Assembly: GCA_950097015.1 (NCBI GenBank) | Contig: CATNEN010000029.1 | Coordinates: 930,001-994,000 of the forward strand | Direction: 5' to 3' | Origin: Macrostomum hystrix | Lineage: Eukaryota; Animalia; Platyhelminthes | Length of the DNA: 64,000 bases | Shown here: positions 1 to 64,000 of the stretch, one piece after another | Numbering within the stretch: the first letter of the stretch is position 1 | Layout of the letters: every line of letters starts with the position of its first letter | The notes under the pieces: generated by a model | Seen by the model: only the letters and a program-made list of their open reading frames with translations | Database searches by the model: none | What the model was told of the DNA's origin: nothing | Translations under genes and position numbers: made by a program

Positions 1-61
1 TGTTTTGTACTGATAATGCCGTGATAAAAATAACCAATTTCCACATTCCTATTCCGTACAG

Positions 62-1742
62 GTGCGCCTAGTTCGTTCCTCGTCGCCTGTTCAACAGTCC
101 GCTGAGCACCAGCAACAAAAGCAGCAAGAGCAGCAGAAGCAATCGCCATCAACTATTCCAAAGGTGAGCTTTGCATTAATATATATTCCAATCAATAGTT
201 ATTAACAGTGTTGGGTATAGGTAATACGCTCGTACTTATAGTTTAAATTAGGCAGTAGCCCATTAATTGGAAGTTCTGATGTAAGGTTAGGAGCTCGTGG
301 ATAGTGGTGTTGGCCACCAGTCCATGGACTAAACAGCTGTACACAGCCTTAGCTGCGACTATGCCACTGGCAATCGCCAGATTAAAATGACGGATTAGCT
401 AGATGCCAGTAAAAATGTACTGTTGTGCTTAAATCTTTGCACTTTGTGTTAAAAGTTGTTTTCTACTTTACTAAGCGCCTTGTAACACTGCCAGCTATCA
501 TTAATCAATGCTGTGGAATCCGCAGCAGCAGCAGCAGCAGTCAACCTCCTCGTCGTCGCGGGCGTCAGCAGCTGCTGGCGGCGTTGTCGCTCGCGAGCCG
601 CCGGCTTACATTGTCCGCCTGCTAGCCGAGACAGCCGACTGCGAGACCAAAGCAGCACTAGCCGTCGCCGCCGCGTCCGAGGCCGGGCTTAACAGAGAAA
701 TAGTTCAACAATTGCGCTGCACCTGCAGCGATCATCAGGTCCCGGACATCGACTTGTCCGACGCTAGCCTGGCCGGCATCACCAGCCAGTCGGAGCGGCA
801 CGCCATCCTGCTTGGCATCTGCTTCAACCGGCTGGCTAACGATCTGGTTGCATTTGCCAAGCATTTAAATGGCTTCGCTGAGCTGCCGATGCCGGATCGG
901 GTCCAGATGCTGCAGGTGCGCTGGCTGAACCTTGTGGCTTGGCAGGTAAATCATTTCGTTGCAGTTTCTTTCTTATTTGTTATTTGCTTTAACACTTGCA
1001 TTTATATCTATCTTTCTACTTGTGCACTTTCGCACTTTGTACTTTTAAACCTTGTGCTAGGGGGCTTTTGTACTTTAGTTTTGTACTTTTTACTAATGTA
1101 GCAAACCATGCTACCGTCTGTGGTCCAGGCTCCTGTTCTAATCCTTCGCCTCCCGCCCTCTCCGATCCGCCGGCATAGATTGCCTACCAGTCTTTTCCCT
1201 ACGACGGCCACCTGAAGCTGTGCCGCAATTTCTGGATCCGCGAAGACGCTGCCTCACTGTTCGCCGGCCGAATACCCGTGCGCAGCGGCGGCCTCCTGCG
1301 CTGCCTGGCCGGCCTGCTGACTCGCCTCGGCCTGACCGAAGCCGAATTCCTTCTATTGAAGGCAGCCTACCTGCTGGAGGCGCCGTGCTCCTATCAGTGG
1401 ATCGATCGGCCCGCCATCGATCGGCTCCAGGAGCGCTACCTGATTGAACTGCGCGCCGTCTGTCCCAGCCAGAGCCGGCGCGCCCGCCTGCTGTCGCTAG
1501 ACGGTCTGCTTGAAGCCATTCGCGTACTGACTGTTGGCTACTGGCTGAGGGTTATGCAACGCACGCCCTACACACCGCCGCCACTGGTCACAGAGATGCT
1601 CACTTTCTCATTAGCCAATGTGCCGCATGTGTCCTCCGACCTCACTAACAATGAGCAGCAGCAGCAGCAGCAGGACAGTGGCGCTTCAGTTTCGCAGGAC
1701 GGCGTCACTGAAGCCATAGGCTCTGTTGAGCCAGTGCTTTAA
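62..1742 (+). CDS. Nuclear hormone receptor, NR3/ERR-like hinge and ligand-binding domain; 5' part (DNA-binding domain) lies upstream of the window
   Basis: Predicted exons 62-163 (AG 60-61, GT 164-165), ~526-945 (GT 946-947) and 1179-1742 (AG 1177-1178), all phase 0. The spliced protein has the LBD signature LVAFAKHLNGFAELPMPDRVQMLQVRW, then IAYQSFPYDGHL (cf. ERR YRSLPYDDKL), LTEAEFLLLKAAYLL and an AF-2-like PLVTEML. The exon 2 acceptor is uncertain (CAG run). Confidence 0.8.
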
Positions 1743-1994
1743 ATCCTCACCGACATTGTGAAGAATATCGCGCATGGATCCTCTGGTTTTTCCTCTGTTC
1801 TGACTGTGAAGATTAAATTAATTGTGCAAAGTTTGCTTGTCTAGAAGATGAACTAACTCTATCTGCAAATTGTAAGACATTATTTGCTGCGTGTCAATTA
1901 ATATAAATAATTCAATTTGTTAAAAAAGTTTGAAATTCTCGCCATTTTGAAATGATAGATTTATTTTTTCAGCTATTTCTGTTTCGTCTAATTA

Positions 1995-2323
1995 ACAGTA
2001 ATTATGATAGCAATAATGATAGTCGATTACACCTGCCCTAATTGGGTCAGATGTGCAGCCGACAGCACAGCCGCAGCTATTGCGCAGCGCATCTGAAGGC
2101 TGCGTACGGCTGTTCAGTCCATGGACTGGTGGGACCCCACACCCACCCTCAATTATCCCAGCTGATGCTGGTACCAATTTAACAGCTGGGTGAACTGAAG
2201 CAATGCAGAGTTAAGTGTCTTGCTAAAGGACACAGATTGTTCTGGTTAAGTCGAGAATCGAACTTCCGACCTTCAAGTCGCGAGTCCGACTCTCTTACCT
2301 CTAGGCTACAACCCCTTTGTCTT
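1995..2323 (-). mobile_element. tRNA-derived SINE, family A, full length
   Basis: The minus strand has a tRNA-like head (GGTTGTAGCCTAGAGG...GTTCGATTC), a CORE-like centre and an AT-rich tail. The 9-bp direct repeat GTCTAATTA flanks it at 1986-1994 and 2324-2332. It matches 54249-54561. Confidence 0.8.
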
Positions 2324-3099
2324 GTCTAATTATTGTATCTGTATTTCTATATTATCCTACCCGCTCTTGTCTAACTGATACTCACCTGCTAGTGTAACAG
2401 GTTATTTTATGAATTGAAATGAAATGTCGTGTTTATCAGCTGAAAATGCTATTTATTTACCAATATCAAATCAAGAATATCACGCCTTGTTGATACTTAG
2501 ATTTCTGTCAATGAAAGATGCTGAATAATCAATAACCCACGGTACCTAAGTTCGAATCCTCAGTGAGACCAAAATTAATTTAGTTGTTTTGGGGATTAGC
2601 CTAGGACACTCTGACAGTGTACAATGACCTCACAATGAGAATCTAAGATTAAGGGGTAAAAGTGCACTGACCTGTCTGGCTTTGTGCTTCAGAATTATCA
2701 GCATCTTTCATGTAAAGCACTATTTAGTTATTTTGTATCCTTTTTAATTTTGCCGCCAATGAAAATGTTGTGCTCAAATTATGCGCCTACACTAAGCATT
2801 ATTGTCGATTCTTAATAACCTACTTATTTATTTATTATCGATCAAGGGTGACCTACTTACCGCTTAAGTATTTTCATTTTGTTATTCTGCTTTATAAATC
2901 CTAACGTTGATTGTTTAATATCGGTGTTTCACACTTAATTATTTAGTTTTATTGCGCTTTTATCAGTGCTAACGTACTTATACTCGGTTGAAACATTATA
3001 CGCATCAATATTGCCGCTGTTTTCACTTAGTCGTATAAGATAATAATAAAATCACACTTATTTGTACCCGTTGTCAAATCTGTTTTTCTAAGAAAATAA

Positions 3100-4633
3100 T
3101 CTTTGTGTTTTTGTGACTGCATATTTACTGTGGGATTTTTGTGGCAGCATATTATCCCAATACTGAGGGATCTTTGTGACTGCATATTGTCCCAATACTG
3201 TGTGGGGTCTTTGTGACTGCCTATTGTCCCAATACTGTGTGGGGTCTTTGTGACTGCCTATTGTCCCAATACTGAGGGATCTTTGTGACTGCATATTGTC
3301 CCAATACTGAGGGATCTTTGTGACTGCATATTGTCCCAATACTGTGGGGTCTTTGTGACTGCCTATTGTCCCAATACTGAGGGATCTTTGTGGCAGCATA
3401 TTATCCCAATACTTTGGGGTCTTTGTGACTGCATATTGTCCCAATACTGTGTGGGGTCTTTGTGACTGCCTATTGTCCTAATACTGAGGGATCTTTGTGA
3501 CTGCATATTGTCCCAATACTGTGTGGGGTCTTTGTGACTGCCTATTGTCCTAATACTGTGGGGTCTTTGTGACTGCCTATTGTCCTAATACTGTGGGGTC
3601 TTTGTGACTGCCTATTGTCCTAATACTGTGGGGTCTTTGTGACTGCCTATTGTCCTAATACTGTGGGGTCTTTGTGACTGCCTATTGTCCTAATACTGTG
3701 GGGTCTTTGTGACTGCCTATTGTCCTAATACTTTGGGGTCTTTGAGACTGCATATTGTCCCAATACTGTTTGGGGTCTTTGTGACTGCCTATTGTCCTAA
3801 TACTGTGGGGTCTTTGTGACTGCCTATTGTCCCAATACTTTGGGGTCTTTGAGACTGCATATTGTCCCAATACTGTTTGGGGTCTTTGTGACTGCCTATT
3901 GTCCTAATACTGTGGGGTCTTTGTGACTGCATATTGTCCTAATACTGTGGGGTCTTTGTGACTGCCTATTGTCCCAATACTTTGGGGTCTTTGAGACTGC
4001 ATATTGTCCCAATACTGTTTGGGGTCTTTGTGACTGCCTATTGTCCTAATACTGTGGGGTCTTTGTGACTGCATATTGTCCCAATACTGTGTGGTCTTTG
4101 TGACTGCATATTGTCCTAATACTGTGGGGTCTTTGTGACTGCCTATTGTCCTAATACTGTGGGGTCTTTGTGACTGCCTTTTGTCCCAATACTGTGGGGT
4201 CTTTGTGACTGCCTATTGTCCCAATACTGTGGGGTCTTTGTGACTGCCTATTGTCCCAATGCTGTGGGGTCTTTGTGACTGCCCATTGTCCCAATACTGT
4301 GGGGTCTTTGTGACTGCCTATTGTCCCAATGCTGTGGGGTCTTTGTGACTGCCCATTGTCCCAATACTGTGGGGTCTTTGTGACTGCCTATTGTCCCAAT
4401 GCTGTGGGGTCTTTGTGACTGCCTATTGTCCCAATATTGTGGGATCTTTGCGATTGCCTATTGTCCTAATACTGTGGGGTCTTTGTGACTGCCTATTGTC
4501 CCAATGCTGTGGGGTCTTTGTGACTGCCCATTGTCCCAATACTGTGGGGTCTTTGTGACTGCCTATTGTCCCAATGCTGTGGGGTCTTTGTGACTGCCTA
4601 TTGTCCCAATACTGTGGGGTCTTTGTGACTGCA
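3100..4633. repeat. Minisatellite, ~35-bp unit (TGTGGGGTCTTTGTGACTGCCTATTGTCCTAATAC) with 37-bp variants
   Basis: Direct tandem repetition, about 40 units. Confidence 0.95.
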
Positions 4634-5199
4634 GTGTCAATCATGCTTGACTTTTATGCAAATATTATAAGGCAATGTTTAAATGTGAGTCTTTGTTTGC
4701 TTCTGTTGTAGAACCGTGTGTTATGTGTATTTACAGATGTCAATTGTCACAACAGCCTAGTTAGTGCTCTTGCTAATCTATATCTAGCATTGCCATTCTT
4801 CTTCATAGTTTTTCCCCGCCACAGGCCCTGCTTTGTTGTTTTGAATTTCTCTTCAGAAAATATTCCTTTTTTGCTCTTCTTTGTCTTTCTTATTATTTGG
4901 CAGTTTTGTTTCAGCTTTCCAAAAACAGGTTTTCCGTCGGCCGTCCTCCTGGAAACTTCTGTTTCACTTTGAACAAAGACTTAATTGTTCAATTTGGATT
5001 AAATTTTTAAATAAATAAATTATTTGAAATTGTCTCGACTATACTTTGTTCTGTCTGTTTGTGTTAACGGATTTATGCATATGAAATGCATTAAATTTGA
5101 TTTATTTGCATGTTATTGTCTGCATTCTTTGATTAATTCAGTTGTAGCTGCACAGCACACATGCATAAGATATTAGCTGGACTACTGTGCTTTTCAAAT

Positions 5200-5272
5200 A
5201 CAGATTGAGCTGAGAATCGAACTCACGACCTCTTGATCATAAGTCCAACGCCCTAGCCACAGGGCTACAAAT
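5200..5272 (-). mobile_element. tRNA-like SINE head fragment
   Basis: The reverse complement reads TGTAGCCCTGTGGCTAGGGCGTTGGACTT...GAGTTCGATTCTC, with A and B boxes resembling the family A head. Confidence 0.5.
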
Positions 5273-5454
5273 TTCCCTAGCCTGAATTGTAAGTTGGTCA
5301 TTTTGGTTCGAAGTGAATGGTCGGATGCTTACGATCTTATAATGGGCATGAGCACTTCCGATTTTCATTGGCTGTGAGCTTATCATTAGGTGGTCATTGG
5401 ACGAGATGCTCATTTATTTAGAGGTGCTCAAATGACTTAATTACTTATATTATA

Positions 5455-6020
5455 AAGTCATCGGTCATGGGGTGGGTGCTCATCTGAGAGTCATGGGTCA
5501 TGCGGTGGGCGCTCATCTGAGTCTCATAGGTCATTGCGTGGGTGCTCATCTGAGAGTGATGGGTCCTGGGGTGGGTGCTCATCTGAGAGTCATGGGTCAT
5601 GGGGTGGGTGCTCATTTGTAAGTCATTTTTCATGGGGTGGGTGCTCATCTGACAGTCATGGGTCATGGTAGTGGGTGCTCATTTTTTAGTCATGTTTAAT
5701 GGGGTGGGTGCTCATCTGAGACTCATAGGTCATGGGGTGGGTGCTCATCTGAGAGTCATGGGTCATGGGTTGGGTGCTCATCTGTCAGTCATGAGTCATT
5801 GGGTGGGTGCTCATCTGAGAGTCATGGGTCATGGGGTGGGTGCTTATCTGTCAGTCATGAGTCATTGGGTGGGCGCTCATCTGTCAGTCATGAGTCATGG
5901 GGTGGGCGCTCATCTGTCAGTCATGAGTCATGGGGTGGGCGCTCATCTGTCAGTCATGAGTCATGGGGTGGGCGCTCATCTGTCAGTCATGAGTCATGGG
6001 GTGGGTGCTCATCTGAGATT
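5455..6020. repeat. Minisatellite, 33-bp unit (GGGGTGGGTGCTCATCTGAGAGTCATGGGTCAT)
   Basis: Tandem repetition; explains ORFs 5445-5666, 5665-6099 and 5799-6110. Confidence 0.93.
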
Positions 6021-6806
6021 ATTGGATACGTTGTTATCTTTAACAGAAATATTCATTTTTTTAAGCGTGCAAAATTTTGTGATTTACGAGTTAGTTTAGC
6101 AAAAAACTGAATTTCAGAATTTCAAAATTCCTCACACTCGCCAATGACTCCCATCGGATATTGGAGTGGATTGGGCGACAGAGGAAGAATGAGTAACAGG
6201 GCGTGATCGGATTTGATCAGCCGTTGTACTCGATAACTGAACCAGCCCTGCTTGCACAGCAAGGCACATTTGCAGCAACAGGCAGGCAGTGCAGACTGAG
6301 AAATATGAGCACACTGTATTGGTGAGATTGGTGAGACCCGAATCAATATCTTTGCTCAGCCAACTCCAACTCCGACCCTGGGAATGTGCAGTCCTGTATT
6401 TCCTGTGTTTTTTAAGGAACACGTGGGATCTATAGCGCAGGGATTAATTCTTTCTGTGCGCAAGCTAGGCTGGCTAAAATGGAGGCCTTAGTCTTCATAG
6501 TTGAGTAGCAGAGTTCCTCCGTGGCGTACTCACTTGAGCAGTGCTCAACGAGGCGTATTAAAAATAAGGCGACTTCTGTGCCCAGAATTATCCAGAGCAG
6601 TGGGCCAGCTCTGAATCAGGCCGCTGAAGTCTTTTTTGCTTCATTTTTCACCTCGTTCTAGGCCCCAATTTGATTGCCGCGGCCTAGATCTCGGAGGCCC
6701 CTGGGGACCGCCTTACAGCTCGTCTAGACAGCCACCTGTCCGACTTTATACTTCAGCTGAGGCCTCTAAGGGCTGCTGAGAACCCGAAACAGCCGGACGG
6801 TGTCCG

Positions 6807-6909
6807 ATGTCTGCGAACGGACTAAACCGACTTGAGGACAGGTTTCGCTTGGCGCTTGCCGGCCTCGGCGACATGCTGGCGAGATCCGACTGTGAGAACT
6901 GCGGTCTGC

Positions 6910-6960
<51 letters not shown>

Positions 6961-6984
6961 CTGTCTGTCTGTCCGTCTGTCTGT

Positions 6985-7019
<35 letters not shown>

Positions 7020-7080
7020 CCTGTCTGTCTGTCTGTCTGGCTGGTTGGCTGGCTGGCTGCCTGTCTGTCTGTCTGTCTGT

Positions 7081-7111
<31 letters not shown>

Positions 7112-10100
7112 CCTGTCTGTCTGTCTGTCTGGCTGGCTGGCTGGCTGGCTGGCTGCCTGTCTGTCCGTCTGTCTGTCTGTCCGTCTGTCTGTCTGGCTGG
7201 CTGGCTGGCTGCCTGTCTGGCTGGCTGGCTGTCAATACATCTATCAATATAAATCAATTTATCTATCAATCTATCTGTCTATCAATCTATCTGTCTATCA
7301 ATCTATCTGTCTATCAATCTATCTGTCTATCAATCTATATGTCTATCAATCTATCTGTCTATCAATCTATATGTCTATCAATCTATCTGTCTATCAATCT
7401 ATCTGTCTATCAATCTATCTGTCTATCAATCTATCTGTCTATCAATCTATCTGTCTATCAATCTATCTGTCTATCAATCTATCTGTCTATCAATCTATAT
7501 GTCTATCAATCTATCTGTCTATCAATCTATATGTCTATCAATCTATCTGTCTATCAATCTATCTGTCTATCAATCTATCTGTCTATCAATCTATCTGTCT
7601 ATCAATCTATATGTCTATCAATCTATCTGTCTATCAATCTATCTGTCTATCAATCTATCTGTCTATCAATCTATCTGTCTATCAATCTATCTGTCTATCA
7701 ATCTATCTGTCTATCAATCTATTTGTCTATCAATCTATCTGTCTATCAATCTATCTGTCTATCAATCTATCTGTCAATCAGTCTTCCTAGTGAGCAGATA
7801 GAAATCACGTCTAGCAATTGGGGCCGAATGCAGAGCCACTGCTCCATCCGCAGCCGTCGCATTCAAAAGCGGCGTGCAGCTGGCTGTTCAGTCCGTGGAC
7901 TGGGCGGCTACCATTTTATAGCTGGTTGTTAATTATGTTCCAGGGGCTACAGACACCCTTGAAATGTATCTATCTAAATAACTTAAATCATTCTTCCTCT
8001 TTCCTTCCGTTTGCCTTCCCATCACTGAACTACCTGAAGTGGAGTTAACTTTTCATAAGAACTAGTCTAGATATATTCTTCTTCACTTCCGTTTACAGCA
8101 ACAAAAATATCAGATTCCCAAATTTAATCAACTATGAAGGAAATTCAGAAATTCAGTAGGGCTGCTAAATTTCCTGAGGGTGCTCTCGACGAAAATTTCG
8201 CTACTTTAATTTCAATATGCAATTTCCTCACAATTGCCTTTGCAGCCCGGCGGCGGCAGTTCGCCAGTCCAGCCTCTGTACTGCGCGGACCTCGAAAATC
8301 GATCGATGGCCGTCGCGACGGTCCGATCGGGCGGATCTTGGAGGACCTGGTGCACTTCAACAACAACCTGACGCCGACTGCCAAGGACCCCGCCGTCTGG
8401 TGGTGCCCGCCAGCTGCTGAAATTGCGGCAGAGGCCGGAGCTTCGTCAGCCGCCGGCGTTTGCGTCACCTTCGGCGAGCTCAACGGTCGAGCCAATTTTT
8501 TGGCACGCTGTCTGCAACGAGTTCTACGCGCTCACGGCGTCGTCGAAGACGACGAGTTCAGCGGTGTCACCATTTGCGCCGTCATGCCGAGCTGCCCGGA
8601 CCGGCTCGCCCTGGAGCTTGCGGCGCTGAAGCTCGGCCTGCCGCTGCTGGGCCTTGAAGAACCCGACGGAAGTCTTGGCCGGCTGTTGGACGCCCTGCAG
8701 AAGACAGCAGCTCCGTCGGCTGCATCTGGCACATCAGCGACTGTCGTGCTGGTGACATCGGCCGGAGCCGCGTTGCGCCTGCCAGATCTCCGCTGCCTGT
8801 CGCCGTCGTTGGCGCTGCAGTTCGAGGACCTCGCCGAGGCCGGCCAAGCTCTCGGCCTGTCCGACCGCGATCTTCAGGACGACGAGAGGCCGGCTGCCGT
8901 CCAAGACGCAGACTCCGCGTCGCTAGCGGTAGCCTTCACCGTGGAGACACTCGGCGGCCGTCTGGTTAACGTGACTCAAGGCCAGCTGCTGGCTGCCGTA
9001 GGCTTCCTGCGCGACTGCGTGCCCTGGCAGTGCCACGAGGTCCTGTGGCTCGGCGACTCCTGCGACAGCGTTTATTGGCGGGTGCACGCGCTGAGCGCCC
9101 TGCTGCAGGGCATCCCCCTGCTGCTCTGCCCCGGCTGTGCACGCTGGGATGCCTGGCTGGGGCTGCTGCGATCTCAGTGAGTGCTGGGGCTGCAGTGATT
9201 TCAGTGAGTGCTGGGGCTGCAGTGATTTCAGTGAGTGCTGGGGCTGCAGTGATTTCAGTGAGTGCTGGGGCTGCAGTGATTTCAGTGAGTACTGGGGCTT
9301 CAGTGATTTCAGTGAGTGCTGGGGCTGCAGTGATTTCAGTGAGTGCTGGGGCTGCAGTGATTTCAGTGAGTGCTGGGGCTGCAGTGATTTCAGTGAGTGC
9401 TGGGGCTGCAGTGATTTCAGTGAGTGCTGGGGCTGCTGCGATCTCAGTGGGTGCTGGGGCTGGTGGAGCTGGGATCACTTTCATGCTATTAAATCGAGCT
9501 TTCAGTCCACCTCACCAACCACCTGATCCATCTCAGTTATGTCACTCGACTGGTGACCAGTCCGAGCTTCCTGACGGACCTACTGGCTCACACCGGCAGC
9601 CGGCCTGCCGCTCGGGCCCAGCTGGCCTCCGTTGAAGCCGTCCTGGTGATCGGCGAGCCGCTGCCACCGCGCATCGCCGACGACTTCTTCCACCAGCTGG
9701 GCTCCGGCCGCACCCTCGGCTGCTTCTACGGCTGCGTGGAAGCCTGCGGCGCCGCCGCCTACGGCCTGTTCCGCTGTCCGGCCGATGTACAGGAGGCGCG
9801 GCGACTGTCCGACTGCTTGCTGGCGCTACCGGAGGCGGCCCCGAATGTCCGCCTGGCCGTTACGGACCAGCGGGGCCGGCCGCTGCCTGCCGGTCAGCTG
9901 GGCGAGATCCGGCTCCTCCTGCCGGGCAGTCACGCCTCTTGCGACGTAGCCGACGACGGCGCTACCTGGACTGCTGGCCCGTCGGCGCTTCGGACTGGCG
10001 ACTTCGGCCAGCTGACGGACGGCCGCCTGTTGTGCTACGGCCGCGCCGATCCGTCAATGACGGCCGCCGTTGAAGCGGCAGCCAGGCTGGGCTGGCGAGT

Positions 10101-12131
10101 GCGGATGACGCCTAGCGGGACGCGGCTCCTGGCTCAGCCGGCGTCGGCCGAATGTCGGCGATTCACAACTGCGCCACTGATGCGCTGTCTTGAAATGGCA
10201 ACCGACTGTACAGGTGTGGACCGCCTCCGACCTCCCCAAACTTCTTCAACCTTCACAATTTCCGCTCCCAGCCTTAAAAACACCATTCTCCCATTCTCCC
10301 GCCTTGTCCACAGTCGGGTTGCTCGCCGACTGGTCCTCGATGCCTCGCCGACGCCTCTGGGAGCTGCCCGACCCGAGTTCGGTGCGGCGGCCCACTTTGC
10401 TTGACGTCGATTCCGAAAATGGCGGCGGCCGCAGCAGGGACAGCGGCAGCGCAGAGGCTGTTGAAAATAATGGCGACGGTGTCGAAGCCTGGCCGGCCGC
10501 TGCGCTTCGACTCGCCGAAGCGGCCACCGCCGGACGCTCCGCTTGTGCCGGCCGAATGAGTCGCATGCTGAGCTGCGCCGAGCCTTCAGGAGGTGGCAAA
10601 ATTGTTCAGTCTGCCTGGGAGAGCCACCTGCCCTACACGGAGGCCGCGTATAGGACGGAGGGGCCGGAAATCAGCGGCGGCGGCATCGGCAGCCTCCGCC
10701 TGCTGGACCGTTCGGGCCGGGTCGCAGCTCTGGTGGAATTCCGAGTCATTGAGTCCGGCATCGTCGGAGCGGCGGCCGAAGCCGCAGACATTGGCTTCGA
10801 TGCGGCGGCCTGTTCAACGGCGCTGAACAGCGAATTGTCGGCCACTGACGAAACCACTGACGACGGCGCCATTCGAATTTGTCGAGCTCTAAGAGTTCGA
10901 TTTCCTCAGTGCGGCGGCGGCGGTGCAAGCGGCGGCACCAGAGCGCTACGCTTTCTGCGTCTGGCGGATCTGGTGGAGAATCTGCTGCTTCACTGTGCCC
11001 AGCTGCTCGGCTGCGGCGCGGCGCTTCGGGTGGCTGACGACAGCATTACTCAGGTGCGCATTGTAGGGCCAGCCGTGGCGTTTACTAAGTACTGTGTACT
11101 GAGCCTGTGTACTCTGTGTGCTGTGTACTGTACTTTACTGTGTACTATGTACTGTACTGTGTACTGTACTGTACTTTAATTTACGCTTCTAGAGTGCACT
11201 GTACAGTGTTTTATGTTTATACTATAAAATCTTTGGATCTAGGATCGATTCTTAAAGCTCAAATCAATGACTCTACACGCACTGATTGTTAACGAAATTC
11301 ACAGTGTGCTTTACTTTCTTAATTTAGATCGCATGCGCTGGTTTAGTTCAGACTTCAAAATGCTCCCAGAAGGAATCATTTTATTTGTTAATCCACCAAG
11401 CTCTGAAGGGCAGTAAGCTAAAGCACCCGGGGAGACTCGACTAGACAAGGCGGAAGAGAGAAAAAATGAAGACTAGTTTTCGCGTGCCCCAGCCCTGAGC
11501 TGTCTTTCAACTCATGTTGAGAATAGTAATTCTCTGTCCCTGTGAATAGTAACAATGCTGGGCCTAAAAATAACTTTCTTTTGTCTGCTATAAGCTCCTT
11601 GGCCTTACTGACCTAATATGTACTTTTTTTCTTTTTTTAAGGTTTTTTTTTAATGTGTCCATAAGCCAGTCACTTAATTCCTAATTTTCCAATATACCGA
11701 GTTGTCAAATGGTTGCCAGTATCAACTAGGGGTAGAAATTCAGCTTTGGTGTCCATGGACTGAACAGTTGCACAAGTTGTACACCATCCAACCAGGCCCT
11801 CTGCCAGGAGCTCGGCTATCGACTGGCTTCAACCCGGCAGGCGGTGCAATCGAACGGCCTGGACGTCAACGGCAGTTTCGGTCGCGGCGGCGGCAGCCGG
11901 AGCAGCGCCAGTAGTCGCAGCAGCAGCGTCAGCAGCAGCAGCGGGGGCGGCGGCAGCGGCGGCAGCGGAAGCGGAGGCGGCAGTCGCGGCCGAGGCCAGG
12001 CTTGGGAGTCGGCGACGGTGTCGGAGGTGCACGCCCTGTGCCGCAGCCAATCAGCGGTGCTGATGATCCGCCGGGTGCCTCCGCTGCCGGCCGAGGCCCG
12101 ACAATCGGAGAAATCGGCTCTCGAAATCTGA
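6807..12131 (+). CDS. ebony: Ebony / metazoan NRPS-like protein (adenylation-like domain plus AANAT-like C-terminal domain) with degenerate catalytic motifs, ~922 aa
   Basis: Predicted exons 6807-6891, 8246-9176, 9537-10213, 10314-11053 and 11796-12131. All introns are GT-AG, phases are compatible and the total is 2769 nt with no internal stop. Ebony-like segments in the right order: SVLRGP, TFGELNGRANFLAR, GEPLPPRIADDFF, FYGCVEA, RTGDFGQLTDGRLLCYGRAD, LVENLLLHCAQ...DSITQ (cf. Ebony FMEHEVLRVARE...SPLTQ), ELGY. Confidence 0.8.
6909..7775. repeat. Compound microsatellite (CTGT)n/(CTGG)n followed by a 16-bp unit (CTATCTGTCTATCAAT), in intron 1 of the Ebony-like gene
   Basis: Direct repetition; the long ORFs here are artefacts. 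Confidence 0.95.
9177..9460. repeat. 27-bp minisatellite (GTGAGTGCTGGGGCTGCAGTGATTTCA) starting at the intron 2 donor
   Basis: About 10 tandem units, each containing GTGAGT. Confidence 0.92.
11093..11175. repeat. (TGTAC)n degenerate microsatellite
   Basis: Direct repetition in the last intron of the Ebony-like gene. Confidence 0.85.
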
Positions 12132-12825
12132 GAATGTTCATTATTGTGAATGTAATATGCTTTCAAATGCAACAGATCATGTACTAGTATTGCTCGTAGA
12201 TAAGTTATTATTCTTCATCATGGATATATTTCAAGTCTACTCGGTGTTATCTGCAGTTACATGTGGTCTTCAGCTCACATTAATGAAGACCCACTCGTGG
12301 CTTTTGGCACCGTTTTTTATACAGAGCAAAAACTCGTCTAGTGCTTTACCAGGAAAGTGTCGTGTCTTTGTTTTAAAAAAGGCTTCTTAGTCGCGTGACA
12401 CGATTGAACTTTTGCTTTAAGAGTACATTTTAGTAGTTTTGTTTTCTTTCGGGGTTTGATTCACAAATGATAAAAAGTCGCGATAGAAGCGGGTGAATTT
12501 CTTGTGACTTCAGACATTTTTCGGCTAATTCATGTCAGCCAATCATAGACTGAGAGAAGGAACCAAAGTCAGCAGAACTGTTTCGTTTAGCCAGCCAATC
12601 ACAGCACTTTCTACAATCAGTTTGATAAGTTTTGTTTATAACGAGTTCGCAGTTGTTAAAATAATGCCTAGCGACTCTACACTAAGCAAGTTTTGTTTTG
12701 CATTGCTTTGTCCCTAAATTCCTTCTCTGATTTTCTGTCGGTCGCATATCGTTGCAACTCTAAAAATTTCTTTTTTGATCGCGAAATAGAGAGACAATTT
12801 TCCTGACTTCGGCAACTCTTTGAAC

Positions 12826-13082
<257 letters not shown>

Positions 13083-13658
13083 TTTTTTATTATGCCTGAA
13101 TGTATATCATTTCATATTCAGTGAAAATCGAAAGATCTTAAGCATTTCAAAACTCGCAAGTTTATTTGTCATTTACGGTCATAGTTTTTCCGTCCAAGCG
13201 CAGTTGCAGGCAGTTACAGGTAGATATGAGCAGCATTTGAGGCATTACAAAAACTAAATTAATAATTGACAAAGAAAAGAAACGAAATTAGCGAAATAAT
13301 CATTGGTGGTTGACTGGGCGGCTTACCATACCTGTTCATCATTCACTACCGATTAAATAGAGATTTGGTGTAACTAGATCACCTAATGTTCTGGTTATCC
13401 GTTATAGTTTAAAGGTAGACAAATTCCTTTTGGTTTCAATTTCTATCTATAAACTGGGAATAGAAATACCAATTTATTGGTTTAGATTAGCCGCCAGAGA
13501 GTTAAACAGATCCAGAATAAAATCCGTAGCTTGAATCGATTCGCCGACTGCACACCGACTCTTCGAAACATCATCGTCTGGGAAATGTTGACCAAAATTC
13601 TGCAATTAATGTGCATTTTGATTTATTTAATAGCATGTACTGGTGGGTTCTGAAGTAA

Positions 13659-14025
13659 CTAATAATAATAATAATAATAATAATTGCAGGACGGCTGCGG
13701 GCAATGGCACATCATTTGGTGACACTAGACCTGCAGACAGCGAGGAGACAATTCTGCCCATTCCGCTGACTCCTGAGCACACACGCACACAGATACCGTA
13801 CACGCTCACACTGCTGGTGTGTACATCTGCCCCGACTTTCTCATCGTCAGGCAGTGTACACTCTCATTGTGCCTTGGAGGTTGGCCCTCAAGGGCGTAAA
13901 TTGCACGACAAGCCCCCAAGCCTTCTCTCCGCGGCTTCGCCCCAAATGAATGTGGCTTCACCGGAATCGAACTCTTGGACCTTGTTACGAGAGGCAAACG
14001 CGTTACTAGCTCTGCCACTCACCCC
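13659..14025 (-). mobile_element. tRNA-derived SINE, family B
   Basis: The minus strand has a head GTGGCAGAGCTAGTAACGCG...GAGTTCGATTCC, a body shared with four other copies, and an (ATT)n tail. Confidence 0.85.
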
Positions 14026-14333
14026 CCGGGTACTGAAGTTGGTCGGTGTGTGTGTTCTGTGGGTGACTACCCGGGTACTGAATTTGTTCTGAAGGGAGTT
14101 TAGGAACTAAGACAAAAGTTCATTAGACTGCAGCAATGCAGTAAATTTTTCACAATACACTGTTGTTTATAGTTAAAAGTGCATATATACGTACGAGTTA
14201 GGCAGAAAAAATAATATATTGTTTTTATGGGTTATGTTTACTAAGCCAGTGCTGTCAAACGAACTCACGGTCCACTGCAACCAGCAAATTCAGAAGACAG
14301 TTCCTCTCGCCACCGCTTCTGCGGCTGTTGTTA

Positions 14334-14368
<35 letters not shown>

Positions 14369-14762
14369 ACTGCTCAAATAGCGTGAGTACTAGATCAGGT
14401 TATGAGAACAAAAATGGCTATTTATAGAACCAAATCGGGTTATTGGCAAGCGAGCGCCGAGTCCAGGAGCCAGCTGGACTTGATCAGCTGACTAGAAGCT
14501 AGTTACAAACAAAAACAAACAAATCGATTATTGGCTAGTAGCCTGCTATCACTACTGTTGCTGCTGCGGCTGTTGACCTTTTTTCGCCTTCGGGTTGTAC
14601 AGTCCAGTTTTGGCTCCAGGATGAACTGTTTGTGGAAATTGGTGGGATGAGTATAAATATATTTGCAGCTACAACTAGCGATGCGCAGATGCAAGAGTGA
14701 CCCGTCAGACTCTCGTACTGTGTATTTATTTATTTCTTATATAACCAGGTTTATGTAAGCAT

Positions 14763-15130
14763 GCGTAGGGGGTCGGTGGCAGAGCGGTTAACGTGTTTGC
14801 CTCTCGTACCAAGGACCCTAAGTTCGATTCCACGGCGAGACCACATTTATTTGGAGAGAAGGCTTGGGTTGGGGGCTTGTCGTGCAATTTACGCTCTTGA
14901 GGGCCAACCTCCAAGGCACAGTGAATTGTACACTGCCTGACGATGAGAAAGTCAGGGCAGATGTACACACCTGTGTGAGCGTGTGCCTGCGTACAGTATC
15001 TGTGTGTGTGTGTGCTCAGGAGTCAGCGAAATGGGCAGAATTGCCTCCTCGGTGGCTGTGGGTCTAGTGTCCCCAAATGATGTGCCATTGCCCGCAGTCC
15101 TGCTGCAATTAATATTATTATATTTATTAC
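14763..15130 (+). mobile_element. tRNA-derived SINE, family B, full length with TSD
   Basis: A box GGTGGCAGAGCGG, B box GTTCGATTCC and an ATT tail. The 8-bp direct repeat GTAAGCAT flanks it at 14755-14762 and 15131-15138. Confidence 0.88.
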
Positions 15131-15172
15131 GTAAGCATAGATTAGATTATTTCTTTTGCTTATTTTTCTTAC

Positions 15173-20424
<5,252 letters not shown>

Positions 20425-21414
20425 CTAGTTTAAATAAAAGATAAAGATCGACTGGTCTTTGGCTGCTGGTCAATTACGATTAGACTATAGCTCAGTGCCA
20501 GCCATCGTTCTTGATCTATTTTTCTCTTCTGTATTTTTCGCCTGACCCTGGTTGCCAATGGTTACTTAGTCTGGCACAGAATCGGGAGGAAAGAGTGATT
20601 TAAATAATCAAACCCTCCCTGGATTGGCGGATCCAATACCGCCTGTTTAATCTGGGGGTATGACCGCACAATCGTTCACCTGCCCATCCCCTAGAGGGTC
20701 CTGAGCAGGCTCGCTAAGCAGGCCGGGAGGGGTTGTTGGTCTGAGACGAGATTTACTCGCGACGCACGTTCAGATTTCTCAATTCAGATTTCTCAATCAG
20801 TGAGCAAACTCCTGGGGGGCTACAAGAAGGGGAGGGGTTGGTGCTGGATAGCAAACAGGATAGGATGGGAATTCAACGGACCTCTTAATTATGCAGGCCC
20901 CGCAGTAACGGAGTGACAAGCGTCACACTGAAGTAGAGGACTATTGAAATGCTTCGGCGGCAGCCGGCGGGACGGGGCAGATGGTCTCTCAGCGGCCGGG
21001 GCTACAATTTTTTACGGTAGATTAATTGAATAGGGACGAGAGAGAGACTGCTGGGCCTGAGGAACTCAACGTCGTTAATCCTTTGCGGACCTACGGTAGA
21101 AAAGCAAGGGAATAGGGGACTTGGCGCTTGGTTGGGAATGGACAGAGTATGTGCTGCTTGATTAAGCTCCCAATTTGGAGAAGTAAAAAAAATGAGATAA
21201 TATACAATTTTTCAATTGCGGGCGTCATTGCAAAATCCTCGGGCGCCTTAAAGCATTGGGATCAATTTTATTTTACCATAGACGTTTTTGCCCAAGCTAT
21301 ACTTTCAGAGTCAGAGACGGGGGTGTGGGGCAGAGCCCCCACTTCGGGGTGCCATAGACATTTTAGCCTCAGTAAGCCATTCCTATTGGTCGATGCCTTT
21401 TTGCGGGCGGTTAA

Positions 21415-21597
21415 TGGCTATTCAATGGGTACCAGCATCAGCTGGGATAATTGAAGGTGGGTGTGGCGTCCCCCCAGTCCGTGGACTGAACAGCTGTACG
21501 CAGCCTTCAGATGCGCCGCGCATTAGCTGCGGCTGTGCTGTCGGCTGCACATCTGACCCAATTGAGGCAGGTGTAATCAATTATTATTATTATTATA
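21415..21597 (+). mobile_element. SINE family A, 3' half
   Basis: Nearly identical to the 3' half of 54249-54561, with an (ATT)n tail. Confidence 0.85.
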
Positions 21598-21744
21598 AAG
21601 AGGAAACTGGCTATGTAATTGAATTGCACCGTTTAGGAATCGGCATCAGAAAATAAATACAGAATGTTTAATTTCAACAGAGTTAATGCCATCTCTCTAG
21701 GCAGAGAAAAAGTCTAGAGTATCAAAATGGCAAAAAGCAATCAT

Positions 21745-22085
21745 TGCAGGAGGGCTGCGGGCAATGGCACATCATTGGGTGACAGTAGACCCGCAGCCAG
21801 CGAGGAGGCAATTCTGCCCATTCCGCTGACTCCTGAGCACACACGCACACAGATACTGTACACAGACACACGCTCACACTGCAGGTGTGTACATCTGCCC
21901 TGACTTTCTCATCGTCAGGCAGTGTACACTCTCACTGTGCCTTTGTGGTTGGCCCTCAAGGGCTTAAATTGCACGACAAGCCCACAAACCTTCTCTCTTC
22001 GCGGTTGGACCCCAAATGAATGTGGCCTCGCCGCGGAATCGACCTTTAGCGAGAGGCAAACGCGGTAATCACCCTGCCACTCTAC
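21745..22085 (-). mobile_element. SINE family B
   Basis: Same body and tRNA-like head as the other family B copies. Confidence 0.82.
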
Positions 22086-24047
22086 CCTCTCGACGCTATA
22101 GCGTTGATCGTTCGATAAATACACGTACGTGATAATATTACTGACAGTACATTAGTTTTTTTCTAGACATGAGGAGTGTTTATTTAGACTTACCTCGATC
22201 TACTCAAATTTAGAAGTTTGTCGATGACACCAAAGTTATATGTCCGACTTATTTTTCTATCGAATATTTCAATACGTGTTTGCTGAAAAATGAAACAAAT
22301 TTCAGAATAAGTTTAGTTAAATGGCCAGGAAGCAGTGGTGTATTATACACCTTCAATAGCGCTTTGGCAGATACAGCTTAATTATACCACCCCATACATT
22401 TGGTTCTGTTTTCCAGGGCAACCAACCCAGACACGTACATTCTCTATTTTAACAATTGAGCACTTGTAGCCCGAACAGTGTACATATAGTTTGAGCCTAT
22501 TGAGACTTTTCGGGTGAACTCAAAACTCGGGATACATGCTGGCCTGCTTTTCCTGCTGCTACTGTCCACTCTGCGAAAGCGGTTGAGAAAAATAATAGAA
22601 GAGACTCGCGCAACACTCGGACCACTTCATCTTTAAATAATCTGCACACCGAAAGAGAATATGCAATGGTCCAGTGCGCTGCTGCATCTATATATATAAG
22701 CTACCTTTAGCCAATGCTGTGACATAAGTCCCCGCAGCCCATTATGGATTGTAATTTCGTCTAAAAAATGTAATTCTGGCACACAAACAACTGAAGAAAA
22801 GCTGCAAGTCCTTAGCTTATTTGCATGAAGAGTGTTGCTGCAGTGGCCAGTTGAGTTTATTATTCATTAAAAATAATAAAGCTGCTTCATTTAAAAGCAG
22901 CTGCGCGGTGCGCAGGCATTTTCAATTGAATCGGAGAGGCAAATACTGTGTGGGCGCTCTTTGGATTCCAACGGCTGCATATGCGTCATGCAGATATTTA
23001 ATCCGTACGTAAGGAAGATCAATAAGAGTTACATTATAGATACTTCTTTTTGAAATGAATCTTCAAGAAAACTAGAAAACTGTGACACCGATCAGTTCCT
23101 AAGAACTGTATCGCTAAAAAAATCTATTTGATCTAAGAAAGAATATTTACATTGAAGTATTATATTTCAACAATAAAGGAATCCTTAATGGAATTCATGC
23201 AAAGCAAAAATGTATCCGTGTACAAAATTGCACAGCGACAGCGTCCCTGTCAACGTGCCGGATTGAACTTTAATTTTTATTGACAGTTGCCAATCAACAG
23301 TTATTGACAGGAGTCTACTCCTAGTGGTCCTTGTGTTGCTAGTGCAGAAGTAACAATACTTTGTAGATTCAGACTATAGCCAAATATAGTAGCGCTTGAC
23401 AGTTAATGCAATAAAAAATACGTATTTATGCGAATAATGATTACGAAAATTATTATAGATGCAGCAATAACTCTGCAAAAATGTAAAAATTCAAAGTGCG
23501 CTATGTGATCATTTGAAAATATTAAATTAAGAAGTTAATACTTTTATGTTCTTTGAAAGCCTATGTTTTACTGTTCTGATGCAATGTGCAGATCGGAGAA
23601 GCACGTATTTGAAGAACATCAAAGTACCGCTTTTCATAGAAATATTCACTTTTTGCATAAGGCTCTTTTGCTATAAAGCCATAAAGCTATTTTACATTAG
23701 GTTATAAGGTTATAAGTTTAAGTCATAAGGTTATTTGACTTTATGGTACCTGTGTTGAAAAAGATAATATGTATCGTATAGTTTGTAATATAAAACTTTA
23801 CAACTTACTGTAAACAGACAAGTACGGCCGCAATCGCTTTTATTTTTTTCTATGATTTTATCCAGTTTTCATATATTTCACAAGGTAGCTTACTATATAT
23901 TTTGTCAATGCTTAAACTTTAAAACTTGATACGAACACGAAAACCCGTTTTTTATTCTAGCTGCCAGTTTTTCTTTAGAACAAAAACTGCATGTACTAAG
24001 GTATAACTTTATAAAGCAATACAAATAATTAAAAGTTCAACAACCCA

Positions 24048-27000
24048 ATGGAGACCAAGATACAAAAAGAAAATGCTTCTTGCGAAACAAATCTATTAGA
24101 TAATCTACTTTCCCTGAAAGGGAGGGCAACACTTCTTCTTTGTGGAGGTAAGAACATTTGAATGAAATATATATTTGTAATGTGTATTTATAGAGTTAAA
24201 GCTCTTGCTTTTTGCCACATTTGAGCAAATGCCACGATTTCCTTCCAATTAGAAAAATAAGACCAATGTATTATAATTAAAACTATAATATAAATGTACA
24301 ATGATTTTCTATTTCAGAAAACATAGAAGTGTAATATTACTCTTTCTTGAATGTAGTTAAAAATATAATCTGTAACCCTGTTGTTTAACCTACTAGTGCT
24401 ATTAAAGAGCCTAACGAAATGAAAAAATTCAATATGATTTTTGGTAAAGGCAATATTTTATTACTTTTAAAACTTTGTTTATTCGTTTTTTTACATTGTT
24501 CTAAAATTGTATCATCCTTTTTGGGTTGGTATTTGGTACTTGATACTTGGTATTGCTTGATACAACCTAGACTAATAGTCAATTGATAAGTACCACACCA
24601 TTGTAGGCTCAAAATTTAGGTCACTTTATAAAAGTCACTAGATTACTGTTAATTAGCAAAAAATAATTATATCAGTAACAAACTCTGTGAGGCACGACTT
24701 TGTTGATTGGTTTGTGTCATAGTTATATTGTAGAAATAAAGTCTTATTTTATACTACTCAAGTACTTTAAAAAGACATGGATTACATTGTACCTGTAGTT
24801 CCCAAAACATAGCAATAAAGTTCTAGACATATAAATATATATATTATACTTCGACTTTTCATATGAGTGTTGTATACATTGACATGTCTTTTTATATATA
24901 TATAACTAAAGCCAGCTTAAACTAAAAATTAAACTGCCAAACTCTAAATGTTAATAATTTTAGGTCTCGCTGGCTGCCTTGCAAAAACAACAGTTGCCCC
25001 ATTGGACAGGGTGAAGATTCTATTGCAGACACACAATAAAGCTCACGAGTCACATGGTAAGTTCTTAGATAGCTATCTTACTATCATGTTTCAGTTAGCT
25101 AGATTGTTAGTAGACTAACTACACTGAAAATGTTTCATATTTTTACTTCTTAGTTTTTGTAGTGTCCTAAAATAGTTTCTTTATACATTCTCAGGAATAT
25201 TTTCCACGCTGCGCCATGTCTGGTCAGTTGAGGGCCTTTCTGGCCTCTATCGCAGCAATGGAGCTCAGATGATTAGAATATTTCCATACTCAGCAATACA
25301 ATTCTTTTCATTCGATGTCTACAATACTGTAAGTTGAAAACTCGTGCATTGTTATGAATTGCAATGATAGTCTAATAATATAAATACTAGTGAAAAAGAC
25401 TTTTTCGGTATGCTTACTGCTTACTTATTATTTTAATTTTCTTTTCAGAATCTGTCTGCCTCGCTTGGTGGCGGAGACTTGACAAGATTAATCAGTGGGT
25501 CTATGGCCGGTAAGTTGACAGCGAACTTTGGTAGGCCTAGTAATCTAGGTTTTACTACCTCCAGTCTTTTAGTTTTTTTAAAATTCTCAAATCAGTTAGC
25601 CTTCTCTGCCAGATCCTCAAATCAGTTCTCTCCCAGATCCTCAAATCCGTTAGCCTTCACTCCCAGATCCTCAAATCCGTTAGCCTTCACTCCCAGATCC
25701 TCAAATCCGTTAGCCTTAACTCCCAGATCCTCAAATCCGTTAGCCCTCTCTCCCATATCCTCAAATCCGTTAGCCTTCACTCCCAGATCCTCAAATCAGT
25801 TAGACTTCTCTCCCATATCCTCAAATCCGTTAGCCTTCTCTCCCAGATCCTCAAATCCGTTAGCCTTCACTCCCAGATCCTCAAATCAGTTAGACTTCTC
25901 TCCCATATCCTCAAATCCGTTAGCCTTCTCTCCCAGATCCTCAAATCCGTTAGCCTTCACTCCAAGATCCTTAAATCCGTTAGCCTTCTCTCCCAGATCC
26001 TCAAATCCGTTAGCCTTCACTCCCAGATCCTCAAATCCGTTAGCCTTCACTCCCAGATCCTTAAATCCGTTAGCCTTCTCTCCCAGATCCTCAAATCCGT
26101 TAGCCTTCACTCCCAGATCCTTAAATCCGTTAGCCTTCACTCCCAGATCCTTAAATCCGTTAACCCTCTCTCCCAGATCCTGAAATCAGTTAGCCCTCTC
26201 TCCCAGATCCTCAAATCCGTTAGCCTTCACTCACAGATCCTCAAATCCGTTAGCCTTCACTCCCAGATCCTCAAATCCGTTAGCCTTCACTCCTAGATCT
26301 TCAAATCTGTTAGCTTTTACTCCCAGATCCTCAAATCGGTTAGCCCTCTTTCCCAGATCCTGAAATCTGTTAGCCTTCTCTCTCAGATCCTCAAATCCGT
26401 TAGCCTTCTCTCCTAGATCCGCAAATCAGTTGAGTTGTTTCTTCGAAGATAGATGTGTTATTAATTTGCAGTCTTTTCATCGCGGTGCGAGCAATTGCTC
26501 ACATACCTTTGCCTTTCATCGAAGGAATGACAGCCGTCACTCTCACATATCCGCTGGATGTTGTACGGACCCGCCTCGCTTACCAATCGGCCTCTTCACC
26601 GGCAGCCGTCGCCAATTATTCTGGCATCGCCGACTGCCTGCGCCACCTCCGGACCCAGCGAGCTCTGTACGCCGGCCTGGGCCCAAGTTTGGCCGGCATG
26701 GCGCCCTACGCCGGCGTCAGCTTCAGCGCCTATCATTGGCTTCAACGCCAGGCTGTCGAACGCTGGCCCGGCCTGTTCGCCAGCGTCGGCTCGGAGGACG
26801 AGCCGTCCCGGCTGCGCGCCTGGGCTCGGCCGCTGATTGGCGGCCTGGCCGGTGCCGCAGCTCAGACTGTGAGCTACCCACTAGACTGCGCTCGGCGCTC
26901 TATGCAGGTGGGTCTGTGTTCATCTTGATTAATTGGATCACAACCTCACCTGTCATCATCACAGCCTTACCTGTCATCATCACAGCCTCACCTGTCATCA

Positions 27001-27368
27001 TCACAGCCTTACCTGTCATCACCACAGCCTCACCTGTCATCATCACAGCCTCACCTGTCATCATCACAGCCTCACCTGTCATCATCACAGCCTCACCTGT
27101 CATCATCACGGCCTCACCTGTCATCATCACAGCCTCACATTATCTCCAATTTCTTCCACAGGTGGCAGGCGCACCCGGTAATCTAAACCTGGCCGCGGGA
27201 TCGTCGGCGCCTGCAGGAGCCGCGGCCACCCTGTCACAATTGTACAGCCGCTACGGCGTGGTGTCCGGCCTCTATAGAGGTCTGTCGTTAAACTACCTGC
27301 GCGTGGTGCCCACCGCCGGAGTATCATTTGCCGCCTACGAAACTCTGCGCCAGGCGTTTGGAGTGTGA
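24048..27368 (+). CDS. SLC25A16: Mitochondrial carrier SLC25A16 (Graves disease carrier, putative CoA transporter), ~325 aa
   Basis: Predicted exons 24048-24147 (least certain), 24964-25056, 25195-25328, 25449-25509, 26525-26907 and 27162-27368, totalling 978 nt in frame. There are three PxD/ExxK/R carrier signatures (PLDRVK, PLDVVR, PLDCAR), plus AKTTVAPLDRVKILLQ, MIRIFPYSAIQF and GLYRGLSLNYLR, which match SLC25A16. Confidence 0.88.
25600..26425. repeat. 30-bp minisatellite (TCCCAGATCCTCAAATCCGTTAGCCTTCAC) in an SLC25A16 intron
   Basis: About 27 tandem units. Confidence 0.95.
26940..27140. repeat. 21-bp minisatellite (CCTGTCATCATCACAGCCTCA) in the last SLC25A16 intron
   Basis: About 9 tandem units. 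Confidence 0.92.
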
Positions 27369-28429
27369 CAAATGTGCCTCCTCTTTGTTTATTCGGTATT
27401 GATTGTCTTCGGGTACAAGCTTAGGTAATGACCAGTTTATTAACATACTGCATTTGGCCCCAACTTATCCCACAAACCTGTCACTCCAGAATCTCACTCT
27501 GTTATAGTAGCCAGTTTATCCAATTGGTTCTGAGTTCTAGTTGCACAGGAAAGTTGTAAAAAAAGTTGCTTTTCTCAGAGCAAATAATATGAGAATATTA
27601 ACCATTTTTTACTTTAACTTCTTGCTCCTGGTTTTTTAATAGATCTTATTAGCTTAGCTGATTAGATAAGTTTGTTTTTAATTTTCGTAGTTTTTTTCTG
27701 CAAATCTGATGTGTTTTTTTAAATACGCAATGCAAACTACTATTTAGTAGTGAATGTGGTTGCTTTTTAAATGAGAGATTTCGAGTTTTTTATCTATTTC
27801 AGTTTTAAAGCCTCTAAGTTTCTCCAGAGTCATTTAAAAGGTTATTTCTCTGCTTTTTAATTTCTGCTTCGCTAGAGAGAATACAGACATCGTTTAAAGG
27901 TAATTTTATTTTTCGAAATAATAATTTGGTCATAGACTAAAACCGTCACGGAAAGAGGAGGTAAATGCATCGTAGGTGTTGGTTCTGACAGCTTTCTGGT
28001 CAATAATCTGGTAACATAATCGGCTTATTTAATAGACATTTTGCGGTGTCTCAAACAATACGGGAAATCAGAAGTTACAAAATAGTATCGACTTTTTCGT
28101 CCCAATTACGAATTTTGTCACCTGGACTGTCAGTATTTCTTCGAAGCAAATGCTTCTTTCGAGTCTGCTCCATTTTTCTCTCGTCTTTTTCTACATAGAT
28201 TTTTTGCACTAGGTTTTAGTGACAAAAATATTATAACTGCCCAGTTTAATTATCTTATATTCATTCAAGTAGCTTTGCTTCTTTGACACTGGCTCGAATC
28301 TGGCACATGTGTTTCGTTAATTAGAAAAATGCAATTACAAAAAAATTAAATGATTTGTCATTCTACCTACTTATAGTAGAAGCTTACTCTGTAAAAATCG
28401 TAATTACTGCAGGTAATAATAAAAAATAA

Positions 28430-28770
28430 GAAAAAAAATAATTGCAGGAGGGCTGCGAGCAGTGGCACATCATTTAGTCACACTGGACCCGCAGCCAGCG
28501 AGGAGGCAATTCTGCCCATTTCGCTGACTCCTGAGCACACACGCACACAGATACTGTACGAAGCCACACGCTCACACAAGTGTGTACATCTGCTCTGACT
28601 TTCTCATCGTCAGGCAGTGTACAATTCACTGTGCCTTGAAGGTTGGCCCTCAATGGCGTAAATTGCACGACAAGCCCCCAAGCCTTCTCTCAGCGGTTGC
28701 GCCGTGGAATCGAACTTAGGGACCGTGGTGCGAGAGGCAAACGCGTTAACCGCTCTGCCACCGACCCCCT
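28430..28770 (-). mobile_element. SINE family B
   Basis: Same head (GGTGGCAGAGCGGTTAACGCG...GTTCGATTCC on the minus strand) and body. Confidence 0.85.
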
Positions 28771-29244
28771 ACTGCAGGTATGAGCCAGAGTCAAGTTGTC
28801 GAAGTATTTGCTGCTTTATTTCGCAAAGCTTCTACTTCTACTGCTATGTACTCGTAGTATTTTTAGTTCTTTGTTTTCATTTTAAGAAAGTTTTTATTCA
28901 GGCACTCGCGTTTTATTCATAGAGAATATAACGACATCTGCCCAAAACAGAGATTTGATTTATTTTAACTGTCAGAAAATGTTTGCGGACACATTAAAAG
29001 TTCATCTGGCCTTTTTATTTTATCGTGGAAGTTTGTTAATTTGACTAAAACGTTGCTGTTTACATATGATTTATATTTGCGTGCTGACAAGTCTAGTTTA
29101 TTAATTTCCTAGGTTTTAGCAGTTAGGACGGTCACGCACGTGTTTTATATGTATGAAACACTTACAAAATAGCACACAGTAATTTTATGCTAACTATTCA
29201 TTCACTTAATTTAGACTTTGCTATCGCTTTCATAGTTGCAAGCC

Positions 29245-29655
29245 AACGTCCTACAGTAGGTTAATCTATAAGAGCTGATGATCCTGCAGTAGGTTGTAGA
29301 CATGATCCTACAGTAGATCAATCTTCAAGACATGGTCCTACAGTAGGTTAATCTATAAGAGATGGTCCTACAGTAGGTTAATCTATAAGAGATGGTCCTT
29401 CAGTAGGTTAATCTATAAGAGATGGTCCTACAGTAGGTTAATCAATAAGAGATGGTCCTTCAGTAGGTTAATCTATAAGAGATGGTCCTTCAGTAGGTTA
29501 ATCTATAAGAGATGGTCCTACAGTAGGTTAATCTATAAGAGATGGTCCTACAGTAGGTTAATCTATAAGAGATGGTCCTACAGTAGGTTAATCTATAAGA
29601 GATGGTCCTACAGTAGATAAATCTACAAGACATGGTCTTACAGTAGGTTAATCTC
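29245..29655. repeat. 30-bp minisatellite (CAGTAGGTTAATCTATAAGAGATGGTCCTA)
   Basis: About 13 tandem units. Confidence 0.93.
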
Positions 29656-30769
29656 GGAGCCGTTTGTTAAAAAATGTGTTTTTATTAAAAACTCCGGCGA
29701 TTGAATCAGAAGTCTGCAGACATTAATTACACACTGTCCCTACAAAGAAGTTATGTTTCTCAAAGTGATAATAGCCAACTGATGTCTAATTTCCGTCTAA
29801 TTATGTGATCAAAGACGTCATTCTGACTGCTAGTTTACTCGCAAGGCAATTTGTTTTTGGACAGCCTGCTCTATACTAAAAGTGCAAAACTAGACAACTA
29901 GAAAAGGATTAGGAAGGGAAGGGTTCGGGTTGCTATGCCGATCGCACCTGACGCCAAGGCGGAGAGCGAAACATTGCAAATATTGTGCCCACTGCTCAAA
30001 TGTGACTCTTTTTAAAGTGTTGAATTATAGGGAAACACATGCTCCGTGCAGCCTGTGCTTTTTGGGTGGCCGCCCAGAGTTGGGTCACGAGCTTTTGCCA
30101 CCCGCAGTCTGTCTCGACTCTCTCTTTCGTCTCCGGCTTCATCTCCCAGCCTCCGCATTTGAGTCGGTTATGAGCAAGTTCTTCCTCTCCCCTCATTTTC
30201 TCCTTGTAAGAAAATGATCGATTTATGTAAAGGCTCTTTCCCTCAAACTCCCGGGCTGCGGGGCGAGCAGCAGCAGCAGCCGTGCCTGAGGGTTGGGATT
30301 CAATTTCCGGGGAGGTCGCACAGCGCGGCAGCTGAGGACAAGGCTCGCCCAGGCCTCACCTCGCGACCAATCCGGCAATTTTCACAAAAAAACCCAAGAT
30401 GCTCAGAGTTTAGGTAGATACAGGAGCCCGCATCAAGTGAGAACTATGCTCACTATGACTATATAGACATATTGGCATAAACATACTTTAGTAAATATTA
30501 ACCTGTGGATTGCGCACAGCGAGTTCTTGCTCAGTTTTAAGGATATCGTCGGCCCCAGTTACTCGGATCAGATTTCCAATTTCAAGCAGCACAGAATTTT
30601 GAATCGCTGGTCAGCTGGCAGTAAGCTGAGGAATAGCAGGCAGTGATGAGGGATAGCCGTGTTCTGTTTCTCAGCCTCAATGCTCGATGGAAACCCCTGC
30701 GGAGACACGAATATTGTGCGAGAGTACTTTTACGTGAACTTTTTTGATTAGTTGTCACGTCTGCGCCAC

Positions 30770-33700
30770 AATCTCATTCCGATTTACCCTGAGAATCTCA
30801 TTCTTATTTACTCAGAGAATCTCATTCTTATTTACTCAGAGAATCTCATTCTGAGTGACCCTGAGAATCTAATTCCGATTTACTCAGAGAATCCCATTTT
30901 GATTTACTCAGAGAATCTCATTCTGATTTACCCTGAGAATCTCATTCTGATTTACCTTGAGAACCTCATTCCGATTGACCCTGAGAATCTCATTTTGATT
31001 GACCCTGAAAATCTCATTCCGATTTACTCAGAGAATCTCATTCTGATTGACCCTGAGAATCTCATTCCGATTTACTCAGAGAATCTCATTCTGATTTACC
31101 TTGAGAACCTCATTCTGATTGACCCTGAGAATCTCATTCTGATTTACCTTGAGAACCTCATTCTGATTGACCCTGAGAATCTCATTTTGATTGACCCTGA
31201 AAATCTCATTCCGATTTACTCAGAGAATCTCATTCTGATTGACCCTGAGAATCTCATTCCGATTTACTTAGAGAATCTCATTCTGATTGACCCTGAGAAT
31301 CTCATTTTGATTTACTCAGAGAATCTCATTCTAATTTACTCAGAGAATCTCATTCTGATTTACTCAGAGAATCTCATTCTTATTTACTCAGATAATCTCA
31401 TTCTGATTTACTCAGAGAATCTCATTCTGATTTACCCTGAGAATCTCATTCTTATTTACTCAGAGAACCTCATTCTGACTTACCTTGAGAATTTCATTCT
31501 GATTTACCCCTTGAGAAGTTCATTCTGATTTACTCAGAGAACCTCATTCTGATTTACCTTGAGAATCTCATTCCGATTTACCTTGAGAACCTCATTCTGA
31601 TTTACCTTGAGAACCTCATTCCGATTTACCTTGAGAATCTCATTCCGATTTACCTTGAGAACCTCATTCTGATTTACCTTGAGAATCTCATTCCGATTTA
31701 CCTTGAGAACCTCATTCTGATTTACCTTGAGAACCTCATTCCGATTTACCTTGAGAACCTCATTCTGATTTACTCAGAGAATCTCATTCTTATTTACTCA
31801 GAGAATCTCATTCTGATTTACTCAGAGAATCTCATTCTGATTTACTCAGAGAATCTCATTCTGATTTACTCAGAGAATCTCATTCTGATTTACCCTGAGA
31901 ATCTCATTCTTATTTACTCAGAGAACCTCATTCTGACTTACCTTGAGAATTTCATTCTAATTTACCCCTTGAGAAGTTCATTCTGATTTACTCAGAGAAC
32001 CTCATTCTGATTTACCTTGAGAATCTCATTCCGATTTACCTTGAGAACCTCATTCTGATTTACCTTGAGAACCTCATTCTGATTTACCTTGAGAATCTCA
32101 TTCCGATTTACCTTGAGAACCTCATTCTGATTTACTCAGAGAATCTCATTCTTATTTACTCAGAGAATCTCATTCTGATTTACTCAGAGAATCTCATTCT
32201 GATTTACTCAGAGAATCTCATTCTGATTTACTCAGAGAATCTCATTCTGATTTACTCAGAGAATCTCATTCTGATTTACCCTGAGAATCTCATTCTGATT
32301 GACCTTGAGAACCTCATTCTGATTGACCCTGAGAATCTCATTCTGATTTACCTTGAGAACCTCATTCTGATTGACCCTGAGAATCTCATTTTGATTTACC
32401 TTGAGAACCTCATTCTGATTGACGCTGAGAATCTCATTTTGATTGACCCTGAAAATCTCATTCGGATTTACTCAGAGAATCTCATTCTGATTGACCCTGA
32501 GAATCTCATTCTGATTTACCTTGAGAATCTCATTCCGATTTACCTTGAGAACCTCATTCTGATTTACTCAGAGAATCTCATTCTGATTTACTCAGAGAAT
32601 CTCATTCTGATTTACTCAGAGAATCTCATTCTGATTTACTCAGAGAATCTCATTCTGATTTACTCAGAGAATCTCATTCCAATTTACTCAGAGAATCTCA
32701 TTCTGATTTACTCAGAGAATCTCATTCTGATTTACCCTGAGAATCTTATTCTGATTTACCCCTTGAGAAGTTCATTCTGATTTACTCAGAGAACCTCATT
32801 CTGATTTACCTTGAGAACCTCATTCTGATTTACCTTGAGAACCTCATTCTGATTTACTCAGAGAATCTCATTCTTATTTACTCAGATAATCTCATTCTGA
32901 TTTACTCAGAGAATCTCATTCTGATTTACCCTGAGAATCTCATTCTTATTTACTCAGAGAACCTCATTCTGACTTACCTTGAGAATTTCATTCTGATTTA
33001 CCCCTTGAGAAGTTCATTCTGATTTACTCAGAGAATCTCATTCTTATTTACTCAGAGAATCTCATTCTGATTTACTCAGAGAATCTCATTCTTATTTACT
33101 CAGAGAATCTCATTCTGATTTACTCAGAGAATCTCATTCTGATTTACTCAGAGAATCTCATTCTGATTTACTCAGAGAATCTCATTCTGATTTACCCTGA
33201 GAATCTCATTCTGATTTACCTTGAGAACCTCATTCTGATTGACCCTGAGAATCTCATTTTGATTGACCCTGAAAATCTCATTCCGATTTACTCAGAGAAT
33301 CTCATTCTGATTGACCCTGAGAATCTCATTCTGATTTACCTTGAGAATCTCATTCCGATTTACCTTGAGAACCTCATTCTGATTTACCTTGAGAACCTCA
33401 TTCCGATTTACCTTGAGAACCTCATTCTGATTTACTCAGAGAATCTCATTCTTATTTACTCAGAGAATCTCATTCTGATTTACTCAGAGAATCTCATTCT
33501 GATTTACTCAGAGAATCTCATTCTGATTTACTCAGAGAATCTCATTCCAATTTACTCAGAGAATCTCATTCTGATTTATCTTGAGAACCCCATTCTGATT
33601 TAACTTGAGAACCCCATTCTGATTTACCTTGAGAACCTCATTCTGATTTACCTTGAGAACCTCATTCTGATTTACCTTGAGAATCTCATTCTGATTTACC

Positions 33701-34240
33701 TTGAGAACCTCATTCTGATTTACCTTGAGAACCTCATTCTGATTTATCTTGAGAACCCCATTCTGATTTACCTTGAGAATCTCATTCTGATTTACCTTGA
33801 GAATCTCATTCTGATATACCCTGAGAACATCATTATGATTTACCTTGAGAACCCCATTCTGATTTACCTTGAGAATCTCATTCTGATTTACTCAGAGAAT
33901 CTCATTCTGATTTACTCAGAGAATCTCATTCTGATTTACTCAGAGAATCTCATTCTGATTTACCCTGAGAATCTCATTCTGATTTACCCTGAGAATTTCA
34001 TTCTGATTTACCCTGAGAATTTCATTCTGATTTACCCTGAGAATCTCATTCTGATTTACCCTGAGAACCTCATTCTGATTTACCTTGAGAATCTCATTCT
34101 GATTGACCCTGAGAATTTCATTCTGATTTCCTTGAGAATCTCATTCTGATTTACCCTGAGAATCTCATTCTGGTTGACCCTGAGAATCTCATTCCGATTT
34201 ACTCTGAGAACCTCATTCTGATTTACCTTGAGAATCTCAT
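30770..34240. repeat. 24-bp satellite (GAGAATCTCATTCTGATTTACTCA), ~3.5 kb
   Basis: About 140 tandem units with larger internal block duplications; explains the ENLILIYS ORFs. Confidence 0.96.
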
Positions 34241-35116
34241 TAGAATTGAATTGCCTTTTAATTGAATTACACGGTTGGGAATCGGCATCGGACAAGAAAT
34301 ATAGACATTGTCTTCTTTCTATCGGAATGTTTTAAAGTACTTTATTGATACAAAACAGAGTTTTCCGGGGAAAATTGTGCTAACAATACTCGTAAAGGCA
34401 TGCATTGAATTCTAGTGCTTAAAAATACCTCATTAAAACAAAAGCTTTAGTACAATAAGTTAGCTCTGTCAGCATGTGATGACTAGTGCCAGCCTAGCTG
34501 TCTGAAACTTTCCATTGTTCAGATTGAAGCCAATTCTGTTTTGGCCTGCATAGATTTAGGCCATAAAATTGGCACTGCAAAACTAATTTGTAGCTAAGTC
34601 TAAAAAATCGGCAGAATTCGATTTAAGGACGTCACGAGTTCGAATCTCAGTCCAAGGGAGTAATCTGTGTCCTTAACAATAGGAAGACCACTGGAATTTC
34701 AAATACCAAATTTTTTAATACATCTCCCAAAAGACAACTTCCAGAATCACAAAACATCGACACCGTCGATTGTCATATTGTCACAATTGTCATATTATTG
34801 TTGCTAGCATTATTTTTTGTTTACCGTATAATTCTTGAAATTTCACTAAAGGGCATAAACTAATGTACATTAATAAATAATCGTATCAAGATTCATAAAT
34901 TATTTACTCTGTATACGCAATATAATTTTTCTGTGTGTAACTATAATATTGCCTGTGCTTTGCTTTGTTATACTGTACGCATTTTTCCGAAATTTCCGGT
35001 CATTGCGCAATACATCTATAAATGCTCGCGACCGCAAGCCTAAATCATTCAGGATATTTAATTGCGATTAGACGATTGACTTTATCAAACATTTATCAAT
35101 CATTCAGGAGATTTAA

Positions 35117-35727
35117 AAGTAGATCTACCAAGGGGGGATTTCCCTGACAATTTTTGTGCTGCACCCGAACGGAACAATGCAAGCACACGAAACTCAAGAA
35201 CACGGGCCAACTTTTTGTTGCGCATCTTCTGAAACAAGAAACAAGTCCCCAGCTCTTCAGACCGTCGAGATATTCAATGTTTCTGGCCGAAGGTCCGATT
35301 TTTCCCATAAGAGCTAGTGTGTTTCATACACCCCTATACACGAATTTGCACTGCGCCTCAGTGCGGCCTTTCCAGACCTTCAAACTTTATCAGCATGTCA
35401 CCCGAATGTGCCTGCATCATCTCATACTTCGGCGGTCACCGACCTTTATCTAGATCTATCTCTCTTATCTATCTAGACCTTCAAGAGCTACAACAGGTGG
35501 AACTAGGCCACTATGGACACCCTGACGCGAATTTCTCCAATTTCACTGTTCAAGCCTAACTATTAGGCGCAGCTCAACCACAGGACACCCTCGACTAGTC
35601 TCTCAACCAATCAGTCACCTCCAAAGCATTCAGGCGCTGGCAAAAACATTTTCAACAAGGCTGGCAACAAGGGGAAATCCCCCCTTGGTATAAAAACGGG
35701 CGGCAAAATGGCTTGGTAGTCCTACTG
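35117..35727. mobile_element. Non-autonomous DNA transposon (MITE) with TTAA target site
   Basis: Imperfect TIRs (AAGTAGATCTACCAAG / CTTGGTAGTCCTACTG), an inner inverted pair CCAAGGGGGGATTTCCC / GGGAAATCCCCCCTTGG, and TTAA at 35113-35116 and 35728-35731. A related copy lies at 53082-53638. Confidence 0.75.
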
Positions 35728-35989
35728 TTAATTGCGATTAAACGATTGACTTTAACAAACAAAACTGAATCACCAACTTCGCTCCATTCTTTGAACAAAA
35801 AACCATTACAAATATCTCGACGATATAGACTCGGACGGCTTTGAAAGCTGGTTAATCAAACAGTGTGGAAAAATTGAATCCATATGGTGGACTTTCACGA
35901 AAATCGGTCATTCCGTTTGGCAGCTATCGGGAAATAGGCAGTGGGTATTTGAAATACCGCCGTGATTTACTGTAGCTGCAATATTTGTA

Positions 35990-36110
35990 TGAGCATCAGC
36001 TGGGGTAGAAATTCGCAAGAGTGTGGCGGCCTACCGGCCAGTCCATGGACTGAACAGCTGTACACAGCCATAGGACGCGCGCGCAGTAGCTGCGGCTGTG
36101 TACATCCGGC
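35990..36110 (+). mobile_element. SINE family A, 3' fragment (diverged)
   Basis: CATCAGCTGGG...CAGTCCATGGACTGAACAGCTGTACACAGCC motif. Similar fragments occur at ~305-360, ~7850-7905 (minus) and ~11725-11780. Confidence 0.6.
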
Positions 36111-36733
36111 TTTAACAATATTTCTTATCGATTAAATAAATGAGTGACAGATTAAGTATAATGAGAAACGCGAATACTCAAGTACGTGATCTAATAAAGA
36201 TAAGAAGTTCATTTAATTGAGTAATTTATTTAAGCGGCCATCAAAATAGAATTGGAACAGTGGGGTGGAATACGAGGTACACATGAACGATGAACAGCAG
36301 CATATGGCGCAATGCTTCTTTTCATTTTCAAGTTCTGCACTATTCGCAAAACTCTATGGCGAATATGGCGATCGACAAGTTCAACATTTATGAAAACATG
36401 CTTGAGGCTTTTGAGATCACGGACTCAGAATGTGCGGGCCGGTAGACCATGGCAGGACTCAGTAGCAGTAGGAAATAATACTACTACCAGTAAGTGAAGC
36501 AAACTCAGGTGAGTCTGTGAGGCCGTTGACATATCTGTGGATAAATTTCAAATTGGCGCCAAAAATTTAAGATTTTGTTGCTATCTCAAATTAAAAGACC
36601 AAGAAAGTTTCTGTGTCTGACGCTTAGACTTGATGCTTATAACTTGGATACAAAACCTTTTGGCGCTATTTTAAACTTATTTTCCAACTATTCTTAACTG
36701 ATGAATCAGCAGATCGCGTCTAAAAGCTGGAAT

Positions 36734-38683
36734 CTAGATCAGGGTCTCCCGGGCGATTGGCGAGTGCGAACTGTCGCCGTAGTAGCGCCGAACAATGCGA
36801 GGTCGAAAGCCGGCCCCGAAATCGGCCGCTGCCGCGACGTCACTCGCGCCGCCAGCCTCGCAGAAGCTGCTCTCGGCGTAGCGCTTGCCGACTCGCCTGA
36901 CTCGACCAGAGGCCGACACGCATCTTTCGCAGCCGTTGCAGCCGAAGCCGATGTGGTATGGCGGAGGCTGCGCAGCCTGGTGAAGCGGCGGAGGTGGCGG
37001 CGGCGGCGGCGACGGCGGCTGTTCAGTCACCATGGCCTGGTGTTGTCGCACCAGCAGCGGCTGCTGCGCACTCGTCGAAGGAAGCGACGGCATCATTGTT
37101 GACGCTCCTGCGGCGAACTGCGGCAACAGCGGCGATGGAGGAGTTACGGGTCGCCGCCATTGCTGCTGCTGCTGCTGCTGATGTTGAAGCTGCGTTGTCT
37201 TGCGGCGCATCGGCGGCTGTCCCGAGTTCGAGCGATGATGACGCGGACATCGCTGGGAATGTTGCTTTTCCTGCTGCTGCTTCTGGCGATTGCGGCGGCG
37301 GCGCCGACCAGCGCTAGGGGTCTCGTTGGCCTCATGGCCAGCCTGCTCCAATTCCCTGACTTCGTTCTCATCTTCCTCCTCGTCTTCGACATTCTCGTCC
37401 TCTTCGTCCGCGTCCTCCTCCGGCTCGGCTGGCTCCTCCTGCTTGGTGGCGCCGCCGCTGCGTCTGCGCCGACGCCCAACGTCGCAATAGTCGACGCGAG
37501 CCCGCTGCAGACTGGCCCGCTGCTTCTGGGTGGCGATACGCAGCAGGATTACGTCACACAGCATGGAGGACAGGCCGAACAGGGCCAGGCCGCTGCCCAG
37601 ATTCATCGACAAGCTGTAGAAGTTGAACCGACCGCCTTCCCCGCTGACGGTGACGAAGATCTTGATGCCGTAGGCGTGCACCAGCATTCGACGGTCCTGG
37701 CTCTCGCTGCGATAATTGTAGGCGTACTGCACCGAGAAGCCCTCGATGTCGGTGCCCTTGCCGGTGTCGAGCTCGCGGAAGTGGTACTGCGGCAAGCAGC
37801 GCTCCTCGGACAGGTCGAAGTTGCACTGCCAGGAGATGTCGATGCCGAAGGCGCCGCCTATTTTGTATACCTCCTCGCTTGTCGTGCCGGCGTAGGCGAG
37901 GATGTCGCCGAGGCGGAACACCGGGCAATAGGTGAGGTTGGGGTGCGACTGGTCATACAGGCAGGTGTTGAGGTACTCGCTTGTCATCCAGTCCAAAATG
38001 TTGCGCCGCTTCTTGTCGAACGCTCGAAAATCAACGCTGTTCTTCAGCTGAACGGTGAAGTTGCGGGCCCTGCTGAGCACGGAGCCCACCGGCAGGTTGA
38101 AGGCGTCCTGACTTGGCGCCGGGCACCAGCCGTAGCTCACGCAGGTCTGCGTCTCCAGGTTGCAACGGCCGGTGCGTCGGCCGTGGCTGCTGATGCTGCC
38201 GGCTGGGCAGTCGGTGTCCCGGTCGCAGTGGCCCGTAGACTCCGGGCACTCGCTCATGGCCTGCCGGTCAGTCACCCGGGCGTTGGTGGTGATGAAGATG
38301 GCGCCGTTCATGATTGGCGGAATGATGTAGTCGGCCGAGTCCCATACTCTGGCCCCGTAGTCGGGATCGTCTGTTCGGTTCACAAAGTCCAGGCCCTTGA
38401 CCTTAAACACCACGCCACCCTCTGGCGTCTCCTTCACCTGGTAGCCCTTCTTGTGCCAGATGATGTAGAATAGAAAGTACACAATTACGGACAGCTGAAC
38501 GCCGCGGTAGAACAGGCCGAACTTGACGCTGCGAATCACCACCACCTTCTGCAGGCGGTACTCGAAAAAGCCGGCCAGCATGCGGCTGAAGAACGGCCTC
38601 AGGGAGCACATCTCCTTGCTGGCTGGCTGCTGACGAGGCGCTGGCTGATGCAACTCGCTGCCGCTCGACGATCTCAGCTTCAT
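36734..38683 (-). CDS. P2RX: P2X purinoceptor-family ion channel subunit, intronless, 649 aa with a long low-complexity C-tail
   Basis: Single ORF with FFEY..K, TM1, KGYQ, FKVKG, WDSADY, ten conserved ectodomain cysteines, NFTVQLKN, CPVFRLG, YGI and TM2 NLGSGLALFG...LCD. Confidence 0.93.
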   Translation of the reverse strand: MKLRSSSGSELHQPAPRQQPASKEMCSLRPFFSRMLAGFFEYRLQKVVVIRSVKFGLFYRGVQLSVIVYFLFYIIWHKKGYQVKETPEGGVVFKVKGLDFVNRTDDPDYGARVWDSADYIIPPIMNGAIFITTNARVTDRQAMSECPESTGHCDRDTDCPAGSISSHGRRTGRCNLETQTCVSYGWCPAPSQDAFNLPVGSVLSRARNFTVQLKNSVDFRAFDKKRRNILDWMTSEYLNTCLYDQSHPNLTYCPVFRLGDILAYAGTTSEEVYKIGGAFGIDISWQCNFDLSEERCLPQYHFRELDTGKGTDIEGFSVQYAYNYRSESQDRRMLVHAYGIKIFVTVSGEGGRFNFYSLSMNLGSGLALFGLSSMLCDVILLRIATQKQRASLQRARVDYCDVGRRRRRSGGATKQEEPAEPEEDADEEDENVEDEEEDENEVRELEQAGHEANETPSAGRRRRRNRQKQQQEKQHSQRCPRHHRSNSGQPPMRRKTTQLQHQQQQQQQWRRPVTPPSPLLPQFAAGASTMMPSLPSTSAQQPLLVRQHQAMVTEQPPSPPPPPPPPLHQAAQPPPYHIGFGCNGCERCVSASGRVRRVGKRYAESSFCEAGGASDVAAAADFGAGFRPRIVRRYYGDSSHSPIARETLI

Positions 38684-39754
38684 CGTTGAGCGCCAAGTCT
38701 TCAGTCATTTTAGCACACAGGTTCCTGTCCCGCTCACGCTCACTGAGCAGGGAGAAGGCCCAAGCGACCCGATTGGACCAGACGGGTCTAGCTTTCCAAG
38801 ACAGCGAGGCCCTCCCCCCGGCTGCCGTTCTGAGGCCCAAGTCTGTCTTCTTGCCCCACATCTCTGACCTCCTTTCTCCCTCACGCGCTCTGCTCTTGCT
38901 CTACTTGCTCTACACGTTGCCGCCCTTCCCACACAACTCTTCCCGGTCCTCTCCCTTTCTGTATTTTGCTTTGGCAAATAAAATTCAACTGGCGGCGCGA
39001 GGCTAGATGAGTAGGCGAAGCTGGAACGGCGGTGGCGGGGGGGGAGGTCCGCTGGCAGCGGCCCGGGGCGGTCGGCCCGGGGCCAGGAGGGTCGTGCGAG
39101 ATTAAAAAATGGCACAAGAGAGACAGAGTGGGGGAGAGAGAAGGAGAATGCCGGGTAGAAGGAAACCAGAGGTGGGTGGATGAGGCTCTGAATGGATGGG
39201 ACGGCTTGAGGCGCGGAGTAGGACAAATTCTGCCTCCTATATCTGCAGTAGCTCTGTCTGTTGGGGATCACCGAATCGCTGGGAGTACACGGGCTCGTGC
39301 CAGGCGGGGATCTTCCGAATCCCAATCCGCCTGATCCCTCTCACTCGCCGCATCGGCAAAGCCCAGCCTCTGGGGACTCTCTCCTCCTCGGCGGCCCGTT
39401 CCCCCGGTTTTATCCTCCGGCCCTGATCAGCCGCAATTCTCCCCAAAGATCGGGGGAGGGAGGTGTCGTGATGGGATACGGCGCCTCGGCTGGTACGGAA
39501 TCGAGTGTGAAAAAAGATAGGAAAATTGGTATGCTTAGGCGGAGAAGGGACACCGTCAGACAGGATGAGGGCGATGAGATGGAGAAGATTACGTTGAGGG
39601 GAGTAAATTTCTGGCTCAGCCGTTCTCAGCCGCTTAACCGCCACACAGCACAGTATGAAATCTAATGCTCAAGCAACTTTGCCACTCTAGACAATGGAAA
39701 TTCTAAGAAAATTCCGTTTCATTTCAATGAAAGGGAGTTCTTTTACCGTGGTAA

Positions 39755-41595
39755 CAGGTGTTTCTGGTGGGACTTGGTGTTTCAGGTGGGAATTGGTGTT
39801 TCAGGTGGGAATTGGTGTTACAGGTGGGAATTGGTGTCTCAGGTGGGAATTGGTGTTTCAGGTGGGAACTGGTGTTTCAGGTGGGAATTGGTGTTACAGG
39901 TGGGAATTGGTGTCTCAGGTGGGAATTGGTGTTTCAGGTGGGAACTGGTGTCTCAGGTGGGAATTGGTGTCTCAAGTGGGAATTGGTGTTACAGGTGGGA
40001 ATTGGTGTCTCAGGTGGGAATTGGTGTTACAGGTGGGAATTGGTGTCTCAGGTGGGAATTGGTGTCTCAAGTGGGAATTGGTGTTACAGGTGGGAATTGG
40101 TGTCTCAGGTGGGAATTGGTGTCTCAAGTGGGAATTGGTGTTACAGGTGGGAATTGGTGTCTCAGGTGGGAATTGGTGTTACAGGTGGGAATTGGCTTCT
40201 CAGGTGAGAATTGGTGTCTCAGGTGGGAATTGGTGTCTCAGGTGAGAATTGGTGTCTCAGGTGGGAATTGGTGTCTCAGGTGAGAATTGGTGTCTCAGGT
40301 GGGAATTGGTGTTTCAGGTGGGAACTGGTGTCTCAGGTGGGAATTGGTGTCTCAGGTGGGAATTGGTGTTACAGGTGGGAATTGGTGTCTCAGGTGGGAA
40401 TTGGTGTTTCAGGTGGGAATTGGTGTTACAAATGGGAATTGGTGTTTCAGGTGGGAATTGGTGTTTCAGGTGGGAATTGGTGTTACAAATGGGAATTGGT
40501 GTTTCAGGTGGGAATTGGTGTCTCAGGTGGGAATTGGTGTCTCAGGTGGGAATTTGTGTCTCAGGTGGGAATTGTGTCTCAGGTGGGAATTGGTGTCTCA
40601 GGTGGGAATTGGTGTTACAGGTGGGAATTGGTGTCTCAGGTGGGAATTGGTGTTTCAGGTGGGAATTGGTGTTACAAATGGGAATTGGTGTTTCAGGTGG
40701 GAATTGGTGTTTCAGGTGGGAATTGGTGTTACAAATGGGAATTGGTGTTTCAGGTGGGAATTGGTGTCTCAGGTGGGAATTGGTGTCTCAGGTGGGAATT
40801 TGTGTCTCAGGTGGGAATTGTGTCTCAGGTGGGAATTGGTGTTTCAGGTGGAAATTGGTGTTTCATGAGGGAATTGGTGTCTCAGGTGGGAATTGGTGTC
40901 TCAGGTGGGAATTGTGTCTCAGGTGGGAATTGGTGTTTCAGGTGGGAATTGGTGTTTCAGGTGGGAATTGGTGTTTCAGGTGGGAATTGGTGTTTCAGGT
41001 GGGAATTGGTGTTTCAGGTGGGAATTGGTGTCTCAGGTGGGAATTGGTGTCTCAGGTGGGAATTGGTGTTACAGGTGGGAATGGTGTCTCAGGAGGGAAT
41101 TTGTGTTTCGGGTGGGAATTGGTGTTTCAGGTGGGAATTGGTGTTTCAGGTGGGAATTGGTGTCTCAGTTGGGAATTGGTGTCTCAGTTGGGAATTGGTG
41201 TTTCAGGTGGGAATTGGTGTTTCAGGTGGGAATTTGTGTCTCAGGAGGGAATTGGTGTTTCATGTGGGAATTGGTGTAACAGGTGGGAATTGGTGTCTCA
41301 GTTGGGAATTGGTGTTACAGGTGGGAATTGGTGTCTCAGGAGGGAATTTGTGTTTCGGGTGGGAATTGGTGTTTCAGGTGGGAATTGGTGTTTCAGGTGG
41401 GAATTGGTGTCTCAGTTGGGAATTGGTGTCTCAGTTGGGAATTGGTGTCTCAGGTGGGAATTGGTGTTTCAGGTGGGAATTGGTGTTTCGGGTGGGAATT
41501 GGTGTTTCATGTGGGAATTGGTGTAACAGGTGGGAATTGGTGTCTCAGGTGTGAATTGGTGTTGATGTCAGGTTAGCATTGGAATTTCAGGTGGG
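39755..41595. repeat. 19-bp minisatellite (GGTGGGAATTGGTGTCTCA)
   Basis: About 95 tandem units; explains the overlapping ORFs at 39694-41576. Confidence 0.96.
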
Positions 41596-42349
41596 AATCG
41601 ATATTCAGTGTCTAACCACTGGGCTAAAAGCGGCCAGAAGTATTCGGAAGCAGTGAAAAAATGTGTGCGTCATAAAACAGGACTATGAAATTTAGGGCTT
41701 AGCGGCCCAAATGAGGATTCTGAGGCTAGATGGGAGTCCGCATGGCGGGGATAATTTTGGAGTTCGCAGCGACAATTAGGAGCATGGAGATGTCGTAGGA
41801 GAAAGTTAAGAGCGTCACGAGCACTGGCAGAGTTAATAAACCCATGGCTTGGGACAGGCTAGCGAGTGATTGTTGGGTAGGGCCACGAACAGGGTCGGGA
41901 GACACACTGGGGCATAGGCAATGTTGCGTGCCCGCGGTATTAAGGTCGCCTCGGTCGATGAGAAAAGGCAGCACAGGGCACCCATCGCTTTTAAATTGAC
42001 GGGGCGCCTAGGGAGGGACTTTGGCAGGAGGGGTGGGAAAGGCGCTCTTGGGAGATTGTTCCCAGACAGCCTCGCGGGCTAGCAAGGTCCAGGAGGGGAG
42101 AATATTCCGCTTGATTCTGTCCCCCAAGCCAAATCCAACCATTCCCCTAGCCTCACCCGGAGAAGGTAGGGATTTTGTTCCCCTCAGCTTCTCCTCGGGT
42201 TCTCCATCTACCGACCCAATATCGGCTGGGTGTTAGGCTTTGCTCGAAGTACAACTGACTTCTAAAGCTAACGCGTGCGGCCCTACCTCTGTGTGAGCTG
42301 CTGTTCACCTGCGACAGCATGTGAAAAGTTGGAGAGGATTGTGATATCC

Positions 42350-43940
42350 TGCATTCCAGTCGGTCTGATTCACAATATCCTGCATTCCAGTGGGTCTGAT
42401 TCACAATATCCTGCATTCCAGTGGGTCTGATTCACAATATCCTGCATTCCAGTGGGTCTGATTCACAATATCCTGCTGCATTCCAATGGGTCTGATTCAC
42501 AATATCCTGCTGCATTCCAATGGGTCTGATTCACAATATCCTGCTGCATTCCAATGGGTCTGATTTACAATATCCTGTATTACAATGGGTCTGATTCACA
42601 ATATCATGCATTCCAATGGGTCTGATTCACAATATCCTGCTGCATTCCAATGGGTCTGATTCACAATATCCTGCTGCATTCCAATGGGTCTGATTCACAA
42701 TATCCTGCTGCATTCCAATGGGTCTGATTCACAATATCCTGTATTACAATGGGTCTGATTCACAATATCATGCATTCCAATGGGTCTGATTCACAATATC
42801 ATGCATTCCAATGGGTCTGATTCACAATATCATGCATTCCAATGGGTCTGATTCACAATATCATGCATTCCTATGGATCTGATTCACAATATCCTGTATT
42901 ACAATGGGTCTGATTCACAATATCCTGCTGCATTCCAATGGGTCTGATTCACAATATCCTGCTGCATTCCAATGGGTCTGATTCACAATATCCTGTATTA
43001 CAATGGGTCTGATTCACAATATCCTGCTGCATTCCAATGGGTCTGATTCACAATATCCTGCTGCATTCCAATGGGTCTGATTCACAATATCCTGCTGCAT
43101 TCCAATGGGTCTGATTCACAATATCCTGTATTACAATGGGTCTGATTCACAATATCATGCATTCCAATGGGTCTGATTCACAATATCATGCATTCCAATG
43201 GGTCTGATTCACAATATCATGCATTCCAATGGGTCTGATTCACAATAGCATGCATTCCTATGGATCTGATTCACAATATCATGCATTCCTATGGGTCTGA
43301 TTCACAATATCCTGTATTACAATGGGTCTGATTCACAATATCCTGCTGCATTCCAATGGGTCTGATTCACAATATCCTGCTGCATTCCAATGGGTCTGAT
43401 TCACAATATCCTGCTGCATTCCAATGGGTCTGATTCACAATATCCTGTATTACAATGGGTCTGATTCACAATATCCTGCTGCATTCCAATGGGTCTGATT
43501 CACAATATCCTGTATTCCAATGGGTCTGATTCACAATATCCTGCATTCCAATGGGTCTGATTCACAATATCCTGTATTCCAATGGGTCTGATTCACAATA
43601 TCCTGTATTCCAATGGGTCTGATTCACAATATCCTGTATTCCAATGGGTCTGATTTACAATATCCTGTATTCCAATGGATCTGATTCACAATATCATGCA
43701 TTCCAATGGGTCTGATTCACAATATCCTGTATTCCAATGGGTCTGATTCACAATATCCTGTATTCCAATGGGTCTGATTCACAATATCCTGTATTCCAAT
43801 GGGTCTGATTCACAATATCCTGTATTCCAATGGGTCTGATTTACAATATCCTGTATTCCAATGGGTCTGATTCACAATATCCTGCTGCATTCCAATGGGT
43901 CTGATTTACAATATCCTGTATTCCAATGGATCTGATTCAC
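42350..43940. repeat. 31/34-bp minisatellite (GGGTCTGATTCACAATATCCTG[CTG]CATTCCAAT)
   Basis: About 50 tandem units. Confidence 0.95.
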
Positions 43941-44172
43941 ATATTTGCTATTGTGAAAAAACAATCAAAGCGGCGATAGTTATTCGGATTCTTTTTTTAT
44001 TCCAACCAGTTTGACTCAATTTTTACTGTCGCGAAGCCGCCAAAACTTTTTTCTCTTATATTATCTGGCTGATAATGATCCTGAACTTGATCAGAAAAAA
44101 AACTGCACAGTCCAAATAAACAGCAGACACAGACGATCGAACAATTCTCTACTAGCTGCTCCACTTTGGCGC

Positions 44173-47100
44173 TCAAGCCTCCATAGCGTTGGCGTCGGCC
44201 TCAGAATATTTGCCCTTCTCGGCGCCCCTGGTTCGGCCGGCGGCTTTGCGGTCCATTAGGCCGCGCCTGTCCCGATCCAGCTTCAGCTTGGTGATCACCA
44301 CCTGCGGGAGGACAATGGGTTTCAGTTAGGATAAGGGGCTTCATGTTAAATCATGTAGGAATGAGGACTTTGGGTGGGAACAGGGGTTTTCAGGTAGGCA
44401 CAGGGGTTTTCAGGTAGGGACAGGGGTTTTCAGGTAGGGACAGGGGTTTTCAGGTAGGGACAGGGATTTCAGGTAGGGACAGGGGTTTTCAGGTAGGGAC
44501 AGGGATTTTCAGGTAGGGACAGGAATTTCAGGTGGGAACATGGGTTTTCAGGTAGGGACAGGGATTTTCAGGTAGGGACAGGAATTTCAGGTGGGAACAT
44601 GGGTTTTCAGGTAGGGACAGGGGTTTTCAGGTAGGGGCAGGGTTTTCAGGTGGGGACAGGGGTTTTCAGGTAGGGACAGGGGTTTTCAGGTAGGGACAGG
44701 GGTTTTCAGGTAGGGACAGGGATTTTCAGGTAGGGACAGGGGTTTTCAGGTAGGGACAGGGGTTTTCAGGTAGGGACAGGGGTTTTCAGGTAGGGACAGG
44801 GGTTTTCAGGTAGGGACAGGGGTTTTCAGGTAGGGACAGGGTTTCAGGTGGGAATATGGGTTTTCAGGTAGGGACAGGGGTTTTCAGGTGGGGACAGGGG
44901 TTTTCAGGTAGGGACAGGGATTTTCAGGTGGGAATATGGGTTTTCAGGTAGGGACAGGGTTTCAGGTGAGAACATGGGTTTTCAGGTATGGACAGGGATT
45001 TCAGGGGGGAACATGGGTTTTCAGGTAGGGACAGGGGTTTTCAGGTATGGACAGGGATTTCAGGGGGGAACAGGGGTTTTCAGGTAGGGACAGGGGTTTT
45101 CAGGTAGGGACAGGGGTTTTCAGGTAGGGACAGGGGTTTTCAGGTAGGGACAGGGTTTCAGGTGGGAATATGGGTTTTCAGGTATAGGGACAGTGGTTTC
45201 ATGAAGGCTAGGTTTCTGGATTGAATGGGAGTTTCAGATAAGGAAGAGAAGGCTGATACTAAAAATAAAGACCTGGAAATAATGGATTAGACAAATGAGA
45301 ATTTCGAAGGCTAAGTACTAATAAGTTTTAAATGAGAATGAGAAATAGCGCCAGTCATATACAGGCTTAATTTCACTACTCAAAAGTCTGCCTATTATAC
45401 CCTAGAGATGAGAACCGTTGAGAGGCTTAGAACTCTGAGGCTAAAATAATCCCCTTCCCGTTAGCTGAAACTCACGCGCGAGCTGGTTTTAGAGTGCATA
45501 CATAAAAAGTCCATTTTTAATAAGGCCTATCCGGATTGCAGACTTCTTGAGAGATCTTTAGAGCCAGAGTGTGTCAACTTAGCTCATTAAATTGTCACGC
45601 TTCTACAATATAAGTATTGAAAGGTCAGACACGAAAGTCAATTTGTGAGATACAAGGCGTAAAATTACTTTTCAAATGATGCGGCTCGTTATAAGCTCGT
45701 TATATATATGTGGCATTCGACATCCCTTTCACGATATCTGTAGCATTCGACATTCCTTTCACAATATTTGTGGCATTCGCAATTCATTACACCTTATTTG
45801 TGGCATTCGCTATTCAATACACCTTATTTGTGGCATTCGCTATTCAATACACCTTATTTGTGGCATTCGCAATTCATTACACCTTATTTGTGGCATTCGC
45901 TATTCAATACACCTTATTTGTGGCATTCGCTATTCAATACACCTTATTTGTGGCATTCGCTATTCAATACACCTTATTTGTGGCATTCGCTATTCATTAC
46001 ACCTTATTTGTGGCATTCGCTATTCAATACACCTTATTTGTGGCATTCGCTATTCAATACACCTTATTTGTGGCATTCGCTATTCAATACACCTTATTTG
46101 TGGCATTCGCTATTCAATACACCTTATTTGTGGCATTCGCTATTCATTACACCTTATTTGTGGCATTCGCTATTCAATACACCTTATTTGTGGCATTCGC
46201 TATTCAATACACCTTATTTGTGGCATTCGCAATTCATTACACCTTATTTGTGGCATTCGCTATTCATTACACCTTATTTGTGGCATTCGCTATTCATTAC
46301 ACCTTATTTGTGGCATTCGCTATTCAATACACCTTATTTGTGGCATTCGCTATTCAATACACCTTATTTGTGGCATTCGCTATTCAATACACCTTATTTG
46401 TGGCATTCGCTATTCATTACACCTTATTTGTGGCATTCGCTATTCATTACACCTTATTTGTGGCATTCGCTATTCAATACACCTTATTTGTGGCATTCGC
46501 TATTCAATACACCTTATTTGTGGCATTCGCTATTCAATACACCTTATTTGTGGCATTCGCTATTCAATACACCTTATTTGTGGCATTCGCTATTCAATAC
46601 ACCTTATTTGTGGCATTCGCTATTCAATACACCTTATTTGTGGCATTCGCTATTCAATACACCTTATTTGTGGCATTCGCTATTCAATACACCTTATTTG
46701 TGGCATTCGCTATTCAATACACCTTATTTGTGGCATTCGCTATTCAATACACCTTATTTGTGGCATTCGCTATTCAATACACCTTATTTGTGGCATTCGC
46801 TATTCAATACACCTTATTTGTGGCATTCGCAATTCATTACACCTTATTTGTGGCATTCGCTATTCAATACACCTTATTTGTGGCATTCGCTATTCATTAC
46901 ACCTTATTTGTGGCATTCGCTATTCAATACACCTTATTTGTGGCATTCGCTATTCAATACACCTTATTTGTGGCATTCGCTATTCAATACACCTTATTTG
47001 TGGCATTCGCTATTCATTACACCTTATTTGTGGCATTCGCTATTCATTACACCTTATTTGTGGCATTCGCTATTCAATACACCTTATTTGTGGCATTCGC

Positions 47101-47832
47101 TATTCAATACACCTTATTTGTGGCATTCGCTATTCAATACACCTTATTTGTGGCATTCGCTATTCAATACACCTTATTTGTGGCATTCGCTATTCAATAC
47201 ACCTTATTTGTGGCATTCGCTATTCAATACACCTTATTTGTGGCATTCGCTATTCAATACACCTTATTTGTGGCATTCGCTATTCAATACACCTTATTTG
47301 TGGCATTCGCTATTCAATACACCTTATTTGTGGCATTCGCTATTCAATACACATTATTTGTGGCATTCGCTTTTCATTACGCCTTATTTGTGGCATTCGC
47401 TATTCAATACACCTTATTTGTGGCATTCGCTATTCAATACACCTTATTTGTGGCATTCGCTATTCAATACACCTTATTTGTGGCATTCGCCATTCGTCTA
47501 ATCAATTAGCTAAAAGCACAAACCTTGCTGGGATGCAGGTTGACATAGACTGTGGCACCGTTGGCCTTCTCCCGCTGAACGCGCTCAACGTGGATGACAT
47601 ACTTGGACCGGTAGACGGCAACCACCTTGCCAGTCTGGTTGCCCTTGTGATGCCCGCGGACCAGCTGCACCTCGTCGTCTTTGCGGATCGGCATGGAGCG
47701 CACATTGTACTTTGTGCGCAACTCTTTGGACAGGGGAGCCGACATCAGCTTGCGACGAATGTGCGACGGAGCATTGAAATAACGCTGTCGGTTCTTACGC
47801 TTGGAGCTGGTGACGCTCTTGTTAAACTTCAT
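44173..47832 (-). CDS. RPL26: 60S ribosomal protein L26 (uL24), 145 aa
   Basis: Exons 47832-47524 (GT 47523-47522) and 44301-44173 (CAG acceptor, stop TGA). The protein reads [39 protein letters not shown]...[17 protein letters not shown]. Confidence 0.97.
44375..45195. repeat. 20-bp minisatellite (GGGACAGGGGTTTTCAGGTA) in the RPL26 intron
   Basis: About 40 tandem units. Confidence 0.94.
45705..47490. repeat. Highly homogeneous 30-bp minisatellite (TTGTGGCATTCGCTATTCAATACACCTTAT) in the RPL26 intron
   Basis: Just under 60 tandem units with no spacers. Confidence 0.97.
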
Positions 47833-47899
47833 TACTTGCTAATAGAGCTGCAATGGGAGACACAATACCGCTAACAGCTGGGTTTTTCGCTGGGTAAAA

Positions 47900-48412
47900 G
47901 ATGCGAAATTAGTGACAACTATGCGATATTCACTATTATATAGAGAATGCAGAGATAAAAGGCGCAAGACATGGGATACATAAGATGAGACACGTGAGAG
48001 ATAAGAAAGTGGAGAGATGTGACACAGGAGAGATGAGACACAGGAGAGATAAGGCACATGAGATAAGAAAGTGGAGAGATGAGACACATGAGAGATGAGA
48101 CACGGGAGAGATAAGGCACATGAGATAAGAAAGTGGAGAGATGAGACACATGAGAGATGAGACACGGGAGAGATAAGGCACATGAGATAAGAAAGTCGAG
48201 AGATGTGACACATGAGAGATAAGACACGGGAGAGATCAGACACACGATAGATGAGGCACGGGAGAGTTGAGGCAAAGGAGAGATGATGCAAAGGAGAGAT
48301 GAAACACGGGAGAGATAAGGCAGGGTAGAGTAGGTGTTGGAATTGGCCAGGCTCTGGATTTCGAAGCTTCGATGGCCGCATCTGACCCGCGGGTCAGAGT
48401 TTTCTGACCTCA
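47900..48412 (+). mobile_element. Diverged copy of the hAT MITE with internal GAGAGATGAGACAC repeats
   Basis: The 3' end GGCCGCATCTGACCCGCGGGTCAGAGTTTTCTGACCTC resembles 58137-58175, and the internal purine-rich repeats are of the same type. Confidence 0.65.
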
Positions 48413-49494
48413 GGATTAGTAAGAGCAAAAACTGAATAAGATCCATTGAAATAATTCATAGTAAATTTTTCATATTTCACAGAAAGGCTAAAATCTTACG
48501 GAAAAAAACATATTTTATTAATAAAGATAGACTAATGAAGAAATACTTGATTTGGAGGGTCCAATTAAAAAATACTGAGTGGCTCACATGCAAATTCAGC
48601 TAAACCGAATGGAATGGGCACTATAAATCTGTGCACTAATGCAGCAGTCACATAGTTTAAAAAATGTCATTCTTGTTAGCTAATAATAGCACCTGCTAAT
48701 GCATCACTGTCACATTGATGTGCAAATAAAACACGTACAGCCAACTATAGATTCAAATAGAAAACCTCCTCGCGTCCGTTTCATCATATTCAACTAATGA
48801 CTCCCACTGCCGCTCGATTTTTAGAGGGCTAAAACTATAAGAATTGCAAAACTGATTAGAATTATAATAACCAATACAATGACACCTGCTTAATGGTGTA
48901 TAAATCTTTGAAAAAGTGCAACCCTAAGAAATCAATTAATTTCCCGAGGAGCAAAAAAGCTGAAAATGTATTTAAAAACAGCACTTGCTAACAGAGGCTG
49001 ATTGGGTAGGAACATCGGCTCGATCAATCCATTCCACTTTGATCAAGGCAAAATAAAACTTAATGTCTAAAAAGTGGTCAATATGGACAAGAACTTGTGT
49101 AGTTTTTATTGATTTAGTCCCAGGCTACCGAGAGCAAACATCTTGGCAGTGCAACCAAAGGCACACATTGGACTAAACCGAGACTCCATATTCTGTTAGA
49201 AATTGGTCGATTATAAGCAAATTGAGTTGGGCGGTGCGATAAGACCTGGTAATTAAAATATTTAAGCAAAGTTGCATAACTGAAAAAGCAACCCAAATTT
49301 ATAGTCAGAGAAAAGATCAAGTAAAGATTCTAGATAACAAAAAGATGCCGTAAAACTTTGAAACATTCACAATATCCAGTGAATAGGCTTTTAAAGGCTA
49401 AATTGTTTCAGCTTTGGCGTTTCGGAATTAAGTACTTGAAGCTTGAAGTTCTGGGCTCGTCGTCTCGGTCGGAGGTCAAGATTCGTGTTTGTAC

Positions 49495-51750
49495 ATGGAC
49501 ACTTATCTCTGAATGCAATCACTCATCGAGATGCAGATTCGGGTTTGTGGACACTCTTATCTCTGAATGCAATCACTCACAGAGATGCAGATTCGGGTTT
49601 GTGGACACTCTTATCTCTGAATTCAATCACTGACCGAGATGCAGATTCGGGTTTGTGGACACTCTTATCTCTGAATTCAATCACTCACCGAGATGCAGAT
49701 TCGGGTTTGTGGACACTCTTATCTCTGAATTCAATCACTCATCGAGATGCAGATTCGGGTTTGTGGACACTCTTATCTCTGAATGCAATCACTCACAGAG
49801 ATGCAGATTCGGGTTTGTGGACACTCTTATCTCTGAATGCAATCACTCACAGAGATGCAGATTCGGGTTTGTGGACACTCTTATCTCTGAATTCAATCAC
49901 TGACCGAGATGCAGATTCGGGTTTGTGGACACTCTTATCTCTGAATTCAATCACTGACCGAGATGCAGATTCGGGTTTGTGGACACTCTTATCTCTGAAT
50001 GCAATCACTCATCGAGATGCAGATTCGGGTTTGTAGAAACTCTTATCTCTGAATTCAATCACTCACCGAGATGCAGATTCGGGTTTGTGGACACTCTTAT
50101 CTCTGAATTCAATCACTCATCGAGATGCAGATTCGGGTTTGTGGACACTCTTATCTCTGAATTCAATCACTCACCGAGATGCAGATTCGGGTTTGTGGAC
50201 ACTCTTATCTCTGAATTCAATCACTCACCGAGATGCAGATTCGGGTTTGTGGACACTCTTATCTCTGAATTCAATCACTCATCGAGATTCAGATTCGGGT
50301 TTGTGGACACTCTTATCTCTGAATTAAATCACTCATCGAGATGCAGATTCGGGTTTGTAGAAACTCTTATCTCTGAATTCAATCACTCACCGAGATGCAG
50401 ATTCGGGTTTGTAGAAACTCTTATCTCTGAATTAAATCACTCATCGAGATGCAGATTCGGGTTTGTAGAAACTCTTATCTCTGAATTCAATCACTCATCG
50501 AGATGCAGATTCGGGTTTGTGGACACTCTTATCTCTGAATTCAATCACTCATCGAGATGCAGATTCGGGTTTGTGGACACTCTTATCTCTGAATGCAATC
50601 ACTCATCGAGATGCAGATTCGGGTTTGTGGACACTCTTATCTCTGAATGCAATCACTCATCGAGATGCAGATTCGGGTTTGTGGACACTCTTATCTCTGA
50701 ATTCAATCACTCACCGAGATGCAGATTCGGGTTTGTGGAAACTCTTATCTCTGAATGCAATCACTCATAGAGATGCAGATTCGGGTTTGTGGAAACTCTT
50801 ATCTCTGAATGCAATCACTCATAGAGATGCAGATTCGGGTTTGTGGAAACTCTTATCTCTGAATGCAATCACTCATAGAGATGCAGATTCGGGTTTGTGG
50901 AAACTCTTATCTCTGAATGCAATCACTCACCGAGATGCAGATTCGGGTTTGTGGAAACTCTTATCTCTGAATGCAATCACTCATAGAGATGCAGATTCGG
51001 GTTTGTGGACACTCATATCTCTGAATGCAATCACTCACCGAGATGCAGATTCGGGTTTGTGGACACTCTTATCTCTGAATTCAATCACTCACCGAGATGC
51101 AGATTCGGGTTTGTGGAAACTCTTATCTCTGAATTCAATCACTCATCGAGATGCAGATTCGGGTTTGTGGACACTCTTATCTCTGAATTCAATCACTCAC
51201 CGAGATGCAGATTCGGGTTTGTGGACACTCTTATCTCTGAATTCAATCACTCATCGAGATTCAGATTCGGGTTTGTGGACACTCTTATCTCTGAATTAAA
51301 TCACTCATCGAGATGCAGATTCGGGTTTGTAGAAACTCTTATCTCTGAATTCAATCACTCACCGAGATGCAGATTCGGGTTTGTAGAAACTCTTATCTCT
51401 GAATTCAATCACTCATCGAGATGCAGATTCGGGTTTGTAGAAACTCTTATCTCTGAATTCAATCACTCATCGAGATGCAGATTCGGGTTTGTGGACACTC
51501 TTATCTCTGAATGCAATCACTCATCGAGATGCAGATTCGGGTTTGTGGACACTCTTATCTCTGAATGCAATCACTCATCGAGATGCAGATTCGGGTTTGT
51601 GGACACTCTTATCTCTGAATTAAATCACTCATCGAGATGCAGATTCGGGTTTGTAGAAACTCTTATCTCTGAATTCAATCACTCACCGAGATGCAGATTC
51701 GGGTTTGTGGAAACTCTTATCTCTGAATTCAATCACTCACCGAGATGCAG
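49495..51750. repeat. 54-bp minisatellite (GAGATGCAGATTCGGGTTTGTGGACACTCTTATCTCTGAATTCAATCACTCACC)
   Basis: About 42 tandem units. Confidence 0.96.
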
Positions 51751-53081
51751 TTTCGTAATATGAGCCTATATTATCTAAAAATTCTGAAACGTCACTGATT
51801 AAACCGTTGATTCGTAGAAAGTACTGAAAACTCCGGATTTTAAACCCTTGTGCTTGTTATCTTACGCGATTTGCAATGCATTAATATCCATTGTTAACTC
51901 AAACGTCTCCCAGCAGAAAATTTAAAGATGGGTTTGATAAATGAATGGATTTATCTACACAAGTATAGTTCGAGATAAGCTTTCCCAATTATAACAGCGT
52001 ACAGTATAAGCATGAATTCATTTCTTTTGTTCTGCAATCTCTTTGCAAAGTTATCTGCAACCTTTTGTTGCCGAAACTTCTAACTGAAAGCATTCAGTAT
52101 TCAAGATCTAAGACTAAGCTCTTAGATACAATTATCGAACATTAATTCAACGATTACTACATTCAGATAAATCGACTAGACCACTGTCTTAGCATGTACA
52201 TTTATCCTTAAAAATATATATACACCTTATATTGTAGCAAGCTGGCCTCGGTGAGCTCAGGGGAACCTGCACTTCTGAAGAATTGCTCCCTAGTCTTTTG
52301 AAGCAAAGCCAATCTAGGCGCACAGCCCAGGAGAGGCATGAGAGTAACGTCAGACAAAATTGAATTTCAAGCCGGGGCAGAAAGATTGCAAATTGCATGC
52401 ATCGGCGGTTTCGGTAGAAAAAAGAGCGCGCAAGCAGGTCCCTGGGGTAGAGAGGCTTGGAGAGGCCTAAATCGGATGCTACAAGCAGCTCACTATATAC
52501 ATAGCTGACGATTCCATACACTCAAGTCTGGGAAGAAATCTCCAAATTCGAGATGAAGATATGAGTCGAATACTTGCTCTACAACATAGCACAATTTGTT
52601 AGTCTGACAACGGCCAACCTTCCCACCAAAGCGTGAATTCGTGGGATTATTATCAATAGAGGAGGAAATGAAGCAGCCAAGTCGCACTGCTGCGTTACAG
52701 TGAAGAGCGAAACACTTGGAGAAACTGAGAAACTGGGAGAGAAACCAGACTGCAGAACACATTGGACAAGTAACGAATAATAACAAATCGGGAATGAACT
52801 GAAAATGGTAAACCGGGGCTTTAGAAATTCGATTTGCATACAAGTACAGAAAGTAGGAGGGGAGGGGCGGAGGCTTGAATTGCTCTGAAAATGCAGTCTG
52901 GTGTGAATGTGACATCAAAAAAGACTAAGAAAAGTGCTTCTAGCGGCAGAGTTTCTTGTTACCAATTTCGAGTCAGACTTCGTGGGCACAGCTAAGATCG
53001 GACTAGATAGTTTGCTTGAGTTTGCATAAAATGCCAGTTTATAAAAGTACGAAAAATGACGTCTTTTTGCATCGCTTTTAA

Positions 53082-53638
53082 CAGTAAAACTACCAAGGGG
53101 GAACTCCCACTGAAAACTTTTGTGCTGCACCAGAACGGAGCAACGCAGGCACACGAAACTCAAGAACACAAGCCAAATTTTTGTTGCGCATCTTCTGAAA
53201 CAAGAATCAAGTCGACCTACGAGATATTCAATGTTTCTGGCTGAAGGCCAGATTTTTTCCATAATCGCTTGTGTATTTCACCTCAATACACAATGCGCCT
53301 CAGTGCGGCCTTGCCAGGCCTTCAAAATGTATCAGCATGTCACCCGAATGTGCCTGCATCATCTCCGTCTTGGTGGTCACCTATCTTTATCTAGACGGAT
53401 TTGCTGGACCTTCAAGGGCTACAATAGGTGGAACTCAGCCACTATGGACACCCTGACACGAATTTCTCCAATTTAACTGATCAAGCCTAAATATTAGGCG
53501 CAGCTCAACCACAGGACACCATCACCTAGTCTGTCAACTAATCAGTTACCACCCAACGCTGTTAGCATACAAGCGCTGCCAAAAAAATCTGGCGGGGGGA
53601 ATTCCCCTTGGCGGCAAAATGGCTTGGTAGTATTCCTG
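53082..53638. mobile_element. TTAA-target MITE, second copy
   Basis: TIRs CAGTAAAACTACCAAG / CTTGGTAGTATTCCTG, with TTAA at 53078-53081 and 53639-53642. The interior is homologous to 35117-35727. Confidence 0.75.
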
Positions 53639-54248
53639 TTAATACAGTTAGCATAAGGCCTACTCATTTTTTAACGTTCTCTTCTTTCAATTGTCTCAGA
53701 GGCATTCCCGACCGCGCGGCTTGGGAATATATGAAAAAATAGAAAGCGAAAAGAGCCATGCCTGGCAGTGGGAGAGACAGACAAAGATAGATAAATTCAT
53801 AATTGAGCAAACAGAGAGGCGAGTCCAAGACAGCCCCGCACGCAGGCTCGCTATGCCTGCCAGTCTGTTTATTCGATCGTGACGCTGGCGGGCAGCTCCG
53901 AGGCCGCAGTCGCATCAACCGCCCACGCAGCGCGTTCAGGAAGGGGGGCGGCTTACTGGGGAAGTGGTGAGATGGGATTTCGTTAAGGCCGGGGAAGAAA
54001 GAAATAAGGAACAGGGCTCAGCCTCGAAAGAGAAGAATGCGGAAAGGGCCAAAGGGCAGATGTTCGTGCGATGATAAAAAATGAATGATGGCGTTATTGG
54101 CACTTTCTTCGCGGCAAATCCGACAGGGATTATTTTCTCCTCAAGGGCTAAAATATATGGATCAGAAGTGCCCCGAATGCTAGAATATATGCGGCGCCAA
54201 TGAAATTCAGCGAAGCGGCATATTATCTTATCTTATTAGTTGAGGCAC

Positions 54249-54561
54249 TAGAGGTAGAGGTTGCAGCCTAGTGGTTAGGGCGTCGGACTCACGACTTAAA
54301 GGTCGGGGGTTCGATTCCCGACTCCACTGGAACAATTTGCGTCCTTTAGCAAGACACTTAACTCTGCATTGCTTCAGTTCACCCAGCTGTTAAATGGGTA
54401 CCAGCATCAGCTGGGATAATTGAAGGTGGGTGTGGCGTCCCCCCAGTCCGTGGACTGAACAGCTGTACGCAGCCTTCAGATGCGCCGCGCATTAGCTGCG
54501 GCTGTGCTGTCGGCTGCACATCTGACCAAATTGGGGCAGGTGTAATCAATTATTATTATTA
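54249..54561 (+). mobile_element. tRNA-derived SINE, family A, full length with TSD
   Basis: A box (GCCTAGTGGTTAGG), B box (GGTTCGATTCCC), CORE-like centre and (ATT)n tail. The 9-bp direct repeat TTGAGGCAC flanks it at 54240-54248 and 54562-54570. Confidence 0.88.
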
Positions 54562-55459
54562 TTGAGGCACGCAAGATCAGTTCGTTAATTATTATTAAAT
54601 TATATAAGCCTTGAAATCGACACAAGACTAATAGTAACTAAATGTTGTTAAATATTAGCTAAAAAGCAGGTGCCGTTATTTAATTCTCACAGACAGGCGT
54701 TTTTTAATTGATCCTTCCTTTCGGTTGAGAGACAGTCTTCCTTGTCGTCATCGTCATCTTTCCGGTTCAGGTGCTGAGCAGGACTTCAGTGAGCAGCTGC
54801 TATGTTTCAATCTAGGTCTCATTCAGGCTTAATATTCAACGTATTCGCAGCTAAATAATCATAGCACCATATAAGGCAATAATATTCAGATAAGTGTAAA
54901 CTATAACCTAGCTTCTCCCGATTCTACCCACATGCCTAGTACGCTTAGCCTAGCATACATTAAACGTGAACAGTCAGGAAACGGTACAATCTATGCTTAA
55001 ATTACAATCTAATAAATCATATGGAGCTCCTCCTTGACACACCAAAACAGAACACCGTTTACCACGTGTTCAGTCGAAGTCCCTAATAAAAAGCAATTAT
55101 TAGGGTTATATTTTTATTTAAAAAATTCAAACAAAAATTTGCTAAGCAATCACCAGCTAAGAAAGACGGAAAATCAGCAAACAAATCGACATTCTGTAAC
55201 AAATCAAATCTGGTAAAAAAAACAGAACATTTTGGTAAGCTCGTGCGGGAAGGAATTAATTAATCTTGTTACCTGAGTACGAGACTAGTCTAAAATGGCT
55301 ATTAATCTCTCTTTGGAAAATCTCAGCGTCACTTTGTTACTTTAATTTCATACATGCACACAAGCAACTTTGCAAGCAGTGCTAATTATAATTTGACAGC
55401 TGGTGCAATTCAATATCGTCTGCTGCTTTAATCGTGATTGATAGGAATTGGAATTAATA

Positions 55460-55880
55460 CCCGCTAAAAAATAGGGATGTTTCTTTGGGTGATTCCAGTT
55501 GGAATCTGCGGTGTTTCCAGAAAAAGAAACAGCCGAACGGTGGAAACATACCAATCGGATGATTCCATGCTTAGAATCTACCCAACTGGGCGTTTTCTCG
55601 GTGCTTCTTGGTGGCGAAATGGAATCACCCAAAGAATCTTCCAGTTCGGAAGATTCCATGCTCAGAAACCGCCGAGGAATCGCCAGAAAAAATTTCTCTG
55701 GTTGTCCCATGGGCCACTGGTTCGGGTGATTCTTCGGCGGTTTCCGCACAATTTACGGTTACATCGGCTGCTTCCTGGGTGGTTTCTTTAACTCTTGCGA
55801 GATATGGGGGGATTTTGGTAGATTCCACTCCTATTTTGTATAAAATACCAGCCGAAGAAGCAGCCGAATTTTTTACAGGG
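55460..55880. mobile_element. Probable CMC/EnSpm-type MITE
   Basis: Termini CCCGCTAAAAAA / TTTTTTACAGGG, TA on both sides, repeated subterminal CAGCCGAA motifs in both orientations, and internal inverted repeats. Confidence 0.6.
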
Positions 55881-56975
55881 TAAGGAGCTGCCTAACCTAA
55901 AAAAAAACAAAAAAGCTTCTGATACTACTTATAGTAGAAAGCGAGACAGAAACCAAGATAATATTATCCTAGAAATCTCAGACAAATGAGTTCAGATAGA
56001 AGAGCAACATAAAAAGGGAAACAACTAATTCTATCCATTTCTACAGAGAATTGCATAGGCCATAATCTGGATAACCCAATAACTCCAGCAGACCCAATGT
56101 ACAAGCCTTTTCAGGCGAATGGGGGAACTACACAGCAGATTTACAAGGTGGTTTGTTCTTAACTTAACTGTGTACTACATCTGATTATGGAGATTAATAG
56201 AACATAATATAACAACAGCAACACCAGCCCTTTTATCTCTATGGTAGTTTCTATCATAAACAATACTCAATATTCAAATGTGTTAAAGAAAAATGCAGAA
56301 ATGCATGAAGGGAAATATCTCAGGCTAAAAAAATAACTCAGCCTTAAATTTAAGGACTGATGTATACCTTTCCTTCATCAAATTACAAGTTCAAATACAA
56401 GATTCTGAGACTTAATTCATTATTTAATAGCTAGTTCATTGTATAAAGAGAGGAAGGGACTTGTACTTGAAAAATAGGAAATGTAATTAGGATAATAATG
56501 TCTGTAAAAATAGATTGTACTGTAAATCCAGTTAATTGGTAATGCCCTGAATAAAATAGTCAGCAGGAGTAAAATATACAAATATGACATAAAAAGTCCA
56601 TAAATTATACCCAGAAAATTCTAAAAGTCATTACATTAAAAAAAGAAATTAACTAAAATATCACTACAAAAATTACTTAAGACATGTTAAGAACCAGTCA
56701 AAGTTAAATATTATCATATTTATACAATTACACACTAAAAGTAATTTATAAACATTACTTTTTTTATTATTTACTTCTTAAAAGAATTGTGACTATTTAT
56801 CTATCTGTCTAGAATGAACTATGTATAGATTGCATTCAGTAAAATATATTTGACTTGCAGTTTTGGTGCAGGAACAAAAACATATAAATAATAAATGTAA
56901 CAGGGCTTATCACTTTATCTCATTGCAGTTAGTATTTCACACAGTACAAGTTGTCTCTCTCTAAAGCCTTTACTG

Positions 56976-58175
56976 CAGGGGTCGGCAAACTTATTAGCTA
57001 GCGGGCCAAATAGAGAACCTAAAAGACGACAGCGGGCCGCATTAACTGCATAAATATGAGACAATGTAGAGATGAGACACGGGAGAGATGAGACACGGGA
57101 GAGATGAGACACAGGAGAGACGAGACACGGGAGAGATGAGACAGGGGTGAGATGAGACAGCGGAGAGATGAGACACTGAAGAGATTAGACGGGAGAGTTG
57201 AGACACGGGAGAGTTGAGACAGGGGAGAGATGAGACAGGGGTGAGATGAGACAGGGAAGAGACGAGACACTGGAGAGATGAGACGGGAGAGATGAGACAC
57301 GAGAGAGATGAGACAGGGGAGAGATGAGACAGGGGAGAGTTGAGACAGGGGAGAGATGAGACAGGGGTGAGATGAGACAGGGAAGAGACGAGACACTGGA
57401 GAGATGAGACGGGAGAGATGAGACACGGGAGAGTTGAGACACGGGAGAGTTGAGACAGGGGAGAGATGAGACAGGGGTGAGATGAGACAGGGAAGAGACG
57501 AGACACTGGAGAGATGAGACGGGAGAGATGAGACACGAGAGAGATGAGACAGGGGAGAGATGAGACAGGGGAGAGATGAGACAGGGAAGAGACGAGACAG
57601 GGAAGAGACGAGACACTGGAGAGATGAGACAGGGGAGAGATGAGACAGGGGTGAGATGAGACAGTGGAGAGATGAGACAGGGAAGAGACGAGACACTGGA
57701 GAGATGAGACGGGAGAGATGAGACACGAGAGAGATGAGACAGGGGAGAGATGAGACAGGGGAGAGATGAGACAGGGAAGAGACGAGACAGGGAAGAGACG
57801 AGACACTGAAGAGATGAGACAGGGGAGAGATGAGACAGGGGTGAGATGAGACAGTGGAGAGATGAGACAGGGAAGAGACGAGACACTGGAGAGATGAGAC
57901 GGGAGAGATGAGACACGAGAGAGATGAAACAGGGGAGAGATGAGACACGGGAGAGATGAGACAGGGGAGAGATGAGACACGGGAGAGATGAGACACGGGA
58001 GCGATGAGACAGGGGAGAGATGAGACACGGGAGAAATGAGACACGGGAGAGAAAGGACACCGGGGACAGGGGAGAGATGAGACAGGATACTGTAGGTGTC
58101 GGAATGGGCAACGGGCCGGATTTGGGAGCTTTGAGGGCCGCATCTGGCCCGCGGGCCGGAGTTTGCCGACCCCTG
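56976..58175 (+). mobile_element. hAT-superfamily MITE carrying an internal ~1-kb satellite
   Basis: Perfect 15-bp TIRs CAGGGGTCGGCAAAC (56976-56990) / GTTTGCCGACCCCTG (58161-58175). The 8-bp TSD CTTTACTG lies at 56968-56975 and 58176-58183. Confidence 0.92.
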
Positions 58176-59364
58176 CTTTACTGGAACCAGTCATCACTGG
58201 GCCTCAAATAACCAACTCAATGTTTTGTCACATGTCTAAACTACTTGCTCAAATACCACCTTGTTTGCTTTTTGCCACACTGGCACATTGCTCTTTCACA
58301 AACATTTACAATCACTTATAGACACTAAAAAAAATATTAAAATGAGTAGCTGTCACATAATTCATTTATATATTTTGAGTGGAAGTTGACACACAAATAA
58401 GATAAGAGGGTTCAAATAGAAGCATTGAGTCACAAATAGAGTTGAAATTTTGAATGTACTTTTTATATCTTATATTTAATTATTGATTTTGCTATTTTGC
58501 TGAAATCTTCCCTTAATTGGTTTAGCCAGCAGCTGGCACTGTTCTGTGCTCTTACTAACTGCATTTTGTACAATTGAACTGCCTTGCTGATGCTCCTAGT
58601 CATATCATGCTGAATGGCATGCAAGGTTCAATTGGCACATTTTGGGTACTAGCTAAAGACAACACTCTATGAAAGCCTATTGTACATAGCAGTAAGTATG
58701 AATGTAATTAATGTAACTTTGTATATATATTGTATACCAAGAACCTTTGCTAGATACCTTCATTGCAATTGCACAAAACAACAACAGGTGAATTCAGTCT
58801 TTTATGTCACATAGGCAAAAATAATCACTTCATCTAGCAGAAATTATAGGATACACATTAAATAAATTATAAAAAATTTTGACATGCTTGCATGCCCCTG
58901 AACTGGTACCAGCAGATAGCAACAAATGAAAGACAACTTTTGCTTTATCTAAAAAAATAGTTTCAGCTTACTATTAACTTAGATGAAGCAATGTAAACAT
59001 TAGTCAAAATATTACTGCCAAATTGTGTTTTCTTGTATTTTTTTTACTTTCTATTATTTACTTTTATAAATTTTACTATTTTAATATAAATATGAATTCA
59101 AATTTGCTAATCTCTTTACTTCCAGTCATCATTTGTTGTGATTGCAGCACATACATGCCCAACTTCAAAATTTCACCCATCTGGTTTGACTTTTTGTCCA
59201 GATTTGCGACTTAACTCCTCCTGATTGCAACCTAATTTTCAATTTGTATATGACTTTTCTTGCCTTTTTCTCTTTTCTTCTCTCTCATCTTTCCCTCTCT
59301 CTTATTTCTCCTTCCTTTCTTTTTTCTCTTTCTCTTCGGACTCTTCTTTCTTCCCCCATTTTTC

Positions 59365-59475
59365 CCCAACTCCTGAAGATATGTGTTAAACAAGTTGTCA
59401 GATGTGCCATGCATCAGACGCAGCTTTGCTTTGACATTTCCCCAGGCACCCTCAATGCTATTGGTGTGCACTTTA
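59365..59475 (-). pseudogene. Merlin / IS1595 (ISXO2-like) transposase C-terminal fragment
   Basis: VHTNSIEGAWGNVKAKLRLMHGTSDNLFNTYLQE resembles the HTNxIEGxW..K...G...YL.E motif of ISXO2/Merlin transposases. There is a stop just upstream and low-complexity sequence downstream. Confidence 0.6.
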
Positions 59476-60462
59476 AAATAGGCTTGTAGGATTTATAGGA
59501 TTAAAAACAAATGTACACATAAAGTGACAATGGTGTGCTGGGAATAAAATATGCCACCTTACTTCTATTATCATTTTCTTTTGAAAAAAACTACATTCCT
59601 GAATTTATGGAGGGTATGAAAGGATTGCCAAAATCTATATTATATATAAGGAGCATTTTCTCTGTCCAAATACAATATGTTCTAGCCTAAATGCTGTATA
59701 AAAAAATTACCAATTAAGTTTTAAAATACATAAACCTAGGAGGCAATCTTCTAGTTTCGCAAGTTTATTTATTTTAAAGCATTTTTTTTATTTTTAGCAA
59801 AGCAATCATGGCTGGACGCCCTGCAGCACCAACGACTATCGTTCCGGTCCCAGACCTACGACCTGCTGCTGATCTGTGCAACCTGAACCCCTCAATGTGT
59901 GAGTTCAGTGCAATTGCCACCCGCGCAACACCTTTGGGAACATCCTTTTCTGGGTGGCACACTATTATGCTGTCTGAGCACACTACTAGGCCTATGACAT
60001 CTGAGTAACATGCAATTGACTCATAGACACTGTCAGTCATCTGTTCATTGGTTGTTAGTCACATTGTTTCTTGGTTGTTATACAAAACTGTTATTAACTG
60101 TTGTTTTAAAAACAGTTTGAATTAAATGTGTGAAACTAGAAGATTGCCACTTAGGAATCAGTGTTCAAGAGTTTATTATTTTTAGCTTAATCTTAAGGCT
60201 ATGACTTTTCAGTCCAGGGTATGTCCACAGATAATATATAACAGTTATAGGCCTATATTATCTGTGGGTATGTCCTATGAACATAATGTTAAATATAGTA
60301 GTAAAGCCTTAGAGAGAGACTACTCATGCTCACTTATGACAGAGCAATACCATAGAATCAAGAATCCCATGGGCTCAAAGAAGCATGGATAATTTGAATC
60401 CGAGACACTTCATCATCTTACAACTTCATCATTTTACAACATTGTCATTGACTTGGAAGGTA

Positions 60463-60830
60463 GGACACTTCATCATCTAGCCAATTGGCATGCTTTAAAG
60501 TTTGGTCCATTCGTCATCTACTAATAACAAGCAATCAAGTTTGTCATCAATAAAGTGAGGGTGGGTGGGGTGGTGGGGCAGTTGTGTGAACACACTTCAC
60601 ACTCTAAATTGTCAAAAAGGTGTCAGAACTGATTTCAATATAAGAGTTGAAAGATAGGTGCCAACACGATGTGAGGAGGGGTGGGAAGGGGTGGTTCTGT
60701 TATAACTTTGAAAACTTTTGTTTTATATATGACAAAGTGTCCGTGCAAGTCCAAGTCTCTTCATCATCCACCCTCTGAGATATTGGACAGATCGTCATCT
60801 GGATGACAAAGTTGTAAGATGACAGTGTCC
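60463..60830. mobile_element. Possible small MITE with imperfect TIRs
   Basis: GGACACTTCATCATCT vs the reverse complement GGACACTGTCATCT, with AGGTA on both flanks. A similar motif also occurs at ~60403-60430. Confidence 0.3.
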
Positions 60831-62967
60831 AGGTACTGGATTACTACAAGAGAGAGAATAAAGTAATAAGCCCTGGTAAATTATTAGGCCCTATCTAAAA
60901 TTTTTACAGTCTTGTTAATTTATATATAAAGTTTGTGTGCTTTTTATTGTAGAGCTTGCTGGTTTTGAAATAATAAGTATTTAATAATTTAATGAATGGA
61001 ACGATTGGATTGCTTAAGGCTAAGTGAAAAAGAGGCCTACAAAAATGTTAATTTATAAAGCAAAATATCAGGTAAAATACATATTTTGTATTTTAAATAT
61101 GTGGACTATAAATATATAGTCATTTCTTATAATGATGAAAGTGATTAATAAAGAAACTAGAAAGCAATAAAAAATTAAAGGATTCAACATTTCCATTCAC
61201 AATATTGGATTTATTTAAGGGGAGAAATTACGGTTATTAGTCTCGAAAACCAGACGAATAATCAAACGGCTTATAATCAAAACTACATTTTCTGCTTAAT
61301 TTGTATCCGTAGGCCTAGTTATCGTAATAAGTCAAGACTCCAAGGCCTGCTATTAAACTGGCTTGATGGCAGTGGTTATTAGAAAACAGCGAAAACGTTT
61401 TTAACATGATTATTTAAGAGAAATAAAGGAGGGCGGAGAAAAAAATGTAGAATGAAATTATGAATTTTAATGAGATTGATCGCCCGGTACTCTTCACAAC
61501 AAAAAAATCTATTTAAATTGTTTCTACAAAATGTTACACTATAACCAAAAAAAGACAACTTAAGTACAAGATTGCACAATAAAAATATTAATAACTTATT
61601 AAGCATGAAACTACTTTCATAGTGAAAACAAAAAATTTTTTTTTTCAAATTCCAAATATTTGGCTTAAAAATTTATCGTGATTCACATGGTTATAAAAAC
61701 TTTGTTGTTTTGCGGGTGCTGGCAAAATTGACAGGCCAAGAAGCCGTGACTGGCAAATATGCAGTTGAGACTGGTACCAATGCAGTTGAGATTGTTACCG
61801 ATGCAGTTTAGACTGGCACATATGCAGTTAATACTATAGCGCCCCTGAAGTTAACGAGACTGGCGCTCTTGCAGGTCCGACAAAAGCGCCATTGATCGAT
61901 CAGTGGTACTTCGAAATGAATAATGTTTCTATTATAATAAATAATAATCGCTACGTAACTATTTTACATATAGTCGATAGACGTTGTGCATGCCAGTATG
62001 ATATGTTAAAATGATACCTGTTAGTGAGCTTGCTCTATGAATTTATAATGTATTCGCCGTTTACATATCACTGCAGTAGCTAAGTAACATGTACGGTGGT
62101 GTAAATGGTAATATTTAACTGTTGGTGAATACGAAAGAAAGTTTAAAAAGGCAGAGAAAAGAAAAATCAAGCATTTTTTCTTGGAAATTTAAACGTTTTT
62201 TTACTGATGCTTATTATTAAAAAAAGTTTTAATGTTTCGTAAGACGTTGATGCGCACGAGAAGCTAATTGCAAAACGTCGGATTATATTTTTGCATTGTT
62301 GCAAGTCTTAATTGCTTCAAAAAATTAAAAACAGAACATAAAAAATAGAATTAGGACAAATGAATAGAATCAAACCTAGCTGTATATTATTTTCTCGGAA
62401 ACTAGAATCCACGAGTGCTTAAGCCATGTCTAACAAATTGACATTGAAAGCTATAAGTAATATACAGAAAGTATTTTGAATTACATTTGAAACGTTGACT
62501 CATAAACAATAATTATTACGCTCTATCTATCAGTTATCGCATCAAATAAAACGAAGTGGCCTTTTTTAATTTAAACAAACAATCTATACTGCAGTCCGTA
62601 CTACAATTAAAAAAGCAAATAACAGAATAATTAACAAATTTGTACGAAGTTAAGCATGTGCGAACTTGTGCGGATTATATGTGGATTATTGCACATTTAA
62701 CAGTAAAATATTCTGGTGCATTTTATATTAGAGTGGTGAAGGAAAATTAATTATTAAAATTTATAAACCAATTTTTTAATCCCTAATTGTTAGTGTAAGG
62801 GAATAGCTATTCTTAATGGTACGCATTAACAGTCCAGGAAAGCAAAGTTATTTAACGTATTAAAACTCGTATTAATTCTTTTACACTAAAATGCGTTTTC
62901 AGTAGAATTCAGAATGCTCAATAAAAGATCAATCAGAGTAAATCTTACTCTCTCAGCCATCTTTTCT

Positions 62968-63876
62968 TCAAAAGCTGGACAAGGATTCGAGTCGCTGTCT
63001 CTGGGTCTGGCCATTACTGCCGTTGCCAAGCGGGCAGTACTTGATGGTGTGGGCCTTGCTGCCGGAGGCACCGCAGATCGGGCACACGTACCTTAGAAGG
63101 GCGGACGGGGAAAGCAATTTGAACAATATATAGGATGCTTTCGCTGTGGTACTTATTGCTCTACTTATAGTAGAGAGTAGTGCGCAATAAAATATTGTAG
63201 AATATTCCAATGGACATCAAAGGCGAGAGAAAAAATAATCCGTAATATGAGAGAATAATGTAGGATGGGAATATTAAAATGAAGGATGGGATAATGGAAA
63301 AAAATTAAAAGAGGAGAATGAAAGATGGAAGAGGAGAATGTAGGATGGGAATAGAAGAATATCCAATGGGAAAAGGATGGTGTAGTATTGGAATAGAAGA
63401 ATGTAGGATGGGAAGAGGAGAATATAGGATGCAAAGGGGAGAATTCGCTACGGAATTGTATTCAGCAGCAGCTGCATGGCTCACCTAAACAGTACCGGGC
63501 AGGTGACATTGCCGTTGATGTCGGCCAGGCGGTGGCTGGTGTACACGTGGAAGGGCTCCTGGTTCTGTCTGCAGAAGGCGCACAGCTCGATGCGCATCTC
63601 ACGCCTCTTCTGGTGGTGCATCTTGAGCTTGGCTAGGAAGGCCAGAAGGGTGGACTTGTCCACCACGATGCGGTTGGAGCCCAGCTCCGGCTGCTGACGG
63701 TGGTGACCGCTGTTGATGTCGCCAGCGGAGCTCAGAGTGGACGGCTGCAGCGGTGCGCAGCAGGTGACGGACGCGATCCACCTGTCAATCTCGTGTCCGA
63801 TGCCGAGCTTTGCCAGCGGTTGCAGCTGCTGGTGCATCGGTTGAGCAGGCGGTGTCCCAATTGGCTGAGGCCTCAT
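62968..63876 (-). CDS. nanos: Nanos (tandem CCHC zinc-finger translational repressor)
   Basis: Exons ~63876-63485 (GT 63484-63483) and 63091-62968. The spliced protein gives CAFCRQNQEPFHVYTSHRLADINGNVTCPVLFRYVCPICGASGSKAHTIKYCP, the complete Nanos domain. The start may be in an upstream exon (acceptor at ~63898). Confidence 0.93.
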
Positions 63877-63927
63877 CTGACCATCCCGCTTGCGCTCTGT
63901 TTGGGTTGCGTTAAAAATATTTATTAG

Positions 63928-64000
63928 GTTTAATCCGGCCCGCCAACTCCAGATGCGGCCCTCGAAGCTCCCCAATCCGGCATGTTGCCCATTCCAGTGT
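63928..64000 (-). mobile_element. End fragment of the hAT MITE family, running off the window
   Basis: The reverse complement GGAATGGGCAAC...GAGGGCCGCATCTGG...GCGGGCCGGA matches 58100-58160. Confidence 0.7.

What the first reader, a model, noticed from the sequence alone, without database searches (positions are those of the whole stretch)
6807..12131. Intact Ebony/NRPS-like gene whose catalytic machinery appears erased: candidate pseudo-NRPS or amine-binding protein
Seen: five exons splice into an uninterrupted ~922-aa ORF collinear with Ebony. The A3 P-loop (YTSGSTGxPKG) reads AFTVETLGG, and the A10 motif (NGKVDR, catalytic Lys) reads roughly DPSSVRR. No GGxSL phosphopantetheine site is present; that region reads VEAWPAAALRLAEAA. 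The TGD motif and the whole AANAT-like C-terminal domain are kept. Known: Drosophila Ebony and Schistosoma SmNRPS need adenylation and the carrier Ser to make beta-alanyl amines (for example the male pheromone beta-alanyl-tryptamine), and the C-terminal domain binds the amine. Inference: this is a catalytically dead paralog kept as an amine sensor/sequester, a regulator of an active NRPS, or a stand-alone acyltransferase. That would be an unusual layer of metazoan NRPS biology.
Basis: partly seen in the sequence, partly recalled or inferred. Interest (0 to 1): 0.8.

Follow-up and report, generated by a model that had tools for sequence, protein, structure and literature searches.

The report
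Conserved dead Ebony-type NRPS in flatworm
This flatworm gene descends from the Ebony-type enzymes that couple beta-alanine to amine transmitters. It has lost the parts needed to activate and carry beta-alanine, yet it is transcribed, spliced and kept by selection, so it most likely does a different, still unknown job.

Summary
Five exons (6807-6891, 8246-9176, 9537-10213, 10314-11053, 11796-12131) give a 922-codon open frame. Spliced transcript contigs from four runs of one study confirm three of the four junctions. The annotated Macrostomum lignano orthologue (909 aa, 58-78% identity per exon, same five-exon layout) supports the fourth.

The adenylation core groups with animal Ebony-like proteins (SH-aLRT 98) on a very long branch. 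In both species:
- The A3 P-loop is destroyed, including a 4-residue deletion.
- The A8 QVKIRG motif is lost.
- The A10 lysine is lost.
- The carrier GGxS serine is lost.
- RTGD and GRxD remain.

It is not a decaying pseudogene. dN/dS is 0.27 (CI 0.22-0.32) at dS 0.86, all 19 indels are in frame, and DNA similarity stops at the exon borders.

The C-terminal domain is only weakly tied to Ebony's AANAT-like domain. The ESM Atlas model of the orthologue resembles GNATs (TM about 0.6). A profile match scores above reversed controls but is not significant. My AlphaFold models failed.

No canonical Ebony gene was found elsewhere in this 220-Mb genome, so this is the sole Ebony-clade gene here, not a paralogue of an active one. 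Function is inferred, not shown. The scan's notes hold no earlier report of this gene.

The parts
6807..6891 (+). Exon 1: start codon and 28 codons plus 1 nt; GTGAG donor at 6892
   Evidence: the loose end before 8246 equals 6862-6891. 78% identical to the M. lignano N-terminus.
6892..8245 (+). Intron 1, filled with microsatellites and a 16-bp tandem array (7262-7784, 32.7 copies)
   Evidence: No DNA similarity to the M. lignano locus.
8246..9176 (+). Exon 2: N-terminal half of the adenylation core (A1-A4 region)
   Evidence: Transcript contigs start at 8246. Weak PF00501 match. Aligns with Ebony-like proteins from the N-terminal S-x-L-x-G motif onwards. 74% identical to M. lignano.
8932..8958 (+). 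Remnant of the A3 P-loop: AFTVETLGG followed by RLV, where Ebony-likes have YTSGSTGxPKGV; includes a 4-residue deletion
   Evidence: M. lignano has the equally degenerate AIVVESMGG.
9177..9536 (+). Intron 2; most of it is a 27-bp tandem array (9156-9462, 11.4 copies) that repeats the exon 2 end and its donor
   Evidence: No transcript depth across 9310-9460.
9537..10213 (+). Exon 3: second half of the adenylation core plus a shortened C-terminal subdomain
   Evidence: PF00501 5e-11, 42.5 bits, above the 29.9 cut-off. TIGR01733 1.2e-10. DltA 3e7w 5.4e-07. 70% identical to M. lignano.
9724..9750 (+). A5 remnant FYGCVEACG (canonical YGSTE): Tyr, Gly and Glu kept, Thr lost
9988..10056 (+). A7 LRTGD kept. 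A8 begins GRAD, but QVKIRG is replaced by PSMTAAV.
10214..10313 (+). Intron 3, 100 nt, GT..AG
   Evidence: Skipped in contigs of runs X1 and X4.
10314..11053 (+). Exon 4: A10 remnant, Gly/Ser/Asp-rich linker in place of the carrier domain, and most of the GNAT-like domain
   Evidence: No Pfam, NCBIfam or PDB sequence match.
10331..10357 (+). A10 position: WSSMPRRRL where Ebony-likes have xxGKxDRxxL; the catalytic Lys is absent
   Evidence: M. lignano reads CSAVPRRRL.
10472..10525 (+). Carrier-domain remnant: GDGVEAW where Ebony-likes have GGNSxNA; no serine
   Evidence: M. lignano reads GGSDAW with its Ser one position off, so no serine is conserved between the two species.
10601..11053 (+). 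Main part of the candidate GNAT-like domain, including a conserved Gly-rich loop (10913-10954) and the helix LLLHCAQLLGCG (10982-11017)
   Evidence: Residues about 665-902 of the ESM Atlas model of the orthologue match GNATs. hhalign against the Ebony-like C-domain scores 28.5 versus 11.5 for reversed controls. The last 30-codon windows of exon 4 are 80-100% identical to M. lignano.
11054..11795 (+). Intron 4, GT..AG
   Evidence: Skipped in contigs of runs X2, X3 and X4.
11796..12131 (+). Exon 5 coding part: end of the GNAT-like domain with a Ser/Gly-rich insert; stop TGA at 12129-12131. Transcript contigs run on to about 12186.
   Evidence: 69% identical to M. lignano.

Best explanation
This is the only Ebony-clade gene of a Macrostomum-like flatworm. 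It still makes a full-length protein, but it can no longer act as a nonribosomal peptide synthetase. The P-loop, the A8 motif and the A10 lysine needed for adenylation are gone. The adenylation C-terminal subdomain is shortened. The carrier domain is reduced to a linker with no phosphopantetheine serine. That much is shown.

What follows is inferred. The adenylation-domain shell is kept as a scaffold or ligand-binding module. It retains the A4 Asp, A5 Glu, A7 TGD and the GRxD hinge. The conserved GNAT-like C-terminal domain is the working end. It would either transfer an acyl group from a free thioester (acyl-CoA or acyl-pantetheine) or from a carrier protein supplied in trans onto an amine, or it would simply bind an amine.
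For: - Gene model and transcription.
- Orthologue in M. lignano with the same five exons and the same degenerate motifs.
- Purifying selection: dN/dS is 0.27 (bootstrap CI 0.22-0.32). It is alike in the adenylation exons (0.26) and the C-terminal exons (0.28). dS is 0.86.
- All 19 indels are in frame, and nucleotide similarity is confined to the exons.
- Ebony ancestry: hhalign against an Ebony-like profile gives 98.3% probability, E 1.4e-14, from the N-terminus to GRxD. In an IQ-TREE analysis of 58 adenylation cores the protein sits in the animal Ebony-like clade (SH-aLRT 98) with a terminal branch of 3.25 against a median of 0.96.
- Motif losses, judged against 9-10 Ebony-like proteins in which these residues are invariant.
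- GNAT-like C-terminus.
- No canonical Ebony gene in the genome.
Against: - No biochemical data exist.
- The link between the C-terminus and the Ebony C-domain is weak. hhalign probability is 6-16%. An Ebony C-domain HMM that finds 6DYM at 1e-58 does not find this locus. Pfam GNAT models do not match. AlphaFold2 models were unusable (pLDDT 34 and 40).
- The Ebony-like C-domain invariants (F..K, NTHPVT) are not clearly kept.
- The long branch makes the tree placement less certain than its support value suggests.
- dN/dS rests on a single species pair with dS near saturation and strong GC3 bias (0.75 and 0.85).
- The absence of a canonical paralogue was tested only in this assembly, not in M. 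lignano.
Confidence: 0.6

Rival explanations
1. The protein is still an active adenylating or ligating enzyme. It would use non-canonical residues in place of the lost motifs and release its product without a covalent carrier, for example by direct amide formation from the acyl-adenylate.
For: The A4 Asp, A5 Tyr-Gly..Glu, A7 RTGD and GRxD hinge are kept in both species. The adenylation exons are as constrained as the rest of the gene (omega 0.26).
Against: The P-loop carries a 4-residue deletion and has lost all of T, S, G, S, T, P and K. The A10 Lys and the A8 QVKIRG are absent in both species, and the C-terminal subdomain is shortened. From general knowledge of the ANL superfamily, these elements are needed for adenylate formation.
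Confidence: 0.08
2. The protein is not Ebony-derived. It would be a different NRPS-like or ANL protein whose C-terminal region is unrelated to Ebony's amine-selecting domain, and its place in the Ebony clade would be a long-branch artefact.
For: With exon 3 alone, bacterial NRPS modules score as well as or better than animal Ebony-likes. The terminal branch is very long and the composition deviates. The C-domain match is not significant.
Against: - With the whole core as query, single-module animal proteins score best.
- Clade support is 98.
- Collinearity runs from the Ebony-type N-terminal S-x-L-x-G motif through the W..P-[FW] motif that follows the P-loop.
- The overall length and domain order match Ebony.
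- The weak C-domain match lies at the collinear position and scores above reversed controls.
- The Atlas model is GNAT-like and counts an arthropod dopamine N-acetyltransferase-like cluster among its neighbours.
Confidence: 0.1
3. It is a transcribed pseudogene that is decaying and has no protein-level function.
For: All the catalytic signatures are lost. Low-complexity Gly/Ser/Ala stretches occur. k-mer depth in the transcript contigs is low.
Against: - A 922-codon frame is intact here and a 909-codon frame is intact in M. lignano, at dS 0.86.
- dN/dS is 0.27, with a CI that excludes 1.
- All 19 indels are in frame; under neutrality the chance is about 1e-9.
- Splice sites and exon borders are conserved, while the introns share no similarity.
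Confidence: 0.03

Closest known systems
Ebony-type single-module NRPS: Drosophila Ebony (beta-alanyl-bioamine synthase), Schistosoma mansoni SmNRPS and planarian NRPS, which make beta-alanyl-tryptamine (PMC11214079, PMC10531068)
   Same: - Size is about 900 aa and the domain order is the same.
- The adenylation core lies in the same clade.
- It shares the N-terminal S-x-L-x-G motif and the W..P-[FW] motif that follows the P-loop.
- A GNAT-like C-terminal region sits at the collinear position.
   Different: - The P-loop, the A8 motif and the A10 Lys are lost, and the adenylation C-terminal subdomain is shortened.
- There is no PP-binding domain and no conserved serine. Canonical Ebony-likes all match PF00550.
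- The C-domain is too diverged for an HMM that finds the Ebony structure 6DYM at 1e-58.
Arylalkylamine N-acetyltransferases of the GNAT superfamily (insect Dat/AANAT, PDB 3te4, 5gif)
   Same: The ESM Atlas model of the orthologue's C-terminus superposes on GNATs, including an arthropod dopamine N-acetyltransferase-like cluster (TM by target 0.51-0.62). The Ebony-like C-domain profile itself hits Dat structures.
   Different: There is no sequence-level match to any Pfam GNAT family. CoA binding and catalytic residues are unverified. The domain carries a long Ser/Gly-rich insert.
The A-T-R NRPS-like gene of the same genome (G000 contig C38, about 2724500-2728000, minus strand)
   Same: It is the only other NRPS-type adenylation gene found in this genome.
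   Different: It has intact AMP-binding, AMP-binding_C and PP-binding domains and a NAD_binding_4 thioester-reductase domain. Its architecture is different, and it is not an Ebony paralogue.

Membership tests
Ebony-type NRPS (A-T-AANAT-like) | Adenylation core homologous to, and grouping with, animal Ebony-like proteins | tested here: met
   hhalign gives 98.3% probability, E 1.4e-14. The tree puts the protein within or sister to the animal Ebony-like clade, SH-aLRT 98, on a long branch.
Ebony-type NRPS (A-T-AANAT-like) | Catalytic adenylation motifs: A3 TSGSTGxPKG, A8 GRxDxQVKIRG and A10 GKxDR with its Lys | tested here: not met
   A3 reads TVETLGG with a 4-residue deletion, A8 keeps only GRAD, and A10 reads SMPRR. 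The M. lignano orthologue shows the same losses.
Ebony-type NRPS (A-T-AANAT-like) | Carrier (PP-binding) domain with a GGxS serine | tested here: not met
   Neither the exons nor P0001 match PF00550, whereas all seven Ebony-likes scanned do. The aligned site reads GDGV here and GGSD in M. lignano.
Ebony-type NRPS (A-T-AANAT-like) | C-terminal AANAT-like amine-selecting domain | tested here: inconclusive
   - The Atlas model of the orthologue is GNAT-like.
- A collinear hhalign match scores 28.5 (P 0.0016) against 11.5 for reversed controls.
- There is no HMM match.
- The AlphaFold models failed, and Foldseek on them was meaningless.
Ebony-type NRPS (A-T-AANAT-like) | Beta-alanyl-amine synthase activity | not testable with these tools
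   This needs biochemistry or metabolomics.
ANL superfamily (Pfam PF00501 AMP-binding) | Match above the Pfam gathering score | tested here: met
   Exon 3 scores 42.5 bits and P0001 scores 69.9 bits, against a cut-off of 29.9.
GNAT superfamily | Sequence match to a GNAT family, or the Q/RxxGxG/A CoA loop | tested here: inconclusive
   There is no Pfam match even at E 10. A conserved Gly-rich loop precedes the long helix (10913-10954), but the protein is Gly-rich in general.
Pseudogene | Disrupted frame, neutral evolution, no expression | tested here: not met

The most novel reading that the evidence does not exclude
Macrostomid flatworms have turned their only Ebony-type NRPS into a non-adenylating protein. 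Its GNAT-like end would now work alone, as an acyl-CoA-dependent or trans-carrier-dependent amine N-acyltransferase or as an amine sensor. If so, the beta-alanyl-tryptamine signal that drives sexual development in planarians and schistosomes is absent or made by other means in this lineage.
Probability: 0.3. Interest if true: 0.75.

Novelty: new variant of a known kind. Interest (0 to 1): 0.6.

Why it matters
Ebony-type NRPSs are among the few animal nonribosomal peptide synthetases. In flatworms their product, beta-alanyl-tryptamine, controls female or sexual development (PMC11214079).

Here an early-branching flatworm lineage keeps only a catalytically gutted copy, and keeps it under selection. 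This bears on two questions. One is when and how that signalling system arose or was lost. The other is what an adenylation-domain shell and an AANAT-like domain can do without carrier chemistry.

Macrostomum lignano carries the same gene and is, from general knowledge, a laboratory model with RNAi. The question can therefore be tested directly. A full-text search for Macrostomum together with 'nonribosomal peptide' found no paper.

Tried and rejected
The exons were searched one by one by reference, and the natural M. lignano protein P0001 served as the full-length proxy.
I asked for the part beside it, as the tool advised.
- Pfam, NCBIfam and PDB sequence searches of exons 4 and 5 gave nothing meaningful.
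- The word-index protein search with P0001 found only the two M. lignano entries. With a nemertean Ebony-like as query it returned mostly bacterial NRPS and no flatworm protein.
- AlphaFold2 on the C-terminal 410 and 255 residues with 4-row alignments gave pLDDT 34 and 40. Foldseek on the second model gave no match below E 0.4. Several GNATs appear among the weak rows, but that is not evidence.
- I did not deepen the alignment with Ebony C-domains, because the result would be circular.
- Candidate intact paralogue at C38: rejected, because its architecture is A-T-reductase.
- P0041 and P0118, considered as possible flatworm relatives, are bacterial A-T-TE type genes.
- The joint 10936->12005 (AC..TG, only 26 letters on the shorter side) is taken as a cross-match of a GGC-rich stretch from another transcript, not as an isoform.
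- I considered AASDH/ACSF4-type ancestry and rejected it on the tree and the non-propeller C-terminus. No AASDH sequence was included in the tree.
- The Izoré et al. 2019 paper on the Ebony C-domain is not held, so its catalytic residues could not be checked.
Full report
**Gene model**

The region 6807-12131 splices into five exons on the + strand:
- 6807-6891
- 8246-9176
- 9537-10213
- 10314-11053
- 11796-12131

Every intron starts with GT and ends with AG, and the phases fit. The sum is 2769 nt, which is 922 codons plus TGA.

Four public runs of one study hold 31-45% of the sampled words of the stretch. This is about the exonic share. Their contigs are spliced, so they are transcript assemblies:
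- All four runs carry, just before 8246, 30 loose letters identical to 6862-6891. This is the exon 1|2 junction.
- Two runs skip 10214-10313.
- Three runs skip 11054-11795.
- Contigs run on to about 12186.
- The exon 2|3 junction is not bridged. Depth is zero across 9310-9460, and the orthologous protein reads straight across the junction.

The exons were used one at a time by reference.

**Organism and orthologue**

A full HMMER scan of 1.84 billion representative proteins with exon 3 gave one strong hit. This is P0001 (E 4.7e-85, 70% identity, 909 aa), a hypothetical protein of Macrostomum lignano. A partial second M. lignano copy, P0006, also appeared.

P0001 is collinear with all five exons, at 78, 74, 70, 58 and 69% identity. 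The M. lignano locus has the same five-exon layout and equivalent splice sites.

The window therefore comes from a relative of M. lignano. The assembly is 220 Mb in 42 contigs. Naming the exact species would rest on memory only.

**Is it a live gene?**

Exon-by-exon codon alignments cover 878 codons. Nei-Gojobori counting gives these values:

| Codon set | dN/dS | 95% bootstrap CI |
|---|---|---|
| All exons (dN 0.23, dS 0.86) | 0.27 | 0.22-0.32 |
| Adenylation exons 2+3 | 0.26 | 0.20-0.33 |
| C-terminal exons 4+5 | 0.28 | 0.20-0.36 |

GC3 is 0.75 here and 0.85 in M. lignano. That bias tends to depress dS, so the ratio is, if anything, overestimated.

All 19 internal indels between the two species are multiples of three. 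BLASTN similarity covers exons 2 to 5 and stops at their borders.

Together with the spliced transcripts, this rules out a decaying pseudogene.

**Ancestry**

- Exon 3 passes the Pfam AMP-binding threshold (42.5 bits). Its best match is the NRPS-type adenylation model TIGR01733.
- After the M. lignano proteins, the named animal hits are Ebony-like proteins of nemerteans, an annelid and a priapulid. Their architecture is AMP-binding, AMP-binding_C and PP-binding.
- A profile of their last 210 residues finds the solved Drosophila Ebony C-domain 6DYM at 1e-58.
- Profile-profile comparison of the Macrostomum alignment with these Ebony-likes gives 98.3% probability. The aligned span runs from the N-terminal S-x-L-x-G motif to GRxD.
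- With the whole core as query, single-module animal proteins outscore bacterial modules.
- In a tree of 58 cores, P0001 lies within or sister to a clade of 20 animal-type sequences (SH-aLRT 98). Its terminal branch is 3.25 against a median of 0.96. The long branch calls for caution, but it is also what loss of catalytic constraint would produce.

**What is lost and what is kept** (judged against residues invariant in the Ebony-likes)

| Element | Ebony-like consensus | This window | M. lignano |
|---|---|---|---|
| A3 P-loop | YTSGSTGxPKGV | FTVETLGG then RLV, with a 4-residue deletion | VVESMGG then RLV |
| A5 | YGSTE | YGCVE | YASVE |
| A7 | RTGD | kept | kept |
| A8 | GRxDxQVKIRG | GRADPSMTAAV | GRSDPAALAAV |
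| Adenylation C-terminal subdomain | full length | shortened | shortened |
| A10 | GKxDR | SMPRR, no Lys | AVPRR, no Lys |
| Carrier site | GGNSxNA | GDGVEAW, no Ser | GGSDAW, Ser one position off |

The carrier site lies in a poorly conserved Gly/Ser/Asp linker. No serine is conserved there, and nothing matches PF00550.

**C-terminal domain**

Sequence methods find nothing significant:
- No PDB match, Ebony 6DYM included.
- No Pfam GNAT match.
- The Ebony C-domain HMM does not hit this locus.

Three weaker lines of evidence agree with each other:
- The ESM Atlas holds P0001. For residues about 665-902, the nearest structural neighbours of its own model are GNAT acetyltransferases. TM by target is 0.5-0.62, and one neighbour is an arthropod dopamine N-acetyltransferase-like cluster.
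- hhalign aligns the segment from FLRLADL to ELGYR with the helix-strand-helix core of the Ebony-like C-domain, at the collinear position. The score is 28.5 (P 0.0016) against 11.5 for reversed controls.
- This segment is the best-conserved part of exons 4-5 between the two species.

My AlphaFold2 runs on shallow alignments failed (pLDDT 34 and 40). The fold search on them is meaningless.

I rate 'AANAT-like domain kept' as plausible, not shown.

**Paralogue question**

The whole assembly was searched with six queries:
- a nemertean Ebony-like protein;
- the full-length Ebony-like profile;
- the C-domain profile;
- TIGR01733;
- PF00501;
- PF00550.

No canonical Ebony gene turned up.

The best other NRPS-type locus is C38, at about 2724500-2728000 on the minus strand. 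It has AMP-binding, AMP-binding_C, PP-binding and a NAD_binding_4 reductase domain. That is an A-T-R enzyme.

This gene is therefore the sole Ebony-clade member here, not a dead paralogue sitting beside a live one. I could not test whether M. lignano has a canonical copy.

**Mechanism**

Shown: the protein cannot use the canonical route of adenylation, thioester loading and transfer.

Inferred: the adenylation shell persists as a scaffold or ligand-binding module, and the GNAT-like end is the functional part. It would take an acyl donor that no longer comes from its own carrier (acyl-CoA or acyl-pantetheine, or a carrier in trans such as that of the A-T-R enzyme), or it would only bind an amine.

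A Gly-rich loop conserved in both species precedes the long helix, where GNATs bind the CoA pyrophosphate. The whole protein is Gly-rich, so this is only a hint.

**Novelty**

Ebony-type NRPSs and their flatworm roles are known (PMC11214079, PMC10531068). A conserved, expressed Ebony-type protein stripped of adenylation and carrier chemistry was not found in the literature search or in the scan's notes.

I class it as a new variant of a known kind. It is of moderate to good interest, because the same gene exists in a tractable model flatworm.

Noticed in passing
window 36734-38683 (-): An intronless 649-aa open frame matches the P2X ATP receptor family over its whole length (PF00864, E 1.4e-99).
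   Followed up: partly
window 9156-9462: Intron 2 is mostly a 27-bp tandem array (11.4 copies, 96% matches). It repeats the last bases of exon 2 together with its CAGTGAGT donor, which creates about 11 donor-like sites spaced 9 codons apart. No transcript depth was seen across 9310-9460.
   Followed up: partly
window 6900-7790: Intron 1 consists of (CTGT)n and (GGCT)n microsatellites followed by a 16-bp unit repeated 32.7 times. Long spurious ORFs run through it on both strands.
   Followed up: no
window 10855: One run (X3) carries a 6-nt in-frame deletion in the variable acidic linker of exon 4. Other single-contig variants are 10157 G>A (Arg to Gln), 10837 G>T (Leu to Phe) and 10933 C>T (synonymous).
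   Followed up: partly
G000 C38:2724500-2728000 (-), locus L009: A multi-exon NRPS-like gene with AMP-binding, AMP-binding_C, PP-binding and NAD_binding_4 (thioester reductase) domains. A short-chain dehydrogenase gene lies just downstream (L009 2836-3393).
   Followed up: partly
window 26430-27368 (+): An open frame whose end matches the mitochondrial carrier repeat (PF00153, E 8.6e-08). It is probably one exon of a carrier gene.
   Followed up: no
window 5456-6018 and 12836-13082: A 33-bp tandem repeat (17 copies) lies upstream of the gene, and an (ACT)82 microsatellite lies downstream.
   Followed up: no

What the first reader, a model, noticed from the sequence alone, without database searches (positions are those of the whole stretch)
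37660..37745. P2X channel with a rewired ligand site: NFR changed to SVQ and the beta-14 Lys to His
Seen: GFSVQYAYNY replaces GYNFRFAKYY, and MLVHAYGI replaces TLIKAYGI. FKVKG (two Lys), NFT and all ten cysteines are retained. The N-terminal TxK site is LQK and the post-TM2 YxxxK motif is absent. Known: N296, R298 and K316 (zebrafish P2X4 numbering) coordinate the ATP phosphates, and mutating them strongly reduces ATP potency. Inference: this is a P2X-fold channel gated by a different ligand or stimulus, or a modulatory subunit in heterotrimers.
Basis: partly seen in the sequence, partly recalled or inferred. Interest (0 to 1): 0.7.

Follow-up and report, generated by a model that had tools for sequence, protein, structure and literature searches.

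The report
Flatworm P2X channel with rewired ATP site
A free-living flatworm (Macrostomum) keeps, transcribes and selects an intronless P2X ion-channel gene in which one face of the ATP-binding pocket has been replaced, so it is a good candidate for a P2X subunit that does not respond to ATP in the usual way.

Summary
Window 36734-38683 (-) is one uninterrupted P2X-family ORF (Pfam PF00864, E 1.4e-99). SVQ replaces the NFR motif and His replaces the beta-14 Lys. FKVKG, NFT..K and all ten ectodomain cysteines are kept. The N-terminal Thr and the post-TM2 YxxxK are lost.

The organism is a Macrostomum flatworm. The M. lignano ortholog (92% identical) has the same S/V/Q/H. dN/dS over the P2X domain is 0.07, so the gene is not decaying. 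Contigs of four public runs, which look like transcriptomes, cover only 36234-38704 and show no splice.

The genome holds three such genes and six canonical P2X genes:
- this one;
- an 81% identical copy with SVQ/H;
- a 63% identical copy with VVE/Arg.

About 70 columns are conserved across 152 canonical P2X. Only 7-8 have changed in all members of this clade, and four of those are the NFR and Lys positions. The opposite half-site (Lys70, Lys72, Thr189, Lys193) is intact.

Parasitic flatworms carry a comparable set of altered-site paralogs. Common descent with them is neither shown nor rejected.

Which ligand opens the channel cannot be settled by computation. I read it as a functional non-canonical subunit: weakly ATP-sensitive on its own, or a partner of canonical subunits. 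An earlier first-reader note of this scan (s1-300570), not followed up, flags a P2X with a degenerate ATP site elsewhere in this genome; it is probably a paralog.

The parts
36234..38704 (-). Extent covered by contigs of four public runs; taken as the intronless transcript
   Evidence: pieces lie colinear from 36234-36254 to 38704 in runs X1-X4. No joints fall inside. There is no coverage at 38716-39500 apart from one 165-nt piece in X3.
36734..38611 (-). Coding sequence from the conserved start codon (625 aa plus stop). A non-conserved in-frame ATG at 38683 would add 24 residues.
   Evidence: ORF. M. lignano has a stop codon just upstream of the equivalent Met. Coordinates checked.
37520..38566 (-). 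P2X receptor domain (Pfam PF00864, profile positions 1-352 of 361)
   Evidence: E 1.4e-99, 334 bits against a cut-off of 27. Foldseek TM 0.80 to human P2X4.
38453..38527 (-). TM1 helix
   Evidence: AF2 model, helix 29-53. Translation checked.
37535..37621 (-). TM2 helix with the conserved GSGLAL and CD motifs
   Evidence: AF2 model, helix 331-359. Alignment.
38546..38560 (-). YRLQK: the N-terminal YxTxK motif with Thr replaced by Leu
   Evidence: Thr is present in 81% of canonical P2X; Leu in all four clade members.
38393..38407 (-). FKVKG: retained Lys70/Lys72 equivalents (zebrafish P2X4 numbering)
   Evidence: The Lys codons differ synonymously between copies.
38042..38062 (-). NFTVQLK: retained Thr189 and Lys193 equivalents; the Leu191 equivalent is Gln
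37727..37735 (-). Ser-Val-Gln in place of the Asn-Phe-Arg (NFR) motif
37676..37678 (-). His in place of the beta-14 Lys (Lys316 of zebrafish P2X4, Lys313 of human P2X4)
37496..37510 (-). LQRAR in place of the post-TM2 YxxxK motif
36962..37483 (-). Low-complexity cytoplasmic tail (acidic, Gln-rich and Pro-rich), fast evolving
   Evidence: omega 0.42 for the whole tail (36737-37483, distal module included)..
36737..36961 (-). Conserved distal C-terminal module (CNGCERC ... RIVRRYYGDSSxSPIARETLI), ending in -T-L-I
   Evidence: conserved with M. lignano. Translation checked.
36234..36733 (-). 3' untranslated region; AATAAA lies at 36225-36230, just beyond the last contig base

Best explanation
This is a functional, non-canonical subunit of the P2X trimeric cation-channel family. 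It belongs to a three-gene Macrostomum clade that arose inside the flatworm P2X radiation and changed rapidly before settling under strong constraint. Pore, fold, disulfides and the Lys70/Lys72/Thr189/Lys193 face of the intersubunit pocket are intact. The opposite face (Asn296-Phe-Arg298 and Lys316) has become Ser-Val-Gln and His, which removes two positive charges that hold the ATP phosphates. Shown: the gene is real, almost certainly transcribed, selected, and remodelled specifically at this face. Inferred: a homotrimer would bind ATP in the usual pose only weakly, with potency lower by orders of magnitude. I think the protein still uses the pocket for a nucleotide or other anionic ligand through its conserved lysine face. 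One route is co-assembly with one of the six canonical P2X subunits, which would give channels with fewer complete ATP sites. The other is a homomer with low ATP potency, changed nucleotide preference, or pH-dependent potency through the His.
For: P2X family and fold. Changed residues, and their conservation in the M. lignano ortholog and in two paralogs. Purifying selection: dN/dS 0.073 over the P2X domain and 0.075 over the ectodomain at dS about 0.6-0.7 against M. lignano; 0.14 against the C3 paralog. The new Ser and Val carry synonymous codon differences between copies. Transcription: contigs of four runs confined to 36234-38704 and colinear with the genome. Targeted change: of about 70 columns at least 80% conserved in 152 canonical P2X, 7-8 are changed in all clade members, and four of these are N293, F294, R295 and K312; none of K70, K72, T186 or K190 is changed (hypergeometric P 0.004). 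Partners exist: six canonical P2X loci with NFR and Lys in the same genome. Role of these residues in phosphate binding: IUPHAR review PMC8199792. That the two half-sites come from adjacent subunits, Lys70/Lys72/Thr189/Lys193 from one and Asn296/Arg298/Lys316 from the other, is my recollection of the zebrafish P2X4-ATP structure (4DW1); I did not check it here.
Against: No functional data exist. The runs are not on record as RNA; their transcriptome nature is inferred from the coverage pattern and from about 50 Mb of contigs for a 220 Mb genome. Co-expression or co-assembly with canonical subunits was not tested. Conservation of KxKG and NFT could reflect structural needs rather than ligand binding. 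Dictyostelium dP2XB and dP2XE gate with ATP despite missing the equivalent lysines, so even the predicted loss of potency is not certain. The third paralog has Glu at the Arg position (VVE), which would repel phosphate and fits a non-nucleotide ligand better.
Confidence: 0.5

Rival explanations
1. The channel is gated by something other than a nucleotide. The pocket has been re-tuned for a different ligand, or the channel opens with protons, metals or another stimulus. This would be the first non-purinergic P2X.
For: Four of the few clade-wide changes sit on the phosphate-binding face. Net pocket charge drops. The Leu191 equivalent, an adenine contact, is Gln in three of four members. The third paralog carries Glu where Arg298 should be. 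The long stem branch (1.6-1.9 substitutions per site) followed by strong constraint fits a shift of function. His at the Lys316 position could titrate with pH.
Against: Lys70, Lys72, Thr189 and Lys193, which contact the phosphates and adenine of ATP, are invariant in all three paralogs despite 63% overall identity. No candidate ligand can be named from sequence. No P2X with a non-nucleotide agonist is known to me, nor did the papers I searched mention one.
Confidence: 0.2
2. It is an ordinary ATP-gated P2X. The changed residues are tolerated, perhaps compensated by nearby residues, and only shift the EC50 modestly.
For: Dictyostelium dP2XB and dP2XE lack one or both equivalent lysines and are still gated by ATP (PMC2787382). 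Lys70 and Lys72 are present. Ser, Gln and His can still hydrogen-bond to phosphate.
Against: In metazoan P2X these positions are 91-94% invariant and are described as the phosphate ligands (PMC8199792). By my recollection of mutagenesis in P2X1, P2X2 and P2X4 (for example PMC2459275, listed but not read in detail), single changes there lower ATP potency strongly. Here three are changed at once.
Confidence: 0.2
3. The subunit conducts nothing itself. It acts as a decoy or dominant-negative partner, or as an intracellular protein that regulates canonical P2X trafficking.
For: The YxxxK motif after TM2 and the N-terminal Thr are lost. I recall YxxxK as a surface-stabilisation motif. The cytoplasmic tail is long and mostly fast-evolving.
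Against: TM2 pore motifs (GSGLAL, CD) and TM1 are conserved, and the whole ectodomain has omega 0.075. That is more constraint than a simple decoy would need. The C-terminus ends in a conserved -T-L-I, which resembles a PDZ ligand of membrane proteins.
Confidence: 0.08
4. It is a decaying retrocopy or an annotation artefact.
For: The gene is intronless while the canonical paralogs have many exons. It sits among minisatellite arrays.
Against: A 625-649 codon open frame; omega 0.07 at dS 0.6; an ortholog in M. lignano and two paralogs with open frames; contig coverage that matches a transcript.
Confidence: 0.02

Closest known systems
Human and zebrafish P2X4 (solved structures 9bqh, 4dw1)
   Same: Best sequence and fold match: E 2.7e-75, about 35-40% identity, TM 0.80. 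Same two-TM topology, ten cysteines, KxKG, NFT and TM2 motifs. Counted from the conserved Met, the numbering is almost identical.
   Different: NFR becomes SVQ, Lys313/316 becomes His, the Thr of YxTxK becomes Leu, and YxxxK becomes LQRAR. A three-residue insertion follows WCP. The low-complexity C-terminal tail is 250 residues long.
Canonical flatworm P2X, including the Schistosoma mansoni ATP-gated receptor (SchP2X, Agboh et al. 2004, cited in PMC3853471)
   Same: Same flatworm-specific P2X clade (99/98 support), 41-45% identical.
   Different: The canonical proteins keep NFR, Lys, YETQK and YRxAK. This gene sits on a stem branch of 1.6-1.9 substitutions per site.
Altered-site P2X paralogs of parasitic flatworms (Schistosoma margrebowiei, Trichobilharzia, Clonorchis/Opisthorchis, Fasciola, Dibothriocephalus); uncharacterised as far as I could find
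   Same: They also lose the N-terminal Thr (Met instead), the Asn (Ser in schistosomatids and opisthorchiids), the beta-14 Lys (His in schistosomatids, Gln or Thr in others) and the Lys of YxxxK. A single clade with the Macrostomum genes is not rejected (AU p 0.39).
   Different: They carry large insertions before the motif. Most keep or vary the Arg, and Lys72 is not conserved. The tree leaves the relationship unresolved, so convergence is equally possible.
Dictyostelium dP2XB/dP2XE and dP2XC/dP2XD
   Same: These P2X-family proteins lack canonical lysines. B and E still respond to ATP; C and D gave no response to any nucleotide tested (PMC2787382).
   Different: They are very distant, intracellular, amoebozoan proteins. 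There the loss affects the Lys70-type and Lys316-type residues, not a coordinated change of one face in an otherwise highly conserved metazoan ectodomain.

Membership tests
P2X receptor protein family (Pfam PF00864) | Profile match above the curated cut-off | tested here: met
   334 bits against a cut-off of 27; E 1.4e-99; profile positions 1-352 of 361.
P2X receptor protein family (Pfam PF00864) | Two transmembrane helices flanking a large ectodomain with the P2X fold | tested here: met
   AF2 model with mean pLDDT 76.7 and helices 29-53 and 331-359. Foldseek top 50 hits are all P2X; TM 0.80 to 9bqh.
P2X receptor protein family (Pfam PF00864) | Ten conserved ectodomain cysteines | tested here: met
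   Cys at 122, 129, 135, 150, 157, 163, 217, 229, 263 and 272, counted from the conserved Met. They align with the conserved cysteine columns: nine invariant, and Cys263 kept in at least 90% of the 20 sequences.
ATP-gated P2X receptor (functional class) | Lys70, Lys72, Thr189 and Lys193 half-site (zebrafish P2X4 numbering) | tested here: met
   FKVKG and NFTVQLK are present here and in both paralogs and the ortholog.
ATP-gated P2X receptor (functional class) | Asn296-Phe-Arg298 motif and Lys316 that coordinate the ATP phosphates | tested here: not met
   Ser-Val-Gln and His. These positions are 86-94% conserved in 152 canonical P2X.
ATP-gated P2X receptor (functional class) | Cation current evoked by extracellular ATP | not testable with these tools
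   Needs electrophysiology.
ATP-gated P2X receptor (functional class) | Trimeric assembly, homomeric or heteromeric | not testable with these tools
   Only single chains can be modelled here.
P2X regulatory motifs | N-terminal YxTxK/R and post-TM2 YxxxK | tested here: not met
   YRLQK and LQRAR.

The most novel reading that the evidence does not exclude
Flatworms possess an ancient, conserved lineage of P2X subunits, the Macrostomum SVQ/His genes together with the altered-site paralogs of flukes and tapeworms. These subunits have given up the NFR-Lys face of the ATP pocket. They act either as dedicated one-faced partners in obligate heterotrimers, like principal and complementary subunits of Cys-loop receptors, or as the first P2X channels gated by something other than ATP.
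Probability: 0.25. Interest if true: 0.85.

Novelty: new variant of a known kind. Interest (0 to 1): 0.6.

Why it matters
Every P2X channel characterised so far is gated by ATP. The Lys-Lys/NFR/Lys constellation is treated as the signature of the family. This metazoan P2X has an otherwise very well conserved ectodomain and pore. It replaces exactly one face of that signature and then keeps the new residues under strong selection, in three paralogs and across species. That makes a concrete question testable: can a P2X pocket be re-tuned to another agonist, to pH, or to an asymmetric role in heteromers? Macrostomum is a tractable laboratory flatworm in which, to my knowledge, RNAi, in situ hybridisation and transgenesis are available. 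The presence of comparable paralogs in Schistosoma, Fasciola, Clonorchis and tapeworms adds interest for parasite neurobiology.

Tried and rejected
- **Pseudogene or retrocopy decay:** rejected by omega 0.07, the open frames in the ortholog and paralogs, and transcript-like coverage.
- **Misalignment of the motif:** rejected. phmmer, MAFFT auto and L-INS-i all place SVQ and His opposite NFR and Lys, between conserved flanks.
- **The 24-residue N-terminal extension from ATG 38683:** not conserved. M. lignano has a stop there, so I take 38611 as the start.
- **Sister-group test with the neodermatan altered-site clade:** the quick and careful trees give a polytomy, and the AU test does not reject a joint clade at p 0.39. 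Origin remains unresolved.
- **A complementary-lesion partner** (intact NFR/Lys but broken Lys72/Lys193, as in P0013/P0029): none in this genome. All six canonical paralogs keep both faces.
- **Literature searches** for Macrostomum P2X, for altered ATP-site P2X paralogs and for the M. lignano gene id found no description.
- **Further copies in the genome:** none beyond the three.
- **Exon joining:** They were compared exon by exon.

Full report
**What is there.** The flagged bases lie in a single uninterrupted minus-strand ORF, window 36734..38683, 649 codons.
- Pfam assigns residues 40-388 to PF00864 (P2X receptor) at E 1.4e-99.
- The best solved relative is human P2X4 (9bqh, E 2.7e-75). In that alignment GFSVQYAYNY stands opposite GYNFRFAKYY and MLVHAYGI opposite TLIKAYGI.
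- An AlphaFold2 model built on a 20-sequence alignment has mean pLDDT 76.7, with TM helices at 29-53 and 331-359.
- The first 50 Foldseek hits to that model are all P2X structures, with TM 0.80 to 9bqh.

**Whose gene it is.** The closest protein in a 5.8-billion-sequence collection is a Macrostomum lignano hypothetical protein, P0001, at 92% identity. The window's genome is 220 Mb in 42 contigs and belongs to a Macrostomum flatworm that is not M. lignano itself.
- The M. lignano gene (L021:3001-4920) is also intronless.
- It has a stop codon directly upstream of the Met that matches window 38611.
- The conserved coding sequence is therefore 36734..38611, 625 residues. Counted from that Met, the numbering nearly coincides with human P2X4: Thr186, Lys190, Ser293 for Asn293, Gln295 for Arg295, His312 for Lys313.

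**Is it alive?** Two lines of evidence say yes.
- *Selection.* Nei-Gojobori dN/dS against the M. lignano ortholog is 0.073 for the P2X domain (dS 0.59) and 0.075 for the ectodomain. It is 0.42 for the low-complexity tail.
- *The new residues are themselves conserved.* Ser is TCG in this gene and the C3 paralog and TCC in M. lignano. Val is GTG or GTC. The retained Lys codons also differ synonymously between copies.
- *Transcription.* Four public runs from one study hold the stretch. Their contigs cover 36234 to 38704 colinearly, without any joint. Nothing covers 38716-39500 except a single 165-nt piece in one run.
- *Caveat.* The runs are not labelled as RNA. Coverage confined to the ORF plus about 500 nt downstream is what a transcriptome gives, not a genome library, and so is roughly 50 Mb of contigs per run for a 220 Mb genome. 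I treat transcription as very probable, not proven.

**A small gene clade.** Searching the genome with the Pfam profile and with the protein itself finds nine P2X loci. Three form the altered-site clade:
- this gene;
- an intronless copy on contig C3 (L002), 81% identical, with the same SVQ and His;
- a copy on C37 (L003), 63-65% identical, with one phase-0 intron (L003:2357-2622). It reads GYVVEYAHKY and MLIRARGV, so Asn is Val, Arg is Glu and Lys is Arg.

The other six loci have many exons and keep NFR and Lys. An exhaustive phmmer search of 1.84 billion cluster representatives finds only two close clusters, both from M. lignano: P0001, and P0020 at 63%. Everything else is at or below 46% identity, apart from two short local matches (46% and 49%) to fragments.

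**The change is targeted.** I aligned 152 canonical P2X proteins from that search with the four clade members.
- About 70 columns are at least 80% conserved in the canonical set. In the first count 53 of 67 such columns are kept in all four clade members.
- Only 7-8 are changed in all four. Those listed are Thr20, Glu158, Leu265, Asn293, Phe294, Arg295 and Lys312.
- So four of the clade-wide changes are the NFR motif and the beta-14 Lys.
- Lys70, Lys72, Thr186 and Lys190 are untouched (hypergeometric P 0.004).
- According to the IUPHAR review, Lys70, Lys72, Arg298, Lys316 and Asn296 of zebrafish P2X4 bind the phosphates, and Lys70 and Thr189 bind the adenine (PMC8199792).
- From my recollection of the ATP-bound structure, the Lys70/Lys72/Thr189/Lys193 group and the Asn296/Arg298/Lys316 group come from two neighbouring subunits. 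If so, the clade has kept one face of the intersubunit pocket and rebuilt the other.

**Evolutionary position.** I ran a 76-row quick tree and a 43-row careful tree (LG+C20 PMSF). Both give the same picture.
- The four sequences form a clade at 100/100 support, on a stem of 1.6-1.9 substitutions per site.
- That clade lies inside a flatworm-only P2X clade (99/98).
- Its position there is an unresolved four-way split with three other groups: the canonical Macrostomum group, the canonical neodermatan group, and a clade of altered-site paralogs from parasitic flatworms.
- A long stem followed by omega 0.07 fits a burst of change and then constraint.
- The intronless state, against multi-exon canonical paralogs, suggests origin by retroposition. 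This is inference only.

**A second altered-site group in parasites.** Among the 150 best representatives are paralogs with the same positions altered:

| Organism | Motif at NFR position | Residue at beta-14 Lys |
|---|---|---|
| Schistosoma margrebowiei | GSSLR | His |
| Trichobilharzia | GFSMR | His |
| Clonorchis / Opisthorchis | SSQQ | Gln |
| Fasciola | STQE | Thr |
| Fasciola (second paralog) | WFMN | Lys |
| Dibothriocephalus | FYRE | Lys |

- All of them have Met at the N-terminal Thr position and lack the Lys of YxxxK.
- They share Ser-for-Asn and His-for-Lys with the Macrostomum genes.
- An AU test does not reject one joint clade (p 0.39), but the trees do not support it either.
- Unlike the Macrostomum clade, these proteins do not keep Lys72.

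**What it most likely does.** Three things are established: the protein has an intact P2X architecture, it is selected, and one face of its ATP pocket has lost two positive charges and the Asn. The rest is inference.
- A homotrimer should bind ATP poorly in the canonical pose.
- The strict retention of the Lys-Lys-Thr-Lys face across 63%-identical paralogs argues that the pocket still handles an anionic, probably nucleotide, ligand.
- *Partner model.* One route is heterotrimers with canonical subunits. There the intact face would complete a neighbour's site, so the channel would have fewer full sites.
- *Homomer model.* The other route is a homomer with low potency, different nucleotide preference, or pH dependence through His.
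- A true change of ligand class remains possible. The Glu in the third paralog and the Gln at the Leu191 position favour it.
- Dictyostelium dP2XB and dP2XE still respond to ATP without the equivalent lysines, while dP2XC and dP2XD respond to nothing tested (PMC2787382). Sequence alone therefore cannot decide.

**Known or new.** Full-text searches found no description of these genes or of altered-site P2X paralogs in flatworms. Surveys of flatworm ion channels simply count two or three P2X genes per species (PMC4794918). I file the protein as a member of the P2X protein family. I do not file it as a demonstrated ATP-gated receptor, because the defining NFR and Lys residues were tested and not met. 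It is a new variant of a known kind.

**Limits and rules followed.**
- Exons of spliced paralogs were never joined for a search.
- One read-laying run of 4001 letters was used.
It is probably one of the two paralogs found here, but I could not see its coordinates.

Noticed in passing
window 30770-34241, 39757-41563, 42344-43941, 44380-44997: The gene sits between large minisatellite arrays with different units: 24 bp x 144, 19 bp x 95, 31 bp x 50 and 20 bp x 31. The 19-bp array produces the long spurious GGNWC... ORFs listed. An earlier scan note (s1-300479) reports another P2X gene of this genome enclosed by minisatellite arms.
   Followed up: partly
window 36737-36961: The distal 75 residues of the otherwise fast-evolving tail are conserved with M. 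lignano (CNGCERC, RYAESSFC, RIVRRYYGDSSxSPIARETLI). They end in -T-L-I, which looks like a class I PDZ-binding end. The C3 paralog lacks this module.
   Followed up: partly
P0013, P0029 (proteins; organisms unknown): These two P2X representatives are sister to the parasitic altered-site clade and show the opposite lesion. NIR and Lys316 are intact, but Lys72 is Ser or Phe and Lys193 is Ser. Together with the NFR-less paralogs this hints at complementary half-sites in some flatworms.
   Followed up: no
L003:2357-2622 (G000:C37): The third clade member has a single GT..AG phase-0 intron of 266 nt between the NFR-equivalent and the Lys316-equivalent. The other two members and the M. lignano ortholog are intronless.
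   Followed up: partly
window 35500-36170: Contig depth in the four runs is 30 to 750, against 3-7 over the gene, and there are many loose ends. This looks like a multi-copy, probably transposon-derived, repeat just downstream of the gene.
   Followed up: no
window 39029-39193: One run (X3) has an isolated 165-nt contig about 330 nt upstream of the transcript's apparent 5' end. It could be an upstream exon, a separate small transcript or noise.
   Followed up: no
window 38706-38708: An out-of-frame ATG lies 25 nt upstream of the first in-frame ATG, just beyond the last contig base at 38704. The true 5' end, and any spliced leader, was not resolved.
   Followed up: no
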